Shown piece by piece: positions 1-64,000 of a stretch of DNA of 64,000 nucleotides (position 1 is its first letter; every line of letters begins with the position of its first letter). The position numbers and the translations under genes were made by a program. This DNA is from Terriglobia bacterium (lineage in GTDB: Bacteria; Acidobacteriota; Terriglobia; UBA7540): positions 9,875 through 73,874 of the forward strand of contig DATJYK010000085.1 of assembly GCA_035578005.1 (NCBI GenBank), written 5' to 3'. The notes beneath the pieces were generated by a model. It had not been told where the DNA came from and made no database searches. It was given only the letters and a program-made list of their open reading frames with translations.

Positions 1-981
1 CTTATATAACGTGTCGTCGGTCGAGAGCTTCCCCAGCGTGCCAGTGCCCTGGTCCATCCGCGCGGTGATGGAATCGACGTGACCCACGGTAGAGTTCACG
101 CGGTCGTAGAGTTGCTGGTCCGTCACCAGTTTGCCCAGCGTGCCCTGTCCTTTGTTGATGTTGTCAAGCAGCGTGTTCATCTTGGCAGTGATGTCTTTCA
201 ATTGGTTGTACACCGCGGGGTCGGCCATGAGGCGCCCCATCGTGCCTTGGCCCTTCTGCACATCGTCCACAAGCGCATTCAGATGATCCACGGTTGCTAC
301 GGCCTTGTCATAAAGCGTGGGATCCACCAGAAATTTACCCAGGGTGCCCTGCCCTTGCTGGAGGTTGTTCACCATCGTCTGCATGCCGTTGAGTAATTGG
401 TTCAGGCGGTTATAGAAAGTTTCGTCGTAAAGCAGCTTGCCGATGGAGCCCTTGCCCTGAGTGATCTGGTTGGTAATGTCATTCAGCCGCTGGCTGAGCT
501 GGTTTAAATTGGAAATCACATCGTTGGCGTTCTGTTCGATGCGCTTGATATCCGCCTCTTGGAGAGTCTTGATCTCACTACCGTCCTGAAGTTCAGGCTG
601 GTCTGGACTGCCGCGGGAAATGTCGATAAAGGTTTCGCCCAGGAGGCCGGCCGTGGTCTCGTTCGCGACGGAATCGGCCCGGATTTCGTGCTGAAACTTC
701 TTCGGAATGCTGAGTGCGAGCTCCACCGCGCGATTGGGATCGCGGGAATCGGAAAGGCGAACGTCCTTGATGGAGCCGGCCGGAATTCCGGCCAGGCTAA
801 CCTGCGACCCGGGGCGCAGCCCCTCGGCCGATGGGAAATAGGCGAGCAAAGTGTACTTCCGAGTGACGAATCCAATCTGGCCGCTGACGAAAAAGATGGC
901 CACGACGAGAATGATCAGCGCTACTGCCACCATGATTCCCACTCGAAGTTGAGCCCACTGGATTTCCTGTCGCTGAGGCAT
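1..981 (-). CDS. MCE-family (MlaD-like) substrate-binding protein, partial; the C-terminus lies beyond the window start
   Basis: Absent from the ORF track because it has no stop in the window. Reverse-strand translation from the ATG at 981..979 gives MPQRQEIQWAQLRVGIMVAVALIILVVAIFFVSGQ (an N-terminal TM anchor), followed by MCE-like sequence (GLRPGSQVSLAGIPAGSIKDVRLS) that stays open to position 1. It lies directly downstream of, and co-directional with, the ABC permease and ATPase genes. Confidence 0.75.
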   Translation of the reverse strand, partial: MPQRQEIQWAQLRVGIMVAVALIILVVAIFFVSGQIGFVTRKYTLLAYFPSAEGLRPGSQVSLAGIPAGSIKDVRLSDSRDPNRAVELALSIPKKFQHEIRADSVANETTAGLLGETFIDISRGSPDQPELQDGSEIKTLQEADIKRIEQNANDVISNLNQLSQRLNDITNQITQGKGSIGKLLYDETFYNRLNQLLNGMQTMVNNLQQGQGTLGKFLVDPTLYDKAVATVDHLNALVDDVQKGQGTMGRLMADPAVYNQLKDITAKMNTLLDNINKGQGTLGKLVTDQQLYDRVNSTVGHVDSITARMDQGTGTLGKLSTDDTLYK

Positions 982-1203
982 TTACAATCTCGCTTTCCCG
1001 TACCGAGCAATCAAAATAACCGTCCAAATCAGAAGGCCTAACGTGCGTGGTGAAAAGCATTTCAAATGGCAAAAGGCAAAGGACAAAGTTCAAATGTTCG
1101 GCCGCTGTGGCGCGATTTTTTCCGCGCGCTTCCCGGTCAGATTTGCAATTTGAACTTTGCTCTTTGCCATTTGAACTGCCTTTATTGCTGTAGCAGCCGT
1201 CAG

Positions 1204-2046
1204 TCATTCAACGAATCGGCGCAGATAAGAATCGGGGGATGCAAGCAGCTCCTCGCGATTACCGCTAAAGTAGACCGACCCATCCCTGAGGACTAAAAAT
1301 TGCGTACCGCCGGCCGCCCTATCGCCGTTCTTCGCCGCTGCTGGCACGAGGCCTTGCTTCTCAGGGGAAAAGACGAAGCTCGAGACCATCAGGGCGTCCT
1401 GTATCCGGTGAGTCACAATGATGGATGTCACGTGTTGGGTGTCGCGCGATTTTACGATGAGAGTGTTAATGGTGTGTGCGGTAACGGGATCGAGCCCGGC
1501 CGTCGGCGAGTCATAGAGCATGATGGTGGGCTGGCTGCTGATGGCTCGCGCGATAGCCACCCGGCGGCGCATGCCTCCCGAGAGTTCCGCCGGCATCTTG
1601 TCGATGGCGTCTTCCATGTCCACAAAGCTCAAGACCTGCCGTACGTGCTCGCGGATCTCCGCCTCATCGTGCCCGCCTTCTTCCCGCAGCCGGTATGAGA
1701 CGTTTTCGTAGACGGAGAGCGAATCAAACAAAGCGCCCTCCTGAAATACGATGCCCATCCGCTGCCGGAAGGCGTTAATCTCGGTCTCGTGCAACGGCAC
1801 CAGGTCTTCCCCCTCGACGCGCACCTCTCCCGAGTCTGGCTTGAGCAAGCCCAAAATCAGCTTCAGCAACACGGACTTCCCGGAGCCTGATACCCCGAGC
1901 AGGACCAACGTCCCGGCCCTTGGAACCTCGAATGAGACGTCACGCAGCACGCGCTTCGCGTCGAAAGAGAGAACGACGTTGCGGAGCGCGATGGCGGGAG
2001 GCGGAGGCCGGTCGATAGCAGATGGAACGTAAGGGGATGTCGCCAC
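1204..2046 (-). CDS. mlaF: ABC transporter ATP-binding protein (MlaF-like)
   Basis: Walker A motif GVSGSGKS, ABC signature LSGGMRRRVAIARA, and Walker B/D-loop IMLYDSPTAGLDP. It follows an MlaE-like permease gene. Confidence 0.9.
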   Translation of the reverse strand: MATSPYVPSAIDRPPPPAIALRNVVLSFDAKRVLRDVSFEVPRAGTLVLLGVSGSGKSVLLKLILGLLKPDSGEVRVEGEDLVPLHETEINAFRQRMGIVFQEGALFDSLSVYENVSYRLREEGGHDEAEIREHVRQVLSFVDMEDAIDKMPAELSGGMRRRVAIARAISSQPTIMLYDSPTAGLDPVTAHTINTLIVKSRDTQHVTSIIVTHRIQDALMVSSFVFSPEKQGLVPAAAKNGDRAAGGTQFLVLRDGSVYFSGNREELLASPDSYLRRFVE

Positions 2047-2272
2047 TCAGCCTCGCGCGGAACGAACGGTTCAGGCTAACGCCTGGCCGGCTGTGTTTGG
2101 GCTGGGTTTCTCATTGCGAACCCGAAAGGACTTCCACGCAGCCGTTCCCGCGAAAGCGGGAATCTACGAGTTCCCACACAGGGTCGAAAAACAGCCGTCG
2201 TCGCCTTGTAGGGCCGGGGCTTGCCCCGGCCAAGTCCGACCCGAGGGTCGGCCCAACCAACCGCTCCTGGTT

Positions 2273-3106
2273 TTACGCGAACCCAATCCCGATCAAGAAC
2301 TGCGTAATCAGGAAGTCCAGCATGATCACGAGGACGATGGAGACAACAACGGCCTGAGTGGTGGAGCGTCCCACGCCCTCGGTACCGCCCGTTGTGTTGA
2401 GCCCGAAGTAGCAACCCACAATCGCGATCACCAGCGCGAACACAACCGGTTTGATGAGGCCCTGCGTCAGGTCGTGATAGTCGAGGTTCTGGTATGCCGA
2501 ACTCCAATACTGGGCGGCCGTCAGGTGGGCGGTGGTGACCGCAATAAAGGAGCCTCCGATCATGGCCACGAAATCCGAGATCACGGTCAGCAGCGGCACG
2601 GTGATGAGTGTGGCATAAAGACGCGGCGCCACGAGTTTGCGCACCGGGTCAGTTCCCATGGCGCGCAGGGCGTCAATCTGTTCGCTCACCAACATGGAGC
2701 CTAGTTCCGATGCGATGCCGGAGGCGTTGCGGCCGGCGACCACAACAGCGGTCAGCACCGGTCCCAACTCGAGCACCACCGAAAGAGCCACCATCTGGCC
2801 TAGGATGCTGACCTCGCCGAAGCGCGCGAGACTTCGATAGCTTTGAAGGGCAAGGACTGCTCCAGTGAAAAAGCCCACCAGCAGGACAATCGGCAGCGAA
2901 CCCACACCGATCACGTCCATCTGCATCAAGGTGTCGAGGGGGTAGCGCGGCCTCGTAACAAGCGCGCGCGAGGCATTGGCGAGCAGGTAGCTGCCGTCTT
3001 GGATGGCAAGGACCTTGCGCTTGAGATAGCTCAAGACCCTTCCCTCTGCCCTGTAAGCGGCCGCAAGCGGTGTATCCTCCCTAACTTGGACTGTAGTCAG
3101 CGCCAC
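2273..3106 (-). CDS. mlaE: ABC transporter permease (MlaE-like)
   Basis: 277-aa polytopic membrane protein with the typical MlaE/YrbE length and hydrophobic profile. It is first in the permease-ATPase-MCE gene order. Confidence 0.85.
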   Translation of the reverse strand: MALTTVQVREDTPLAAAYRAEGRVLSYLKRKVLAIQDGSYLLANASRALVTRPRYPLDTLMQMDVIGVGSLPIVLLVGFFTGAVLALQSYRSLARFGEVSILGQMVALSVVLELGPVLTAVVVAGRNASGIASELGSMLVSEQIDALRAMGTDPVRKLVAPRLYATLITVPLLTVISDFVAMIGGSFIAVTTAHLTAAQYWSSAYQNLDYHDLTQGLIKPVVFALVIAIVGCYFGLNTTGGTEGVGRSTTQAVVVSIVLVIMLDFLITQFLIGIGFA

Positions 3107-3318
3107 GCCCGAAAGTCAAGGCGCACGTGGATCTTGCGCTCCTCGGGTTTCGAGGGCGAGCCGGTAAATCTTCAGTGATCTGACGTGTGGAGTTTATGCG
3201 CGGTCGGCAGACTGGGGCGTTAGCACATCGGCCGGACAAAGGGCGCGGCCAACTCGCGGCGTCGGTTTCCAAGTGACACCCGCTGCTGTTGCCTGTAAAA
3301 TCGGTGCCTTGAGGCCGG

Positions 3319-4236
3319 TTGATGAGTGAAAAGTTCGTCGTCGGTTTGGTTCAAATGGCCTGTTCACCCGAGCCGGCCGCGAATCTTGAGCAGGCGCTCG
3401 ACCGCGTCCAAGAGGCCGCGCGACAGGGTGCCCGCGTGGTTTGCCTTCCCGAATTGTTCCGCTCCCAGTATTTCTGTCAAAGGGAGGATGCGGCGTTCTT
3501 CGACCTGGCCGAGCCCATCCCCGGCCCTACCACTCAGGCTCTCGCTGCTGCGGCGCAGAAGTCAGGCGTGGTGGTAGTGGCGCCTGTCTTCGAGCGGCGC
3601 GCGGCAGGGCTCTATCACAACAGCGCCGTCGTGCTCGATTCCAACGGTGAAATGCGCGGACTTTACCGCAAGATGCACATTCCGGACGATCCTTGCTATT
3701 ACGAGAAGTATTACTTTACGCCGGGCGACCTTGGTTTCCCTGCTTTTGACACTAACGTGGGCCGAATTGGCACCCTGATCTGTTGGGACCAATGGTACCC
3801 GGAGGCAGCGCGGCTCCAAAGCCTGCGTGGCGCGGGAGTCCTTTTCTACCCTACGGCGATCGGGTGGCATCCGCATGAAAAGCAGAAGTACGGTGTTGCC
3901 CAGCGCGATGCCTGGCGTACCATCCAGCGCGGCCACGCCATCGCTAATGGTGTTTATGTGGCTGTTGTCAATCGCGTAGGGCATGAAAAGCTCAAGGCCG
4001 CCGAAGGGTCAAGCAGTGAGCCGCCGGGCATTGAATTTTGGGGTTCATCGTTCATCGCAGATCCCTTCGGGGTGGTGGTAGCGGAAGCCTCGACTGACGG
4101 GGAGGAGATTCTGTTGGCTGAAGTTGATCCCCAGCGCATCGAGGACGTGCGGCGCAACTGGCCATTTCTGCGCGACCGTCGGGTGGATTCGTACTCTGGT
4201 CTGGGCAAGCGCTACTTGGATGACGAGACGCCGTGA
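3319..4236 (+). CDS. aguB: N-carbamoylputrescine amidase (carbon-nitrogen hydrolase family)
   Basis: Strong AguB-like motifs: KYYFTPGD, ICWDQWYPEAAR, LFYPTAIG and FELFRSQYFCQ. It overlaps the aguA start by 4 nt. Confidence 0.85.
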   Translation: MMSEKFVVGLVQMACSPEPAANLEQALDRVQEAARQGARVVCLPELFRSQYFCQREDAAFFDLAEPIPGPTTQALAAAAQKSGVVVVAPVFERRAAGLYHNSAVVLDSNGEMRGLYRKMHIPDDPCYYEKYYFTPGDLGFPAFDTNVGRIGTLICWDQWYPEAARLQSLRGAGVLFYPTAIGWHPHEKQKYGVAQRDAWRTIQRGHAIANGVYVAVVNRVGHEKLKAAEGSSSEPPGIEFWGSSFIADPFGVVVAEASTDGEEILLAEVDPQRIEDVRRNWPFLRDRRVDSYSGLGKRYLDDETP

Positions 4237-5393
4237 AAGATTCCCCAGGCACCCCAAAGGCACATCAGCGGCGCGGCGCCTCAGCCGCGGCCTCGTCCCG
4301 CGCTCCCAATCGCAAGGTCGAAACGCCGCACCCGTCACCCGAAGAAGAGACTCCTGCGGCTTTGGGGTTTCGCTTTCCCGCCGAATGGGAGAGGCACGAA
4401 GCCACATGGATCGGCTGGCCCCACCACACCGCGGATTGGCCTGGAAAGTTTGCGGCCATACCGTGGGTGTTCGGAGAAATCGTCCGCCACCTCGTGAAGG
4501 GCGAGAAAGTACGGGTGCTCGTGCAGTCCGCGGCGCATGAGAAACGCGCCCGAGACATCCTCGATCGCGTTGGGGCTGGGGGCGACGTTGAGTTCTTCCG
4601 CATCCCGACGGATCGGGCATGGACGCGCGACTCGGGCCCGTTATTCCTAAAGCGCGATCATGAGCTGGCGATAGCGGGATTTCACTTTAACGGTTGGGCC
4701 AAGTACCGGAACTGCAGGCTCGACGCGGCTGTGGCTCGCGATGTGTCGGGCGTACTCGGGCACCGCTTCTTTCCTGTGGCGGTGAATGGCAAGAAATTCG
4801 TCCTGGAAGGTGGAGCGATTGATGGCAACGGCCGCGGCACGCTGGTGACAACAGAAGAATGTTTGCTTGACCAGCATATGCAGCCACGCAATCCTGGGCT
4901 GCGGCGCGAGGAAATCGAGAGGGTGGTCGCGGACTACCTGGGTGCCTCCAACGTGCTGTGGCTCGGACGGGGCATTGCCGGAGATGACACGCATGGCCAC
5001 GTCGACGACGTGTGCCGGTTCGTTAACCCGCGCACTTTGGTCCTCTGCCGGGAGTCGAACCAGCGTGATCCGAACTACGGAGTCTTAGCAGAGAACTGGG
5101 AGCGCGTGCAGGGGATGCACCTTGAAGACGGGTCCAAAGTCGAAGTGGCGCCCCTACCGATGCCGGCGCCAGTGTACTTCGACGGGCAACGGCTCCCCGC
5201 GAGTTACGCGAACTTTTACATCGCGAACGCGGCAGTGCTGGTGCCGACGTTTAATGATCCAAATGATCGCATCGCGCTGGGCGCCCTGGCGGAACTAATA
5301 ACTGACCGGCCCGTCCTTGGCATTCATTCTTTGGATCTGGTTTGGGGATTGGGGACGCTGCATTGCTTGACCCAGCAGCAGCCGCAACCATGA
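4233..5393 (+). CDS. aguA: agmatine deiminase (peptidyl-arginine deiminase-like)
   Basis: Motifs WIGWPH and THGHVDDVCRF, plus the C-terminal catalytic Cys context GTLHCLTQQQP. It is paired with aguB. Confidence 0.85.
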   Translation: MKDSPGTPKAHQRRGASAAASSRAPNRKVETPHPSPEEETPAALGFRFPAEWERHEATWIGWPHHTADWPGKFAAIPWVFGEIVRHLVKGEKVRVLVQSAAHEKRARDILDRVGAGGDVEFFRIPTDRAWTRDSGPLFLKRDHELAIAGFHFNGWAKYRNCRLDAAVARDVSGVLGHRFFPVAVNGKKFVLEGGAIDGNGRGTLVTTEECLLDQHMQPRNPGLRREEIERVVADYLGASNVLWLGRGIAGDDTHGHVDDVCRFVNPRTLVLCRESNQRDPNYGVLAENWERVQGMHLEDGSKVEVAPLPMPAPVYFDGQRLPASYANFYIANAAVLVPTFNDPNDRIALGALAELITDRPVLGIHSLDLVWGLGTLHCLTQQQPQP

Positions 5394-5509
5394 GCATTCC
5401 GCCCTTGAAGCATCATCGCCCAAATTGCGTTGCTCTGCGAGAATTCTTAGGAACTTGGAGGCGGGTTCTTGTAGACGGTGTGCAATGAACCCCACGTCGC
5501 TCAGCGAGC

Positions 5510-5538
5510 AAAAAAAAATGGGGGGAGAACCTCCCCCC
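5510..5538 (-). terminator. rho-independent terminator on the minus strand (GC hairpin plus U9)
   Basis: The minus-strand RNA reads GGGGGGAG-GUU-CUCCCCCC followed by A/UUUUUUUUU. On the plus strand the A-run precedes the hairpin, so it is not a plus-strand terminator. Confidence 0.6.
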
Positions 5539-6033
5539 AAGCGTCGGGTGTTGGGTCTAAAATCGCCTCCCGTCACGGCTCTGCGATACGCAGGGCCACA
5601 ACAAGAGATCGCTGTAGGCTGTGCACGCCGCGTTCCAATGCGCCACAGTGTTACAATGGACCCAGACTGAGGTCGCTAACAAATTCATTTATATACAGTT
5701 GTGATCGCAATGTGTATCGAAAACCACGGGTTTAGAACCGAACGGGGTCTTCACATTCTAGTATTCCTGGGGATTGGCTATGTGAACTTGTATCCATATG
5801 AGGGCTCGGCGGCCTTGGAATGAGTGGTCGAATCCACGCATGGCCTCCTGCAAGTCAGCCTACGAACGCGTCGGATACGAGGTTGCAGAGCAGGGGCCCA
5901 GTCTCGAGAACGCGCGTGAGACGCGCAACAAATCGTCGAGGTTGAGCCGCTGCCTCCGACCACTGGCGCAACGAAATGAGATTCGACGCGCCCAAGCTCG
6001 CCCGCATCCAATCTTGAGAATCACGAGCTTAGT

Positions 6034-6807
6034 ATGATCGATATTCACTGCCATCCACTCCCGGGTGTGGACGATGGCGCTAAGTCGGTGGACGAGGCGG
6101 CTGAAATGTGCCGCATGGCGGCGAGCGATGGTATTACTCACATCGTGGCCACTCCGCACTGCAACTACGAATATCCCTTTCAGCCGAACGTGAACCAGGA
6201 AAAACTCGGCGAACTGCAGGCGGCCGTCGGGCAGGAACCTAAACTCCTTTTGGGCTGTGATTTTCATCTCTCCTACGACAACATCCGCGAGGTCACAAAG
6301 AACCGGGGCAGCTTTACCATCAACGGTGGCCGCTATCTTCTAGTGGAGTTCGAGGATCAGTTCATACCCGAGAGCATGGATCATGTCTTTTACGACTTAC
6401 AAGTGGCAGGCCTCGTCCCAATCTTGACTCATCCCGAGCGAAATGCTGTGTTGCATCGTAAGCCGGAAATGGTTTATCAGTGGGTCGCACGCGGCTGCTT
6501 GGTGCAGGTTACCGCCCAGTCTCTCACGGGCCGCTTTGGCACCACCGCCCAGCGGCTCTCCGAAATGTGGCTTGCGCGCAACCTGGTGCATTTCTTTGCC
6601 TCCGACGCGCATGACACCAAGCGCCGTCCGCCGTTGCTTTCGATATGCTACGATCGAGTCGCGGCTCAGAAGGGCAAGAGTGAGGCTGAGCGCTTATTAC
6701 GGTGCAACCAGGCGGCAGTGATCGAAGACAAGCCCTTGCCTCTTGGCCCCGAACCACTCGCTCCTCAGCCCACCAAGAGCTGGTTCTCCTGGCTGCGCCG
6801 GTCTTGA
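6034..6807 (+). CDS. PHP-domain protein-tyrosine phosphatase (CpsB/YwqE family)
   Basis: The N-terminus MIDIHCHPLPGVDDG and the later HIVATPHCNYE, LTHPERN and FFASDAHD motifs are the metal-binding histidines of CpsB-type Mn phosphatases. Confidence 0.8.
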   Translation: MIDIHCHPLPGVDDGAKSVDEAAEMCRMAASDGITHIVATPHCNYEYPFQPNVNQEKLGELQAAVGQEPKLLLGCDFHLSYDNIREVTKNRGSFTINGGRYLLVEFEDQFIPESMDHVFYDLQVAGLVPILTHPERNAVLHRKPEMVYQWVARGCLVQVTAQSLTGRFGTTAQRLSEMWLARNLVHFFASDAHDTKRRPPLLSICYDRVAAQKGKSEAERLLRCNQAAVIEDKPLPLGPEPLAPQPTKSWFSWLRRS

Positions 6808-7343
6808 GGCGCTGCCGACCGGGTTGTTCGCCATGATTATAGGACGTTCCGCCTTCACGGGTGAGTGACAACGCGCGTCTAACAGTTTAAGTGTTCGCCC
6901 GCAAAATAAAGGTCGAAGTGGTTGAGCCCAAGCCGTTGCGGCCCTGTCCGCTTTCCTGGCTGGATAGCTTCGCCATGCGAAGCTTCACCGGTCGATCGGC
7001 ATTCGACGATGTCCTGCCTGCCGGCGATGGCCAACTCGAGGTTAGCTTTCGGGTGGAGTTGGAGGCGCTGCGGCAAGACATGGAAGATTGGCTCACGCGC
7101 AAGTTTGGCCAAGGCGAGCCCATACGTCTCCAATTCACCGAAGACCCTTGAGCTTTTTGGGCGTGCTTGGAACCGACTGAACGCAACGGCACCTGCCGTT
7201 AAGGCAGGCGGTGGTGGACTTACTGTTCCAGTGCGGCCAGAACTGAGCCAGCGCTCATCGCTGTGCGACAAGGACTCGCAAGAGGGAAGAGGGCGATCCA
7301 ATCGACCGCCCCCCACAGCCTGGTTGATCGAGTCCGCACGCGA

Positions 7344-9131
7344 TTAGAAGAGTCCGGGTAGGACCTGGGTGCCCTCTTGCTGGACGCTCTGCAGGCTGCT
7401 TGGGTTCAGTCCGAGCGCCTGCAGGATGGTTGGAGCCACCTGCATGGTTTCGACCGGCGTGGTTATTGTGCTAGGTGCGAGGCTCGGGTTCGAAAGCAAC
7501 ATGATGACGTTGGTGTCGTCATGTGCGAAACCACCGTGTTCCGCCAGTTTCTTGCCGCTGCCCGAGTAAGTCACGCCGATGTTAGGAGTCACCAGAATGT
7601 CTGGGGTACGGGGGTCTAGACCCGGCCCGAGTCCGGGCGCGTTGAAAAGCTGCGTAAGTCCCGGTCCCCAGAAAATCTCGCCGATGCCTGCGATATTGCT
7701 GGTTGACGGCGATTGCGTCTGAAGCATACCGACAACCTGTGAAGTGGTGCACTGGCTGTCGAGCCAGAGCATCGAGACATCATCCTCTGTCGGCCCGATG
7801 CCGGTGGGATTCGACGGGGATTCAGACTCGGGCAGGCAGCCGGAGTTGTCCGCGATGGTTGCCGGCGACGTGGTTATGGGATCGCCAGTCACAGTCGAGA
7901 TCCCCAAGTAGCGAGAGGAGTCGATGGGACTCTGGCCGTGCTTGGCCGTAATCACAATCAGCGTGGAGTTGTAGAGACCGGCGGCTTTTAGTGCAGCCAC
8001 CATCTGACCGATCGAATAGTCAACGAATTGAATCTGGCCGAGCAGCGCCGTCGTGGGTGTCCCTTGCGAGTCCAGATAGCCCCCGGTGACGGTCGGGGTC
8101 AGTGTCTTTTCGACTAGCTTTTCTCCGACGCTCACAGCCTGAAAATTCATTCCGAACAGCTCGGGTACGGGAGCCGGGGCAGAGCCGTTGTGGGTCTTAC
8201 CCTTGATTTCGTTGAGAACCGCATTCACCTTCAGCGCGTCGTAGCATTGAACGTTCTGGAAGCTATCCGTCCAGGCATTCGACGGCGACACGGCGGTCTG
8301 GTCAGGCAGAGGGTTGCAACTGGTAGATATCGCTTTTACACCTGGCAGATTTATTGGAATCGAGTTGATCTCTGGGGAGAAGTAGTCGTCCACGTTGGCT
8401 CCGTTCCCTGGGCCGGAAACCGCCGAATACGACGGATGCTTGTCTGACCAGGCAGTGTAGCCACCAGCGCCGTGCACGACGCCAAAAATGGTATTAATGC
8501 GAACGAAGTTCCACGGATAAACCGGCGCGCAGCCTTGACTCGGGTCGCGTTCCAGTTTCCTGGGGTCAATCGAGGCAATTCCGCCTTGCCCGGAGGACGC
8601 GCCTCCATTGAGCATCGTCTGGTTGATGTCGATTCCCTCATCAAACTCCGTGGTCGTTCCCGTTGGCGTCGTGTACGGCAGGCAGGCGCCCGGGCTGCCC
8701 GCTACGCCGTTCCCGGTCGTGGCGGCCGGAGGATCGAGCGACCGGTCGTAGGCAACATCGTAAAACGCTCCCACGCTGCGCGGAGATCCGCCACTCACGA
8801 TGGCCATTAAGCCGGGAAAGGAATCGGACGGCCTGGAAGTGGAAGCGTAGAGATAGTTGACGCCTGTTGGTTTCAGGCCAGCGAGATTGGGGCAGTAAGG
8901 ATTGCCTCCGTTGGCCCCGGCGATTCCGTTGGCGCAATTGATGAAATCCAGTGCGTGCATTCCGTCGATGCTGATGAGCAGGACGTGGCTCACCGTTGAA
9001 AGTTGCTGCGGCGCTGTCCGTCGCGGCGGGGGTTCGGCGCCAGGTTTGCCAGCGCCTTGAACGTTAGTAGCGATCATCAGTAGAGCGACCGAAAACGACA
9101 GCCAAAGCCTTACCCTGCGAGTACCTCTCAT
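7344..9131 (-). CDS. secreted alkaline-phosphatase-superfamily enzyme (type I phosphodiesterase / nucleotide pyrophosphatase-like)
   Basis: Signal peptide MRGTRRVRLWLSFSVALLMIATNVQG, the metal-site motif VLLISIDGMHALD, and C-terminal HGGFAHDDT. The 595-aa protein has Ser/Thr/Gly-rich linkers. Confidence 0.65.
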   Translation of the reverse strand: MRGTRRVRLWLSFSVALLMIATNVQGAGKPGAEPPPRRTAPQQLSTVSHVLLISIDGMHALDFINCANGIAGANGGNPYCPNLAGLKPTGVNYLYASTSRPSDSFPGLMAIVSGGSPRSVGAFYDVAYDRSLDPPAATTGNGVAGSPGACLPYTTPTGTTTEFDEGIDINQTMLNGGASSGQGGIASIDPRKLERDPSQGCAPVYPWNFVRINTIFGVVHGAGGYTAWSDKHPSYSAVSGPGNGANVDDYFSPEINSIPINLPGVKAISTSCNPLPDQTAVSPSNAWTDSFQNVQCYDALKVNAVLNEIKGKTHNGSAPAPVPELFGMNFQAVSVGEKLVEKTLTPTVTGGYLDSQGTPTTALLGQIQFVDYSIGQMVAALKAAGLYNSTLIVITAKHGQSPIDSSRYLGISTVTGDPITTSPATIADNSGCLPESESPSNPTGIGPTEDDVSMLWLDSQCTTSQVVGMLQTQSPSTSNIAGIGEIFWGPGLTQLFNAPGLGPGLDPRTPDILVTPNIGVTYSGSGKKLAEHGGFAHDDTNVIMLLSNPSLAPSTITTPVETMQVAPTILQALGLNPSSLQSVQQEGTQVLPGLF

Positions 9132-9264
9132 GCAAGCCTCCTGGTAGATTTCCCCTTCGAGGCTTGGTTATAACAAAGGGCTATCGTGGGTACATTACTG
9201 CTGCGTGAATATCACGTTAAGGAACTGTTGCGGTCAAGCAGATGCCTGACGGGAGAAGATCGCC

Positions 9265-9819
9265 TCAGGCGGCAGCCGTCTTGACCGCGGCGGCTGGAAC
9301 TGTTTGGACAATCACGCGGCAGGGTGCGTGCTTGGTGACGTATTCCACCGCTGAGCCCAGTAGGGCCTTCGCCACGTAGGATCTTTTGCGGCGGTAGCCG
9401 AGAACGATCAGGTCAGCCGCTTGGTCTTCGGCTTCACGGATAATCGCCGGGCCTGCCTCGCGGGCGCGAACCAGTCGCGTCGAGATTTCCTTCAGATACT
9501 TCTGCGAAGCCGCTTGGTGCGCCAGTTCCAGCAGCCGCTGGCCCGTGCGGTCCAGAGCCGCGTCGTCGGCATCCAGCGGCAACCCAAGCCCCACCTCAAC
9601 TACATGCAGTGCAGTCACGTCCGCTCCGGTACCTTGGGCCATCTCACAAGCCAGCTTTACCAAGCTTTCCACGTGTTCGCGGTCTTGAAGAGCGACTATG
9701 ATCTTTGTCTCTGGCATGTCTTCCTCCCGGCTGCACGTCGCGTCCACCCTCGTGCAGCCCTCGACTCCCTCACACTCACGATACTCAGAGCCATGTCGCG
9801 GTAACGTGACCTGTGTCAC
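9265..9819 (-). CDS. universal stress protein (UspA family); true start probably the MPETKIIVALQ Met near 9717
   Basis: Usp motifs KIIVALQD...ALHVVEV and LIVLGYRRKRSYVAKALLGSAVEYVTKHAPCRVIVQ. The track ORF begins at a GTG. Confidence 0.8.
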   Translation of the reverse strand: MTQVTLPRHGSEYRECEGVEGCTRVDATCSREEDMPETKIIVALQDREHVESLVKLACEMAQGTGADVTALHVVEVGLGLPLDADDAALDRTGQRLLELAHQAASQKYLKEISTRLVRAREAGPAIIREAEDQAADLIVLGYRRKRSYVAKALLGSAVEYVTKHAPCRVIVQTVPAAAVKTAAA

Positions 9820-9894
9820 GAGTGGGCGTGACGAGCCTCACCGAGGGCTACCTTGCGGCGAGCTGCGGGTGTAAACACCGGTGACATTTGTCAC
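9806..9894. promoter_or_regulatory. three GTGAC-N4-GTCAC palindromes in the divergent usp-usp intergenic region
   Basis: GTGACCTGTGTCAC (9806-9819), GTGACGAGCCTCAC (9827-9840, one mismatch) and GTGACATTTGTCAC (9881-9894). The half-site resembles CRP/FNR-type TGTGA/TCACA boxes. Confidence 0.45.
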
Positions 9895-10003
9895 AAAGAG
9901 CGGTAATAAGCGTCACAGCTTGGTGCTCAAGCCCGAATTAACGTAGGGGTGTTGAAAGGGTCGGAGGCGGTTGAAAGGGCCTGCCGACCGGAGGTGAATC
10001 GCC

Positions 10004-10888
10004 ATGAACATCGCGCGCATTGTCTGTCCGGTGGATTTTTCCGAGTATTCGGGAAGAGCCTACGATTACGCCTATTCTCTCGCCAAGCATTACGGCGCCA
10101 AGCTTCTTGTCGAGCACGTCGTGCAGCCGCTGCAGGCTGCATATCCTTACTACGCGTTTCCCGAAGCCACTCTGCAGGACACGTGGTCTCAGCTCAGCAC
10201 TGACGCCGAAAAGGGCCTTCAAGAGCTGGTCAAGGCGCACACACGGAATGGATTGCAGCCGGAGTGCGTCATCCGGCAGGGCTTCCCCTGGGAATCGATT
10301 CTTAGTTTTGCCGAAGAGCGCTCTGCTGACCTGATCGTGATGGGCACGCACGGCCGCCGCGGCCTTGACCGGCTTACGATGGGATCAGTTACTGAGCGCG
10401 TGCTGCGCAAGGCGCACTGCCCTGTGCTGGCGGTGCGCAAGCCCGCCCATGACTTTGTAGAACCCGACAGCACGTCCGATTGCGTTCACCTGCGCAAGAT
10501 CCTCCTCTGCACCGACTTCTCCGATCACGCCGCGCGGGCCTTGAGCTATGCGTTCTCGCTGGCCATGGAATACAACGCGGAGCTCACGCTGCTCCATGTA
10601 CTCGAAGATTCCGACAGCGAAAAGGTCCTGCAGGATGCGACGGCGAAGGCGGTGAAAGAGCTCGAGAAACTGGTTCCAGCGGATATCCCGAACTGGTGCA
10701 CGGTGAAGTCGCTGGTGCGCACCGGCAAGCCTTATCAGGAAATCGTTCAGCTCGCCCAGGAGGAGCAAGCCGACTTAATCATCGTCGGCGTCCGTGGCCG
10801 CAACGCTGTCGATTTGGCCCTCTTTGGATCAACCACCTATCGGGTGATTCAGTTGGGCTCCTGTCCGGTGCTGGCGGTTCACATCTGA
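10004..10888 (+). CDS. tandem universal stress protein (two UspA domains)
   Basis: Two repeats of the Usp ATP-binding C-terminal motif: LIVMGTHGRRGLDRLTMGSVTERVLRKAHCPVLAV and LIIVGVRGRNAVDLALFGSTTYRVIQLGSCPVLAV. Confidence 0.85.
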   Translation: MNIARIVCPVDFSEYSGRAYDYAYSLAKHYGAKLLVEHVVQPLQAAYPYYAFPEATLQDTWSQLSTDAEKGLQELVKAHTRNGLQPECVIRQGFPWESILSFAEERSADLIVMGTHGRRGLDRLTMGSVTERVLRKAHCPVLAVRKPAHDFVEPDSTSDCVHLRKILLCTDFSDHAARALSYAFSLAMEYNAELTLLHVLEDSDSEKVLQDATAKAVKELEKLVPADIPNWCTVKSLVRTGKPYQEIVQLAQEEQADLIIVGVRGRNAVDLALFGSTTYRVIQLGSCPVLAVHI

Positions 10889-11020
10889 TCAGGTTAGATC
10901 AGCGGAGGTGGAGCAATGAGCCGGTGAGCCAATGGAATGACTCATTGACCCGGTTCATTGACTCATCGATTGATGGAGCGTTCCCTCTGCGGCAAGTGTC
11001 AGGGTGAGAGAGATCCCGGG

Positions 11021-12673
11021 TTACACTTCACCGCGGCGCGCAGCCGCGCCGATCCGGTCGGCGGCGCGGAAGGCTAGCGCTTGGATCGTCATCGTAGGCT
11101 GGCCACGACCGGAAGTCACAAAGCTGCTCCCATCGCAGAGAAAGAGATTGGGCACGTCATGCGTGCGGTGGTCGGCATTGACTACCGATAACTTGGGGTC
11201 ATTGCCCATGCGGCAGGTTCCCAGCAGATGCACGGCGTGCGTCTGTTCCCGAATGGGCCGCACCCATACTTTGCTGGCCCGTGAAACGGCCAACAATTCG
11301 AGCGCGCGATCCTGCAGGTATTTCACGGTCTTGAGATCATCGGGATGATCCTTGTAAGTCATGCACAACGCTGGCAGGCCCCAGGCGTCCTTCAGGTCAG
11401 GGTCAAGCGAAAAGCTGTTGGCTTCCACGGGCAGTGAGGTGGCGTGGCTCGACACGAACATGCTGTGTGAAAAAGATTCGGCAAGCCAGCGCTTGTAGGC
11501 CGTGCCCCACCGTGGAACCTCTGTGGGAACGGAATTCACTGCGTAACCCATGGGAGTCTGCCCGAAGCGCGCGTCGAGTCCGCCGCCACCATAGAAACCC
11601 AGCTTGGGATCAATTTCGTAAAAGTCATGGAGCACGCGGCCCACGGCAGCGCCTTTGTATTCGTTCAGCGGTTCGTCGAAGGTGGCGAGCACTGTACTGA
11701 AACCGTTGACCATCAGGTATTTTCCTACGAACCCGCTGGAGTTCGCGAGGCCGTCAGGAAAGCGGGACGAAGCGGAAAGCAGCAGCAGGCGCGGCGTCTC
11801 CGCGCCGTTGGCGGAAAGGATCACCGCACGCGCCTTCTGGAAGTGCTGCCGGCGTTGGCGATCAAAATAGGCGACGCCCGTCGCCCGGCCGTGGTGATCA
11901 GTCTCCACCTTGAACGCGTAGCTTTCGGTGCGGATTTCGCAGCGGCCGGTCTGCTGCGCCAGGGGAATCATGCTGGCCAGCGAACTGGACTTCGCTCCCA
12001 CTTCGCAACCGAAACCCAAACAACGGCCGCAGTAAATGCAACCCGCCCGCCCACGGTAAGGCTGGGAAAGAATGGCCATGGGCGCAGGGAACGGATGCCA
12101 GCCCATCTTCCAGGCTGCACGCTCAAAGATGACTCCCGACGACTTCACCGGCAGCGGCGGTATGGGATAAGGTTTCGATCGATAGGGGTCGAAGGGGCTG
12201 GCCCCTGCGAGACCCGACACGCCCACTTCCCACTCGACTTTGGTGTAGTACGGCTCCATGTCCGTGTAGGTGATCGGCCAATCGGCAAATGCCGTGCCCG
12301 CCACCGGCCCGCGGTGGCTGCGCTCGATAAAGTCGATTTCGTGAAACCGCCAGTAATTCGCCGTGAAGTGCACCGAGCCGCCGCCCACGCAGCGTCCGTA
12401 GATGGCCGAGAACTGCTTTTGGGCCTTGTCCTGAGGCGTCTTCCGGAAGGTTTGCGGCGAGAGGTCAGGCTTGTTCGTTAAGGCGTGTTCCTGGCTTTGG
12501 GCAATTTCATCGTGGCCAAAACTGCTCGGGGGAATGTAAGGACCTTGCTCCAGCACCACCACTGAGAAGCCCGCGGTGGAAAGCTCCTTGGCTAAAACGC
12601 CGCCCGCCGAGCCCGAACCCACGATGACGAAATCAACCTTGTGCGACGGTTTGTAGGCCACCTGGGGGGGCAT
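11021..12673 (-). CDS. GMC-family FAD-dependent oxidoreductase
   Basis: N-terminal Rossmann motif DFVIVGSGSAGGVLAKELS; 550 aa with the C-terminal GMC region. It is paired with a gluconate-2-dehydrogenase subunit-3-like gene immediately upstream. Confidence 0.85.
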   Translation of the reverse strand: MPPQVAYKPSHKVDFVIVGSGSAGGVLAKELSTAGFSVVVLEQGPYIPPSSFGHDEIAQSQEHALTNKPDLSPQTFRKTPQDKAQKQFSAIYGRCVGGGSVHFTANYWRFHEIDFIERSHRGPVAGTAFADWPITYTDMEPYYTKVEWEVGVSGLAGASPFDPYRSKPYPIPPLPVKSSGVIFERAAWKMGWHPFPAPMAILSQPYRGRAGCIYCGRCLGFGCEVGAKSSSLASMIPLAQQTGRCEIRTESYAFKVETDHHGRATGVAYFDRQRRQHFQKARAVILSANGAETPRLLLLSASSRFPDGLANSSGFVGKYLMVNGFSTVLATFDEPLNEYKGAAVGRVLHDFYEIDPKLGFYGGGGLDARFGQTPMGYAVNSVPTEVPRWGTAYKRWLAESFSHSMFVSSHATSLPVEANSFSLDPDLKDAWGLPALCMTYKDHPDDLKTVKYLQDRALELLAVSRASKVWVRPIREQTHAVHLLGTCRMGNDPKLSVVNADHRTHDVPNLFLCDGSSFVTSGRGQPTMTIQALAFRAADRIGAAARRGEV

Positions 12674-13315
12674 TTACGTTTTTCCCTCCTGCTTCGGCGG
12701 CGGCTGCCAGCCGCGATAATCGCGGTCATAGTATCCGAACGGCGGAGTGAACGCGGGGCTGCTATCAAAGCCGATCAGCTTCCAGCCCACCCCGTCGCGG
12801 TTCCCGCCGCGCATCGGGTCTGATAGAAAACCCATCACGGTATGGCTGCGAACCAGTTCGAAGAATGGCTGCTCATCGAGCGCCTTGAGCACAGCGTCCT
12901 GTTGTTCAGGCGCGGCTTCGGAGAATCTTTGGACGCTCGGAAACAGCTCGCGGGTCTTCGCTTCGAAAACAGGCAGGCCCTTCTGATAGTCGGCGAGACT
13001 CTCGGTTGCGAAGGTGGTGAGCGCGCGGTCGATGAAGTAGATCACGCCCGCTTCTCGCGCACCCGGAGAATCGTCGGTTGGAATAATGCGGGCAGCGATG
13101 GCTTCCACAGCCGCAGCCTGCTCTGCTGTGAGAGCTTCGAGTTGGGGGGGTACCGCGGCTTTGGCCGCTTGGGCGGCGTGCTCGGCGGCTGCCATCACGG
13201 CCGGCCAGTTCAGTGTGATCCAGGCCGTGCCTGCGCCGGACAGGCTGGACAGCAGGAAGCGGCGGCGGTCAGGTTCGTTCCCGGGTTCGGAGGTCATAGT
13301 CTTATCACCGATCAA
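12674..13315 (-). CDS. gluconate 2-dehydrogenase subunit 3 family protein (Tat-exported)
   Basis: Twin-arginine motif DRRRFLLSSLSGAGTA. The size and Ala-rich N-terminal half are typical of the small partner subunit. Its stop abuts the GMC start, which suggests translational coupling. Confidence 0.7.
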   Translation of the reverse strand: MIGDKTMTSEPGNEPDRRRFLLSSLSGAGTAWITLNWPAVMAAAEHAAQAAKAAVPPQLEALTAEQAAAVEAIAARIIPTDDSPGAREAGVIYFIDRALTTFATESLADYQKGLPVFEAKTRELFPSVQRFSEAAPEQQDAVLKALDEQPFFELVRSHTVMGFLSDPMRGGNRDGVGWKLIGFDSSPAFTPPFGYYDRDYRGWQPPPKQEGKT

Positions 13316-13845
13316 AGCAAGTTTGAGTTAAGGTGTTCTACATCATAGATATACTGGGTTTAGCAAATAACATATTTATAATCAATGACATACTGGGTTC
13401 GTTCGGAAGTCGCGTTGATTCTAAAGGAGTCTTAGGCTTCGATCGTCGTTTTTTGACAAAGGCCGCAAGGCGCCTTGGTAATGCTGCCACGTGCCACAAC
13501 TAGGGACGCCACCGACGTCCCACCCTCGAGCGCGCGTTCTCGAGTCACTGATTGTACGCCGAGCAGCGTCGACGGCGGAAGAGACATGGAGATAGAAACC
13601 ATAAAGAGTTAGTGCCATATCTTTAACCCAGACGGCAAGCAAAAAACGGACGGTGCACCTAAACTGCACGGGCCGCTGCGCAGACGCATTGTTTAAAGGG
13701 CACAGTTGGGCGCCCTTTGCACATTTCTTCAATGAGGAGAGGAGGTGTGAATGAATTCGAAGTAGTCGCCTGCAGCGGCGGTCTTGACCGCCGCCACTCG
13801 GATTCGACAGGTTCGGCAGTCATGGCCGCCGCCCACAGCCGGATG

Positions 13846-15537
13846 TTAGTTCCCTCCGGCGATGCCGGCCGGTTGCAGACGGGACTGCTTGGGCCCGCGC
13901 TTCGAAGAGCCACCGGCGCCGTTTCCGATCGGCCTCAGCTCGATCGCTGGTACTACCGCCAGGGTGGGAATTTCGAGATAGAATTCAACGTCGCGCTCGT
14001 CACGGAGAGCTTTGTCACGGAGCTCGAGAATAAATGCCACGACTACGCCGATAGCAAGGCCGGCCCCCAAGCCGCCGAGCAGGAATTGCCACCACACGGG
14101 AAACGATGGGGCCAAAGGCAGGCTCGGTGAATCCAGCAGGTGGAACTCTTCGCCTTGCCCGTTGCTCTGGGCGTTCGCGGTCATTTGAGATTGGTTTTGG
14201 CTGGCGAGCAGGGTATCGTAAAACTTCAGCGCAGCGTCATGTCCCAGATTAAGCTGTTTGTAGGCCTCTTCCACCAGCGGGCTCACCCCAACGCGGCCCT
14301 CGTAGGCTTTCACTTGCTCCTGAAGCCGGGCTTGCTCCTTGGTCCTCTGCTGGATCAAGTTGTCGTCTTGTTTGAGGCGGGCGCGCAATTCTTGAATGGA
14401 CGTCGGAACGAGTGCAGGGTTGCCAGCCTCTTCTGTTTCCTGACCGGGCGCCGTCTTGGCAGAGGCGGCCTGTCCGCCTGCAGGCTCGTAGGCGGTGCCG
14501 GGAGCGGGCCCCTGCGTGGCAGGCTTCTTGTCGCCTGATTTGGGTCCCGCCGCCTTTTGGGCGTCGATCTGCTGCTGTAGTTGCGCGATATCCCCTTTTA
14601 ATTTCACGACGTCGGGATAATCATCCGTATAACGGCCCTGAAGGAGGGCGAGGCTGTCCTTCATTTTGTTGAGCTGTTCTTGAAGCGTAGGTACTTGGGC
14701 GGCGGGTTGGTCGCCGTTCTGCACCGCGTGCCAGGTCGCTTCCTGCTGGGTCAGCAAGGACTGCTCATAAGTCTTGTCGAGTTGAGCCCGGCTTATTTGA
14801 TCGGTCACCGCCGCGAGTTGGGTACTCAGTGTGGCCAGCACCTGAAGGTTCGCCTGCTGGTCACCCGGCAGGGAACCCAGGTTCTTGCGCTTGAAATCCT
14901 CCATCTTCTGATCTTGTTCGTCGAGCGCGCGCTTGGCGTCGGCCAACGAATTTGACAGGAATTGTGCCGTACCCTTGGCCATGTTTTCGTTTTGCTGGAG
15001 GTCCTCAGTGATGAACATTGAGGTCAACTCGCTGGTGACCTGCTGGGCCAGATGCGCAGTATCGGCGGTGTAACCGATGCTGAAGCCCGGCAGAGGCAAC
15101 TCCTTGCCGGAGGTTTTCAGCATATTTCCCCCGAGCATGACGGGCTTGATTTCAATAACCTTACGCATGGCTTCGACAGCGTCTTCCATCGACTTCTTTC
15201 GCTCACTCTTGAACAAGTCGTAGCGCTCAATGAGGGGCTGCAGCCGCGTGCGGCTTTCGATGCGCTCCTGCATGGTGGCGAGCCTTACCAACAGATCATC
15301 GGGGTGAGACGATTGGATGAGATCCTCAGGAATCGTGGGCCGCTCGTCGAGAATCAGGCTGGTGGAGGTGTACTGCGCCGGGATAAACAACGTAATGGCA
15401 AAGCCGACGATGGCTCCTGCGATAGCCGGCAGCACAATCAGGCGCAACCGGCGCCGCAGAATGTTGGCGTAATCGTCGAAGCTCATCTCTCGATTCCCGA
15501 TCATAAAGACCTCGTATTGATCTGTTGCCGGGACCAA
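13846..15537 (-). CDS. polysaccharide chain-length determinant / Wzz-GumC-like exopolysaccharide transport protein (no kinase domain)
   Basis: N-terminal TM helix LIVLPAIAGAIVGFAITLF, a long coiled-coil periplasmic region rich in Q/L/A, and a second TM helix near the C-terminus (FLLGGLGAGLAIGVVVAFIL). No Walker motifs. Confidence 0.7.
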   Translation of the reverse strand: MVPATDQYEVFMIGNREMSFDDYANILRRRLRLIVLPAIAGAIVGFAITLFIPAQYTSTSLILDERPTIPEDLIQSSHPDDLLVRLATMQERIESRTRLQPLIERYDLFKSERKKSMEDAVEAMRKVIEIKPVMLGGNMLKTSGKELPLPGFSIGYTADTAHLAQQVTSELTSMFITEDLQQNENMAKGTAQFLSNSLADAKRALDEQDQKMEDFKRKNLGSLPGDQQANLQVLATLSTQLAAVTDQISRAQLDKTYEQSLLTQQEATWHAVQNGDQPAAQVPTLQEQLNKMKDSLALLQGRYTDDYPDVVKLKGDIAQLQQQIDAQKAAGPKSGDKKPATQGPAPGTAYEPAGGQAASAKTAPGQETEEAGNPALVPTSIQELRARLKQDDNLIQQRTKEQARLQEQVKAYEGRVGVSPLVEEAYKQLNLGHDAALKFYDTLLASQNQSQMTANAQSNGQGEEFHLLDSPSLPLAPSFPVWWQFLLGGLGAGLAIGVVVAFILELRDKALRDERDVEFYLEIPTLAVVPAIELRPIGNGAGGSSKRGPKQSRLQPAGIAGGN

Positions 15538-15635
15538 AGCAGTCAGAACTTGCTGACTGCCGGCCTAGCTCTGCAGAAACCTCTTCTTGCCTGACGACCT
15601 TCCCAATCGTCTTCTGCCGTTCCGTCCGCTAGCAG

Positions 15636-15761
15636 CATGATGAAAAACGGCGTACGATTCATGTCATTTCGAGCGCAGCGAGAAATCTCGCTCTGACAAG
15701 AGAAGACTTACGAGATTTCTCGCTGCGCTCGAAATGACATGAATCGGGTTTTTCATCATCC
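15636..15761. repeat. palindromic MITE-like repeat, family A, copy 1 (core GTCATTTCGAGCGCAGCGAGAAATCTCGCTCTGA)
   Basis: The ~125-bp element is a near-perfect palindrome with terminal ATGATGAAAAAC / GTTTTTCATCAT arms. It lies in the wzz-wza intergenic space. Confidence 0.85.
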
Positions 15762-15767
15762 TGCCCA

Positions 15768-16406
15768 CTAGGGAACCACAATTGTGTCGCCGGGCCGTAA
15801 TTCGATGTTCTGATCCTGGCTTTTGCCCTTCACCACGTCCTTGTAGTTGAAGGGGTACTTCACCTGTTTACCGCCTTCATCCCGTAAGACATAGATCTTC
15901 TTGGGGTTCGCAAAGGGCGTAAAGCCGCCGGCGCCGGATAAGCCCTGCAGCACGGTCATACCTGGAACCAAAGGGTAAGTGCCTCCGCGTGTTACCTCGC
16001 CCATCACGTAAAAGCGCTGACTATTGACCTCAGTCACCATAACGGTGACCTGCGGCTCGGAGATGAACTTCTTAAGCCTCTGCGTCAGGTCGGCGGTCAG
16101 AGCCCCGGCAGTGAGGCCGGAGGCCTGTATGTCATTCACGAGGGGAAGCGAGACCTTGCCGTCAGGACGGACAGGAATCGTCTTGCTGACTTCAGGCTCT
16201 TTCCACACCTGAATGTCGAGAACATCCCCAGGCTGTATGACATAACTCGGTGTCAGGCCAGCCGCTGGCGAGGGCGAAGCCTCCTTTTCAGAAGCTGCCG
16301 TTTGCCCGGCCGGTTGCGCGGATTGCGCTGCGACAGCGAGCGCCGCGAGAGGCGCCAACCAAAGCGCTGCCACAGCCAAAGCAACCGTGGTTAACCTTAC
16401 CTTCAT
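15768..16406 (-). CDS. polysaccharide export protein (Wza-like, SLBB domain)
   Basis: Signal peptide, then the YVIQPGDVLDIQVW motif typical of the polysaccharide-export N-domain, and GDTIVVP at the C-terminus. Confidence 0.8.
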   Translation of the reverse strand: MKVRLTTVALAVAALWLAPLAALAVAAQSAQPAGQTAASEKEASPSPAAGLTPSYVIQPGDVLDIQVWKEPEVSKTIPVRPDGKVSLPLVNDIQASGLTAGALTADLTQRLKKFISEPQVTVMVTEVNSQRFYVMGEVTRGGTYPLVPGMTVLQGLSGAGGFTPFANPKKIYVLRDEGGKQVKYPFNYKDVVKGKSQDQNIELRPGDTIVVP

Positions 16407-16709
16407 GCCAGATCTCCTTGCGAGCTATCGGCGGATGAGCGGTGAACTTGAGAGGCGGCCGTCGTGAACGCTGAAGATACTACTCCCAATCACAGCATTC
16501 TAATGCTAGCAGAGCCAGGCGCGTGCCGCAATTCAAAACTGGGGACGAGCCCTTCTATTATCTTATTTTATAATCCGTTAACGTGCCTGAACGCTATAGC
16601 TCTGTGCTGGATGATTAAGTCAACTTAAGTTATTTTAAATAAGATAGATCATCCAACGGCACTCAGAGGCTGTTCTTCGTCATACCGATCGTCTTCGTGC
16701 GCCCGGCGC

Positions 16710-18848
16710 TCATGGCTTTCCATATTTGTCCAGCCACTTCAGCTCTTCACGCACCTTGATCTTACCGTGCCACGGATTCTTGCTCAGGGGATGGCCCTCG
16801 CCCGGGAAAATCAGCAGGGCGGTGGGAATGCCTCGCATGTAAAGCGCGCGTTCCAGCAGGTAGTCCTCGCCGACGTAAACGCGGATATCGTCCGCTCCGC
16901 CCACCACGTGGGTAGGAGTGGTGACTTTGTCGAACTGCCAGATGGCGGCTTCGGCGTTGTAGTTCTGTTTGGCCTTCCAGGGCACGCCGCCGAGGAAGTA
17001 GGCGTCGTCAAAAGTGGTATCGTCGTTGCCCCAGTTGGCAACATGTTCCACCGCGCCGGCGCCGGAGACAGCAGCCTTAAAGCGCGAGGTCTGGGTGATA
17101 AGCCAGTTGGTCATGTAGCCGCCGTAGCTGTAACCGCCCACCGTAAGATGGCCGGGGTCAGCCGTGCCGTCGTGAACAAGCTGATCGACTCCCTCAAGAA
17201 TGTCCTTCCCGGGTCGCGAGACGATGGGACCGATAACGCCCAGCGTGAAGGCGTCGCCGTATCCGGTTGAGCCGCGGTAGTTGGGCTCAAACACCAGCCA
17301 GCCGTCGGTGGCGGCGAGGCCTGCCCACTGGTACCAGTCCGCCTCAAAGTGGTTGCCATCGGCGTCTGCGGGACCGCCATGGATCAGCGTAAACATCGGC
17401 AGGTGAGTGGTGCCGAATTTTCCGGGAGGATAGATCAGCATGCCTTCCACGGTGACGCCGTCGTCAGCCTTCCAGCGATACGGCTTGCCCTGGGGAAGCG
17501 CCCGCGAGGTGAAAAGACGGTTGAAGGCCGTGATAGGCCGGGCCTCGTCCAGCTCATCGGGGCTATCCGCGAGGTACACTTCCGACGGCTGCTGCAGCGA
17601 TGAATAGACAAAAGCCACGCGGCTGGAATCCTTGGCTGCTGCCAGGGTTTCGTACGCGCCGGGCTGGCCGGGACGGCGTGAAAGCGGCGCGGAGCTATCC
17701 TCCTGCGTGTAAGGCTGAACCTCCGTGCCGAGTCCGCCTGCTATCAGCAGCCCGCCGTGAGGTAACACAGCGTAATCTGCCAGCGCACCTTCGAAATCCC
17801 TGCCCCAACGCAGGTGCGCCTTGACAGGCGCGTCCTTCGGGCCCGAGGCCTCCGCGATGTTCACCGAATAGACGCGCGGCTGCACGTCCTGGTAAGGACC
17901 CTCCACGGAGCCGTTCACGCAGGAGAAGAACACGCGCCGGCTGTCCGGCGACCACGCCAGATTGTCATAAATGGCCTGCGTGTGGCTCAGCAGGCGCACG
18001 GTGCCAGAGGGCAGCTCGACCAGGTCGATATTGTAAGCGTCGAGAGACTCCTGCCGCTCCGATCGGGAGTCCGTATTGAAAGCGAGATAGTGTCCGTCGG
18101 GTGAGGCGGTTAGCTGCTTCACGCGCCACGGCGTGGTGCACACCGTTCGCGGCTTCTGGCCCTTATCGCCCGGCGCCGGCGAGGTGGCGGCGCTCAGAAC
18201 GTCCGCCAAGTCAATCTTGAAGATGCTATCGCCGCGTTCCGATTCGCGGAATTGAATCACGTCTTTCCACTGTTTCTTGTAAGCTTCTTCCTCCTCGGTA
18301 CTCCTCGGCGTGAGCGTGGCGAAATAGATGGAACGCGAGTCGGCCGACCACGCGAAGGCATGCACATCCTCCTTGCCCTGCGTCAGCGGAAAGGCCTCGC
18401 CGCCGTCGGCAGCAATCACCCAGACTTGGCCCGCAGGATCGTCCTCATCGTCCTTCTCGGCTGCCGGCGCCTGCGGGCTCGACCCCGGCGCCACCCTGTC
18501 CGAGATGAAGCCCACCCAGCGGCCGTCAGGCGACCACTGAGGCTCAGAATCGTGCCCCGACTGAGTCAGCCGGACGAGGCCCGCCGAGGCCGCCGGGCCC
18601 GCCGGCGCCTGGCCGCCACCGCCATCACGATACAGCCACAGGTCAGTGCGGAAACGGTTCCGGTCCCAATCGGCGCGAGTGGTCTGGATCACGACTGCGT
18701 GGCCGTCAGGAGAAAGAGCCACCGTGTTGAATTCAGTTGAGTTGAAGAATTCGTCGAGGGTGAGGGGCGGCTTATCGGCGCCGTTAAGGCTCGGAGCCAC
18801 GGCGAGACAAGCCAGCAGAAACGCAAGTCGGGCAAAGGGCTGGGGCAT
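16710..18848 (-). CDS. S9 family serine peptidase (prolyl oligopeptidase / acylaminoacyl-peptidase) with N-terminal beta-propeller
   Basis: Signal peptide, WSPDGRW/FSPDGHY propeller repeats, the catalytic Ser motif GGYSYGGYMT, and the downstream Asp/His region. Confidence 0.85.
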   Translation of the reverse strand: MPQPFARLAFLLACLAVAPSLNGADKPPLTLDEFFNSTEFNTVALSPDGHAVVIQTTRADWDRNRFRTDLWLYRDGGGGQAPAGPAASAGLVRLTQSGHDSEPQWSPDGRWVGFISDRVAPGSSPQAPAAEKDDEDDPAGQVWVIAADGGEAFPLTQGKEDVHAFAWSADSRSIYFATLTPRSTEEEEAYKKQWKDVIQFRESERGDSIFKIDLADVLSAATSPAPGDKGQKPRTVCTTPWRVKQLTASPDGHYLAFNTDSRSERQESLDAYNIDLVELPSGTVRLLSHTQAIYDNLAWSPDSRRVFFSCVNGSVEGPYQDVQPRVYSVNIAEASGPKDAPVKAHLRWGRDFEGALADYAVLPHGGLLIAGGLGTEVQPYTQEDSSAPLSRRPGQPGAYETLAAAKDSSRVAFVYSSLQQPSEVYLADSPDELDEARPITAFNRLFTSRALPQGKPYRWKADDGVTVEGMLIYPPGKFGTTHLPMFTLIHGGPADADGNHFEADWYQWAGLAATDGWLVFEPNYRGSTGYGDAFTLGVIGPIVSRPGKDILEGVDQLVHDGTADPGHLTVGGYSYGGYMTNWLITQTSRFKAAVSGAGAVEHVANWGNDDTTFDDAYFLGGVPWKAKQNYNAEAAIWQFDKVTTPTHVVGGADDIRVYVGEDYLLERALYMRGIPTALLIFPGEGHPLSKNPWHGKIKVREELKWLDKYGKP

Positions 18849-18937
18849 AGGCCTTCAGATTGACGATTTTCGATTGACGATTGCGGGCAATGGTTTCTGT
18901 GGTTGCCCTCTAGACTAGACTGAACTAGGCTAGCAGT

Positions 18938-19060
18938 ATGATGAAAAACCCGATTCGTGTCATTTCGAGCGCAGCGATAAATCTCGCTCTGAAAGGAGAA
19001 GACTTACGAGATTTATCGCTGCGCTCGAAATGACACGAATCGTACGCCGTCTTTCATCAC
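18938..19060. repeat. family A repeat, copy 2 (about 90% identical to copy 1, opposite internal orientation)
   Basis: ATGATGAAAAACCCGATTCGTGTCATTTCGAGCGCAGCGATAAATCTCGCTCTGA...TCATCAC, seen directly. Confidence 0.85.
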
Positions 19061-19161
19061 GCTGCTACAATCTCCGGCTGCTAGATCACGGGGTCGAGGC
19101 CGCTAAAGAGTCGCCCTTTCCCTCACTCAATCGGCAATCGGCAATCGAAAATCGGCAATAG

Positions 19162-19506
19162 TCAGAGTTTCTGGTTCACAGGGCTCACGCCGGAGGTGGG
19201 CCAGGCGTAGTCCTTAAACTCGCCCGTGTAATCGAAGCCACCCAGGGGAATCGACTTTTCCGCGGCCGCCGGAATGCCGGTGCGGCGCACGGCCGCAAGC
19301 ACTTCCGCCTCATGAATGCGCGAGGCGTCGTATTCAATCACCAGGTCATCGCCCTCGAAATCGATTTTGCGAATTCCGTAGTGCGTTGAAAGCGTGCTCA
19401 GCCGTTCGAGTTCCTCGCTGGTGAGGCTGCGCGCGAGGCGGTAACGCGTGTCAAGAAAAGTCATGGCAGGGATGCCCTCCAAGCCCAAAAGCATAGCACA
19501 ACGCAT
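19162..19506 (-). CDS. hypothetical protein (start uncertain; possibly the MTFLDT Met at 19464)
   Basis: Protein-like composition and a GGAGGG Shine-Dalgarno ahead of the internal Met. No recognisable domain. Confidence 0.4.
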   Translation of the reverse strand: MRCAMLLGLEGIPAMTFLDTRYRLARSLTSEELERLSTLSTHYGIRKIDFEGDDLVIEYDASRIHEAEVLAAVRRTGIPAAAEKSIPLGGFDYTGEFKDYAWPTSGVSPVNQKL

Positions 19507-19705
19507 TGGGAGGGCGCCGCGTTAGCAACCCGTTACGCCTCTGCCGTTCCCGCGCGAATCCCTTTCGCCGAAACCGTGGGCGGTAGCAGGGGGTGTGTTA
19601 TCAACCGTGGGGAGTGTTCTGGGAGTTAATTGACAGCAGCATCCGTCGGCGGTAGCCTGTTCGAGTTTTACATAATTTTGCGGGCAAGAGCCGGTCGGTT
19701 AATGT

Positions 19706-20569
19706 GTGGCGATAAGCCCTCTCGAGCTCGTCCGACTCCCGGACTTGATGAGACGCGGCCCGGGCCGGCCGGAGGTCACCATTGCGCTCATCGATGGCCC
19801 TGTCGCTCGAGACCTTCCCGACTTCGCCGTCGCCACCATCCGTGAAATCCCCGGAAAGCTGAAAGGAACCTGCGCTCGCGCGGATACCGTCGCGTGCACG
19901 CACGGCACCTTCGTCGCCGGCATGCTCGCCGCCCGCCGCGGCTCCGCGGCTCCCGCCATCTGTCCCGGATGCACGCTGCTGCTTCGCCCCATTTTTCCAG
20001 AGGCGGTGAACGACGGAGACATGCCAAGTGCCACTCCCGAGGAGCTCGCCGAGGCTATTACGGATAGCGTCGAGGCCGGAGCCAAGGTGATCAATTTGAG
20101 CGCGGCACTGGTTCAAGCGTCACCGAAAGGCGAAAGCAACTTGGAGCAAGCGCTCAACTACGCAGCCCAGCGCGGCGTCATCACAGTTGCCGCGGCCGGC
20201 AATCAAGGAACGGTGGGCAGCTCGGCCATCACGAGGCACCCTTGGGTTATTCCGGTTGCGGCCTGCAATCTTCAGGGCCGGCCGCTGGGCGAATCGAATC
20301 TGGGAAGCTCGATCGGCAGGCAGGGGCTACTTGCTCCCGGCGAACAGGTCACCAGCCTGAGCTCCGACGGCAGGCCGCAAACCTTGGGCGGGACCAGTGC
20401 GGCTGCGCCTTTCGTGACAGGTGCGATCGGGCTTCTTTGGTCCGAGTTTCCGAAGGCGCGCGCCTCGGAAGTGAAGCTGGCGGTGACACGCCGCGGCCGC
20501 CAACTGCACAGATCATTAGTGCCGCCTTTGCTGGACGCCTGGGCGGCCTATCAGGCCTTGTCTGCCTGA
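19706..20569 (+). CDS. S8 family subtilisin-like serine peptidase, no signal peptide and no prodomain
   Basis: Catalytic motifs in order: Asp (VTIALIDGPV), His (CTHGTFVAGM), Asn (NLSAA) and Ser (GTSAAAPFVTGA). At 287 aa it is minimal, and its N-terminus is hydrophilic. Confidence 0.85.
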   Translation: MAISPLELVRLPDLMRRGPGRPEVTIALIDGPVARDLPDFAVATIREIPGKLKGTCARADTVACTHGTFVAGMLAARRGSAAPAICPGCTLLLRPIFPEAVNDGDMPSATPEELAEAITDSVEAGAKVINLSAALVQASPKGESNLEQALNYAAQRGVITVAAAGNQGTVGSSAITRHPWVIPVAACNLQGRPLGESNLGSSIGRQGLLAPGEQVTSLSSDGRPQTLGGTSAAAPFVTGAIGLLWSEFPKARASEVKLAVTRRGRQLHRSLVPPLLDAWAAYQALSA

Positions 20570-20661
20570 ACGCACTGCACCTCTGTCCGCGTGTAGGAAG
20601 GCAAGTGCCCAAAGGCTCTGGCTGATTGCCGATGGAGAGCTTAACCGTAACGAGGTTGAAA

Positions 20662-21051
20662 ACCATGATGAGAATTCCTGGATTTCACGCAGAAGCCGCT
20701 CTTTACCAGACAGGCCTAGGTTGTGGGGTTCGCAAGTCGCCTGCCCAACTGCCAATCCAGGGGGTGTTCCCTCAACTGCTACCCATCGACGACATCTGCG
20801 GGGGCGAGGAGTGGTGCGAAGACTTGCTTATCGACTGGGCGTTCGGCCCGGGATCAGCCCCATACGGCACACCCATCACGGGAGGGTCCTTCCCTGTCTC
20901 AGGTGACGATTCGGGTGGCGATTCGGGGATGCGTTGCCGGGAGGGATACACCGACTGCACGTGTGACCCAGGTCCGCCGCTGAAGTGTACCAAGGACTGG
21001 GTCAACGTGCGGTGCAAAAAAGCGTACAGCGTCCCGTGTACGCCAAAGTGA
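20662..21051 (+). CDS. Cys-rich protein, member 1 of a five-gene paralogous family with a shared N-terminal motif (MMRIPGFHAEAALYQT)
   Basis: The conserved N-terminal 15 aa match four downstream ORFs. The C-terminus is Cys/Gly/Asp-rich (CGGEEWCEDL...CREGYTDCTCDPGPPLKCTKDWVNVRCKKAYSVPC). Confidence 0.6.
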   Translation, partial: TMMRIPGFHAEAALYQTGLGCGVRKSPAQLPIQGVFPQLLPIDDICGGEEWCEDLLIDWAFGPGSAPYGTPITGGSFPVSGDDSGGDSGMRCREGYTDCTCDPGPPLKCTKDWVNVRCKKAYSVPCTPK

Positions 21052-21417
21052 GCATAGCCGGAGCAAACCGGCTAAGCAGCGTCTCAGGCAAGAATCATTC
21101 GATGGAGGGTGACAAATCGAGACATGAACCGACAGCCAAAGAAGGAACTCACCCAACAAGCCGATCCGCGGCATCGGGTGCGGCTCCCGGGATTTCTGAT
21201 TGAAGAAGAGGTCGGCTTGGGCGACGCCATCAAGCGCGTCACCTATGCCATGGGCATTAAACCTTGCAGCGGTTGCGACAAGCGCGCCGCCGCGCTGAAT
21301 CGATGGATGCACTTCTCGAGATAGACCGGCTGTAGCGGCGGTCGCAGCCTGCCCGGTAAGGGACCGCCGGTCGGCGCTTGCAGAGCGCCGCTACAAATTA
21401 TAAGGAGGCAAAATTCT

Positions 21418-22371
21418 ATGGAGCAACCAGACGTGAACGACGCTTTGACAGCCACATCCGCCAATGGAAGTGACGCCGCAGCCGTGCCAGACTTTCCTGC
21501 GGGAGCAGGTACGGTTGCGCCCCAAGCTTGTTCCACCTGCGGAACAATTCCGGCCGGAGGCGTGGGGAAGGCAGTGCCGGCCGGCAACGGTACCACGAGC
21601 AGCCCCAGCTATATTTACGCCCTCGGACGCATCGAACCGCGTTTCCCCAAGATTTCGGTGGAAAAGGAGTTCGCGCAGGCTCTGGGGCGAGATAACGTCG
21701 CGGGCCTCACGGACCGGCAAGCGCTTCGAGCTGCGCTCTCGAAGCCCGAAAACCGCTACTTGGTGCGGCAACTCTGCTGGGTGATGACCATCGAGGGCCT
21801 GGAGACTTACATTGTTGGCCCCCGCGACCCCGCGGATTTCAGCCTGTTGGTTGAAGCCCTGCGTCCCACCCCGCAGCCTTGGGACCTTGACTGCGTCATC
21901 GGAGTTCGGGGACCCATCGCGCAACCCGAGATGTGCAACGGGCTGATGGTTCCCATCGTCGTCTTTGACCAGATCTACTCCTTCGACCGCGATTCGCTGA
22001 TTAAAGCCATCCCCAGGCCCAAAGAGACCTCGGCGAAGGAGTTTGCGCCGGCCGCCGAGGAGCTCTTCGACCGCATCATGCAGATGACTGACAATGCCGG
22101 CGCCACTGACGGCAATCGCGCTCTGAATTACCTCGCCGTTCGTTACCCGCGCATTTATGAGGTGGTTGCGGAAGCCTTCGGGCGTAATGAATCCTTAAGC
22201 GCGGTGGAGGTTAATCCGTCGCCCTTGAGCGGCACACGAAAAGTGGTTGACGTGGTCTTCGCCTTCACCAACCGCAATACTGATGTGGTTAGCAAACAAG
22301 CGGTACGCGTCGATGTGACCGACGAGTTTCCGTTTTTGGTAAGCAAGTTGTCGCCGTACTACGACCGTTGA
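21418..22371 (+). CDS. hypothetical 317-aa protein; possible homolog of the conserved C-terminal DUF domain of cyanobactin PatA/PatG proteases (recollection, not verified)
   Basis: Good SD (AAGGAGG) upstream. The segment SPSYIYALGRIEPRFPKISVEKEFAQAL resembles the Y-V-Y-A-L-G...F...E motif I recall from PatA/PatG DUF domains. There is no signal peptide. Confidence 0.65.
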   Translation: MEQPDVNDALTATSANGSDAAAVPDFPAGAGTVAPQACSTCGTIPAGGVGKAVPAGNGTTSSPSYIYALGRIEPRFPKISVEKEFAQALGRDNVAGLTDRQALRAALSKPENRYLVRQLCWVMTIEGLETYIVGPRDPADFSLLVEALRPTPQPWDLDCVIGVRGPIAQPEMCNGLMVPIVVFDQIYSFDRDSLIKAIPRPKETSAKEFAPAAEELFDRIMQMTDNAGATDGNRALNYLAVRYPRIYEVVAEAFGRNESLSAVEVNPSPLSGTRKVVDVVFAFTNRNTDVVSKQAVRVDVTDEFPFLVSKLSPYYDR

Positions 22372-22403
22372 AGGAACTTCAGCGACTGAATGAGGGCGAA
22401 ACA

Positions 22404-22670
22404 ATGAGCATTCCTGGATTCAATGCCGAGGCTTCGCTGTGCAGGACCAAGGCTGGTTACGGAATAACCGGGACCCGCAGACCTGCGCCTGCGGCACGAG
22501 GCGTGGTGCCGCAGAGGGACGATGGTGATAGGCGGTGCGGCGAGTGTTCCGACTTATTTCTAGGGACGCGGTGGTGCTGCGAGGGAGATCCGCTTAGTAT
22601 CTGCGCACCGGAGCCCTGTGGGCTTGTGGTGGCTATCGGAACCATTCTGGGCAGTGTGTTTTCGCTGTAG
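22404..22670 (+). CDS. Cys-rich protein, family member 2 (MSIPGFNAEASLCRT...)
   Basis: Shared N-terminal motif. Cys-rich core CGECSDLFLGTRWCCEGDPLSICAPEPC, with a hydrophobic tail VVAIGTILGSVFSL. Confidence 0.6.
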   Translation: MSIPGFNAEASLCRTKAGYGITGTRRPAPAARGVVPQRDDGDRRCGECSDLFLGTRWCCEGDPLSICAPEPCGLVVAIGTILGSVFSL

Positions 22671-22812
22671 CCACGGCCTGAAGGGGACTCTTGTTCCTGG
22701 TCACCAAGCTATCGCCGTACTGCGGCCGCTAAACGCTGAGAAACATTGAGAACCAGACGAAATTGTCGTCGTCGTCGGAGTACCCGCCAAGAAAGAAAGG
22801 AGAAGTCCTAAA

Positions 22813-23133
22813 ATGAATCTTCCCGGATTCAACGCTAAAGCGTCCCTGCAGGAAGCAGGCCACACCTACTGTTGCTTTGCGTACCATGGGGCAGGCTCAC
22901 TCACACCGGTCGTGGTACCGCAGTTATATCGGGCAGACCCAGACGGCTGCGGGGTAGTGTGCGATTCTAGCGGGAACTGCGCGCTGGATTGCCCCTGGCC
23001 GGGGGTCAGCTTTGGCCCCGGCGGCTTATCGCCTAACAAGAGCCCCAGAATTAAATGCGTCAAGCGCTGCATCCGCAAGTATTCGCCGGGGTCAGCCGCA
23101 TACGAGGCTTGTGTTGATAAGTGCCCCTATTAA
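22813..23133 (+). CDS. Cys-rich protein, family member 3 (MNLPGFNAKASLQEA...)
   Basis: AAGGAG Shine-Dalgarno 7 nt upstream. Shared N-terminal motif. 14 Cys in 106 aa (YCCFAYHG...CGVVCDSSGNCALDCPW...CVKRCIRKY...CVDKCPY). Confidence 0.65.
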   Translation: MNLPGFNAKASLQEAGHTYCCFAYHGAGSLTPVVVPQLYRADPDGCGVVCDSSGNCALDCPWPGVSFGPGGLSPNKSPRIKCVKRCIRKYSPGSAAYEACVDKCPY

Positions 23134-23326
23134 TAGATGTTGTGGCCGATGGGTCGGCCGAGCGCGAGTGTCACCACGTTCTGCCCCGCCGGATTGCGCA
23201 GGCGGCCCGATATCGTGACACGCACCGCGCCTCGGTGATTGCGAAGGTGTTTGGAGGGGCGAACTGTGACCACACCAGGGTATCCCCCGGAACCCGTCCT
23301 TAGACTATTGGGCAAGGAGTCTGGCA

Positions 23327-24694
23327 ATGTCCATACCGAGATTTAGCGCACCGGAGTCGCTTTACCCGTCCCACGGGTATTACGCCGCGGTCTTAGGTTC
23401 GAGTGACATGACCTCGGCCGCGTGGGTCCCCGCCGTGAAGGTCGGGGATGACGGAGGGGGTTGCGCCGTTGAATGCGGCCCTTGTGGCTCCACTTGCACC
23501 AGGCAATGTTCAAGTTTATGTAATCCAACCCAATCGTGGGGCGAATCGTGTTGCCTGAGCTCCGAGATTTGCTGCGGCGGGAAGTGCACTGACGCGTGGC
23601 ACGACCCGAACTGCGGGGCGTGCGGCAAGAAGTGTTCGACCTCGGGCCTGACTTGTTGCTACGGAGCTTGTGTTGACCTCAGCAGCAACACGCAGCACTG
23701 TAGCGCGTGCGACAACAATTGCGCCAACCAGCCCGTTAAGAACATGATTTGCGTGAACGGCGCCTGTGTTTGCCCGCCTTACTCACCGGATATTTGCGGT
23801 GGAGCCTGCACGGATGTAAGGTTCGATGGCAAAAACTGCGGAAGTTGCGGTAATCGATGCGCGTCCGGCTCCTGCTCCCAAGGCAAATGCTGCCCGCCGG
23901 GCACATACCTTTCAGAAGGCATGTGTTGTCCTAACGGAACCTTCGGCTGCGGTAACAAGACGTGTTGCCCAGCGGGGCATTGCTGTTCTGACGGTCGCTG
24001 TAAATGCCACGGTAAGTGCTGCGGCGCCGGCCAGGATTGCTGCAGGAAGTCCTGTGTCACCCTTGACAGCGACACACAAAACTGCGGCGCATGCGGCAAC
24101 GCCTGCCCGGTCCATGCGAATTCGACGGCCACATGCGATAAGGGAGTGTGCGGTTGGCGATGCAATCCGGGCTACACCAGGTGTGGTAACGCCTGCGAGA
24201 ATCTGAACAACGATCCGCAGAACTGCGGCGCTTGTGGCAAGCGATGCCCCTCGGGGCCCCTTGACTCGCACCCCACTTGTAGCCACGGGGCCTGCAATTG
24301 GACCTGCAACTCAGGTTTTACAAACTGTGGCGGCACTTGCAAGAATCTGAGTAGCGATCCGCAGAACTGCGGCCGGTGCGGTACGGTCTGTCCCTCTGGC
24401 CAGACTTGTTGCGGGGGCTCCTGCGTTGACTTGAATACAAGTTCCCAACATTGCGGCTCGTGTAGCGTTGCCTGTAATTCAGCCACTGCGGAGTGTCAGG
24501 GAGGGACTTGCGTTTGCAAGCCGGGACTTGCCTGCGGTTCAACGTGCATGTCGTCCACGGAGGACACCTGCTGCAGTTCCGAGGCCAGCGCCTGGTGCTC
24601 TGAGACCGAAGTGTGCTGCGTGGACAACAATGGTAATTTTAGTTGCGCTTACGATTGTGACGGGTGTGAGGCCGTGGGCGCACATTGCAGTTAG
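23327..24694 (+). CDS. 455-aa extremely Cys-rich repeat protein, family member 4 (MSIPRFSAPESLYPS...)
   Basis: AAGGAG Shine-Dalgarno. About 17% Cys. Seven tandem modules of C-x-D-L-x-[SN]-D-x-Q-N-C-G-x-C-G-x-x-C, for example CVTLDSDTQNCGACGNAC, CENLNNDPQNCGACGKRC and CKNLSSDPQNCGRCGTVC. Confidence 0.7.
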   Translation: MSIPRFSAPESLYPSHGYYAAVLGSSDMTSAAWVPAVKVGDDGGGCAVECGPCGSTCTRQCSSLCNPTQSWGESCCLSSEICCGGKCTDAWHDPNCGACGKKCSTSGLTCCYGACVDLSSNTQHCSACDNNCANQPVKNMICVNGACVCPPYSPDICGGACTDVRFDGKNCGSCGNRCASGSCSQGKCCPPGTYLSEGMCCPNGTFGCGNKTCCPAGHCCSDGRCKCHGKCCGAGQDCCRKSCVTLDSDTQNCGACGNACPVHANSTATCDKGVCGWRCNPGYTRCGNACENLNNDPQNCGACGKRCPSGPLDSHPTCSHGACNWTCNSGFTNCGGTCKNLSSDPQNCGRCGTVCPSGQTCCGGSCVDLNTSSQHCGSCSVACNSATAECQGGTCVCKPGLACGSTCMSSTEDTCCSSEASAWCSETEVCCVDNNGNFSCAYDCDGCEAVGAHCS

Positions 24695-24782
24695 TAGCAG
24701 CGGTCGTGGAGGGGCTGCAGTGGCCCCTCGATGGGGATTTTGCACCAGATCCGGTTCGTGATCTCAGAAAGGAGTATGCCGT

Positions 24783-25134
24783 GAACATGCTGGAAACAGT
24801 TCGATTGCCGGGATTTACCGCAGAGTCGTCCGTGATGAGCGCCAGTCCCTTTGGCGCTCGCGATTCCTTGTGGCCCTTCCTGGGCGCGGGAGTCGTGTCT
24901 GCCGGATCAGACGTAACCTGCAATTGCGGATGCCCATGCTCTGGAACAACCGGGGGCGGTGGAGGTACAGGAGGCACAGGCGGTACCGGAGGCGGCCCGC
25001 CTGGAGTCTGCCAATGCACTAGCGTCGTGGGCTTTGGTTGTTCGGTCTCCGCCAACAACTGCAACCCGGGATTCGTTCCCACGTGTAACTGCGGCATCTT
25101 CGGTAATTCGTGCCAGTGCGTGTCCGGCACCTAA
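24783..25134 (+). CDS. Cys-rich protein, family member 5 (..MLETVRLPGFTAESSVMS...), probably GTG-initiated
   Basis: AAGGAG Shine-Dalgarno 6 nt before the GTG at 24783. Shared motif. The C-terminus is CNCGCPCSGTTGGGGGTGGTGGTGGGPPGVCQCTS...CNCGIFGNSCQCVSGT. Confidence 0.6.
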
Positions 25135-25311
25135 GCGGAGCGATCCGCGCTGCATCGGAGCGTAGGCCTCGCAACAGGCGAATTCCCTGACTGCAAAGCT
25201 ATGCGCCGCGCCGCCGGGCCCTCTCTTGAAGGTTGCGTCTTGTTGCCTGCGCCCGAGGCGCGGGTGACGCAGGTCATGAAGTGCAGATACCAGACAAAGG
25301 AGGAAACACAA

Positions 25312-25623
25312 ATGGCTGAACGTCCACGTACGATTTCGATCAGTGAGGTTTCGAAAGCCGTCGAGCATGCGGTGAAGGCGGCGAGCGAGAAGCACCAGGT
25401 GCAATTTGCCTCGGGCTTGCGCTTCGGCCCCGGAACCATCATGGGGCGGCAGCTTCTGAAAGCCGACATTACCGTCAGTCAGGCTGAGCAAATCGCCACT
25501 GAAATCACTCGCCAGGTTCCGGGCGCCGGCGAACTCGAACCGAGCCTCTGGGTGGGAAGGGGCATCATCATCTGCGGCTTCTGGCCTCCTGACCCGATCC
25601 AGTTCGGGTTGGAGCAGTTCTAG
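25312..25623 (+). CDS. hypothetical protein
   Basis: AAGGAGG Shine-Dalgarno 8 nt upstream of the ATG; globular-looking composition. The overlapping 311-aa minus-strand ORF is low-complexity and rejected. Confidence 0.5.
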   Translation: MAERPRTISISEVSKAVEHAVKAASEKHQVQFASGLRFGPGTIMGRQLLKADITVSQAEQIATEITRQVPGAGELEPSLWVGRGIIICGFWPPDPIQFGLEQF

Positions 25624-25726
25624 ACCGACAGCAGGTTGCCGGCGTGCTCGGCTACTGCAGAAGTTTCGACGGACGCCAACCGGGGCAGAGCCACTTTCGC
25701 AGGCTGTCCCAGGAGGGAGATACAAG

Positions 25727-26179
25727 ATGGGCCAGGAAACAAGTGTGCCCAAAACTGAACTGGACGAAACAAAGCCCTTGCTTTGCCCGAGCGCGCAGCC
25801 CGAGATGAAAGGCTGCAGGGTGCTGGGCGTGGTGGGCGGCACGGCGGAGCGTCCGGAGCTGGCCTATCTTAACCAGCCCCTGCCTGTGACTGAGGAAGTA
25901 CTTCGGCTGGCTGGTCCCGTCAAGCCCACCGAGGTTTTCCGATTTGCTGCGCATTGCGAGGAAAAGGCATGCCGCCACTTCGACGGCGCCCGGTGCCAAT
26001 TGGCGACTCGTATTGTGCAGATTCTGCCGGCAGTCACGGAGGGTCTGCCGGCTTGCATCATTCGTCCTACCTGCCGCTGGTATCAGCAAGAAGGCAAGGC
26101 CGCCTGCCTGCGCTGCCCGCAGGTGGTTACACAGACCTATGAAGCCAGCGACGACTATCGACGGGCGGCCGAGGGTTGA
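25727..26179 (+). CDS. hypothetical Cys-containing protein (8 Cys, possible metal-binding)
   Basis: AGGAGGGA Shine-Dalgarno. The C-terminal segment PTCRWYQQEGKAACLRC has a near-identical nucleotide copy at 28996-29052. Confidence 0.5.
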   Translation: MGQETSVPKTELDETKPLLCPSAQPEMKGCRVLGVVGGTAERPELAYLNQPLPVTEEVLRLAGPVKPTEVFRFAAHCEEKACRHFDGARCQLATRIVQILPAVTEGLPACIIRPTCRWYQQEGKAACLRCPQVVTQTYEASDDYRRAAEG

Positions 26180-26348
26180 ACCAACAACCGACGACTTAGC
26201 CGCCGAAGTGCACGCTGAGCGTGTATTCTGCGGCTGGCGGGGGGCACGAACCTGAGTCAAGGGCTATCGAGCCGGGCTCGCCGCTTTGTCGTCCGATGAA
26301 GGCAGGGCGAGAGCAAGAGGATTTCCTTACCGGGGAAGAGGGTCACGC

Positions 26349-28625
26349 ATGAAGACAAGGCTTGGGTCGTTCCTTCTAGCATCGACTTTCGTTGGCATAT
26401 GGGCGGCGGCGCAGGACCGTGGAGGTGCGGGACAAGACAGCAGCAAAGTGGCGGCCAATTGTGCGACCTGTTCGGCCGGCATCCAAGTTCCTGGAATGCC
26501 TCAGCCCAGCCCCGAAATGGGGAGGCTCGTGAAGGCCTTATCAGGCGCGTGGTCGATCGCGATCAGTGTCGAGCCCAACGACCGCATGCCCAAGGTTGGC
26601 CTGGGAAACGGTGAAGAAGTGTGGCGGCCCGGACCTGGAGGGCTGTCCCTGCTCGAAGATTATCACTCGACCGGCGACGAAGGAGAGATCACCGGTTTCG
26701 GTGTGGCCTGGTGGGACGCGAGCGCCGAAAGATTTCAAGTCGCGTGGTGCGACAGCACTAATCCGACGAGTTGCACCGTCATGAAGCACGGGGCGAAGTG
26801 GGAAGGGGAGAAAGTCGTAGCTCTGGATGAATGGGACGAGTCGGGGAAGGGAGTTGCGTTCAAGGAGGTGTTTTCCGACATCACGGAGAACTCTTTCACG
26901 CAAATCCTCTACCAAGGCGAGCCCGGCAGCGAGCTGAAGCGGTTGGTCACCATCCACGCGACGAGGAAGACGGCGCCACCTATAACAACCACGGGCGCTT
27001 CGACGCCCGAGGTACTCACCGCTGTCGCGGCGGCGAAGACCATCACCGTGCCGGCCGTACGGGCGCACATGCGATTCCTCTCCGACAGCCTCCTCGAAGG
27101 ACGCGACACCGGCAGTCGTGGCTACGATCTTGCGGCCGCGTACGTCGCCTCCCAGTTGGAGTCGATGGGGGTGCAACCAGCCGGCGAGAACGGCACCTAC
27201 TTCCAAAAAGTGCCGCTCCGGAAGGCGATCAACGAGGCATCCAAGAGCTCTTTGGCGTTGGTTCGTGGCGCGGAAGAGGTCCAACTCAAAGATGGGTCAG
27301 ACTACGTCTTTTTTGCCGATCTGGATCACACGGAGAGCAGCGTGGAAGCACCCATCGCCTTCGTGGGTTACGGAGTGACAGCACCCGAGCTGAACTATGA
27401 CGATTACGCGGGCGCCGACGTCCGAGGCAAACTCGTCGCGATGCTTGGGAACGCCCCGGCCCGGTTCCCCTCAATCGAGCGCGCCTACTACGCAGACGGG
27501 ATTACCAAGGTAAGGAACGCCGTGGCTCACGGAGCGGTGGGGGTTCTCGGCCTTTCATTGCCGGAGGACGAAAAAGATAGTCCGTGGCAATGGGCAGTCC
27601 CCCAGGTTCGGGCCGGAGGTCGCGATTGGCTCGAGAGAGGGGCGCCGCACCACCAGTTCCCCGAACTGCGAGCAGGGGCGGCGCTCAGCGTCCGCGGAAG
27701 TCAGCTACTATTTTCGGGAGCGCCCCGAACGCTGGAACAGGTTTCGGCCATAGCGCACGGGGACCAACCCCAGGCTTTTCCCTTGAGCTGGAGCGCGAGA
27801 ATTCACACCGTGAATTCTCATCAAGCCATCGAGAGCAGGAATGTGGTGGGGAAGATTCAGGGCTCCGACCCCGAACTCAGTGACCAGTATGTGATTTATA
27901 GCGCGCATCTCGACCACTTGGGTCTGTGTCCGCCGGTTGAAGGCCACAACGACACCGTTTGTCATGGAACCGTGGATAACGCGTCAGGTGTTGCCACCAT
28001 CCTGGAGATCGCCCGAGCGTACACCAAACTGCCCCAGCCACCGCGCCGCTCCGTGCTTTTTCTATTTCCTACGGGCGAGGAAGGGAACCTGGAGGGATCC
28101 GATTATTTCGCTCATTTCCCGACGGTGCCGGGCAAGCAGCTTGTTGCCGACATCAATCTCGACGTGGCTCCCGGGATGCGTTATCCGTGTAAGGACCTCA
28201 ATGCCATTGGAGGTGAGCATTCCAGTCTGAATCGGAGTGCGGAATGGGCCGCACAACTCACGGGTTACATCATCACTCCCGACCCGGTACCGGAACAGAA
28301 TCTCTTCATCCGCTCCGATCAGTATTCGTTTGTGCAGCAGGGAATTCCTTCCGTGCTAATTCGCAATGGGGCCGATGGTGGAGACGTGGTCAAGAAATGG
28401 CTGCGGACCCGTTACCACACTCCACTCGACAATATGGAGCAGCCGATCGATTATGAGGCCGGAGTCAAGGCTGCCGGAATGGCCATGCTGATGGGCTACG
28501 AAGTCGCGCAGCAAGATCAGCCACCCACGTGGAATAAGGACGATTTTTTCGGTACCCGGTTTGGGCCCAACACCTCCAACCCACTGGGACAACTGAAGAG
28601 CCCTCCGGACCGGTCTTCCCGGTAA
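26349..28625 (+). CDS. M28 family zinc peptidase with an N-terminal extra domain (DUF1579-like) and a PA domain
   Basis: Signal peptide MKTRLGSFLLASTFVGIWAAAQ. M28 metal-binding motifs HLDHLG, GTVDNASGVATILEIAR and FLFPTGEEGNLEGS. Confidence 0.8.
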   Translation: MKTRLGSFLLASTFVGIWAAAQDRGGAGQDSSKVAANCATCSAGIQVPGMPQPSPEMGRLVKALSGAWSIAISVEPNDRMPKVGLGNGEEVWRPGPGGLSLLEDYHSTGDEGEITGFGVAWWDASAERFQVAWCDSTNPTSCTVMKHGAKWEGEKVVALDEWDESGKGVAFKEVFSDITENSFTQILYQGEPGSELKRLVTIHATRKTAPPITTTGASTPEVLTAVAAAKTITVPAVRAHMRFLSDSLLEGRDTGSRGYDLAAAYVASQLESMGVQPAGENGTYFQKVPLRKAINEASKSSLALVRGAEEVQLKDGSDYVFFADLDHTESSVEAPIAFVGYGVTAPELNYDDYAGADVRGKLVAMLGNAPARFPSIERAYYADGITKVRNAVAHGAVGVLGLSLPEDEKDSPWQWAVPQVRAGGRDWLERGAPHHQFPELRAGAALSVRGSQLLFSGAPRTLEQVSAIAHGDQPQAFPLSWSARIHTVNSHQAIESRNVVGKIQGSDPELSDQYVIYSAHLDHLGLCPPVEGHNDTVCHGTVDNASGVATILEIARAYTKLPQPPRRSVLFLFPTGEEGNLEGSDYFAHFPTVPGKQLVADINLDVAPGMRYPCKDLNAIGGEHSSLNRSAEWAAQLTGYIITPDPVPEQNLFIRSDQYSFVQQGIPSVLIRNGADGGDVVKKWLRTRYHTPLDNMEQPIDYEAGVKAAGMAMLMGYEVAQQDQPPTWNKDDFFGTRFGPNTSNPLGQLKSPPDRSSR

Positions 28626-28871
28626 GCAGGGTAGCGCATCTCCGGAGTGGCGTCGGCATTGCTAAGCACAATTTAGCGACGCCACTGCAAGATACGAACC
28701 AGAGTCAAGGGGTTATCGAGTCAGGCTCGCCGCTTTGCGGTGCTCCTAACGAATGGACATGCGAATTGGCGTGGCCTAGATATGTAGCCTACTATATCGC
28801 GCCGCGGGCGAAAAATCGATGACAAGAGTTACTGCAGAGTTAATAGTAGCCGCAGACAAAATTACCAAACG

Positions 28872-28975
28872 AAACCGTCAGGTGTATGAAAACAAAGGAC
28901 CGGGTTCGTCAAAACCGTCAGGTCTATGAAAATAAATAGGTTATTTTACTAAGCCGTCAGGTTGTTGATAATTAA
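28872..28975. repeat. three iteron-like direct repeats (A)AACCGTCAGGT-N-TATGAAAAYAAA spaced ~40 bp apart in an AT-rich spacer
   Basis: The three copies are AAACCGTCAGGTGTATGAAAACAAA, AAAACCGTCAGGTCTATGAAAATAAA and AAGCCGTCAGGTTGTTGATAATTAA. Confidence 0.7.
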
Positions 28976-29094
28976 GGCTGTTATCGGGCGTGGCGCTGGC
29001 CACTTGCCGCTGGTATCAGCGGGAAGGCAAAGCCGCCTGTTTGCGCGGCGAGCAGAGGGCGACCTCTAGAAAGCGAGCGCGAAGCGAGTGCGCT

Positions 29095-29259
29095 CTAGCT
29101 TTTCTTGGCGCTGACGGCGAAGAACGCGGCCACCTTTTGTTCCACCTTCTTGCTGTTGCACTTTGGGCAGGCGACGCGGCCTTTCTCATATTCTGTTATC
29201 GTCATTTGCTGCGTGAACGACTTCTTGCATTCTTTGCAGGTATAACTGTAGATGGGCAT
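29095..29259 (-). CDS. FmdB family zinc-ribbon protein
   Basis: MPIYSYTCKECKKSF...CPKCNS, the classic CxxC...CxxC FmdB arrangement. Confidence 0.75.
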   Translation of the reverse strand: MPIYSYTCKECKKSFTQQMTITEYEKGRVACPKCNSKKVEQKVAAFFAVSAKKS

Positions 29260-29319
29260 TGAGCGGCCTCCCCGCAAGATCTTAAGAGTCATTTTAGCAG
29301 AGACGGCAGTTCACCTCCA

Positions 29320-30654
29320 ATGTCACCTCCAAAGTCGTCGTCCAGGCCCAACACGTCGTCGCCGAATCCGGCAGCGCTTTTCTTCCGCGACGCTGAGCAA
29401 CTGCTGACGCTTGGCGGGCGAACCGTTCCGCGCCGGGGAAGAGACCTCGGCGAACTGGGAATTGCGCGAGGCGGCGCGCTGCTCGCGGTTGACGGCAAGA
29501 TTGCCGGAGCCGGCCGCACGCGCGAGCTGGAAAGCACAGCCCGTCGACTGAAGGCCCGCAACATCGACTGTCGCGGCCGCGTGGTGATGCCCGGTTTCGT
29601 TGATTCCCACACTCACCTGGTGTTTGCCGGAAGCCGCGTGGACGACTACGTCAAACGGCTCGAGGGTGCGACTTACGAAGAGATCGCCTCGGCCGGTGGC
29701 GGAATTCGCCTCACAGCGCGCTTGGTGGCCGAGGCTTCGCCGCGCGCGCTGCTGCGTCAGGCGCTCGGATTCCTTGATGAATTTGCCGCCTGCGGCACTA
29801 CAACCGCGGAGGTGAAGACGGGTTACGGTCTCGACGTAGAGACTGAGATCAAAATGCTGCGCGTCATCCACCAGCTCAGCGCCCATCCAGATGCGAAGGT
29901 TGAGCTGGTTCCCACGCTGCTGGCGGCGCACGCTTTGCCCGCAGCGTTCGAAGGCCGCCGCAAGGACTACCTCGACGCAGTGATCAACAGGCTCATTCCT
30001 TTTGCGGCCGCGCGGAAACTGGCGCGCTTTATCGATTGCTTTTGCGACCGGGGCGCGTTCAGCGTAGCCGAGTGTCAGCGCGTGCTCTCGGCGGGCGCCG
30101 CTCTCGGTCTAGTTCCTCGCCTTCACGCCGAGCAGCTTGCGCGCACCGGCGGAACGCGGCTGGCGTTACAGGTGGGTGCAGCCTCCGCCGATCACCTGGA
30201 CCACCTGACAGCCGCAGACATCCGCGCTTTGGCGCGCTCCGAAACCGTCGCGACTCTGCTGCCGGGGTCGAACTTTCACCTAGGAATTCGCCGCTACGCG
30301 CCCGCGCGACGCCTGATCGACGCAGGGGCTGCCGTCGCCTTAGCCACTGATTTCAATCCCGGCACCAGCCCCACCGTGAACATGCAATTCATTCTCAGCC
30401 TCGCTTGCGCCGCCATGCATCTCACGCCCGCAGAGGCGATCTGCGCTGCGACGCTCAACGCCGCGCATTCCCTAAGGATGAGCGAACGCATCGGATCGCT
30501 CGAACGCGGCAAGCAGGCGGACGTCATCGTGATGGACGTTGACGACTACCGCAAAATACCGTACTACTTCGCCTCGAATCACTGCGTCATGACGGTGAAA
30601 GGCGGGCGGATTGTCCACTCGCGGCTTGACGACGCGAGACGAAGGCGAGTCTAA
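29320..30654 (+). CDS. hutI: imidazolonepropionase
   Basis: VMPGFVDSHTHLVFAGSR, then YEEIASAGGGI, then amidohydrolase-fold motifs to the C-terminus. The N-terminal extension is Ser/Pro-rich, so the true start may be downstream. Confidence 0.8.
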   Translation: MSPPKSSSRPNTSSPNPAALFFRDAEQLLTLGGRTVPRRGRDLGELGIARGGALLAVDGKIAGAGRTRELESTARRLKARNIDCRGRVVMPGFVDSHTHLVFAGSRVDDYVKRLEGATYEEIASAGGGIRLTARLVAEASPRALLRQALGFLDEFAACGTTTAEVKTGYGLDVETEIKMLRVIHQLSAHPDAKVELVPTLLAAHALPAAFEGRRKDYLDAVINRLIPFAAARKLARFIDCFCDRGAFSVAECQRVLSAGAALGLVPRLHAEQLARTGGTRLALQVGAASADHLDHLTAADIRALARSETVATLLPGSNFHLGIRRYAPARRLIDAGAAVALATDFNPGTSPTVNMQFILSLACAAMHLTPAEAICAATLNAAHSLRMSERIGSLERGKQADVIVMDVDDYRKIPYYFASNHCVMTVKGGRIVHSRLDDARRRRV

Positions 30655-30655
30655 G

Positions 30656-30796
30656 CAGGCTGCGGAAAAACAGCTCGGAACCATGTCATTTCGAGCACAG
30701 CGAGAAATCTCGCTCTGAAACTAAGGCCACTGCGAGATTCCTCGTCGCCTACGGCTCTTCGGAATGACAGGCTGGATGAGTTTTTCCGCAGCCTGC
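30656..30796. repeat. family A repeat, copy 3 (degenerate right arm; terminal IR GCTGCGGAAAAAC / GTTTTTCCGCAGC)
   Basis: The left half, CATGTCATTTCGAGCACAGCGAGAAATCTCGCTCTGAAA, matches the family core. It sits directly after the hutI stop. Confidence 0.7.
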
Positions 30797-30824
30797 TTCT
30801 AGGGAGCGAGTCTAGGGCACGAGT

Positions 30825-31193
30825 CTAGGGAGACGGAGGCTGCGGGGTAGCTGCTGGAGCGGACGAGTTAGGAGGAGCTTGTTCCTTAGGCTGGGCCTCA
30901 GGATAAGTGATCACGATTTCCCCGGGTTTAGCCATGTGGAGCTGCTCGCGAGCCACTTTCTCGACGGCCTTCGGATCAGACTTCAGGGCATCAATGTGCT
31001 TCTGCAGAGCTTGATTTTCCTGTTCCAGTTGGAGGGTCTGTTTCTGAAGAGCATCGTACCGTTGGCGCTCGCTTCGATAGGCCAGGTACCCGTGCTCGCC
31101 ACAAATGACGTGATAGGCGAGCGCACCCACGAGTGACAAGGCCAAGGCCAGAGTGCCCCAATACGCGCGGCGGCTTTGGAAGGGCAGTTTCAT
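30825..31193 (-). CDS. septum formation initiator (FtsB/DivIC-like)
   Basis: N-terminal TM helix followed by a coiled coil (YDALQKQTLQLEQENQALQKHIDALKSDPKAVEKVAREQL). Confidence 0.55.
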   Translation of the reverse strand: MKLPFQSRRAYWGTLALALSLVGALAYHVICGEHGYLAYRSERQRYDALQKQTLQLEQENQALQKHIDALKSDPKAVEKVAREQLHMAKPGEIVITYPEAQPKEQAPPNSSAPAATPQPPSP

Positions 31194-31371
31194 CGTGAGA
31201 ACGCCGGAAGGCCGCGGGCCACGCAACTTTTCGCCGCATCGAGCCTTATCGAGTTGCTCTCCGTCGAGCGTCCATTGTACCGTGGAGGCTCGGGTCTGGC
31301 AATTCCCCGAGTCATTATGGCCATTCGGGCCGTTCGTTTGTGGCGGCTAGCGACGTTCTCGAGTATCGCCG

Positions 31372-31695
31372 ATGACCGACAAAATCGTGATCCTGGTGAC
31401 GGCGCCGAGCTTGAAGGAAGCGCGCAAGATCGCGCGTAATCTGGTCGAAGAGCGCCTGGCGGCCTGCGTGAATGTTACACCGCCGGTGGAATCGATCTAC
31501 CGCTGGCAAGGGAAAATCGAGAACGGACGCGAGCGCCTGCTGGTGATCAAAACGGCTCGCGAAATCTTCGCCGAAGTCGAGGCGGCGATTCGCAAGCTCC
31601 ACAGTTACACGAACCCCGAGATCCTCTGCCTGCCCATTATCGATGGCTCGCGCGACTATCTCGACTGGTTAGCCGGGTCTGTGAAGGTCGGGTGA
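31372..31695 (+). CDS. cutA: divalent-cation tolerance protein CutA
   Basis: ILVTAPSLKEARKIARNLVEERLAACVN...ESIYRWQGKIE matches CutA1 along its whole length. Confidence 0.85.
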   Translation: MTDKIVILVTAPSLKEARKIARNLVEERLAACVNVTPPVESIYRWQGKIENGRERLLVIKTAREIFAEVEAAIRKLHSYTNPEILCLPIIDGSRDYLDWLAGSVKVG

Positions 31696-31883
31696 ATTCG
31701 GCGGGGCTAAGGAGTCTGTGTGGAAACCGCGTGCTGTAGCGGCGGTCTCTGACCGCCGGCTTTTTCGGCGATCAGAGATCGCCGCTACGGCACGTTGCGG
31801 CACGTTTTCACACAAACGCTGAAGCCCTGCCCTTTTCGAATCGTGGTTAGAAATGCAGGCTAGCCGCAGACCAGAACCGCTGA

Positions 31884-33029
31884 TCAACCTTCAATCTTAG
31901 CGAGTGCCTGATCGAGATCAGCGATCAGATCATCCACGTCTTCGATCCCAACGGAGATGCGTACCAGCCCATCAGTAATGCCGATGCGCTGGCGGTGTGC
32001 CGGCGGAACGCTGGCGTGAGTCATGGTCGCAGGGTGAGAAATCAAGGTCTCAACGCCACCCAGACTCTCGGCGAGCGAGCAAAGGCGCACGCTCTTCAGC
32101 ACCGTCTTGGCGTTCTCAAGCGATCCGGTTTCAAACGAGATCATGCCCCCGAAGCCCTTCATTTGGCTTTTCGCCAGTTCGTGTTGGGGATGATTGGGCA
32201 GACCCGGGTAATTCACCTTTCTCACCTTGCGATGACCATCGAGGAACCGGGCCACAGCCCGCCCGTTTTCCTCGTGTTGCCGCATCCGTGCCGCCAGGGT
32301 CTTCACGCCGCGCAGCACTAGCCAGCAATCGAAGGGGCCCAGGATGGCACCGGCCGCATTTTGCAAGAACTTCAAGCGCTCAGCGAGCCCGGCATCATTC
32401 ACCATGATGGCGCCGCCGACGCCGTCCGAGTGGCCATTCAGATATTTGGTCGTGCTGTGCAACGCGAAGTCGGCCCCGAGCTCCAAGGGACGCTGAAAAT
32501 ACGGACTCATGAAGGTATTGTCCACCGCGGCCAGCGCTCCGTGGCGGTGCGCGATGGCCGTCGCCGCGCGCAGGTCCGTAATCTCCATCATGGGATTAGT
32601 GGGGGTTTCGAGGTAAAGCAAGCGCGTGTTCGGGAGGAATGCCTTTTCGATCTCGTCCAGGCGACTTGTGTCCGCGTAGGTAAAGCTAAGGCCAAAATCC
32701 TTCAACACGTGCTCGAAGAGCCGGAACGCGCCGCCGTACAGGTTATGACCGGCCACCACGTGATCGCCGGATTTCAACAGACTCATCAGCGCGTTGATGG
32801 CTGCCATACCGGACGCAAATGCGAACGCGCTGCGGCCTCCTTCCAGGCAGGCTAAGTTTCGCTCCAGCGCCGAGCGTGTCGGGTTCGAAGTTCGGGCATA
32901 CTCGTGCCCCTTGTTGCGGCCCAGTTCCTCCTGGACGTAGGTGGACGTTTGATAGATGGGGACAATAATGGCGCCCGTGGCGGGATCGGGCTCCTGGCCC
33001 ACATGAATGGCATCCGTGGCGAATCCCAT
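31884..33029 (-). CDS. PLP-dependent trans-sulfuration enzyme (cystathionine gamma-synthase/lyase family)
   Basis: Cys/Met-metabolism PLP family. The PLP-lysine context is FALHSTTKYLNGHSDGVGG. Confidence 0.85.
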   Translation of the reverse strand: MGFATDAIHVGQEPDPATGAIIVPIYQTSTYVQEELGRNKGHEYARTSNPTRSALERNLACLEGGRSAFAFASGMAAINALMSLLKSGDHVVAGHNLYGGAFRLFEHVLKDFGLSFTYADTSRLDEIEKAFLPNTRLLYLETPTNPMMEITDLRAATAIAHRHGALAAVDNTFMSPYFQRPLELGADFALHSTTKYLNGHSDGVGGAIMVNDAGLAERLKFLQNAAGAILGPFDCWLVLRGVKTLAARMRQHEENGRAVARFLDGHRKVRKVNYPGLPNHPQHELAKSQMKGFGGMISFETGSLENAKTVLKSVRLCSLAESLGGVETLISHPATMTHASVPPAHRQRIGITDGLVRISVGIEDVDDLIADLDQALAKIEG

Positions 33030-33280
33030 AGAACGCTTCCCACCTTCCTTTGACTTCGCTGGAGTTTATCAACAACCGGCGGCGGTAGTGTCTCAGTTTG
33101 AGGTGGCACGGGCATCCTGCCCGTGTTATTTCATGGCCAAGATGGCCATGCCACTTCAAACGGAGACACCACCACCGGCGGCAATCGACTAAACGTTTAC
33201 GAGCTTTTGCGGTATCATGAGAGTTCCTGGCACAATAGGCCGGTAAGATATCAGCCGGCGTCGAGCTGGAATTAGCGGAG

Positions 33281-33694
33281 GTGGATATGCGCTATCACCT
33301 GCGAATTGCACTCACTGTTGGGGTCCTGGCACTGGCAGCGGGGCTTCTAAGTTTAGTTGGGGGCACGGCGCTGCGTGCTGATTCTCCCAATCTCATCACG
33401 GTCAGTGTTGTGGTGACCGATTCCCAAACCGGAAAACCCGTCGACCAGGCGCATCTGACGCTCATCTTTAAAAAGGGTGGAGACCCGGACAACGCCTTCA
33501 AGCGCTCGAAAACGATCTCGTATACCGGCAAGACAGATGCCCAGGGGCGCTGCCGGTTCGTTTACATTCCCGAGGGCTCCGTCACGCTCATGGCGACCGA
33601 AGGCCGCCACAAGGCTTTTGGACAGACCTTTGACGTAAGCAAGGACCATTCGACTCTGGAAGTAAAGATGAAGCCGCCCGAGCCGTTGCTCTAA
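33281..33694 (+). CDS. small secreted protein (carboxypeptidase-regulatory-like beta-sandwich)
   Basis: Signal peptide, then ITVSVVVTDSQTGKPVDQAHLTL and DAQGRCRF, typical of CarbopepD_reg-like domains. Confidence 0.5.
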   Translation: MDMRYHLRIALTVGVLALAAGLLSLVGGTALRADSPNLITVSVVVTDSQTGKPVDQAHLTLIFKKGGDPDNAFKRSKTISYTGKTDAQGRCRFVYIPEGSVTLMATEGRHKAFGQTFDVSKDHSTLEVKMKPPEPLL

Positions 33695-34010
33695 CCTGAA
33701 TTTCTCGCCAGGATCATACAGCATTTGAGTCTTGCGGCTGGCGAATTCTATCCGCGATGCATCACAGATGGTGCAAACAGTAAGAAGCCATTGCCCCTCG
33801 CTGTGTTACAGCCAAAAAGGCGACCCATTTCCACAAGCTTTTTAACAGAACTGTTAAAAAACTTAATCCGCGCCATCAAAAATATTACACCGCAGCGTTC
33901 CAAAGAGAAGGTAATGTTACACCACTGGCGAGTTCGTCGACCGGGTTGGGGACTTGCCTCCAGATGAAACGCCGGGTTTCAAGCCGCCGTTCCAATGGGG
34001 TTGCGCGGCG

Positions 34011-35051
34011 TTAGTTCGGCTTCCGCGCCTCACCCGGCGTCTGAGGCGCCGTACCGGTTGACGGAGCGTTTGCGGCGCTGGGAGTTGGAGCACTCGGTGC
34101 CGCAAAGTATTTCGGGTCAAGCCAAATGTTTGCTTTCTCCTTGACGCCGTCCAGGGCAGCCTTGAACTTCTCTTCGCGAAGCTTGCCTTCAATCTCTTTC
34201 GAGGCTTCCGAAACGGGCAGGGTTTCGTGCTTCACAACCTGAATGAAGTAAAAGTTCATGGGATTGTTCTGAATCTCAGAGACTTCGCCATCCTTCAACG
34301 TCCAGGCCTGCTTGTCCATGTCTCCGGGAAGCTGGCCGCGCCGCACCGAATGCGGATTGGGATCAAAAAACACTACGTTTGCCAGCTTATACTGCTCGGA
34401 AACCTTGGTGGCATCCTGGCCGGAAGCCAGCGCCTGGCGAATGTCGTCAGCGCGTTTCTTCGCTTCATCTTCCGGTAAGCCAGCCGCATCGCCTTTTGCG
34501 CCTTCCGGCTTCTTGCGCACACTGACTTGCCGGATCTGGACTTGCTCAAATTCCGCGTGATGGTCAGCGTAGTACTTGTTGATGTCATCCTGCTGCACCT
34601 GCACGCTCTCGTTGAGCTTCTTGTATTCATCCTGAACGAGCGCCTGCTTTCGCTGAAGCTCCATCTTCTCTTTAAATTCTGGAGTCTGATCGAGACCGTC
34701 CGCAGATGCCTTCTGCGCGAGGGCCAGAAACATTGCATAGTTTTCGCCCAACGGCTTAAAGCCTTGGGCAGCCAATGAGCGCTGAGCCGTCGGGTTGAGA
34801 GTTTTCACGATGGCTTGAAATTGCCGGGCCGTTATCTGCTGGTCTCCCACCTTCATCACCACGGTCTCTGGAGGAACCTCTGAAAGCGTGGAACCCTGAG
34901 CCGCTGACGGGGAAGGTGGCACCGGCTTCGCCGCTGGCGATTGGGAGGAACTTTGGGCCAAACCTGTGGCCGCCGAAAAGGCAGCGATGAGGATTCCCAA
35001 CAAAGCCCGCTGCGACTTGGGGGCACACCGACGTTTTATTAGCTGATTCAT
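34011..35051 (-). CDS. periplasmic peptidyl-prolyl cis-trans isomerase (SurA/PpiC parvulin-type)
   Basis: Signal peptide, a SurA-N-like helical region, and a parvulin domain (SVRRGQLPGDMDKQAWTLKDGEVSEIQNNPMNFYFIQV). Confidence 0.7.
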   Translation of the reverse strand: MNQLIKRRCAPKSQRALLGILIAAFSAATGLAQSSSQSPAAKPVPPSPSAAQGSTLSEVPPETVVMKVGDQQITARQFQAIVKTLNPTAQRSLAAQGFKPLGENYAMFLALAQKASADGLDQTPEFKEKMELQRKQALVQDEYKKLNESVQVQQDDINKYYADHHAEFEQVQIRQVSVRKKPEGAKGDAAGLPEDEAKKRADDIRQALASGQDATKVSEQYKLANVVFFDPNPHSVRRGQLPGDMDKQAWTLKDGEVSEIQNNPMNFYFIQVVKHETLPVSEASKEIEGKLREEKFKAALDGVKEKANIWLDPKYFAAPSAPTPSAANAPSTGTAPQTPGEARKPN

Positions 35052-35403
35052 AGAACTTCTTCCTTTTGATGAGAATTGTTCGATAGCGAGAAGAGAAATT
35101 CTAGCACGGAATGGCTCTCGTCTCCACACAAACCTGAGATTGATGAGATTGAGATGCGACCGTAGGGGTGCGGCTTGCCGACCCTCCGAGTTTGCACATT
35201 GCGAGCCCCGAAGGGGCGTTCTATCTCAGCCCAGGCCAACCGGCCTGGGTTCGAGGCACACCGTCATTCTGGGATTCAAGCCCTGAAAGGGCGCTCGATC
35301 GGTGGTGACTACTTTGCGTCGCCCTTTCAGGGGAATATCAGTTTCATCCGAATATGACAAGAGCTTCTGAAACGTCTGGATCCTCTGATACACTTGTCCG
35401 GCC

Positions 35404-36279
35404 ATGAAAGCGATTGCTGTTCGAGTTCTATTAGCCGTGTTGTCGATGGTGGCGGTCGCAGCCGCGCAGGATGTGGTTCCCCTTTATCCCGGCACCCCGC
35501 CCGGCTCTAAGCAGGAGAACTATCCGGAGAAGCAATATTTCTCCAAAGTGTGGAACGAAGAGGTTGTCGCGAACGTCACCCGGCCCACCCTCACGATATT
35601 CAAGCCCGCTCCGGAGTTGAAAAATGGTACGGCGGTAGTCATCTACCCGGGTGGGGGGTTCATGGCCATTTCCGTCGCATCCGAAGGTGCAAACGTGGCC
35701 AAATACCTGGCCGCGAAAGGCGTGACCGCGTTCATGCTGAAATATCGGCTTGCGCACACCGGCGAAGATGCTGCCCAGGAGTTCAGCGCACTGTACGCGG
35801 ACAGGCCGAAGTACGATGAGATGTTAAAAAATGTCACACCGCTGGCCTTCGCAGATGGCTTAGCGGCGGTCGCTTACGTCCGGCAGCACGCGTCCGAATG
35901 CGGGATTTCTCCCGATCACGTCGGAATCATCGGATTCTCCGCGGGTGGATTTATCGCAGCCCAAGTTGCCGTCCAATACGCGCCCGAAGGCCGGCCCGCA
36001 TTTGTAGCCGTGATCTACGGCGGATTGGGGAAAGACGCTCCCGTGCCAACGGATGCGCCGCCCATGTTTATTACTGCCGCGACCGACGACGAGCTCGGGC
36101 TCGCGCCGCAAAGCATCGCTCTCTACGAAAAGTGGACGGCCGCTCACAAATCGGCTGAATTGCACATGTACGCCAAGGGCGGTCACGGCTTCGGAACGCA
36201 TCAACAGAACCTTCCTACGGATCATTGGATCGAGAGATTTTCTGACTGGTTGCAGGTGGAAGGTTTTCTGACCAAGTGA
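35404..36279 (+). CDS. secreted alpha/beta hydrolase (esterase)
   Basis: Signal peptide, an HGGG-like oxyanion region (IYPGGGFMAIS), the nucleophile motif IIGFSAGG, and C-terminal HGFG. Confidence 0.8.
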   Translation: MKAIAVRVLLAVLSMVAVAAAQDVVPLYPGTPPGSKQENYPEKQYFSKVWNEEVVANVTRPTLTIFKPAPELKNGTAVVIYPGGGFMAISVASEGANVAKYLAAKGVTAFMLKYRLAHTGEDAAQEFSALYADRPKYDEMLKNVTPLAFADGLAAVAYVRQHASECGISPDHVGIIGFSAGGFIAAQVAVQYAPEGRPAFVAVIYGGLGKDAPVPTDAPPMFITAATDDELGLAPQSIALYEKWTAAHKSAELHMYAKGGHGFGTHQQNLPTDHWIERFSDWLQVEGFLTK

Positions 36280-36349
36280 CGAGGAAAGAAGAAGCCGACG
36301 CAGCTGGCAAACGCCGCATCGGCTGACACTTCTTAAAGAAGTCAGCGAA

Positions 36350-36859
36350 CTACTTCTTGGCAGGAAGAGTATACTCGCCCTTGATCTCACTCACCATGTT
36401 CCCGCTGGCATCGGCCTTGGCTTCGTAAGTACCCTTGCCAGCAATGCCTTTATATTTCCCGGTGCCTCCGGTGAAGCTCCACGTGCCCACAGACGTGTTG
36501 GGTTTGCCGTCCTTCGTCAAGGTATCCGTGCCGGAAAAGCGGACAAAGGTCTTCTCGCCGTCGGCCATGTTCCCGACGCCGTACCCGTTTGCATGGTCCC
36601 TGGTACCGTGGACGTCGATGGTAACCACATTGTAACTATCCTTCGTGGCCGCGCCCTCAATCTGCATAGGGTTCGTCCACGTGCAGGCTTCCTTCAGCAG
36701 TCCAAGCGTGTGGCGGGCGCTATCCCCAACGTCGATGGAGTACGCCGGATCAGCCTTGGCGCTGGCGCAAGACATCGTGCCGGAAATCTTCGTCTGCGCT
36801 GCCGAGGTACTCGCCAGCGCGAGGCCGAGCATCGCTACCCAAATCATTCTCTGCTTCAT
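36350..36859 (-). CDS. secreted hypothetical protein
   Basis: Clear signal peptide MKQRMIWVAMLGLALASTSAAQ and Gly/Thr-rich beta-like sequence. Confidence 0.55.
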   Translation of the reverse strand: MKQRMIWVAMLGLALASTSAAQTKISGTMSCASAKADPAYSIDVGDSARHTLGLLKEACTWTNPMQIEGAATKDSYNVVTIDVHGTRDHANGYGVGNMADGEKTFVRFSGTDTLTKDGKPNTSVGTWSFTGGTGKYKGIAGKGTYEAKADASGNMVSEIKGEYTLPAKK

Positions 36860-37327
36860 GGCTCCTCCTTTGAGATTCGGAAGGTTCGATTTCGGAAAGC
36901 CCGGATTTGCCGGCGAACCTCCTCGGTCCCGGTCGATGTGTAACCCTGGATCCGCATTTCATCACAAGGCTGGCCAGCATTATACATCCGAGACTCCTCG
37001 GAGAGGCGCAAAATGTCCTTCGTCGAATCGCGCCGCTTTGGGAAGCGAGTGCCGAGGTTCTGGGCGTATTGTCGGGCCCGGAAGCTACGGTCCGGGGATC
37101 GGCCGCATCTCCAACCTCACGGTCGTCTTAGACTAAGTTAGGTTAAGTTAGCGCTTATGAAGGGTGCTGCCCAGAGCCAGGTTAGATCGGCCCTTCAGGC
37201 CTGACAAATGCAGAGAGCGAGAATATGGCCTGCCGTACGCTCCCTCGTTGTCGGCACCAAGAAAAGGGCAGGGCAAGCCACCCTACGACCTTTCTCGGAA
37301 ACACCAGGGGTATACCGCCATGAGAAT

Positions 37328-37432
37328 GCGCGAAGCGCCTTGGAGTGCGGCGGCTCGACGCTGCCTTGGGGAAGGATAAGGGAAACCACAGGAAGGCAGC
37401 GTCAAGCCGCCGCACTCCAAAGCGCTTCGCGC
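37328..37432. repeat. long imperfect inverted repeat (38-bp arms, 29-nt loop) in a ~750-bp noncoding region
   Basis: The arms are GCGCGAAGCGCCTTGGAGTGCGGCGGCTCGACGCTGCC and GGCAGCGTCAAGCCGCCGCACTCCAAAGCGCTTCGCGC, which differ at 2 of 38 positions. Confidence 0.8.
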
Positions 37433-37514
37433 TAATCAGTGTGAGCTAAGACACTAGCCTACGTGCACGGAGACATCGACTACCCCACAATATCAGACAA
37501 TCCGCATTTTATGC

Positions 37515-37543
37515 TTGACTGTCATATTAACCTATGATATAAT
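37515..37543 (+). promoter_or_regulatory. near-consensus sigma70-type promoter TTGACT-17-TATAAT
   Basis: gcTTGACTgtcatattaacctatgaTATAATgt sits in a local AT-rich patch, about 105 nt upstream of the SD-preceded ORF at 37648. Confidence 0.55.
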
Positions 37544-37647
37544 GTATCACATTATGTAAACAAAGGTTTTGCGCCGGGGCGGACGGCGTCGCTCCTGGGG
37601 TTTGCATTTCTCTGTTGGACGTTCAGCCACCGGCCAGGAGGATGCGT

Positions 37648-38094
37648 ATGTCATTGATTCAAAAGCTTGCTTCGGCCGCCCAGCGGGCCGCCAATCAGGC
37701 CAACGGGTGCCAATCCCAGGGACCAGTCACGGCAAAGGGCCTGCAACACTCGCGAACGGCGAGGTTGAGGCACGGCCTTTATGCCCAGTTCTTTGAAGAG
37801 ACGATGGATGCTTTGGGTGAAGACCTTGGCGGCTTTGCTGAACGGCAGGAGGCTCTGGTCCGCTACTGGCAGCCCCCGGACGCCTTCCGCGCCACCCTGG
37901 TAATGCGCCTGGCGAGATTGATGTTGGCAAATGGAACGGGCCGACTGCCAACAAGAAGGTATCGCGGTGGCGCGGCTTCAGGGTGCCGAGGCGGAGAACG
38001 CACCATCAGGCTTTTGAGGGATCTCAAGGCGAAGGACGAGCGCGCAGGGCCGGCCGGGGCCAGCCGGACAAGAGAGCCCAGAAGGCGAAAATGA
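37648..38094 (+). CDS. hypothetical protein
   Basis: AGGAGG Shine-Dalgarno 6 nt before the ATG, and a consensus sigma70-like promoter 105 nt upstream. No domain recognised. Confidence 0.4.
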   Translation: MSLIQKLASAAQRAANQANGCQSQGPVTAKGLQHSRTARLRHGLYAQFFEETMDALGEDLGGFAERQEALVRYWQPPDAFRATLVMRLARLMLANGTGRLPTRRYRGGAASGCRGGERTIRLLRDLKAKDERAGPAGASRTREPRRRK

Positions 38095-38321
38095 AGGATG
38101 ATCCCATCATGTTGTTGAAAACAAAGGAAAATGGATTTTAGTGAGAATTTTGGGAATTTTCGACATCGAATGATAATTTTGCGACCTTCCACCGAATCCC
38201 AGATGACGTAGGGGCGGCCCTTGTGGCCACCCAAGTAACGACATCCACAGGGGTTGCTCAGCGAATGGAGCGGCCACAAGGGCCGCCCCGGCGTCCGTTC
38301 GGAATGCTATACTTCGCTGCT

Positions 38322-41300
38322 ATGTCCAAATCGCATAGAAATCGACCCACATTGCTCGTCATCCTCAGCGCCTTCTTCTTACTCGTCCTACCATTCGGTC
38401 TGCGAGACGTCTTTAGCTTCGGCGCCGCGTCCGCTGAGCCCCAATTTGACCCCGGCCTTTACTCGGCATTGCGCTGGCGGCTCATTGGCCCGTTTCGGGG
38501 AGGCCGCTCCATCGCGGCGGCAGGCGTTCCGAGCGAGCCGGATACTTATTACTTCGGCGGCGTGGCAGGCGGCGTTTGGAAAACCACCAACAGCGGCCGC
38601 ACCTGGCAGCCTCTGTTTGACCACGAGTCTGTTTCCTCGATCGGCGCCATTGCCGTGGCGCCGTCGGACCCGAAGGTGATCTATGTGGGTACCGGTGAGT
38701 CTGACATCCGCTCCGATACCTCGTACGGCGACGGCGTCTACAGATCCACCGACGCCGGCCAAACCTGGAGGCATATCGGCCTGGAAGACAGCCGGGCCAT
38801 CAGCCGCATTGTGGTGGACCCGCACGACGCGAACGTGGTGCTGGTGGCGGCGCTCGGCCATCCCTTCGGCCCAAATACTGAGCGCGGCGTATTCCGGTCC
38901 ACCGACGGGGGCGTCAGCTGGACGAAGGTGCTGTACAAAGATGAAAACACCGGCGCGGCGGACGTCGCCCTCGACCCCGAGACAGGACGGACGGTCTTCG
39001 CTTCACTCTGGGGAGCGCGCCGACCACCCTGGAGCGTTTACGGGCCCATCGAAGGTCCCGGCAGCGGGCTCTACAAGTCGACGGATGGCGGCGTCACCTG
39101 GAACGAGCTTCACGGCAACGGTCTGCCGGAACATGGCTTGCGGCGAATCGGGATTTCGGTTGCTTCCGGCGATCAGGCCCAGCGGGTATACGCATTGATC
39201 GACACGGTGCAGGTGCCGGAACGTGGCCTTTATCGTTCCGACGATGCCGCCTCGACGTGGCGGCACGTGTCATCCGATGCGCGAATTGACGGCCGCGCCT
39301 GGTATTTCAGCGGCGTTTTCGTGGACCCGCAGAATAAGGACACGGTTTATGTGGCCAACACGGCGCTCTACCGCTCGACGGATGGCGGCGCCACCTTCGT
39401 GCCCATCAAAGGCGCGCCCGGCGGGGACGATTACCACCTTTTGTGGCTGAATCCCAGTAACTCCAAGCGCATGATCCTGGCCAGCGACCAGGGCACGGTG
39501 GTGAGCGTGGACCGCGGAGAAACCTGGAGTTCGTGGTACAACCAGCCCACGGCCCAGTTCTATCACGTGGTGACGGACAACCAGTTTCCCTACCACGTCT
39601 ACGGAGCGCAACAGGATTCAGGCAGCGTCGAGATTGCCAGCCGCAGCAACTCGCCCGCAATCAGTTTTCGGGACTGGAGACCCACCGCGGGCGGCGAAGC
39701 CGGCTACATGGCTCCGGACCCGTTGCATCCGGAGCTCGTGATCGGCGGCGACACTTACGGCGGGATCGGCAAGCTGTGGAAGAACACGAGTCAGGAGCAG
39801 AATATTGCGCCGAGCCTGGGACGGAGCTTCAATTTTGGCGGTGGCGGCGTTTGCCATCCGGGAGAGAGGTTCCGTTTCGACTGGACCTCGCCCATCGTCT
39901 TTTCGCCCAAAGATCCGCAGGCGCTCTACTTCAGCTCTCAGATGATCTGGAAGAGCTTGGACGACGGCACGAGCTGGCGCGCAATCAGTCCGGAGCTGAC
40001 GCGCCCCGTTGAAGGTCCCCAGCCCCCGCCTGGCGGTGGGCCCAGCGATTTCGAAAAGGTCACGGGTTGCGGAGTGGTGTACACTGTGGCGCCTTCACCG
40101 CTCAATGCCGATGAAATCTGGGCGGGTACGGACGACGGTCTCATTCAGTTGACGCGCGACGGCGGCAAAACCTGGAAAAACGTGACGCCGCCGAGCCTCG
40201 GTGTCTGGAGCCGGGTGAGCTTGATCGAGGCCTCGCATCATGACGCCGGCACCGCTTACGCTGCCGTTGACCGGCACCGGCTGGATGACCAGCGGCCGCA
40301 CATCCTGCGCACGCATGACGGCGGCGCCACCTGGCAGGAAGTGGATGACGGACTTCCCGCCGCAGGCTACGTTCACGTGGTGCGGGAGGACCCCGAGCGC
40401 CGTGGGTTGCTCTACGCCGGCTCCGAGACGGGCGTCTTTATATCGTTCGACGACGGAGATCACTGGCAGAGCCTGCAGTTGAATCTCCCTACCTCTCCAG
40501 TTCATGACCTGGCAGTGCACGGTGACGATTTGGTAGCGGCTACCCACGGGCGCTCCTTCTGGATTCTGGATGACATAACGCCGCTGCGCCAGTTGACCCG
40601 CGAGTCGGCGGACGCCGAGGCATACTTGTTCAAGCCCGAGACAGCGGTCCGGCTTCGTCCCCGGCCGTTTGAGGGCACGCCGTTGCCGCCGGACGAGCCG
40701 ACCGGCGAGAACCCGCCGATGGGCGCCATCATCGACTATCAGTTGAAGTCGGAGCCCGGTGGCGACGTGAGGCTTGAGATTCTCGACGCGAAAGGGAAAC
40801 CGGTGCGGCAGTATTCCACCGCAGACAAGTCCCCGCCGCCGCAGCGGGCGCCGGTGGTGACCAGCAACTGGCTGCCCAAGCCGCTGGTGCTGACCAAGAA
40901 CGCGGGCTTGAATCGCTTCGTGTGGGACCTGCGCTATGGCCTTGCGCCCGTCGCCAGCCTCGGCGGAGGTCCTGAGTTCCTGACGCCTCGGGGACTGATG
41001 GTGCTGCCGGGTGATTATCAGGTGCGGCTCACGGTGAATGGGCAGCACTACACCCAGCCGCTCAAGGTGGAGCTGGATCCGCGAGTGAAAACTCCGTTGG
41101 CCGATCTCGAGCGCCAGTTTACTTTTCAGCAGCAGGTGATGGGCGCCATGAGCAACGCCCGGAACCTGAACACCGCAATTCGCGACCTGCGAAACAAACT
41201 CGAAGGCCTCGACAAGTCTCTTGGCGCGAAGCCTGGCGAAGAAGAATTAGCCCGCCGAGTGAAGGCGCTTGAAGCCAAGCTTTCTCCCTTCTTCGGGGAG

Positions 41301-41606
41301 AATCCGGGCGAGGCTGGTGGCGAAATGGGCGGCCGAGCTGCGGCCCCAACCGGTGCCGGACCCGCGGGAGTCGAGAGCGCGAACGTGTCGCGTGTTCTAG
41401 CTCTGTTGACGCAGGCCCTCTCTGCCTCCGGCAGTGCTGACGCCGCACCCACCGAAGCCTGCGTGACCGCCGCTCACCAGGCGCAGCAAATGCTGGCCAC
41501 GGCGCGCGATCGCTGGAACACGATCAAGAGGCAGGATATGAAAGCGCTGAATGAGGCGCTGACGAAACAGGGTCGGGAAGCAATCGATGTGATGGATGAT
41601 TTGTGA
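38322..41606 (+). CDS. BNR/Asp-box repeat protein (sortilin-Vps10 / GH74-like double beta-propeller)
   Basis: Signal-like N-terminus and at least 10 S-x-D-x-G-x-T-W Asp-box repeats (STDAGQTW, STDGGVSW, STDGGVTW, SDDAASTW, STDGGATF, LDDGTSW, RDGGKTW, HDGGATW). Confidence 0.8.
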   Translation: MSKSHRNRPTLLVILSAFFLLVLPFGLRDVFSFGAASAEPQFDPGLYSALRWRLIGPFRGGRSIAAAGVPSEPDTYYFGGVAGGVWKTTNSGRTWQPLFDHESVSSIGAIAVAPSDPKVIYVGTGESDIRSDTSYGDGVYRSTDAGQTWRHIGLEDSRAISRIVVDPHDANVVLVAALGHPFGPNTERGVFRSTDGGVSWTKVLYKDENTGAADVALDPETGRTVFASLWGARRPPWSVYGPIEGPGSGLYKSTDGGVTWNELHGNGLPEHGLRRIGISVASGDQAQRVYALIDTVQVPERGLYRSDDAASTWRHVSSDARIDGRAWYFSGVFVDPQNKDTVYVANTALYRSTDGGATFVPIKGAPGGDDYHLLWLNPSNSKRMILASDQGTVVSVDRGETWSSWYNQPTAQFYHVVTDNQFPYHVYGAQQDSGSVEIASRSNSPAISFRDWRPTAGGEAGYMAPDPLHPELVIGGDTYGGIGKLWKNTSQEQNIAPSLGRSFNFGGGGVCHPGERFRFDWTSPIVFSPKDPQALYFSSQMIWKSLDDGTSWRAISPELTRPVEGPQPPPGGGPSDFEKVTGCGVVYTVAPSPLNADEIWAGTDDGLIQLTRDGGKTWKNVTPPSLGVWSRVSLIEASHHDAGTAYAAVDRHRLDDQRPHILRTHDGGATWQEVDDGLPAAGYVHVVREDPERRGLLYAGSETGVFISFDDGDHWQSLQLNLPTSPVHDLAVHGDDLVAATHGRSFWILDDITPLRQLTRESADAEAYLFKPETAVRLRPRPFEGTPLPPDEPTGENPPMGAIIDYQLKSEPGGDVRLEILDAKGKPVRQYSTADKSPPPQRAPVVTSNWLPKPLVLTKNAGLNRFVWDLRYGLAPVASLGGGPEFLTPRGLMVLPGDYQVRLTVNGQHYTQPLKVELDPRVKTPLADLERQFTFQQQVMGAMSNARNLNTAIRDLRNKLEGLDKSLGAKPGEEELARRVKALEAKLSPFFGENPGEAGGEMGGRAAAPTGAGPAGVESANVSRVLALLTQALSASGSADAAPTEACVTAAHQAQQMLATARDRWNTIKRQDMKALNEALTKQGREAIDVMDDL

Positions 41607-41708
41607 GCGGGCGCCGCAACGGCTTGGCTCGCGATTACTTAGCGTCTTGGTGTTCAAAAGAGAACCCACCGATTCTCGCGCCTGCCAATCGGGGTTGTAA
41701 GATGGCTT

Positions 41709-42887
41709 ATGCCTCGTAGGCGCGCGTCCGACACCCCTGTAACTCTCGCCCACCGGGTTGAAGCCAGTGGCGGTCTCGCCTCGTATGCCATGCGGGTGGA
41801 AGAGACCGAGGGTCGCCGTTATCCTGAGCCCTCGCATCCTTACCGCAATGAATACCTGCGCGACCGTGACCGCATCATTCACGCGCGCGCCTTCCGCCGG
41901 CTGGAAGACAAGACGCAGGTCTTCTCCCGCCGCTATTCCGACCACTTCCGCACGCGGCTGACGCACACCCTGGAGGTGACGCAGATCAGCCGCACCATCG
42001 CCGGCGCGCTGGGATTGAACAGCGACCTGGTGGAGGCGCTGGCCCTGGTCCATGACGTGGGCCATCCGCCGTTCGGACATACGGGCGAAGCCGCGCTTGA
42101 CCGTCTCATGCAGCGCTACGGCGAGCGCTTCGATCACAACCTCCACGCGCTTGGCATCGTGGAGCGTTTCGAGCAAAAATACGCCGCCTTTCCCGGGCTT
42201 AACCTCACCTTCGAGGTGCGCGAGGGGATCATCAAGCACTCGCGCGACTACGATGCCAAGCTCCATCCCGAGCTCATCGAGTATCGCCTCACCGAGCGCC
42301 CGCCGCTCGAAGCGCAGCTCATCGACCTGGCTGACGAGATCGCTTACAACTCTGCCGACCTCGACGACGGTTACGAATCGAAGCTGCTTACCCTGGAAAT
42401 AATTCGCGAAGGCGTACCGCTGTTTGAGGTTTTCTATCGCCCGGTTGAGCGCCGTTACCCGGAGGCCGCCGAGAAACTGCGCTTCAACGAGGCGCTGAAG
42501 GGTTTGCTCGATGCCTTGGCCACAGACCTCATCGATTCCACCCGCGCCAGAGTCGAACTGCAGGGCGCGCGAAGTGTGGCGGACGTTCGGGCCTCGGCCT
42601 CACGCCTGGTGGGTTTCAGTGAGGCCAAGGCTGGCGAGAACCGGTCCCTGAAGGAATTTCTCCAACGAAGTCTTTACGAGCATCCGAACGTAGACCGCGA
42701 GCGCAAGGGCATCGCCCGGCTTATCGACGGGCTTTTCGACTACTTTATGAACGAGCCCCGGCGGCTTCCACCCGCCTATTTCGCCAAGACACAAGAAGAG
42801 CCGGCTCATCGAGTAATTTGTGACTATATCGCCGGCATGACGGACAACTACCTTCGCGAGCAGTGGTCGCAGTACGTCGGACAATAG
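41709..42887 (+). CDS. dGTPase-like HD-domain triphosphohydrolase
   Basis: HTLEVTQISRTIA...LVHDVGHPPFGHTGE is the HD motif of the Dgt family. Confidence 0.85.
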   Translation: MPRRRASDTPVTLAHRVEASGGLASYAMRVEETEGRRYPEPSHPYRNEYLRDRDRIIHARAFRRLEDKTQVFSRRYSDHFRTRLTHTLEVTQISRTIAGALGLNSDLVEALALVHDVGHPPFGHTGEAALDRLMQRYGERFDHNLHALGIVERFEQKYAAFPGLNLTFEVREGIIKHSRDYDAKLHPELIEYRLTERPPLEAQLIDLADEIAYNSADLDDGYESKLLTLEIIREGVPLFEVFYRPVERRYPEAAEKLRFNEALKGLLDALATDLIDSTRARVELQGARSVADVRASASRLVGFSEAKAGENRSLKEFLQRSLYEHPNVDRERKGIARLIDGLFDYFMNEPRRLPPAYFAKTQEEPAHRVICDYIAGMTDNYLREQWSQYVGQ

Positions 42888-42952
42888 CGTTGGTGCGATT
42901 CGTCAGCGGAGAGGTGCGGAGTGAGCGCCGAGCGCGCCGTCGCGGCGCAGGC

Positions 42953-44131
42953 TCAACCCACGTGCCGCCCCAAAGCGGCCCATTGGGTGATCCAATCGGC
43001 CGTCCCCCGGTAGCCGGGGGACTTGAAGGCGGCGCGAAGGTACGCTGTGCAGGAGCGGGTTTTCGAGCTTCGCAAGCTCAACACCAGTTTTTGAATATCG
43101 ATGGCCAGCGTGAGGTGCTGCTCCAGGAACGGCCGCCGCGCCACCATTTCGATCATCGTCTGGCCCAGCACGTCAGCGTCATGCCAATCGCCCAGCTTGC
43201 CTTGGAGTTGGCGGAGCCAATCCAGAACTTCGACGCTTCCTGGAATCTCAAGGTCAGCCGCTACTTCGATGGTATATCGTAGCCGTTTGGCCGCGATGCG
43301 AAGGGCGTGCAGGGCGCTCGGGTGGCGCGCCGAGTCGGCGGAGCGGCCTTCGAAATCCTGCCAAAGGTCGCCGAGGCGCTCGGCGAAGCGCGCGGCAGGC
43401 GTCATTTCAACCTTCTCTGCTTGCGGTCCGGCCTCCGCTGGCGTGACGGGCGGCGCTTCCGTTGTCCCTTGCTCCGGGAAGGTAATCACGCGTGATGCAG
43501 CCGCGGACTTCGCCTCGTCAGCCAGCTCAGCGCGCAGACGGAGATAGACCTCCGCCAGGTTAAGCCGGGTGAGCCTGCGATGGGCGCGCGCTGCGGTCTT
43601 GGGCCTAAGTTTCAGGATGTACGCATGGACGGCCTCCCAGGCTTCGCGGTGCGTCGCGCGCTTGCGAGCCAGGATGCGGCCGGTCCGCCAAGCCATCACG
43701 TCCTGATTCCGCAGATCGCCCAAAGCTCGCCGGGCGCGCTGCAGCCGGCGGCGGAGCTTCTGAATCTCCTGCGGCCTCGGTGGCGCATAAAGAAAGTCCA
43801 TAAGAGATTGCACCCGGCGGCTGGCCACGCGGAGATCGTGAACAGGCTTGGGTGATTCGTCGCGCAACACCTTGGGCTCCAAAGTCACCAGCCGGTCAAG
43901 CTGCTGCAGCGCAAGCTTCTGCACCTGACTCCACACGTCGGCGCGCTCGAGCTGGCGCACGGCTGACGCTTCGGCAACGGGCCGGTCTTCTTTCAAGCGA
44001 GAGGCTGATGGGCCAGGAGAAGGGCCGGCAACCAGTACCGCGTCGGCCGTTTGCGCCGGGTGCGGGACCCTCCGCCTATGCGCGCGGTCGGTGTCGCTCG
44101 AAGGCGCCTTGGTTTCGCGCGTTTTGGCCAT
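42953..44131 (-). CDS. CHAD domain-containing protein
   Basis: VHDLRVASRRVQSLMDFL and repeated R/H-rich helical segments are characteristic of CHAD. Confidence 0.65.
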   Translation of the reverse strand: MAKTRETKAPSSDTDRAHRRRVPHPAQTADAVLVAGPSPGPSASRLKEDRPVAEASAVRQLERADVWSQVQKLALQQLDRLVTLEPKVLRDESPKPVHDLRVASRRVQSLMDFLYAPPRPQEIQKLRRRLQRARRALGDLRNQDVMAWRTGRILARKRATHREAWEAVHAYILKLRPKTAARAHRRLTRLNLAEVYLRLRAELADEAKSAAASRVITFPEQGTTEAPPVTPAEAGPQAEKVEMTPAARFAERLGDLWQDFEGRSADSARHPSALHALRIAAKRLRYTIEVAADLEIPGSVEVLDWLRQLQGKLGDWHDADVLGQTMIEMVARRPFLEQHLTLAIDIQKLVLSLRSSKTRSCTAYLRAAFKSPGYRGTADWITQWAALGRHVG

Positions 44132-44187
44132 GGGAGTTCGCGCTGATTATATCCCACAAAGCGCGGCTTAGACACCCTGGCATCTAA

Positions 44188-44392
44188 CCTGCGTTTCTCA
44201 GCAGGATTCGAAAAGGGCGGGGCTTTTCAGCCCCGCCGAATCCTGCGAAATCGCGGTCTTTGTGTTCCGCTCTCGGCACAGCTCGCTGACGGCAAGCTGT
44301 GCCGAGAGCGGAACACGTCAAATATCAAACCGACGTTGTAACGGCGGGGCTGTGAAGCCCCGCAATTTTCGGATCCTGGTGAGAAACGCAGG
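44188..44392. repeat. 205-bp nested inverted-repeat element (27-bp outer arms enclosing three hairpins)
   Basis: Outer arms are CCTGCGTTTCTCAGCAGGATTCGAAAA (44188-44214) and TTTTCGGATCCTGGTGAGAAACGCAGG (44366-44392). The inner hairpins are GGCGGGGC-TTTTCAG-CCCCGCC, a perfect 20-bp stem at 44264-44314 (GTTCCGCTCTCGGCACAGCT ... AGCTGTGCCGAGAGCGGAAC), and GGCGGGGC-TGTGAAG-CCCCGC. Confidence 0.8.
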
Positions 44393-44467
44393 CTGACACC
44401 GCAATTGAATTCGTCCGCTACGGTTGCTCGTGTTCTGCATCCATTAAGTGTTGACCGGAGGACGATC

Positions 44468-44911
44468 ATGCCTATTATTCGCGCCTGCGCGCACTGCGGC
44501 AGAAAGAACCGCGTTCCGATAGTAGCCCTCGCGGGGGGCGCGCGCTGTGGAGATTGCAAGTCGCCGTTGACACTTCTCGCAGAGCCGCTTGCCGTTGACG
44601 ATGCGCTCTTCGACGAAGTTGTGCAGAACGCCCCAGTGCCGGTGCTTGTGGACTTCTGGGCGGAATGGTGTGGACCGTGCCGGATGGCTGCACCGGAAGT
44701 GGCTCGAACGGCCGCCGATATGGCCGGGAAGGCCATCGTACTGAAGGTGGATACGGACCGGTACCCTGAGCTTGCGGCACGCTACAACGTTCGTGGCATT
44801 CCTAATTTCGCAGTCTTCTCGGGTGGCCGCCTGGTGATGCAGCAGGCCGGCGTGGTGGGCCACCAGCAGATGGAGCAGTGGCTGCAGTGCGCCGTACCCA
44901 CTTCGGCGTAG
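44468..44911 (+). CDS. trxC: thioredoxin 2 (N-terminal zinc-finger type)
   Basis: N-terminal CAHCG...CGDC zinc ribbon followed by the thioredoxin active site WAEWCGPCR. Confidence 0.85.
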   Translation: MPIIRACAHCGRKNRVPIVALAGGARCGDCKSPLTLLAEPLAVDDALFDEVVQNAPVPVLVDFWAEWCGPCRMAAPEVARTAADMAGKAIVLKVDTDRYPELAARYNVRGIPNFAVFSGGRLVMQQAGVVGHQQMEQWLQCAVPTSA

Positions 44912-45104
44912 CGGGCCTTTCCGTGCTGCGTCCTGCTGTCTGAATATCTGCGTCCGGGGCGTTCAAATGACACCATTACGAGGCGCTGTGGCGGTGGACA
45001 TCTGTCGAGAGGCAGTGGTAAGCTCGCTCCGATTTTATACGCATGAAAGGCTGTCCGAACATCCCGCTGAAACGGGTCCGGCCAGCCTCGCACGATGAGT
45101 TCTG

Positions 45105-46223
45105 ATGGCGGTTAACCCAACCGGCGGCCCACAGCTCGAGAGTGCCACGCGCGGCGTGGCGCAAGCGGTGGTTGCACCGCTTACTCGCGCTGCGATCTTT
45201 CTGGTGGCGACGCTGAAGCCAGACCCCGGCAGTCGAACCGGCACTCGAACCGTCATTCGGTCTTTCTGCGCGGACCTCGCGGCTATCTTTCGCGCGGTCG
45301 AATTTCGCGACATTGAGGCCGGACTTTCCTGCGTCATGGGGATTGGTTCCGACGCCTGGGACCAGCTCTTTGGCGCGCCGCGCCCCGCGGAGCTGCACCC
45401 TTTTCGCGAGATTCGCGCCGGGGCGCGTCATGCCGTCTCAACCCCGGGAGACCTGCTGTTCCACATCCGCGCGAAGCGCATGGATCTGTGTTTTGAGATG
45501 GCCACGCAAATCATGGCGCGAATCGGTGAGGTGGTTTCGCCCGTCGACGAGGTGCACGGATTCCGGTACTTCGACGCGCGCGATCTCCTGGGGTTTGTGG
45601 ACGGCACGGAGAATCCCAGGGGCGATGAAGTTGCGGAAGCGGCGCTCATTGGCGACGAGGATGCCGCCTTCGCCGGCGGAAGCTACGTGATCGTGCAGAA
45701 GTACCTGCACGATATGGTCGGCTGGAATGCTCTGTCCACGGAGGCGCAGGAGCGAATTATCGGGCGAACCAAACTCTCCGATATCGAACTCGACGATTCG
45801 GTTAAGCCCACTTCAGCGCACAACGCCCTTACGGTGATCGAGGAAAACGGCAGACAGATCCAAATCCTGCGCGATAACATGCCTTTCGGGAGCGCCGGCT
45901 CGGGGGAATTTGGGACCTATTTTATTGGCTACAGCCGTTCACCTCGCACCATTGAGCAGATGCTTGAGAACATGTTTATCGGGCGGCCGCCCGGCAACTA
46001 TGACCGTCTGCTCGATTTCAGCCGCGCCGTTACCGGGAGTCTTTTCTTCGTGCCCACTGCCACATTCCTGGAGGACGTTGCGGAAGAGGCATCTGACGCG
46101 CCTCCGGCCGCTTCGCAGGCCGCGCAACCCGCGCCGAGCATCCCACAAGAGAGTAATGGTCGGCGCGAGCGTGACGGCTCATTGGGTATCGGTTCCCTGA
46201 AAGGAGACGTCGAACATGAATAA
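45105..46223 (+). CDS. Dyp-type peroxidase carrying a C-terminal encapsulin targeting peptide
   Basis: DyP motifs (GFVDGTENP; the distal Asp/Arg region). The C-terminal tail DGSLGIGSLKGDVEHE matches the family-1 encapsulin cargo-loading peptide consensus (SLxIGSLK). The stop overlaps the encapsulin start by 8 nt. Confidence 0.85.
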   Translation: MAVNPTGGPQLESATRGVAQAVVAPLTRAAIFLVATLKPDPGSRTGTRTVIRSFCADLAAIFRAVEFRDIEAGLSCVMGIGSDAWDQLFGAPRPAELHPFREIRAGARHAVSTPGDLLFHIRAKRMDLCFEMATQIMARIGEVVSPVDEVHGFRYFDARDLLGFVDGTENPRGDEVAEAALIGDEDAAFAGGSYVIVQKYLHDMVGWNALSTEAQERIIGRTKLSDIELDDSVKPTSAHNALTVIEENGRQIQILRDNMPFGSAGSGEFGTYFIGYSRSPRTIEQMLENMFIGRPPGNYDRLLDFSRAVTGSLFFVPTATFLEDVAEEASDAPPAASQAAQPAPSIPQESNGRRERDGSLGIGSLKGDVEHE

Positions 46224-47046
46224 TCTGCATCGCGAGCTTGCCCCGATTTCTGATGCCGCCTGGGCCCAGATCGAAGAGGAAGTAACGCGGACGTTCAAGC
46301 GCCATCTTGCGGGCCGGCGGGCGGTGGATGTACGAGGGCCGGCCGGTACGGGCCTCTCGGCCGTAGGCACCGGCCACCTGCGGGAAATTGCTACGCCGGG
46401 GGATGGCGTCCACGGTCGTCAGCGGGAAGTGAAACCGCTGGTTGAGCTCCGCGTTCCCTACGAACTGGAGCGGCAGATGATCGACGACGTGGAACGCGGC
46501 GCCAATGATTCTGACTGGGAGCCGGCGAAGATCGCGGCGCGCCGCCTGGCTTTTGCGGAGGACGGCGCCATATTTGTGGGCTATAGCGCGGCCGGGATCG
46601 TCGGCATCTGCGAGGGAACCAGCAACCCGAAGAAAACCCTGCCCGGCGATGTAAGTCAGTACCCGCAAGCTATTGCGGAGGCGCTGAGCCAGTTGCGGAC
46701 GGCCGGCGTAAACGGGCCTTACACGGTGCTGCTGGGCGCCGACGCGTATACCGCCTTGGCTGAAACCAGCGATTACGGCTATCCGGTTCTGGAACACGTC
46801 AAGCGCCTGGTGGGCGAAAGATCGGAGGATAAGATCATCTGGGCGCCCGGCATCCCGGGCGCGGTGGTTCTGACCACCCGTGGCGGCGACTTCGAACTGC
46901 ACATTGGCCAGGACACTTCCATCGGCTACTTGAGCCACACCGATAGCACGGTCCGCCTCTACTTGCAGGAGACTTTTACCTTCCTGCTGCTCACCACCGA
47001 GGCCGCCGTCGCCTTGGCGCCGCCGGCGGCAAAAAAGAAGCGTTGA
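46216..47046 (+). CDS. family 1 encapsulin nanocompartment shell protein (Linocin M18-like, HK97 fold)
   Basis: Full-length similarity to encapsulins: MNNLHRELAPISDAAWAQIEEE, GYPVLEHV, ILLGADAYTAL-like segments, and a C-terminal GYLSHTDSTVRLYLQETFTFLLL. Confidence 0.9.
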   Translation: MNNLHRELAPISDAAWAQIEEEVTRTFKRHLAGRRAVDVRGPAGTGLSAVGTGHLREIATPGDGVHGRQREVKPLVELRVPYELERQMIDDVERGANDSDWEPAKIAARRLAFAEDGAIFVGYSAAGIVGICEGTSNPKKTLPGDVSQYPQAIAEALSQLRTAGVNGPYTVLLGADAYTALAETSDYGYPVLEHVKRLVGERSEDKIIWAPGIPGAVVLTTRGGDFELHIGQDTSIGYLSHTDSTVRLYLQETFTFLLLTTEAAVALAPPAAKKKR

Positions 47047-47340
47047 TGCACGGCGTTACGGCACCGGCTGCGCCGGGTGTCAGGCGCACAAGAAGGGGAG
47101 CCGCCTTGAAATCCTCGTCCGGTCAACTTAATCGGCCAGCAGAATCGCTCGCGTTCGCCACGATGCAAGGTAACCGGAAACACGGTTGTCTCGGTCTCTT
47201 GCACCGTCCGCACCTCAAGCCACTCAGGAGTTGACATCACGCGGTAGCGCACAACTCCGGGCGTTCTCCGATCCGTCAATTCCTCGTGCACTGCGACGAG
47301 CACAGCCGGATCGGCGCAATCCGAACTAAAAAAAAACTGC

Positions 47341-47397
47341 TTGACATGGAACCAAATGGTTCCCTATAGTGAATAGGGAACTGAATGGTTCCCTATT
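47341..47397 (+). promoter_or_regulatory. arsR promoter (TTGACA-18-TATAGT) overlapping an operator of repeated AATGGTTCCCTAT / ATAGGGAAC motifs
   Basis: TTGACAtggaaccAAATGGTTCCCTATAGTGAATAGGGAACTGAATGGTTCCCTATttt lies directly upstream of the ArsR start. ArsR/SmtB regulators bind inverted repeats overlapping their own promoters. Confidence 0.6.
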
Positions 47398-47727
47398 TTG
47401 GCGATGGAAAATGACGCGGTTTTCAAGGCTTTAGCCGATGCGAGCCGCCGGCAGCTCCTCGACCGGCTGCAGCGGAAAAATGGACAAACCCTGGGAGATC
47501 TTTGCCGGGGGCTGGACATGACCCGGCAAGCTGTGGCAAAACACCTGGCAATCCTCAAGAAGGCTAATTTGGTGTCTTGGAAGCGCCAGGGGAGGACACG
47601 CCTTCATTTCATCAATCCCGTCCCGATTCATGACATCGCTGAACGCTGGATCAGGAAGTTCGAATACCCGCGCCTGAGGGCGCTCTCAAAACTAAAGAAA
47701 ACTTTGGAGGGAATTAATGATGAGTAA
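47398..47727 (+). CDS. ArsR/SmtB family transcriptional regulator
   Basis: ALADASRRQLLDRLQRKNGQTLGDLCRGLDMTRQAVAKHLAILKKANLV is the winged-HTH of ArsR. The start is TTG or the ATG 6 nt downstream. Confidence 0.8.
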   Translation: MAMENDAVFKALADASRRQLLDRLQRKNGQTLGDLCRGLDMTRQAVAKHLAILKKANLVSWKRQGRTRLHFINPVPIHDIAERWIRKFEYPRLRALSKLKKTLEGINDE

Positions 47728-48175
47728 AACGGACGAAAGCGCCTTTGTTTACGTCACCTTCATCCGCACCACAGCAGAACGGTTATGGTCTGCGCTGACC
47801 AGCGCCGATTTCATGAAGGAATACTGGTTTGGCATGCACCTCAAGAGCGAATGGAAGGTTGGAGCGCAGTGGCAAATGATCTTCGCCGATGGACGGGTTG
47901 CCGACGGCGGAGAAGTCGTCGAATTCGAGCCGCCTAAACGCCTTGTGCTCAGTTGGCGCAATGAGTTCCGGCCGGAACTGAAGGCTGAGGGCTATGCGCG
48001 CTGCGTGATCGAACTCGAGCCCGTCTCCGAGGCTGTCAAGCTCACGATCACGCACACCATGGACCGCCCGGAGTCAAAGTTCATTAAAGCCGTGTCGAAT
48101 GGCTGGCCGCAAATTCTCTCCAACCTGAAATCCCTGCTCGAAACCGGCCAGATTGTGTTGAAAGGAATCCATTAG
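47717..48175 (+). CDS. SRPBCC-family protein (AHSA1/Aha1-like)
   Basis: Typical ArsR-associated SRPBCC partner. It overlaps the ArsR stop. Length and composition fit. Confidence 0.7.
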   Translation: MMSKTDESAFVYVTFIRTTAERLWSALTSADFMKEYWFGMHLKSEWKVGAQWQMIFADGRVADGGEVVEFEPPKRLVLSWRNEFRPELKAEGYARCVIELEPVSEAVKLTITHTMDRPESKFIKAVSNGWPQILSNLKSLLETGQIVLKGIH

Positions 48176-48248
48176 TGTCCAGCAGCCTCGCGGAAAATGG
48201 GATTTCGGACGTCGGAAAGATGAGGCGTCAGAGTTTGGGCGGGAACTC

Positions 48249-48280
48249 GTGGATTCCCGCCTTCGCGGGAATGACTGCGT
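48249..48280. repeat. family B palindromic repeat (ATTCCC-N8-GGGAAT core), compact copy
   Basis: GTGGATTCCCGCCTTCGCGGGAATGACTGCGT is the reverse complement of 63103-63129 plus the shared GAATGACTGCGT flank. Confidence 0.8.
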
Positions 48281-48324
48281 GGAGGCAGGATCTTTAAGTC
48301 CAACCATGTCAACCCCGCGGAAGC

Positions 48325-48374
48325 GGGGTCCATCGGGGTCCATCGGGGTCCATCGGGGTCCGTCGGGACCCGTG
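48325..48374. repeat. tandem 10-bp repeat (GGGGTCCATC x3 plus two degenerate units), preceded by a CCCCGCGGAAGCGGGG hairpin
   Basis: GGGGTCCATCGGGGTCCATCGGGGTCCATCGGGGTCCGTCGGGACCCGTG read directly; it abuts the family B repeat. Confidence 0.85.
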
Positions 48375-49409
48375 GTTTTTATTGACAATCCGGTAATCAT
48401 GCGCTATATACATATCGACGTCGCGTCTTTGGGGTTGGCGGCATGTCCATTCGTCTCAAACGTACGGTGACAGTGGCGCGCTTGGAGGCCAATCGGCGCA
48501 GCGCCCTCAAAATCGACGGGGCCGCGCACAGAGGCCGGCAAGCGCCGGTCGAGTTTGAACGCGCTGCGCGGGGGCGGGCGATCAAGGGCTAAGGAATTGT
48601 TCTGGTGGGTTCTGATGAATGCACGGGTGGGCAAGGTGCTGCAGACGGCTCCCGAGTTGATCACCCGGGAGCAACGTTCACTGCCCAGCATCGATGAACG
48701 GCTGCAATGTTTCTTGTCCGAACAGGACATTAAGGACGCGATTTGCTGGCGTAGGGCCGTCAGGGCTCGACGAAAAAAGAGTTTTGCGATCGAAGCCTAA
48801 GACTCCTTTATTATCAACACGAATTTCGAACGAACCCAGCATCTATTTGATTCTAAGTATTTTATTTCATTAACCCAGCATCTTATTGATGCTCAGTGAT
48901 TTAACTGATTTCTCGACACTTTAGAACCTGCCGCTCCCGGGCGCTGGGCATAGCAGTCACGGGATCGAGATAGATTGGTGACACGCAGTTTTGCGGAATG
49001 TTTACTTGGCCCGCGCACTTGAATACTGTAGTTGATGTCTGTCTGAGCTAAAATCGCCCCCTGCGACGGGTGGCGCGGTGCCTGCTGGTCCAGAGGCACC
49101 CCCAAGCCGGACCCCCACCATGATGTGTGACGGCCGTCACAGCGTCTTACGTGCCATGTTGGGAGAGTAGCGCTTTATGGCAAACGCTGAATCGGTGGCT
49201 GCCGGATGGGTGGTTGCGGGAAACGGTGGGATGGTTGTGAACCGGTTGCCGGGATGTATATTGTTTAGTAACCTGTAAATTCTTACACTTGCTTCCTGAA
49301 CGTCGGGGCTGTCAAATCGAGGGTCTGAATAGAATGAAGGTTTTCGGGGGGACGAAACGTCGCTCGTCCACCCGTGGCAGGCGAAGGCTGAGAGGAGAGC
49401 AATCGTCTT

Positions 49410-50525
49410 ATGCGAGCCAGACCAAGCCTTACCTTTCAAGTAATTCTCCCCGCTCTAATCTTGATGCTTGCACCCTGCCGCCTCTTGCTTGGGCAGAAGT
49501 TACCCGAGTCCACTCAGGGACCGTCGGTGGCGGCAACCTTCATAACGGGAGACCCTAAGGACTACGCCGGCATTGAAGAATGCCGTTCTTGTCACAAGCC
49601 TGAATACAGAGAGTTTGAGAAGACAGTTCACGCCGCGGTTAAGGTTCCCGGTAAAGACTACATCTCGGGCTGCGAAGTGTGCCACGGGCCGGGAAAGGCC
49701 CACTCGGACGCGATTGAGGCAGCCGAAGGCGACGAAGGCAAGACGCAGAATGCCCTGGTGGAGCATCCGATCTTCTCGTTCGCCGTCAACGCCAAAATCA
49801 AGGTTGCGTTGGCGCAGTTTCCCATCTTCCGCTTCCGCTCCAACTCTAAAGAGAACGCGGCCCACTGCCTGCTCTGCCACATCAGCAGCAAGCAGCAGGA
49901 TTTCTTCGAGCACTCAACACACGTGGCGCACGGGATGTCGTGCGACCAATGCCACGCCACTCATTTGGTGGAAGCGGTGAAGGACCTGAGCAAAGGCGAC
50001 CTCCAGTCCCCACAGGGTTATTTCTTCCAGGTTCCGCAGCTTCCTGACGAGACGCGATGGTTGCACAGCAGCCTGCTGAAGCAGTCGGAGCCGGGGCTTT
50101 GTTTTGGCTGCCACGGCACCGTACAGGCGGAGTTTGCCCTGCCGGTTCATCATCGTGTGCCGGAGGGGCTGATGAAATGTACCGACTGCCATAATCCGCA
50201 CGGTACGCTGAACCGGGTCAGTCTTACCCGGCCGTTCTACGAAACCTGTGTGAACTGCCACGTGGAGAAGCGTGGACCTTATGTTTACGAGCATCCCTCG
50301 CTCAAGGTGGAAGGCTGCGTGGTGTGCCACAATCCGCACGGCAGCACCAACCGCCAGCTTCTGGTGCGGCGCGAAGGGCGCCAGCTTTGCCTGCAGTGCC
50401 ACACGGGATTCCATGATCAGGCGGGCGTGCCGCACAGCCGTTTTAGCTTTCAGACCAGCGGCGAGTGCGTCCGCTGCCACGTGGCGGTTCACGGCTCGAA
50501 CCTTGACCCTACCCTCCTGAGATGA
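49410..50525 (+). CDS. periplasmic decaheme c-type cytochrome (MtrA/MtoA/PioA-like)
   Basis: Signal peptide and exactly ten CxxCH motifs (CRSCH, CEVCH, CLLCH, CDQCH, CFGCH, CTDCH, CVNCH, CVVCH, CLQCH, CVRCH) in 371 aa. Confidence 0.85.
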   Translation: MRARPSLTFQVILPALILMLAPCRLLLGQKLPESTQGPSVAATFITGDPKDYAGIEECRSCHKPEYREFEKTVHAAVKVPGKDYISGCEVCHGPGKAHSDAIEAAEGDEGKTQNALVEHPIFSFAVNAKIKVALAQFPIFRFRSNSKENAAHCLLCHISSKQQDFFEHSTHVAHGMSCDQCHATHLVEAVKDLSKGDLQSPQGYFFQVPQLPDETRWLHSSLLKQSEPGLCFGCHGTVQAEFALPVHHRVPEGLMKCTDCHNPHGTLNRVSLTRPFYETCVNCHVEKRGPYVYEHPSLKVEGCVVCHNPHGSTNRQLLVRREGRQLCLQCHTGFHDQAGVPHSRFSFQTSGECVRCHVAVHGSNLDPTLLR

Positions 50526-50546
50526 GGGCCCAGGAACGGAGGCGTT

Positions 50547-52565
50547 ATGAGAACGAAATGCCGCTTTCTGATGTTCGCCGCCGGCCTTCTGGCGCTGCCC
50601 GCGATCTTGGGTGCGCAAGACAGCCAGGAGGCGCCGGTTGGCTTCGGAGGCTTCACCACCCAGGGGTCAGTGAGCGTCGGGGGCCGATTTACCGACGTTA
50701 AAGGTTATGAGCCCATGTACCTGGAGCTTTTTGACTTGCAGCCGGGCGTGCGCCTGATGGATTTCAACGCCTTCGGCGAAGCTAAAGAGGGCACCAACCC
50801 CTTTGCCGACAGCTATTCCATGAGCATGAGCAATCTGGGCGGCGACCCCTTCCCGACGGTGCAATTCAGCGTCATCAAGAACAACCTTTATGACCTGCGG
50901 GTGAACTGGAGACAGGCTTACTACTATTGGAACCAGAATGACGACGTAATCCTGCCGATCGCGCCTGTGGCCAAGCTCTCAACGGGCCTCACCAACAACC
51001 ATGACTGGGCCACAGTGCGCAAGTTCGGCTCCGTCGACTTCACCTTGCACGCCACCAATCATCTGCGGTTCCATTTCAATTACTACCGCACGTCCGACAG
51101 CGGGTCCACGTTTACCACCGCGTCGCCCGACTTCCTGGACTCGCCGGGTTACTGGGGCGGCTACGCGCGGGCGAATCCGTACCCCCTCTACGCTCCCATC
51201 AACGATGAGACCAACCGCTTCACCGGTGGAATGGACTATACCTTTCACTCCTGGACCTTTCACTACTCGCTGGGCTACCAGACGTTCAATGCGATCACGA
51301 ACGCCACGAATCAGACTTCACCCTTGGTCAGCATTAACCCGGCCGCGAGCTCGGCCACTGAACCTCTGACCAGCTTCACCTGGTCCCAGTACAGGCGCCT
51401 GACCACGCCCATCAGCGAATTGTCAGTCGTCGGAAAGCCTACTTCCAAGCTTGAGTTGCGGGGCAACTACCTGTATTACAGGTACACGGGGCCCCTAAGC
51501 TTCGATCAGTCCTTCAATGGGATCGCTCCTGACGCCGACGGTGTTCTGACCCCCTACGCGGTGAGCCAGAGCGTGCGAGGCACGGTGAAGGAACCCGACC
51601 ATATCGGTGGCATGGGATTCACTTACAACTTCAAAGATTGGTGGAGTTTCAACGCAGACTATCGCTATTCGCGGATGTCGAGCGAGGGTATCGGCAACTT
51701 CAGCAGTCTTTTCAACGGCACCACGCCGGCCACCAACATGGACGACATCGTCTGGAAGAACGGCGTCAGCGATTTTGACTTCACCATGGACCTCACCCCG
51801 ATCGGCACCCTGGTGATCCGGCCCGGCATTCATCTGATGAAGGCCGACGTGCTGACATCAGAGTTTGGCGTGACTGACCCCGCTCTCACGCTGCGCACCA
51901 AAACGGCCTGGCCCGAAATCAGCGTGGGTTACGAGCCCTCCAAGAAGTTCAGCATTCGAGGGGACCTGCACAGCTTCTGTAACGGTGCTTCCTATACCGC
52001 GATCACCCCCCATACCCAGGTAGGCGGGCGGGTGGTGGCCCAGTGGCACATCACTCCCAAATTGTCCTTTGACAACGAACTCAACCTCACGAACAGCAAA
52101 CTGATTGACACCAACTATCGGAGCAACTTTCACGCTAACGCCTCCACCCTGTCGTACGCCCTCAACGACCGTTTCTCGCTCTTTGGCGCATTCAGCTACG
52201 AGAGCTTCTACGCCCAGGGAGACATTGTCTACATTCGTGGCACCCCACCTCTAAACGACTTCCTGCAGGACCAAGAGATCAACCGGGTGTGGCAGGGCGG
52301 CCTCGATGTGAAGCCCACGCGGCACTTCGGATTGCGCTTCAGCGGCAACTATGTGCGCTCCACCGGTCTGGGCTATGTCAGCGGTGAACCGCCGGCCTAT
52401 CGGCCCCTCTACTGGCCGCTGGCAACCGGGACCGTCTTCTATGACATTCCCAAGGCCGGCCGGATTTCGTTGGATCTACAGCGCACTTATTACATCGAGC
52501 AAATCGTGACCGCCAACAACTTCCAGGCAGATCTGCTGACCATCCGCTGGACCCGCGATTTTTAA
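50547..52565 (+). CDS. outer-membrane beta-barrel protein (MtrB/MtoB/PioB-like porin partner)
   Basis: Signal peptide. 672 aa with alternating beta-strand-like segments rich in Y/N/G/T and a C-terminal aromatic residue (..WTRDF). It lies immediately downstream of the decaheme gene. Confidence 0.6.
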   Translation: MRTKCRFLMFAAGLLALPAILGAQDSQEAPVGFGGFTTQGSVSVGGRFTDVKGYEPMYLELFDLQPGVRLMDFNAFGEAKEGTNPFADSYSMSMSNLGGDPFPTVQFSVIKNNLYDLRVNWRQAYYYWNQNDDVILPIAPVAKLSTGLTNNHDWATVRKFGSVDFTLHATNHLRFHFNYYRTSDSGSTFTTASPDFLDSPGYWGGYARANPYPLYAPINDETNRFTGGMDYTFHSWTFHYSLGYQTFNAITNATNQTSPLVSINPAASSATEPLTSFTWSQYRRLTTPISELSVVGKPTSKLELRGNYLYYRYTGPLSFDQSFNGIAPDADGVLTPYAVSQSVRGTVKEPDHIGGMGFTYNFKDWWSFNADYRYSRMSSEGIGNFSSLFNGTTPATNMDDIVWKNGVSDFDFTMDLTPIGTLVIRPGIHLMKADVLTSEFGVTDPALTLRTKTAWPEISVGYEPSKKFSIRGDLHSFCNGASYTAITPHTQVGGRVVAQWHITPKLSFDNELNLTNSKLIDTNYRSNFHANASTLSYALNDRFSLFGAFSYESFYAQGDIVYIRGTPPLNDFLQDQEINRVWQGGLDVKPTRHFGLRFSGNYVRSTGLGYVSGEPPAYRPLYWPLATGTVFYDIPKAGRISLDLQRTYYIEQIVTANNFQADLLTIRWTRDF

Positions 52566-52628
52566 CTTGCGCGCTATGCTGGATCGGCTACCATAGCTAA
52601 GATTCACTGCACTCTAGGAGGAATGCGA

Positions 52629-52982
52629 ATGAACCTTTTCCCCCAACGGCTGATCCGACGTGTTCTGGGAATCGCGCTGCCTGTCGCGGCGCTGGCGTGC
52701 CTCGCCCTTCCCGGGAAGCTTAACGCCCAGGAGGCCGCCGATCTTTACAACAAGAAGTGCGCCGTTTGCCACGCCAAAGATGGATCAGGAAATACCGCCA
52801 AAGGCAAGAAGGCGAAGGTCAAGCCCGTCCACGAAAATATCGCCCACTCGGAGGCCGATATGATCAAGATCGTGAACGATGGCAAGGGCGACGACATGGA
52901 CGGTTACAAGAAGGTTTACTCTGCCGATCAGATCAAAGCGCTCGTCGATTACTATCGTAGCCTCGCTGCCAGCTCCAAGTAA
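52629..52982 (+). CDS. small periplasmic monoheme cytochrome c (MtoD-like position)
   Basis: Signal peptide and a single heme motif CAVCH. About 117 aa. Confidence 0.7.
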   Translation: MNLFPQRLIRRVLGIALPVAALACLALPGKLNAQEAADLYNKKCAVCHAKDGSGNTAKGKKAKVKPVHENIAHSEADMIKIVNDGKGDDMDGYKKVYSADQIKALVDYYRSLAASSK

Positions 52983-53009
52983 GTCCGGGGTTCACGATAC
53001 GCTCAGGTT

Positions 53010-53657
53010 TTGATGGCCACATCGACCCTCTTCGAAGTTCTCTTCATCGGCATGGCCTTGGCGCTTGCGGCCCTGGTAGCCTTCCGCGCCGAGCTCACCC
53101 GGGCGCGCGGCGGAAAGATTCTGGCCTTTTTCACCCTCTTCATTCTGCCGGTTCTGGCCGTCGGGTTGGGTTATTCGGAGCACATGCAGCGGGCCGAGAG
53201 CACCCAGTTCTGCCTTTCCTGTCACGTGATGCACGACTTCGGCCGCAGCCTCTATGTGGACGATCCCAGCTACATCCCCGCCCGGCATTTTCAGAACCGC
53301 CTGGTGCCGCGAGACCACGCCTGCTACACCTGCCACACCGACTACACCATGTTTGGCACGGTGGACGCTAAGCTTCGCGGCTTACGGCATATGTATGTGG
53401 AATATCTCGGAAAAGTGCCGGCGCCCGCTGACATCAAACTTTACACGCCGTTCAATAACCGCGAGTGTCTCTACTGCCACGCTGGAGCGAGGGCCTTTGA
53501 AGAGGAGCCGAGGCACACCAAGACTCCGGACATGATGAGTAAGATTATGTCAAACCAGATGTCCTGCATGGCCGCTAAGTGCCACGATACCGTGCACGAT
53601 GTTGACACGCTGAAAGACGCCACCTTCTGGAAGGGAGGGGAGCAGGATGCCGAATGA
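53010..53657 (+). CDS. membrane-anchored NapC/NirT (CymA-like) multiheme quinol dehydrogenase
   Basis: N-terminal TM segments, heme motifs CLSCH, CYTCH and CLYCH, plus an atypical fourth site CMAAKCH. Confidence 0.75.
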   Translation: MMATSTLFEVLFIGMALALAALVAFRAELTRARGGKILAFFTLFILPVLAVGLGYSEHMQRAESTQFCLSCHVMHDFGRSLYVDDPSYIPARHFQNRLVPRDHACYTCHTDYTMFGTVDAKLRGLRHMYVEYLGKVPAPADIKLYTPFNNRECLYCHAGARAFEEEPRHTKTPDMMSKIMSNQMSCMAAKCHDTVHDVDTLKDATFWKGGEQDAE

Positions 53658-53886
53658 CGCTTCCTCAGCGGGCGCTCCCGTGGTCGAGAAGCGATTGCGG
53701 CTCGCCGGTCTGCTCATTTGTCTCGGTCTGCTGGCGCTGTTGCTTTCGCTGATTAAGGTCCACCCTTTGTCTTTCGTGGCCTTCGCGATGATTACCTGTC
53801 CGCTTGTGCTCGCCGGCATCGTCCTGTTCCTTTACTCGATTGTCTCGCATGAGCCGCACGGCGGCAACATTCCACCCAAGTCGTAG
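53647..53886 (+). CDS. small two-TM membrane protein, translationally coupled to the NapC-like gene
   Basis: ATGCCGAATGA start/stop overlap. Two hydrophobic helices (LAGLLICLGLLALLLSL; LVLAGIVLFLYSIV). Confidence 0.4.
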   Translation: MPNDASSAGAPVVEKRLRLAGLLICLGLLALLLSLIKVHPLSFVAFAMITCPLVLAGIVLFLYSIVSHEPHGGNIPPKS

Positions 53887-53917
53887 CGCTGGCGGGCCAG
53901 AGAGCGCAATCACTCGA

Positions 53918-54868
53918 TCAAGCTGACCGGATCTTAAACCCCATCTTTTCGAGCGCCATTGCATTGGTCCGAGCAGCCTCGGCCGGCCCGCCGGGCGGCG
54001 GTTCGTATGCGTCCAACTCCACGATCACCCAGCCGGAGAATCGAGTCTCGCGCATCGCCGCGAGAATGGCGGCAAAATCCACCGCGCCGGTGCCGATCTC
54101 GCAAAAGTGGTATTTGGCGGTGCGTACTTGGTCACGGTTTTGTGCCGCCAGCTTCGCGATATCTTTGCGCACGTCCTTGAAATGAAGGAACAGCAGGCGG
54201 TCGCGATACGTGCGGATCACTTCAGCCGGGTCCGCACCGCCCAGGCTGAGATGGGCGACGTCCGCGATCAGTTTGACGTAACTCGGGTCCGTGGCCTCCA
54301 GCACTTTTCCCAGTCCCTGCCGCGTCTCGCCGAGAGTCCCGAAATGGGGGTGATAGCCCACTTGCAGGCCGGAGTCGCCCGCGATTTTGCCAAGCTCGTT
54401 CATGCGGGCGCCGAGGGCCTTGATCTGGTCCGGCGAATAAGTCTGGTGAGGATGGCCGCCGTCAGTGACCTGCAAATAATGCCCGTTGAGCCCGTGGAAG
54501 AATTGCGCGTACGCCGCGAACTTGTTGCTCACCGGGCCAAGAATCGCGGGGTCCAACGTGACTCCCCAGCAGGAGAGCGCCACGGGAGTGATGTGGAGTG
54601 ACTGCAGCTTTTCGTGCAACTCGGCTTGCTTTGAGCCCGCGTATTCATCCGCAACCCAGCCCAGCAACTGCGCGCCCTGATAATGCAGGGAGGAGATGGT
54701 GTCAAGCGCTTGTTCGAACTGATTGCGCGGCCAGGAGATGGTGGCGTAACCCACGGGATTGGGCAGCGACGCAGCAGCGGCAGACGCAGGGAGCGACGCT
54801 GCCATCCAAGCCAGCCCCGCCTGACCACTGCGAACAAGAAACTCACGCCGGGGAAGAGAGCTTTTCAT
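53918..54868 (-). CDS. Tat-exported sugar-phosphate isomerase/epimerase (xylose-isomerase-like TIM barrel)
   Basis: Twin-arginine motif RREFLVRSGQAGLAWMAAS and TIM-barrel family sequence (GYHPHFGTLGE, LHFKD). Confidence 0.7.
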   Translation of the reverse strand: MKSSLPRREFLVRSGQAGLAWMAASLPASAAAASLPNPVGYATISWPRNQFEQALDTISSLHYQGAQLLGWVADEYAGSKQAELHEKLQSLHITPVALSCWGVTLDPAILGPVSNKFAAYAQFFHGLNGHYLQVTDGGHPHQTYSPDQIKALGARMNELGKIAGDSGLQVGYHPHFGTLGETRQGLGKVLEATDPSYVKLIADVAHLSLGGADPAEVIRTYRDRLLFLHFKDVRKDIAKLAAQNRDQVRTAKYHFCEIGTGAVDFAAILAAMRETRFSGWVIVELDAYEPPPGGPAEAARTNAMALEKMGFKIRSA

Positions 54869-54934
54869 AGATAATTCCTCACTGTGATCGGCTAATCGGG
54901 CCATCGAGCCATCGGGTGATTGAAGGATCACAAA

Positions 54935-57382
54935 TCACTCAATCACCCGATGACCCGATGGTCGGATCACCCGATGACTCAGGGCCCAGGCCGCAAGGTA
55001 AGCGGTTGCGCCGCAAGCCAGGGTGATCTTCAAACCGAAGTTGATGGCGATCACAATCGCCAACACCGAACCCAGAACGCTGGAGCCAGCATTCAGCGCC
55101 CAGGCCCACTCTACCAAACCGCCCTTCGCGTCGGTAGCGCTTGCGGTGTCCTGCGTCAATCCGGAGATGTCGTCATCCTCCGGCGCCGCGGCCACGGCTC
55201 GCAGTCCAGTGGGAAACGGCATTCCCATCACGAATCCCAGAGGCGCCAGGAGTGCACCGCTCACCAGTAGCTTAAGTCCGAAGGACAAGCCCACGCCAGA
55301 GGTGAGGAGAGACGGCAAAACGAGAGTGTAAGCCAGCAAGGCTCCGACGATGACCGCCAGCGGCAAGTGAAGGCTTTGAGGCCGAAGCGCCAAACGACGC
55401 GAAACCAGGCTGCCCACGCCGCTCGACAGCAGCATCAGGAAGATGACTACCGTGATGGCGTAAGTCGGATGCCCCAGGTATAGCACCAGGCGCTGCACGA
55501 AGGTGATCTCCACGAGAATGTAACCTAGCCCGAGAGCGACAAAGTACACCAGGCCCAAAGTGGCCTTCGGTCTGTCCGGTCCGCCCAGGGCTAGAGGCAG
55601 AATGAGCAAAGCCAGCACCGCCAGGATCGAAATCAGAAGCACGATTCCCAGCACCACCACGCCGAGGCTTACCTTCCAATCAATTCCCCGATGCGTCTCG
55701 CCCGCGGCCGCTAGCACTTGCGGCATCTTGAGCGTGAAGAAAAAGAAAGGTGCGTCATCGCCCACCGGTGAGATGTTGTAAGGGTAACTTCGGACAAAAG
55801 CGCCGGGATCACCGGACGTGATCAACTGCGAGAACGGGTTGTTTCCCGGTGCAGACGGCAGGTACAAAGCACGGAGGTTTGGATTGGCTTGAAGGTACGC
55901 CTGGACGCGCAATTCTTCGGCCGCTGTAAAGGGGCTCTTTTTGGCGAGAACCGCCACCGGCCGCCCGTCTTCATTCAGGGAGCCGTCTGAGATCACCATG
56001 AAGTTGCGCGCCGGGTTCGTCGCGCCCAGCCGCCGCAGCGCTTCAAGCGCGACGGATGCCACTCGCAAGGCCTCGCGCGGCTGTTTGAATTCCCAGCGAG
56101 TCACAGCCACCAATCCGTCCGGCTTGAGATGCTGAAAATATTGCTCGAAGGCCTCGGTTGTATAGAGGTAACTCTCACTCAGCGCGAAGGCCCCCGCTGC
56201 CGTAGACGCCCAGGTGTCCACCAGCGTCATCTGAATGACGTCGAATTGAGCTTTGCTGCCACGAATGAAGGAGCGGCCGTCGCTCACCACCATGCGTACC
56301 TGCGGCAAGGCATAGAGGTTGTAGCTATAGTCCGCGTATTGTCCGCGCATGATGGTGTTCGCAATGAGAGGATTGATCTCGATGCCGGTAACGCTGGGGC
56401 TCCCGTTGGCGACGGCGCGCAGCACATCCACGCCGCCTCCCGGTCCGATAATGGCGTAGTCGCCGTGCGGACGCAGCACATTGGCAGCCCCGGGCGGCAC
56501 CGACATCAGATCCCTCTGCCACACCCCGTTCCACGCCAGCGGATTCACGTTGACGATCGCGCTGTTGGCGTCCGCATCGATCACGATCCACTTGGACTGG
56601 TCGGGCTTGCGATCAACTTCGATACGCGAAATAGCGTTCCAGCCGACGAATTCAACCTGGGCCACGCTGCCCACGCGAACGCCTTTCGCATACACAACGT
56701 CCACGAGGCTCCAGAAGCGATTGGCGGTGATCAGCGCGAGAAGAGCCGCTGCCAAGGTGAGGGCAACTTTGCGGCCTCTGCTCCCTAACGCCCAGGCGGC
56801 GCCGGCGAGCGCCATGGCCACTGCGGCGAAGATCACCGCGCCCGGTCCGCCCACCAAGTCAAGCAGCGGAACCACAGCCAGACAAGCAAGCGCCCCGCCC
56901 GCCAGGTCAGCGCCGTAGAGCATGGGAACTTGCTGCGAGTTGCGGGCAAAGACCGTCGCCAGCAGCAAGCCTGTAAAGAAGAAGGGTAGCGCCGAGGAAA
57001 GATAAATGACTGTTAGCTTGAGGAAGTTGGCGCTGCTCAGCCCGAGAGACACAGGGATGTGAAGAACAATCTCAAGCACAAGGAACGTGGCAACAGCATT
57101 GATGGTGCAGCAGGCGGCGGCGAGGGACCGCATAGGGTAGCGAGCCAGCCAACGGCGCCGTAAGTATGCGAACACGCCGCCCGCTCCCAGCCCCAAGAGC
57201 GCGACGGAGATCGCCAGAAACGCAAAGTGGTAGAAGAGGATTACAGAAAACAGGCGCGTGAGACTGAGCTCGAGCAGGAGGGCGGCGAAGCTTGCCAGCG
57301 CCACTCCTATGAGGGGCCGCGAAGAAATCGGCGACCGGTCGGCTGCCCTTGCCTGCTCGAGTTGCTGTGCGACTTGAGCCAT
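54935..57382 (-). CDS. large polytopic membrane protein with an embedded spermidine-synthase-like (aminopropyltransferase) domain
   Basis: Multiple TM helices flank a Rossmann-type region (YAIIGPGGGVDVLRAVANGSPSVTGIEINPLI) typical of fused spermidine-synthase membrane proteins. Confidence 0.7.
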   Translation of the reverse strand: MAQVAQQLEQARAADRSPISSRPLIGVALASFAALLLELSLTRLFSVILFYHFAFLAISVALLGLGAGGVFAYLRRRWLARYPMRSLAAACCTINAVATFLVLEIVLHIPVSLGLSSANFLKLTVIYLSSALPFFFTGLLLATVFARNSQQVPMLYGADLAGGALACLAVVPLLDLVGGPGAVIFAAVAMALAGAAWALGSRGRKVALTLAAALLALITANRFWSLVDVVYAKGVRVGSVAQVEFVGWNAISRIEVDRKPDQSKWIVIDADANSAIVNVNPLAWNGVWQRDLMSVPPGAANVLRPHGDYAIIGPGGGVDVLRAVANGSPSVTGIEINPLIANTIMRGQYADYSYNLYALPQVRMVVSDGRSFIRGSKAQFDVIQMTLVDTWASTAAGAFALSESYLYTTEAFEQYFQHLKPDGLVAVTRWEFKQPREALRVASVALEALRRLGATNPARNFMVISDGSLNEDGRPVAVLAKKSPFTAAEELRVQAYLQANPNLRALYLPSAPGNNPFSQLITSGDPGAFVRSYPYNISPVGDDAPFFFFTLKMPQVLAAAGETHRGIDWKVSLGVVVLGIVLLISILAVLALLILPLALGGPDRPKATLGLVYFVALGLGYILVEITFVQRLVLYLGHPTYAITVVIFLMLLSSGVGSLVSRRLALRPQSLHLPLAVIVGALLAYTLVLPSLLTSGVGLSFGLKLLVSGALLAPLGFVMGMPFPTGLRAVAAAPEDDDISGLTQDTASATDAKGGLVEWAWALNAGSSVLGSVLAIVIAINFGLKITLACGATAYLAAWALSHRVIRPSGHRVIE

Positions 57383-57403
57383 TAAGTGTTCACAGCGCCC
57401 CGG

Positions 57404-58900
57404 TTAAACGTGGGAGGCGTGCGACCGTTCCAGACTCGCGGCCTCTTCCCGGATGCGCTTCCAGGCGCGTTCCACATGGCGCAATTCAGTGTGCGTCTGG
57501 CCCACGCTCAAGCGCAAGGTGAAACGGCCATCGAGCCTGGTGTGCGTCAAGTAGAGATCGCCGCTTTGGTTCAAGCGTTCCAATAGCGTCTGGTTGATTG
57601 CATCGCCTCCGCGATGGCGGAAACATACGAGATTCAGCGGAGCCGGCGCCGCCGGCTCAAAGTGGCCGTCGTCGCGCACCCAGGTTGCGAACTGTTGGGC
57701 CAGTTCCACGTGGCGACGCACGTGGTGGCGCAGGCCCTCCACGCCGTAATGGCGGATCACGAACCAGAGCTTCAGCGAACGGAAGCGACGGCCGAGCGGA
57801 ATATGCCAGTCGCGATAGTCGATCACGGCCCCCGATTCGGTGGCCTGATTGCGCAAGTACTCGGGCAGAACGCTCAGCGTGTCAATCAGCGCCTTACGGT
57901 CCGCCACGTAGAAGCAGTCGCAATCGAAATTGGTGAACATCCACTTATGCGGGTTGAAGCAGTAGCTGTCAGCAAATTCCAGGCCGTCCTGAATGTAGCG
58001 AAACTCGGGACAAAGGGCGGCCGTGCCGGACATCGCTGCATCCACGTGTAGCCACACACCGTGCTCACGGCAGATGCGGCCGATCGCGGGCACGGGATCG
58101 ATGGCATTGGATGAGGTGGTTCCCACCGTGGCGCACACAAAGCAGGGAACACGTCCGGCCGCGCGGTCGTCCCGAATCTGTGCGGCCAGGGCCTCGGGAC
58201 GCATGGCGAAGCGCTCGTCCACTTCGATCAGCCGCAGGTTCTCCTGGCCGAGCCCCGCGATCTTCACTGCCTTTTCAATCGACGAGTGTGCCTGGGACGA
58301 AGTGTACGCCACCAGGCGTCCGTCACAGCCGCGCAGGTTGCTGGCGTAACGTGTGGCGCGCTCGCGGCCCGCGAGCAGAGCGCAAAGCGATGAACTCGAG
58401 GCTGTGTCCTGGATGACACCGCCGCCCGTGTGGCTGGCCAAAAATGCTGCGGGTAATCCCAGCATCTCCACTAGCCAATCCAGCACGTGCGTTTCAAGCT
58501 CCGTGCACGCCGGACTGGTGGCCCACAGCATGCCTTGAACGCCCAAACCGGCTGAGAGCAGCTCTCCCAGGATGGACGGGAACGAGTTGTTCGACGGAAA
58601 GAAGGCGAAGAAATTGGGCGACTGCCAATGCGTGACACCGGGCATGATTAGGCTCTCGACATCCCTCGCCATGGCTTCGAAACTCTCCCCCTGAAGCGGT
58701 GCGCTAGCGGGGAGCGATTCGCGAATCTGGCCCGGCTTCGCCCGCGACAGCACAGGCATGGATTCGACGCGCTCGTAGTAATCAGCGATCCAATCGACCA
58801 TGGCCTTCCCGTGACGGCGAAATTCATCTGGGGTCATATGAAAGTTCGTCTCGTCGGTCATCGGGGTCGCCTTTCTCATGGGGAAGCCGCCACTGCCCAT
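57404..58900 (-). CDS. group II PLP-dependent aromatic-L-amino-acid / tyrosine decarboxylase
   Basis: DDC-family motifs throughout, including the PLP-lysine site FNPHKWMFTNFDC. Confidence 0.85.
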   Translation of the reverse strand: MGSGGFPMRKATPMTDETNFHMTPDEFRRHGKAMVDWIADYYERVESMPVLSRAKPGQIRESLPASAPLQGESFEAMARDVESLIMPGVTHWQSPNFFAFFPSNNSFPSILGELLSAGLGVQGMLWATSPACTELETHVLDWLVEMLGLPAAFLASHTGGGVIQDTASSSSLCALLAGRERATRYASNLRGCDGRLVAYTSSQAHSSIEKAVKIAGLGQENLRLIEVDERFAMRPEALAAQIRDDRAAGRVPCFVCATVGTTSSNAIDPVPAIGRICREHGVWLHVDAAMSGTAALCPEFRYIQDGLEFADSYCFNPHKWMFTNFDCDCFYVADRKALIDTLSVLPEYLRNQATESGAVIDYRDWHIPLGRRFRSLKLWFVIRHYGVEGLRHHVRRHVELAQQFATWVRDDGHFEPAAPAPLNLVCFRHRGGDAINQTLLERLNQSGDLYLTHTRLDGRFTLRLSVGQTHTELRHVERAWKRIREEAASLERSHASHV

Positions 58901-58975
58901 CTGACCTCTCAGCGCCGCGGTGAGAAAGCTAGTTGGGCCTCTGCCACCAGGAGATTATAATCTTGGCCTGCCCGA

Positions 58976-61555
58976 GTGGTGTTAGCGAGGCGCGCGCTTA
59001 GGAGGGATGCCATGCGAGATTTCCGGCAAGTTCGTACCGCCATCCGAGTCATGATGCTGCTGGCGGCGCTCGGGATCATGCTGGCCGCCGCCACGCCGCT
59101 GGCCGCCGAGTGGCAATCCCTCGGCGCGGTCACGCAAGGCGCGCTCGACGGAAACCAGATCAGTTTTCGCAGTCCGCGCGGCCTCGTGAACATCTCCGTG
59201 CTCGCGCCGGACCTGGTGCGCGTGCGGATCACCTCCGGCAATTCATTCGGGCCGGATTACTCCTGGGCCGTCATCAAACCTCTCGCCGACTGGCCCAAAG
59301 CCACAGTGGATTTCTCCACTCAGGGCCCCGATGGCAATGAACGGGTGATCCGAACTGCGGAGCTCGAAGTTCACGTTCGCCTGAAGCCGTTTGGCGTTGC
59401 CTTTTACGATCACGAAGGCCACCTCATCTCAAAGGACGATGACGCCCACACCACCGCCTGGGACGGCGCCCGCCTGCGCGATTGGAGATCGATGCCGCCC
59501 GACGAGCATTACTTCGGCCTCGGCGAAAAGGCCGGCCCGCTTGACCGGCGCGATCACACCTACGTGATGTGGAACACGGACGTTTACGGCTGGGGCGCCA
59601 ATACCGATCCCCTCTACGAGGACGTGCCATTCTTCATGGGCCTGCGCAACGGACGGGCTTACGGGCTTTTCTTCGACAACACCTATCGCTCGTCCTTTGA
59701 CTTCGGCGTGGAGAACCCGAATCTCTACTCCTTCGGCGCCGAAGGCGGAGAGATGAATTACTACTTCTTGTGGGGGCCAGACCCGAAGAAGGTGCTTAAC
59801 CGCTACACCGAGCTGGTGGGCCGCACGCCGCTGCCGCCGCTCTGGGCCATGGGGTATCACCAGTGCCGGTACAGCTACTATCCCGACAAGGTCGTGCGCT
59901 TCATCGCCGACAATTTCCGCATCCGGCACATCCCCTGCGACGCCATCTTTCTCGACATTCACTACATGGACGGCTACCGCATCTTCACCTGGGACAAGTC
60001 GCGCTTTCCTGATCCGGCCGCCCTCACCGGCTACCTTCACGACCAGGGATTTCACGTGGTCACCATCATCGATCCCGGCGTGAAGCAAGACCCGAATTAC
60101 TTTGCCTACCAGCAAGGCATCGCCGGGAACGATTTCGCCAAGCTGCCGGATGGCAAGGTCTTCATCGGCAAAGTCTGGCCGGGCGAGAGCGCCTTTCCCG
60201 ACTTCACCTGGGACCGCGTGCGCGAGTGGTGGGGAACGCTCTTCAAAGGACTGCTGGCCGACGGCGTGAACGGCATCTGGAATGACATGAATGAGCCCTC
60301 CGTCTTCGAGGTGCCGAGCAAGACCATGCCCGACGACGTGGTGTTCTACGACAACGGACTTCAAAGCCCGGAAACCAAGATTCACAACGTGTACGGCATG
60401 CAGATGTCGCGCGCCACGCGCGAGGGCCTGCTGAAGCTGAAGCCCAACGAGCGCCCGCTGGTGATCACGCGCGCCACCTACGCGGGCGGCCAGCGCTACT
60501 CCGCCGTGTGGACGGGCGATAACACCAGCACTTGGGACCATTTGCGAATCAGCGTGAGCGAGATCATGGGCATGGGTTTGTCAGGCATCGCGCTGGCCGG
60601 GGCGGACATCGGCGGCTTCGCCGGTGGCGGCGCCACGCCCGAACTCTACACGCGCTGGCTTGAAGCGGGCGTCTTCTATCCGTACTGCCGCACGCACGTG
60701 GAGTACGGCGCGCCCAGCCAGGAGCCGTGGTCTTACGGGGATCGCCTGGAGGACATTAACCGGCGCTCGATCGAGCTGCGCTACCGCTTGCTTCCTTATC
60801 TCTACAACGCCTATCGTGAGACCAGCGAAACCGGGCTGCCGGTGATGCGCGCGCTTCTGCTCGACTATCCCGATGACCCCGAGGCCGTCGATCAGAACTC
60901 GGAATTCCTATTTGGCGATGATCTTTTGGTAGCGCCAGTGTTGCGAAGCGAATGGCGCCGGCGCGATGTCTACTTGCCCAAGGGAGACTGGTATGACTTC
61001 TCGAACGACCGCCGCTATCGGGGACCGGCCCACCTGGAGGTGGACGCGCCACTTGATCGCATTCCCATCTTCGTGCGTGGCGGCGCCATTGTTCCTACTC
61101 GTCCAGTGGTGCAATACGTCAGCCAGTCGCCCATCGATCCGCTGACCTTCGACATTTATCCGGCAGCACGCTCGCGGACGGCCGCAGCCGCCCCCAGTTC
61201 GTCACGGGACTACTACGAAGACGACGGAATCAGCTTTGACTTTCAACGCGGAGTGTCGCTCGAAGAGAAAATCAGTGTGGAGTCTTCCGCTGACGCGGTC
61301 GCAGTCCACATGAGCGCGCGCCAGGGTTCATACACGCCGCCAGCGCGCGCTCTCGTGTTCAAGATCCACGCCCAACGTCAGGCGCCCTCCAACGTAACAG
61401 CAGACGGGCAGGCGCTCGAACAAAAGGCTTCGATGGAGGCGCTTGAAAAAGCCGGGTCCGGCTGGGCCTATGTTCAGGACAGGAACGAGCTGGCCGTCAA
61501 GATTTCCGATTCCGGGCATGGAACCGCGATTCGTGCCGCGCTCAGCACGCACTAG
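58976..61555 (+). CDS. glycoside hydrolase family 31 (alpha-glucosidase / alpha-xylosidase)
   Basis: GH31 nucleophile region GIWNDMNEPS and acid/base region (YAGGQRYSAVWTGDN). Signal-like N-terminus. Confidence 0.85.
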   Translation: MVLARRALRRDAMRDFRQVRTAIRVMMLLAALGIMLAAATPLAAEWQSLGAVTQGALDGNQISFRSPRGLVNISVLAPDLVRVRITSGNSFGPDYSWAVIKPLADWPKATVDFSTQGPDGNERVIRTAELEVHVRLKPFGVAFYDHEGHLISKDDDAHTTAWDGARLRDWRSMPPDEHYFGLGEKAGPLDRRDHTYVMWNTDVYGWGANTDPLYEDVPFFMGLRNGRAYGLFFDNTYRSSFDFGVENPNLYSFGAEGGEMNYYFLWGPDPKKVLNRYTELVGRTPLPPLWAMGYHQCRYSYYPDKVVRFIADNFRIRHIPCDAIFLDIHYMDGYRIFTWDKSRFPDPAALTGYLHDQGFHVVTIIDPGVKQDPNYFAYQQGIAGNDFAKLPDGKVFIGKVWPGESAFPDFTWDRVREWWGTLFKGLLADGVNGIWNDMNEPSVFEVPSKTMPDDVVFYDNGLQSPETKIHNVYGMQMSRATREGLLKLKPNERPLVITRATYAGGQRYSAVWTGDNTSTWDHLRISVSEIMGMGLSGIALAGADIGGFAGGGATPELYTRWLEAGVFYPYCRTHVEYGAPSQEPWSYGDRLEDINRRSIELRYRLLPYLYNAYRETSETGLPVMRALLLDYPDDPEAVDQNSEFLFGDDLLVAPVLRSEWRRRDVYLPKGDWYDFSNDRRYRGPAHLEVDAPLDRIPIFVRGGAIVPTRPVVQYVSQSPIDPLTFDIYPAARSRTAAAAPSSSRDYYEDDGISFDFQRGVSLEEKISVESSADAVAVHMSARQGSYTPPARALVFKIHAQRQAPSNVTADGQALEQKASMEALEKAGSGWAYVQDRNELAVKISDSGHGTAIRAALSTH

Positions 61556-61674
61556 CACAAGGTGGCACAACCACTCCTAGCTGTGTCATTGGAGTTCGGG
61601 CTCAGTAGCGTCAGTTAAATCCTCGCCGGCCTTCTCAAGGCCCCAACCCACGGGGTACAATTCTCTGCGGAGCC

Positions 61675-61914
61675 ATGAAGAAACCTTACACACCGAAGCA
61701 AGGCCAGTATCTGGCTTTCCTCCATTACTACACCAAAGTTCACCGCTGCCCGCCTGCGGAATGGGAAATGCAGCAACACTTCCAAGTCTCCCCACCGTCC
61801 GTGCACCAGATGATCCTGACGCTTGAATCGCACGGATTCATCGAACGAACACCGGGGCAAGCCCGGTCGATCCGTCTGCTGATTCCGCCGGAGGACCTCC
61901 CTCCGCTGCTGTAG
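61675..61914 (+). CDS. stand-alone LexA-N-terminal-like winged-helix DNA-binding protein (79 aa, no peptidase domain)
   Basis: YTPKQGQYLAFLHYYTKVHRCPPAEWEMQQHFQVSPPSVHQMILTLESHGFIERTPGQARSIRLL aligns with the LexA DNA-binding domain pattern (TxKQ..L.FI..Y....G.PP...E....F...SP.SV..HL..LE.KGFI.R.PG.ARSI.L). Confidence 0.55.
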   Translation: MKKPYTPKQGQYLAFLHYYTKVHRCPPAEWEMQQHFQVSPPSVHQMILTLESHGFIERTPGQARSIRLLIPPEDLPPLL

Positions 61915-61999
61915 GTTTAGTTTGTGTCCGCGCTCCAAACGTAGGGTCGGGAACCTCCGCTTCCAAACCGAAGGCGCGGTTAAACGAACGGGGTGGAAC

Positions 62000-62232
62000 T
62001 ACGCAAGCACCCTCCTCTGTCCAACGAGCCTGCAGTTCGATCATGCTTTGGAGCGTGCCGGGCCGAAACGTATCCGACGAGTAGTGAAAAGAGAGGGTCA
62101 CACGGCGCCCGTCGGGGTGGATGTAGTGCCGGTGGCTTCCTTTCTGGCGCCTCAGTTCAAAACCGTCGCTTTGGCGGCGGCGGCGAGTTGGCGGGCGGTG
62201 ACAGATCGAAGGCGGGAGAAATCAACGCTCAT
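62000..62232 (-). pseudogene. hicA: hicA mRNA-interferase toxin gene disrupted by a 1-nt frameshift (or sequencing error)
   Basis: The ATG overlaps the hicB stop (ATGA). Frame 1 gives MSVDFSRLRSVTARQLAAAAKATV then a stop. A -1 shift continues FELRRQKGSHRHYIHPDGRRVTLSFHYSSDTFRPGTLQSMIELQARW, matching the HicA core (KGSH...PGTLRSI). Restoring one G in the ACGG(G)TTT run gives a continuous HicA. Confidence 0.5.
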
Positions 62233-62459
62233 ACCGTGACGGCTACCATCGGTCGAGACACCGTTACGTTCGCAGGCAGAAGCTCGCCGTCCTCCAACAA
62301 TTCTTCAATCACCATCTGCGCTACTTCCTGGATATTCTTCAGGGCCTCCTCCTTGGAATGGCCCCAGGTAGCCGCACCCTTCGATTCAAGGTCCGGCACA
62401 AAAGCGCGCCAGACATCTTCGTCCGGTTCGACAACGACTGGAAAGACATAGGATTTCAT
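62229..62459 (-). CDS. hicB: HicB family antitoxin
   Basis: MKSYVFPVVVEPDEDVWRAFVPDLESKGAATWGHSKEEALKNIQEVAQMVIEEL has the HicB/UPF0150 fold signature (VIE.DEDG....VPDLPG......T.EEAL.N..EA). Confidence 0.7.
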   Translation of the reverse strand: MKSYVFPVVVEPDEDVWRAFVPDLESKGAATWGHSKEEALKNIQEVAQMVIEELLEDGELLPANVTVSRPMVAVTV

Positions 62460-62616
62460 CTCGCCTCGTCCTTTCGTTTGGTGCCCAAGTGACTGTGGGT
62501 CACCCGGAGCGGGTATCGCGTACTATAGATAGAAGAGAAGAGACAGCTTCATTGTAATTGTTCGAAAGGGTTGTCAAACGGGCGGCTCACCACGATCACC
62601 ACGAACCTCCCAGCCT

Positions 62617-62668
62617 GTCATTTCGAGCGCCGCCGCGCCTTCCGGCGCCGCGAGAAATCTCGCTCTGA
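62617..62668. repeat. family A repeat, copy 4 (solo half-copy with an 18-bp GC-rich insertion)
   Basis: GTCATTTCGAGCGC[CGCCGCGCCTTCCGGCGC]CGCGAGAAATCTCGCTCTGA, located between hicB and the DUF433 gene. Confidence 0.7.
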
Positions 62669-62672
62669 GCTC

Positions 62673-63019
62673 TTAACGGCACGCGGCCCGCGACTGCCAA
62701 CGAGAAGTATGCTTGAGGGCCAGGAGCTTCTTCCGAAACGCGGGATCAGAGGCCTCAGCCGTCAACTCTTCCGCTTCGCGGAGCTCGCGCTCAATCTGAT
62801 CGTCGATGGTTTCCTTGAACTCGTGATAGTAGGCAAGTGCAGAGTGTATCTGTGCGAGCGAGAGGTGGGGTGCTGAAGGTGCATCTCCTCGGGGCTCCAT
62901 CCGTGGGCGATCTTGTCCAGCACCACTTCAGTCACCTTGGTGTTGGCGCCCGTGATCCAAGCCACACCACGGTCGTCAACTTCGATCTGCGAGGCCACCA
63001 GGGTTGACACAGGAATCAA
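62673..63019 (-). pseudogene. DUF433-family protein split by a 1-nt indel in a C-homopolymer
   Basis: Frame A gives ...DDRGVAWITGANTKVTEVVLDKIAHGWSPEEMHLQHP. Frame B continues HLSLAQIHSALAYYHEFKE.... Together they form a typical DUF433 (G..I.GTR..V..VL..L..G.S.EEI...YP.L....I.AALAY). One extra C in the CACCCCACC run joins the two frames. Confidence 0.5.
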
Positions 63020-63102
63020 GTTCTCCCTCTCCTAAGCTAGCATAGCCCTCGTCCAACTGCACCGGGCCGGGGTATTGGTGTCATTTGAACGCCCCAAACG
63101 CC

Positions 63103-63198
63103 GTCATTCCCGCGAAGGCGGGAATCCACACTTTTCTTGATGCCTTTTCTTCACAGGACTTCTGCAATGGATTCCCGTCATAGAGGGAATGACTGCGT
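63103..63198. repeat. family B palindromic repeat, long copy
   Basis: GTCATTCCCGCGAAGGCGGGAATCCAC ...GGATTCCCGTCATAGAGGGAATGACTGCGT. A related half-site, TTCCCGCGAAAGCGGGAATC, lies at 2144-2164. Confidence 0.75.
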
Positions 63199-63888
63199 CC
63201 AGAGGGTTCCGCCCAGGCACTGACACCAGTGCCCGCTGTTGCGCCAAAACCGCCGCCCAAAGGGCGCCATGCCGCTCTTCGCACCAGTGAATTCCTCAAA
63301 CCACGGCTTATTTCGGTCATTTTCATCAAATACTGATTCTAAAGCACTTCCTGGATTAGCACCTTGTTGATCTCGGGTTCGTTTTTTCGCGCTTTTGTTG
63401 ATTCTACTGCACTTCTCGGGTTCGTTTTTACATTTAGGGCATACCCCCGGGGGGGTGCCTTAAAATTGGCGATTTTCGACTGCGGATTCGGTGCCGCTCC
63501 GGGCGGCCCACACGCTGCGCCAGGCGACACTCGCGGTAGCACGCCACCGGAGCCCGGTTTACCTGGGGCGGAGCAAGAAGCGGTTGGCGAGAGGCGTAAA
63601 AACCCCACCGAGGCCTTTGCCTTCCCGGCAGCCAACCAACCCGCCTCCAGGAGCCGTGCCGGGGCCTTCAGTCAACAGGAAGGTTCATTGTTGCATGGCC
63701 AGGCACACCAGCAACAGGAATATTCCGGGGTCCTTGCCCACCGATCTCCGGGGCGACAACTCGCGAAAATCACAGGCGGCATGATGCTTCGGGCGCACGC
63801 ATGTGGAATCGCGCACGTATGCGCCATCCCGCGGTTGACTTTGCCGAGGCCGCCGCCTAAAGGAGCTGCGCATAAATAACATGAACAG

Positions 63889-64000
63889 TTAGCCGAGGAA
63901 TGGCAGCACGGAATAGTTCCATTCACCGTGAAACTTTGCGGGCTTGAGGTGGATCTTGGCAAATTCAGAGTCGGGCACTTTGATTCCCGTCGGATACTTC
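63889..64000 (-). mobile_element. 3' end of a transposase gene (ISAzo13-like DDE family); the remainder lies outside the window
   Basis: The minus-strand frame is open from the window edge to the TAA at 63891..63889 and encodes ...KYPTGIKVPDSEFAKIHLKPAKFHGEWNYSVLPFLG. The GEWNY C-terminus is, as I recall, characteristic of ISAzo13-family transposases. Confidence 0.4.

Follow-up and report, generated by a model that had tools for sequence, protein, structure and literature searches.

A PatA-type protease cassette associated with arrays of leader-bearing, cysteine-rich precursors in Acidobacteriota, nitrifiers and other bacteria: a candidate system for leader-guided peptide maturation

Why do five neighbouring genes for cysteine-rich proteins begin with the same amino acid motif, in the company of a subtilase and of a protein resembling the domain of unknown function (DUF) of the cyanobactin enzymes PatA and PatG? 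We consider it probable, at roughly 60%, that the locus encodes a split PatA-type machine for the leader-guided proteolytic maturation of disulfide-rich peptides and small proteins of ribosomal origin. The initial annotation of the window (the whole stretch of 64 kb analysed here) had described five plus-strand ORFs with a common N-terminal motif, and all five were found, each opening with M-x-[IL]-P-[GR]-F-x-A-x-x-S. Using the pattern [ILVM]P[GRA]F.[AS]..[SA] on the six-frame translation of the window, exactly 5 matches were obtained, all of them on one strand between 20.6 and 24.8 kb and with an ATG 0–5 codons upstream. Three of the annotated starts stand, but the first had to be moved from 20662 to 20665 (MMRIPGF) and the last from 24783, which is out of frame with its ORF, to 24787. 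The sizes given for the ORFs (88–455 aa) were right, and so was their description as cysteine-rich, with 9, 7, 10, 84 and 12 Cys in precursors 1–5, respectively. Genes are arranged in the order S8, precursor 1, 66-aa gene, DUF gene and precursors 2–5, all on the plus strand (Table 1), and a Shine-Dalgarno-like GGAG/AGGAG lies upstream of every one of them.

Table 1. Cassette and precursor genes of the window.
Feature	Position	Strand	Evidence or anatomy
Minimal cytoplasmic S8 peptidase, PatA type, 287 aa	19706..20569	+	Pfam Peptidase_S8, 4e-25
Precursor 1, 128 aa, core 8 Cys	20665..21051	+	putative 37-aa leader 20665-20775, ending GVFPQ
Small conserved protein, 66 aa from ATG 21124	21124..21324	+	tblastn conservation
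Stand-alone PatA/PatG DUF protein, 317 aa	21418..22371	+	Pfam above cut-offs
Precursor 2, 88 aa, core 6 Cys	22404..22670	+	putative 37-aa leader 22404-22514, ending GVVPQ
Precursor 3, 106 aa, core 8 Cys	22813..23133	+	putative 37-aa leader 22813-22923, ending VVVPQ
Precursor 4, 455 aa, 84 Cys	23327..24694	+	PGF leader ending WVPA, then Cys-rich repeats
Precursor 5, 115 aa, 12 Cys	24787..25134	+	leader shifted 4 residues (MLETVRLPGF), junction GVVSAG

The S8 protein had been thought to lack both signal peptide and prodomain. Its Pfam domain fills residues 23–260, which indeed leaves no space for either. Subtilase active-site motifs are present at D30, H66, N166 and S231, the expected residues as assigned from the standard D-H-S order of subtilases, and family-specific conserved Cys are C56, C64, C86-P-G-C89 and C187. 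The proposed likeness to PatA was borne out, as the protease domains of PatA and PagA (4H6V, 3ZXX, 4H6W) were the top matches in a PDB search and are the nearest solved relatives (~5e-32, versus 1e-16 for the PatG macrocyclase and 1e-15 for ordinary subtilisins). The protein is colinear with PatA/PagA over residues 20–249, but its alignment with the PatG macrocyclase does not start until residue 63. The NCBIfam PatA model TIGR03895 gave 111 bits, under the full-length cut-off of 421, because this model covers protease plus DUF. That DUF is found in the 317-aa protein, where HMM searches upheld the suggested resemblance with PatG_D (5.9e-30, 104 bits, cut-off 27; within residues 65–235) and PatG_C (6.2e-33, 114 bits, cut-off 25.9; within residues 204–314). 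Its sole PDB relative is the PatG DUF 4UVQ (sequence match 3.1e-5), which was also the lone Foldseek match at ≤1e-3, obtained with a poor query model (pLDDT 50). The N-terminal ~60 aa contain a conserved C38-x-x-C41, and homologues fall into at least 7997 clusters at 90%.

Beside S8 and DUF protein, the two components named in the initial annotation, the system comprises a third conserved protein of 66 aa which had been overlooked. Its ORF opens at GTG 21109. The family (1308 homologous clusters; consensus HRVRLPGFLIEEEIGLGDAIKRVTYAMGIKPCGGCEKRAAALNRWMHFSR) possesses an LPGF motif of its own and an invariant CxxC, the invariant positions being L21-P-G-F24, G31-L-G-D34, C48 and C51. Among 120 listed homologues all are 63–100 aa long, all are named “hypothetical protein” and none has a Pfam domain; the protein itself found no match in Pfam, NCBIfam, PADLOC or PDB folds. 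An AF2 model predicts a disordered N-terminus including LPGF, followed by two helices (pLDDT ~84), and this placement of LPGF is as would be expected for a linear docking motif which the leaders have, too. Conserved CxxC pairs occur in all three cassette proteins. Against the PADLOC defence models the S8 protein showed generic subtilase similarity only, and DUF protein and precursors, like the small protein, had no match. The cassette is in effect PatA in pieces plus one extra subunit.

Copies of the cassette were found at 80 genome loci of several phyla, mainly in Acidobacteriota, also in Nitrosospira, Nitrosovibrio, Nitrolancea and others; among soil bacteria and nitrifiers the cassette is common. 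The DUF gene was present in 80/80 loci, the small gene, between S8 and DUF genes, in 73 (tblastn), and an adjoining S8 gene in 71, with S8, small gene, DUF gene and then up to 7 precursors as the recurrent order. In five loci with ample flanks, small gene, DUF gene and precursors are found without an S8 gene next to them, a point against our preferred reading; the protease would have to act in trans there or may not be essential. Leader-motif ORFs adjoining the cassette numbered 175, in 75 of 81 sources, 169 of them on the strand of the cassette. In a reciprocal look-up, 3/3 proteins selected by their leader were encoded directly after a cassette. Overall, the leader profile fits 4402 clusters at 50% identity, and in nearly all of 150 listed matches it starts at or a few residues from residue 1. 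By this co-occurrence, it is strongly supported that the N-terminal motif marks the substrates of the cassette machinery. No further gene family recurs with the cassette in the 80 loci. Neither a YcaO, a radical-SAM enzyme, an exporter nor a second protease is conserved nearby, in the window neighbourhood or across the loci; the first three had already been reported missing. The surroundings of the 80 loci contain no conserved membrane protein or transporter, no oxidoreductase is linked to the locus, and by-eye inspection of the three cassette proteins revealed no hydrophobic segment. A reading of the ORFs as chance, non-coding frames and of the motif as an artefact of composition has a practically negligible probability. 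High GC content does yield many spurious ORFs, and nothing else speaks for it. It was rejected on the basis of mononucleotide shuffles of the window (200 shuffles; mean 0.51 and maximum 4 matches, versus 5 real ones), of the motif persisting as a protein sequence in different phyla despite variable cores, and of the size of the leader-profile family with its matches at the protein start; the ribosome binding site-like sequences upstream of the ORFs argue against it, too.

The shared N-terminus had been recognised correctly, but not its extent: instead of ~15 aa the leader covers ~37 aa and consists of a PGFTAEASLY box, a conserved Tyr and, at fixed spacing, a previously overlooked [VI]-x-P-Q junction at residues 34–37. 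Conservation amounts to 100% for P, 96% for F, 94% for A, 88% for G, 79% for S and 76% for E; Leu directly follows AEAS in 73% of the precursors, and the Tyr located 16 residues beyond the [MIL] in front of the box Pro is 78% conserved. The junction motif was detected in 88/175 precursors, compared to 10/175 after shuffling. Its strict form [VI]-x-P-[QA] is present in only about half of the precursors, a point against our preferred reading. In an alignment selected by leader the distance from box to junction is constant, P4, F6 and P36 are invariant and Q37 reaches ≥90%; the spacer in between is G/A/S-rich and of fixed length. Cys residues start after the junction, with a median position of 41 for the first one and a content of 1.2% in leaders versus 13.8% in cores. 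The cores are hypervariable, Cys/Gly/Pro-rich and 30–440 aa long, and no conserved C-terminal motif was found among the 175 precursors. An even number of Cys was counted in 86–88% of the precursors, 4, 6 and 8 being commonest. One core family, ...V[VI]PAIPxCxNCD, spans phyla, and in it conservation resumes at V-[VI]-P. The absence of signal peptides, noted before, also held: the leader consensus MxMPGFTAEASLYKT...Y...VxPQ contains no hydrophobic stretch, and a hydropathy scan found TM-like segments in 5/175 precursors only, in the core and not at the N-terminus for the three inspected.

Individual precursors of the window differ in their cores. That of precursor 2 ends in a hydrophobic tail. 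The repeats of precursor 4, which has homologues in 8 loci, are Stig1/MXAN_6577-like (Pfam Stig1 1.4e-16, 61 bits, cut-off 24; NCBIfam NF041328 121 bits, cut-off 100). Several large precursor homologues are of the same type, and large members also carry granulin-like repeats. Precursor 5 contains CNCGCPC and has homologues in 3 loci.

Taken as a machine, the cassette could work as follows. The DUF protein and/or the small protein would bind the box [MIL]-P-G-F-T-A-E-A-S-L-Y at the N-terminus of the leader as a docking site and present the precursor to the protease, which would remove the leader, most likely after [VI]-x-P-Q or, alternatively, after A-E-A-S. The freed cores would fold with 2–4 or more disulfides and may be active beyond the cytoplasm, where an antimicrobial or competitive role is plausible. 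Disulfide-rich products normally need export. The locus itself codes for no export route, and its lack of a linked exporter, signal peptide and oxidoreductase counts against our preferred reading. To our knowledge, the PatA/PatG DUF is part of every characterised cyanobactin pathway, with its role still open since the structure of 2014. In vitro, no binding of PatE by the PatG DUF was observed (PMC4259220), so leader docking by a DUF would be without precedent.

Which site is cut may be judged from characterised S8 enzymes. ElxP, a cytoplasmic S8 RiPP protease, requires Gln at P1 and a hydrophobic residue (Leu/Val) at P4 (PMC10885120), a specificity which could serve as precedent for the V-x-P-Q site. 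PatA-like enzymes cleave after G(L/V)E(A/P)S (PMC10885120), and the version of the initial annotation, a PatA-style cut between S and L of A-E-A-S-L-Y, builds on this. It would take only ~10–12 residues off, and the other 25 residues up to V-x-P-Q would be kept as a pro-region, be trimmed at a later stage or belong to the product. We regard it as somewhat unlikely. The specifically PatA-like nature of the S8 protein fits, as do the T-A-E-A-S of the box with its conserved E and S and a small residue at P2. However, L, Y and the Tyr at +16, all beyond this site, are conserved as well, [VI]-x-P-Q lies at fixed spacing exactly on the leader/core boundary, and it is at V-[VI]-P that conservation resumes in the phylum-spanning core family. 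The lower conservation of E and S compared with P, F and A suits a docking box better than a scissile site.

Other explanations concern the purpose of the leader and the nature of the products. The PGF leader might mainly act as a signal for targeting or secretion, addressing a non-classical export or packaging pathway whose genes lie elsewhere and replacing the Sec signal peptide on extracellular-type Cys-rich modules, with the cassette as a chaperone plus signal-peptidase module. Stig1/MXAN_6577-type repeats are typical of extracellular proteins, and precursor 4 and several large homologues join them to a PGF leader without a hydrophobic N-terminus; the even Cys counts likewise suggest an oxidising destination. 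We nevertheless consider this unlikely in view of the absence of a conserved membrane protein or transporter near the 80 loci and of any visible hydrophobic segment in the cassette proteins, the latter by inspection only. Quite improbable, finally, are intracellular Cys-rich metal-binding or redox peptides of a metallothionein- or zinc-ribbon-like kind, activated or turned over by the protease. The absence of signal peptide and exporter speaks for such products, and CNCGCPC-type motifs as in precursor 5 and the CxxC pairs of all three cassette proteins are in line with them; the frequent Leu after AEAS would become N-terminal upon cleavage there, a possible N-degron. But the cores vary extremely and come in multi-copy arrays, 6 or 10 Cys are found as often as a multiple of 4, and large members contain Stig1-like and granulin-like repeats, all of which fits secreted effectors better than housekeeping metal buffers.

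No description of the cassette together with leader-bearing precursor arrays was found in the searchable literature. Tentatively, and at somewhat less than even odds, we suggest a very large undescribed class of leader-dependent disulfide-rich peptides, in which the DUF protein and its 66-aa LPGF/CxxC partner would dock leaders for the PatA-type protease. It would count at least 4400 families of precursors at 50% identity, along with 8000 or more variants of the cassette, among Acidobacteriota, ammonia/nitrite oxidisers and other phyla. If true, this would be the first functional assignment for the cyanobactin DUF, and soil Acidobacteriota and cultured nitrifiers would encode thousands of unexplored Cys-rich peptides. 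Screens based on signal peptides overlook such precursors, and rule-based RiPP miners are expected to do the same because there is no tailoring enzyme. Because the DUF is a gene of its own here and comes with both a conserved partner and a clear candidate for its ligand (the PGF box), binding could be tested directly without difficulty. Experiments are feasible since cultured isolates carry the cassette, namely Nitrosospira multiformis Nl12, Nitrosospira spp. Nl5, Nsp1 and Nsp11, Nitrosovibrio spp. Nv4 and Nv6, Nitrolancea hollandica Lb and Acidobacteriaceae bacterium KBS 96. With its defined leader, the cytoplasmic protease might also become a tool for traceless leader or tag removal.

Compared with known systems, our best reading is a relative of cyanobactin processing which is not a cyanobactin pathway. 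Shared with PatA are a cytoplasmic S8 protease without prodomain and the PatG_D/PatG_C DUF, and shared with the PatE/PatA pathway are a conserved precursor N-terminus, variable cores and an E-A-S element resembling G(L/V)E(A/P)S. In PatA, however, S8 and C-terminal DUF form one protein, whereas here they are separate genes with the 66-aa gene between them. Of the patellamide pathway, PatD (YcaO), the PatG macrocyclase/oxidase, PatF and the AYDG-type C-terminal signature are lacking. There is one S8 per cassette and no second, PatG-type S8 family among the conserved neighbours; YcaO, oxidase and prenyltransferase domains are absent from the window neighbourhood and as conserved families from the 80 loci; and the RSII/RSIII (AYDG) architecture of PatE is absent from the 175 precursors, where only A-E-A-S resembles RSII. 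The precursors are unrelated to PatE, with Cys-rich cores of 30–440 aa instead of 6–8-residue cassettes, and the hosts are Acidobacteriota, nitrifiers and others rather than cyanobacteria. Like NisP and ElxP of class I lanthipeptides, the S8 enzyme would cut a leader after a short motif, and ElxP is also cytoplasmic, its Gln P1 and Leu/Val P4 resembling the V-[VIL]-P-Q junction. In contrast to lanthipeptide loci there are no LanB, LanC or LanT genes and no dehydration or thioether chemistry, and in the PDB search the S8 lies nearer to PatA than to subtilisins of the generic kind. In general terms, the locus shows part of what defines a RiPP, i.e. ribosomal precursor, conserved leader, variable core and clustered processing genes. 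As no cluster-encoded modification enzyme beyond proteolysis is conserved in the 80 loci, with disulfides deduced from even Cys counts alone, the term applies only loosely. The small cores with even Cys counts, probably stabilised by disulfides, are reminiscent of bacterial cis-defensins and other secreted disulfide-rich peptides. They also recall MXAN_6577-like/Stig1-like Cys-rich proteins, whose models precursor 4 matches above cut-off. A published survey of bacterial defensins was restricted to sequences for which a Sec signal peptide is predicted (PMC11561630); the precursors described here have a PGF leader in its place and belong with a dedicated cassette of protease and DUF protein.

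Eight co-directional genes were found within 19.7-25.1 kb of the window, each with a GGAG/AGGAG-type ribosome-binding sequence 5' of it. A PatA-type S8 peptidase gene, a 66-aa small gene and a stand-alone gene for a PatA/PatG "DUF" protein form a cassette, and the other five genes encode Cys-rich precursors. In the six-frame translation of the 64-kb window, [ILVM]P[GRA]F.[AS]..[SA] matched 5 times, all at this locus and all 0-5 codons downstream of an ATG, versus a mean of 0.51 in shuffled sequence. The N-terminal motif that the initial annotation had seen in the five ORFs is thus genuine, while two of its start coordinates were 3-4 nt out (actual starts 20665 and 24787). Chance ORFs were ruled out by this shuffle test together with the exhaustive leader profile search described below. 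The S8 gene, the DUF gene and the five ORFs of the original gene inventory were all retained, but a third conserved gene, the 66-aa one, had been missed. The window stems from a MAG of Terriglobia (Acidobacteriota). The DUF protein and the small protein are 100% identical to VMT20_05080 and VMT20_05075, Terriglobia MAG entries named hypothetical. The window neighbours of the cassette are unrelated (Wzz, Wza, S9 peptidase, M28 peptidase, amidohydrolase). The M28 peptidase gene sits between the members of two direct repeat pairs, the first 83% and the second 89% identical, which suggests a duplication or insertion around it; each copy of the first pair lies in a different ORF and codes for TCRWYQ(Q/R)EGKAACLR. 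Three tandem copies of AAACCGTCAGGTGTATGAAAACAAA, about 40 nt apart, occupy the intergenic region 3' of the M28 gene. A match to the Rfam Acido-Lenti-1 sRNA (RF01687; 41.5 bits versus a gathering score of 37) fits an acidobacterial origin of the window.

Features of the window (positions in nt)
Feature	Position	Strand	Length
S8 peptidase	19706-20569	+	287 aa
Precursor 1	20665-21051	+	128 aa
Small protein	21124-21324	+	66 aa
PatG_D/PatG_C protein (DUF protein)	21418-22371	+	317 aa
Precursor 2	22404-22670	+	88 aa
Hydrophobic tail of precursor 2	22620-22670	+	16 residues
Precursor 3	22813-23133	+	106 aa
Precursor 4	23327-24694	+	455 aa
Precursor 5	24787-25134	+	115 aa
First direct repeat pair	26069-26122/29002-29055		
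Second direct repeat pair	26261-26288/28710-28737		
M28 peptidase gene	26286-28625		
Tandem copies of AAACCGTCAGGTGTATGAAAACAAA	28872-28975		
Acido-Lenti-1 sRNA match (RF01687)	35204-35249	-	

Comparing the 317-aa protein with Pfam, PatG_D (5.9e-30) and PatG_C (6.2e-33) were found well over their gathering cut-offs, so that its proposed relationship to the PatA/PatG DUF held. It aligns to positions 324-595 of the NCBIfam PatA/PatG model and matched the PatG DUF structure 4UVQ by sequence (3.1e-5). Using its AF2 model in Foldseek, 4UVQ was the sole match at <=1e-3; the model was poor (pLDDT 50, shallow alignment of 24 sequences) and served only to confirm this fold match. The closest PDB matches of the S8 peptidase were the PatA and PagA protease domains (4H6V, 3ZXX, 3ZXY, 4H6W; E 5e-32 to 4e-30), followed by the PatG macrocyclase (1e-16) and classical subtilisins (about 1e-15), while PADLOC gave generic subtilase similarity only. 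By these comparisons the S8 peptidase is specifically PatA-like, and with the DUF domains on a separate protein the label "split PatA" is appropriate. The extent of the S8 domain allows neither a signal peptide nor a prodomain, in line with the initial annotation, and the motifs around the predicted active-site residues D30, H66, N166 and S231 were all found. The PatG macrocyclase bears a capping insert. The alignment to PatA is colinear over residues 20-249, whereas that to the PatG macrocyclase starts only just ahead of the catalytic His, which would fit the lack of a PatG-type capping insert. Within the S8 family C56, C64, C86, C89 and C187 are 94-100% conserved, including a C-P-G-C pair, of which PatA in one aligned stretch has only the second Cys in common, and one conserved Cys sits two residues before the catalytic His. 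Conserved Cys residues also occur in the partners (C38xxC41, C120 and C173 of the DUF protein, C48xxC51 of the small protein); those of the cassette proteins could bind metal or form a redox relay.

The leader of the precursors comprises about 37 aa, namely the PGF box (MNMPGFTAEASLYKT...Y), a G/A/S-rich spacer and the junction [VI]-x-P-Q. A search beside the cassette, along the lines suggested in the initial annotation, turned up 175 precursors with such starts, spread over 75 of 81 sources. Counted from the [MIL] preceding Pro, the frequencies were P 100% (+1), G 88% (+2), F 96% (+3), T 53% (+4), A 94% (+5), E 76% (+6), S 79% (+8), L 73% (+9), Y 48% (+10) and Y 78% (+16). Conservation in these precursors and in leader-selected alignments runs well past the roughly 15 aa originally assigned to the shared N-terminus. 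In the leader-selected alignments P4, F6 and P36 were invariant and Q37 was at least 90% conserved, so the spacing from box to junction is fixed. In precursors 1-3 of the window the leader is 37 residues long and ends in P-Q, and the strict junction pattern was present in 88 of 175 precursors versus 10 of 175 after shuffling.

Situated 3' of precursor 1 and 5' of the DUF gene, the 66-aa gene is conserved as strongly as the enzymes. Of the 80 related loci, 73 gave a tblastn match, invariably placed between the genes for the S8 peptidase and the DUF protein. A total of 1308 homologous clusters were found, and the 120 listed were all 63-100 aa long, without a Pfam domain and named "hypothetical". 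The consensus is HRVRLPGFLIEEEIGLGDAIKRVTYAMGIKPCGGCEKRAAALNRWMHFSR, with LPGF, GLGD and CxxC invariant. The AF2 model shows a disordered N-terminus including LPGF, then two confident helices. No family match was obtained in Pfam, NCBIfam or PADLOC, and Foldseek against the PDB gave nothing at E below 1.

For the DUF protein at least 7997 homologous clusters at 90% identity were counted. A genome scan with it recovered the 80 loci, the majority from Acidobacteriota (Terriglobia, Pyrinomonadaceae, Bryobacteraceae). Among cultured bacteria the cassette occurs, for instance, in isolates of Nitrosospira and Nitrosovibrio, in Nitrolancea hollandica Lb and in Acidobacteriaceae bacterium KBS 96; further loci are from MAGs labelled Verrucomicrobiota, Brocadia, Anaerolineae, Actinomycetes and Proteobacteria. 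Between phyla the S8 peptidases stay 52-80% and the DUF proteins 58-78% identical. DUF genes 63-74% identical to the acidobacterial one come from MAGs with a Gammaproteobacteria, Alphaproteobacteria or Actinomycetes label (loci L016, L046, L063 and others), which reflects either horizontal transfer or binning errors. Up to 7 precursors per locus were found. When every ORF from the 80 loci was clustered, no conserved exporter/transporter, YcaO, radical-SAM, oxidoreductase, immunity gene or second protease was detected; in the window itself the initial annotation had already noted the absence of YcaO, radical-SAM and obvious exporter genes. Other recurring neighbour "families" were alternative-frame shadow ORFs. 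Family size was taken from the exhaustive leader profile search, which found 4402 clusters at 50% identity (E <=1e-3), with the match beginning at or a few residues from residue 1 in almost every one of the 150 matches listed; the word-indexed leader-alignment search (252 candidates) is no gauge of size. Three leader-selected proteins lay on long contigs, all three directly after an S8 plus PatG_D/C cassette. Five loci with adequate flanking sequence (L015, L022, L025, L029, L062) carry precursors together with the small and DUF genes but have no S8 gene in the available upstream flank, making the small/DUF pair the component most tightly linked to precursors; four further loci without S8 are cut by contig ends. 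Some genomes hold several cassettes, and the MAG of L025 has two complete ones (L027 and L049). The protease may act in trans.

Cys residues begin past the junction (median position of the first Cys 41) and make up 1.2% of leaders and 13.8% of cores, the latter also containing 13.7% Gly and 8.2% Pro. Apart from this richness the cores are hypervariable. The Cys count was even in 86-88% of precursors, most commonly 4, 6 or 8. No conserved C-terminal macrocyclisation signature was found among precursors, the largest ones contained no enzyme or toxin domain, and the only Pfam or NCBIfam match was Stig1/NF041328 in precursor 4. Precursor 2 ends in a hydrophobic tail, GLVVAIGTILGSVFSL, unusual among the window precursors, which could be a membrane-inserting segment. 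Alongside Cys-rich repeats, two large PGF-leader proteins, at L041 (4443-5861, 472 aa) and L015 (9009-10259, 416 aa), have in common a Cys-poor domain of about 200 aa (…LQLNAYNP…WMQYVF…VQYWD…) without a Pfam match, indicating that the leader can carry non-peptide-like cargo too.

Leader-guided proteolytic maturation is the best-supported reading, with a probability of about 0.6; the specific cleavage site and docking roles are held with less confidence. The PGF box would act as a linear docking motif on the precursor. As leaders and the disordered segment of the small protein have LPGF in common, both might bind one site. The DUF protein would probably carry it, and the small protein would then be a co-receptor, placeholder or regulator. 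After docking, the PatA-type protease would remove the leader. A candidate cleavage site after A-E-A-S resembles the G(L/V)E(A/P)S sequence after which PatA-like enzymes cleave (PMC10885120), but conservation carries on well beyond it. We therefore consider cleavage after [VI]-x-P-Q roughly twice as likely. This site lies exactly at the boundaries from conserved to variable and from Cys-free to Cys-rich sequence, at a fixed distance from the PGF box, and has a P1 Gln and hydrophobic P4 as in the site of the cytoplasmic S8 protease ElxP (PMC10885120).

As a rival to leader removal, the PGF leader might be a secretion or targeting signal. For the products, even Cys counts and the Stig1-like repeats of large members argue for disulfide-bonded, extracellular proteins; a competing view would see them as intracellular metal or redox peptides.

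No description of the system was found in the full-text literature outside paywalls, motif strings included. A survey of bacterial defensins retained only sequences with predicted signal peptides (PMC11561630), so PGF-leader precursors would have been excluded. Membership in the cyanobactin pathway was rejected, as heterocyclase, PatG macrocyclase, RSIII signature and PatE-type precursor are all absent. Under a looser definition the system qualifies as a RiPP system, since its processing genes are clustered with precursors that pair a conserved leader with a variable core; no tailoring enzyme was found among the conserved neighbours in the 80 loci. No binding of PatE by the PatG DUF was seen in vitro (PMC4259220), and as late as 2025 its function was given as unknown (PMC12639078). 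The present family is very large, has cultured hosts and brings the function of this cyanobactin domain within reach of direct tests. With cyanobactin and lanthipeptide systems the present one would have leader removal in common: we rate leader-dependent S8 processing with PatA/PatG components as known, and the architecture, precursors, hosts and added subunit as new.
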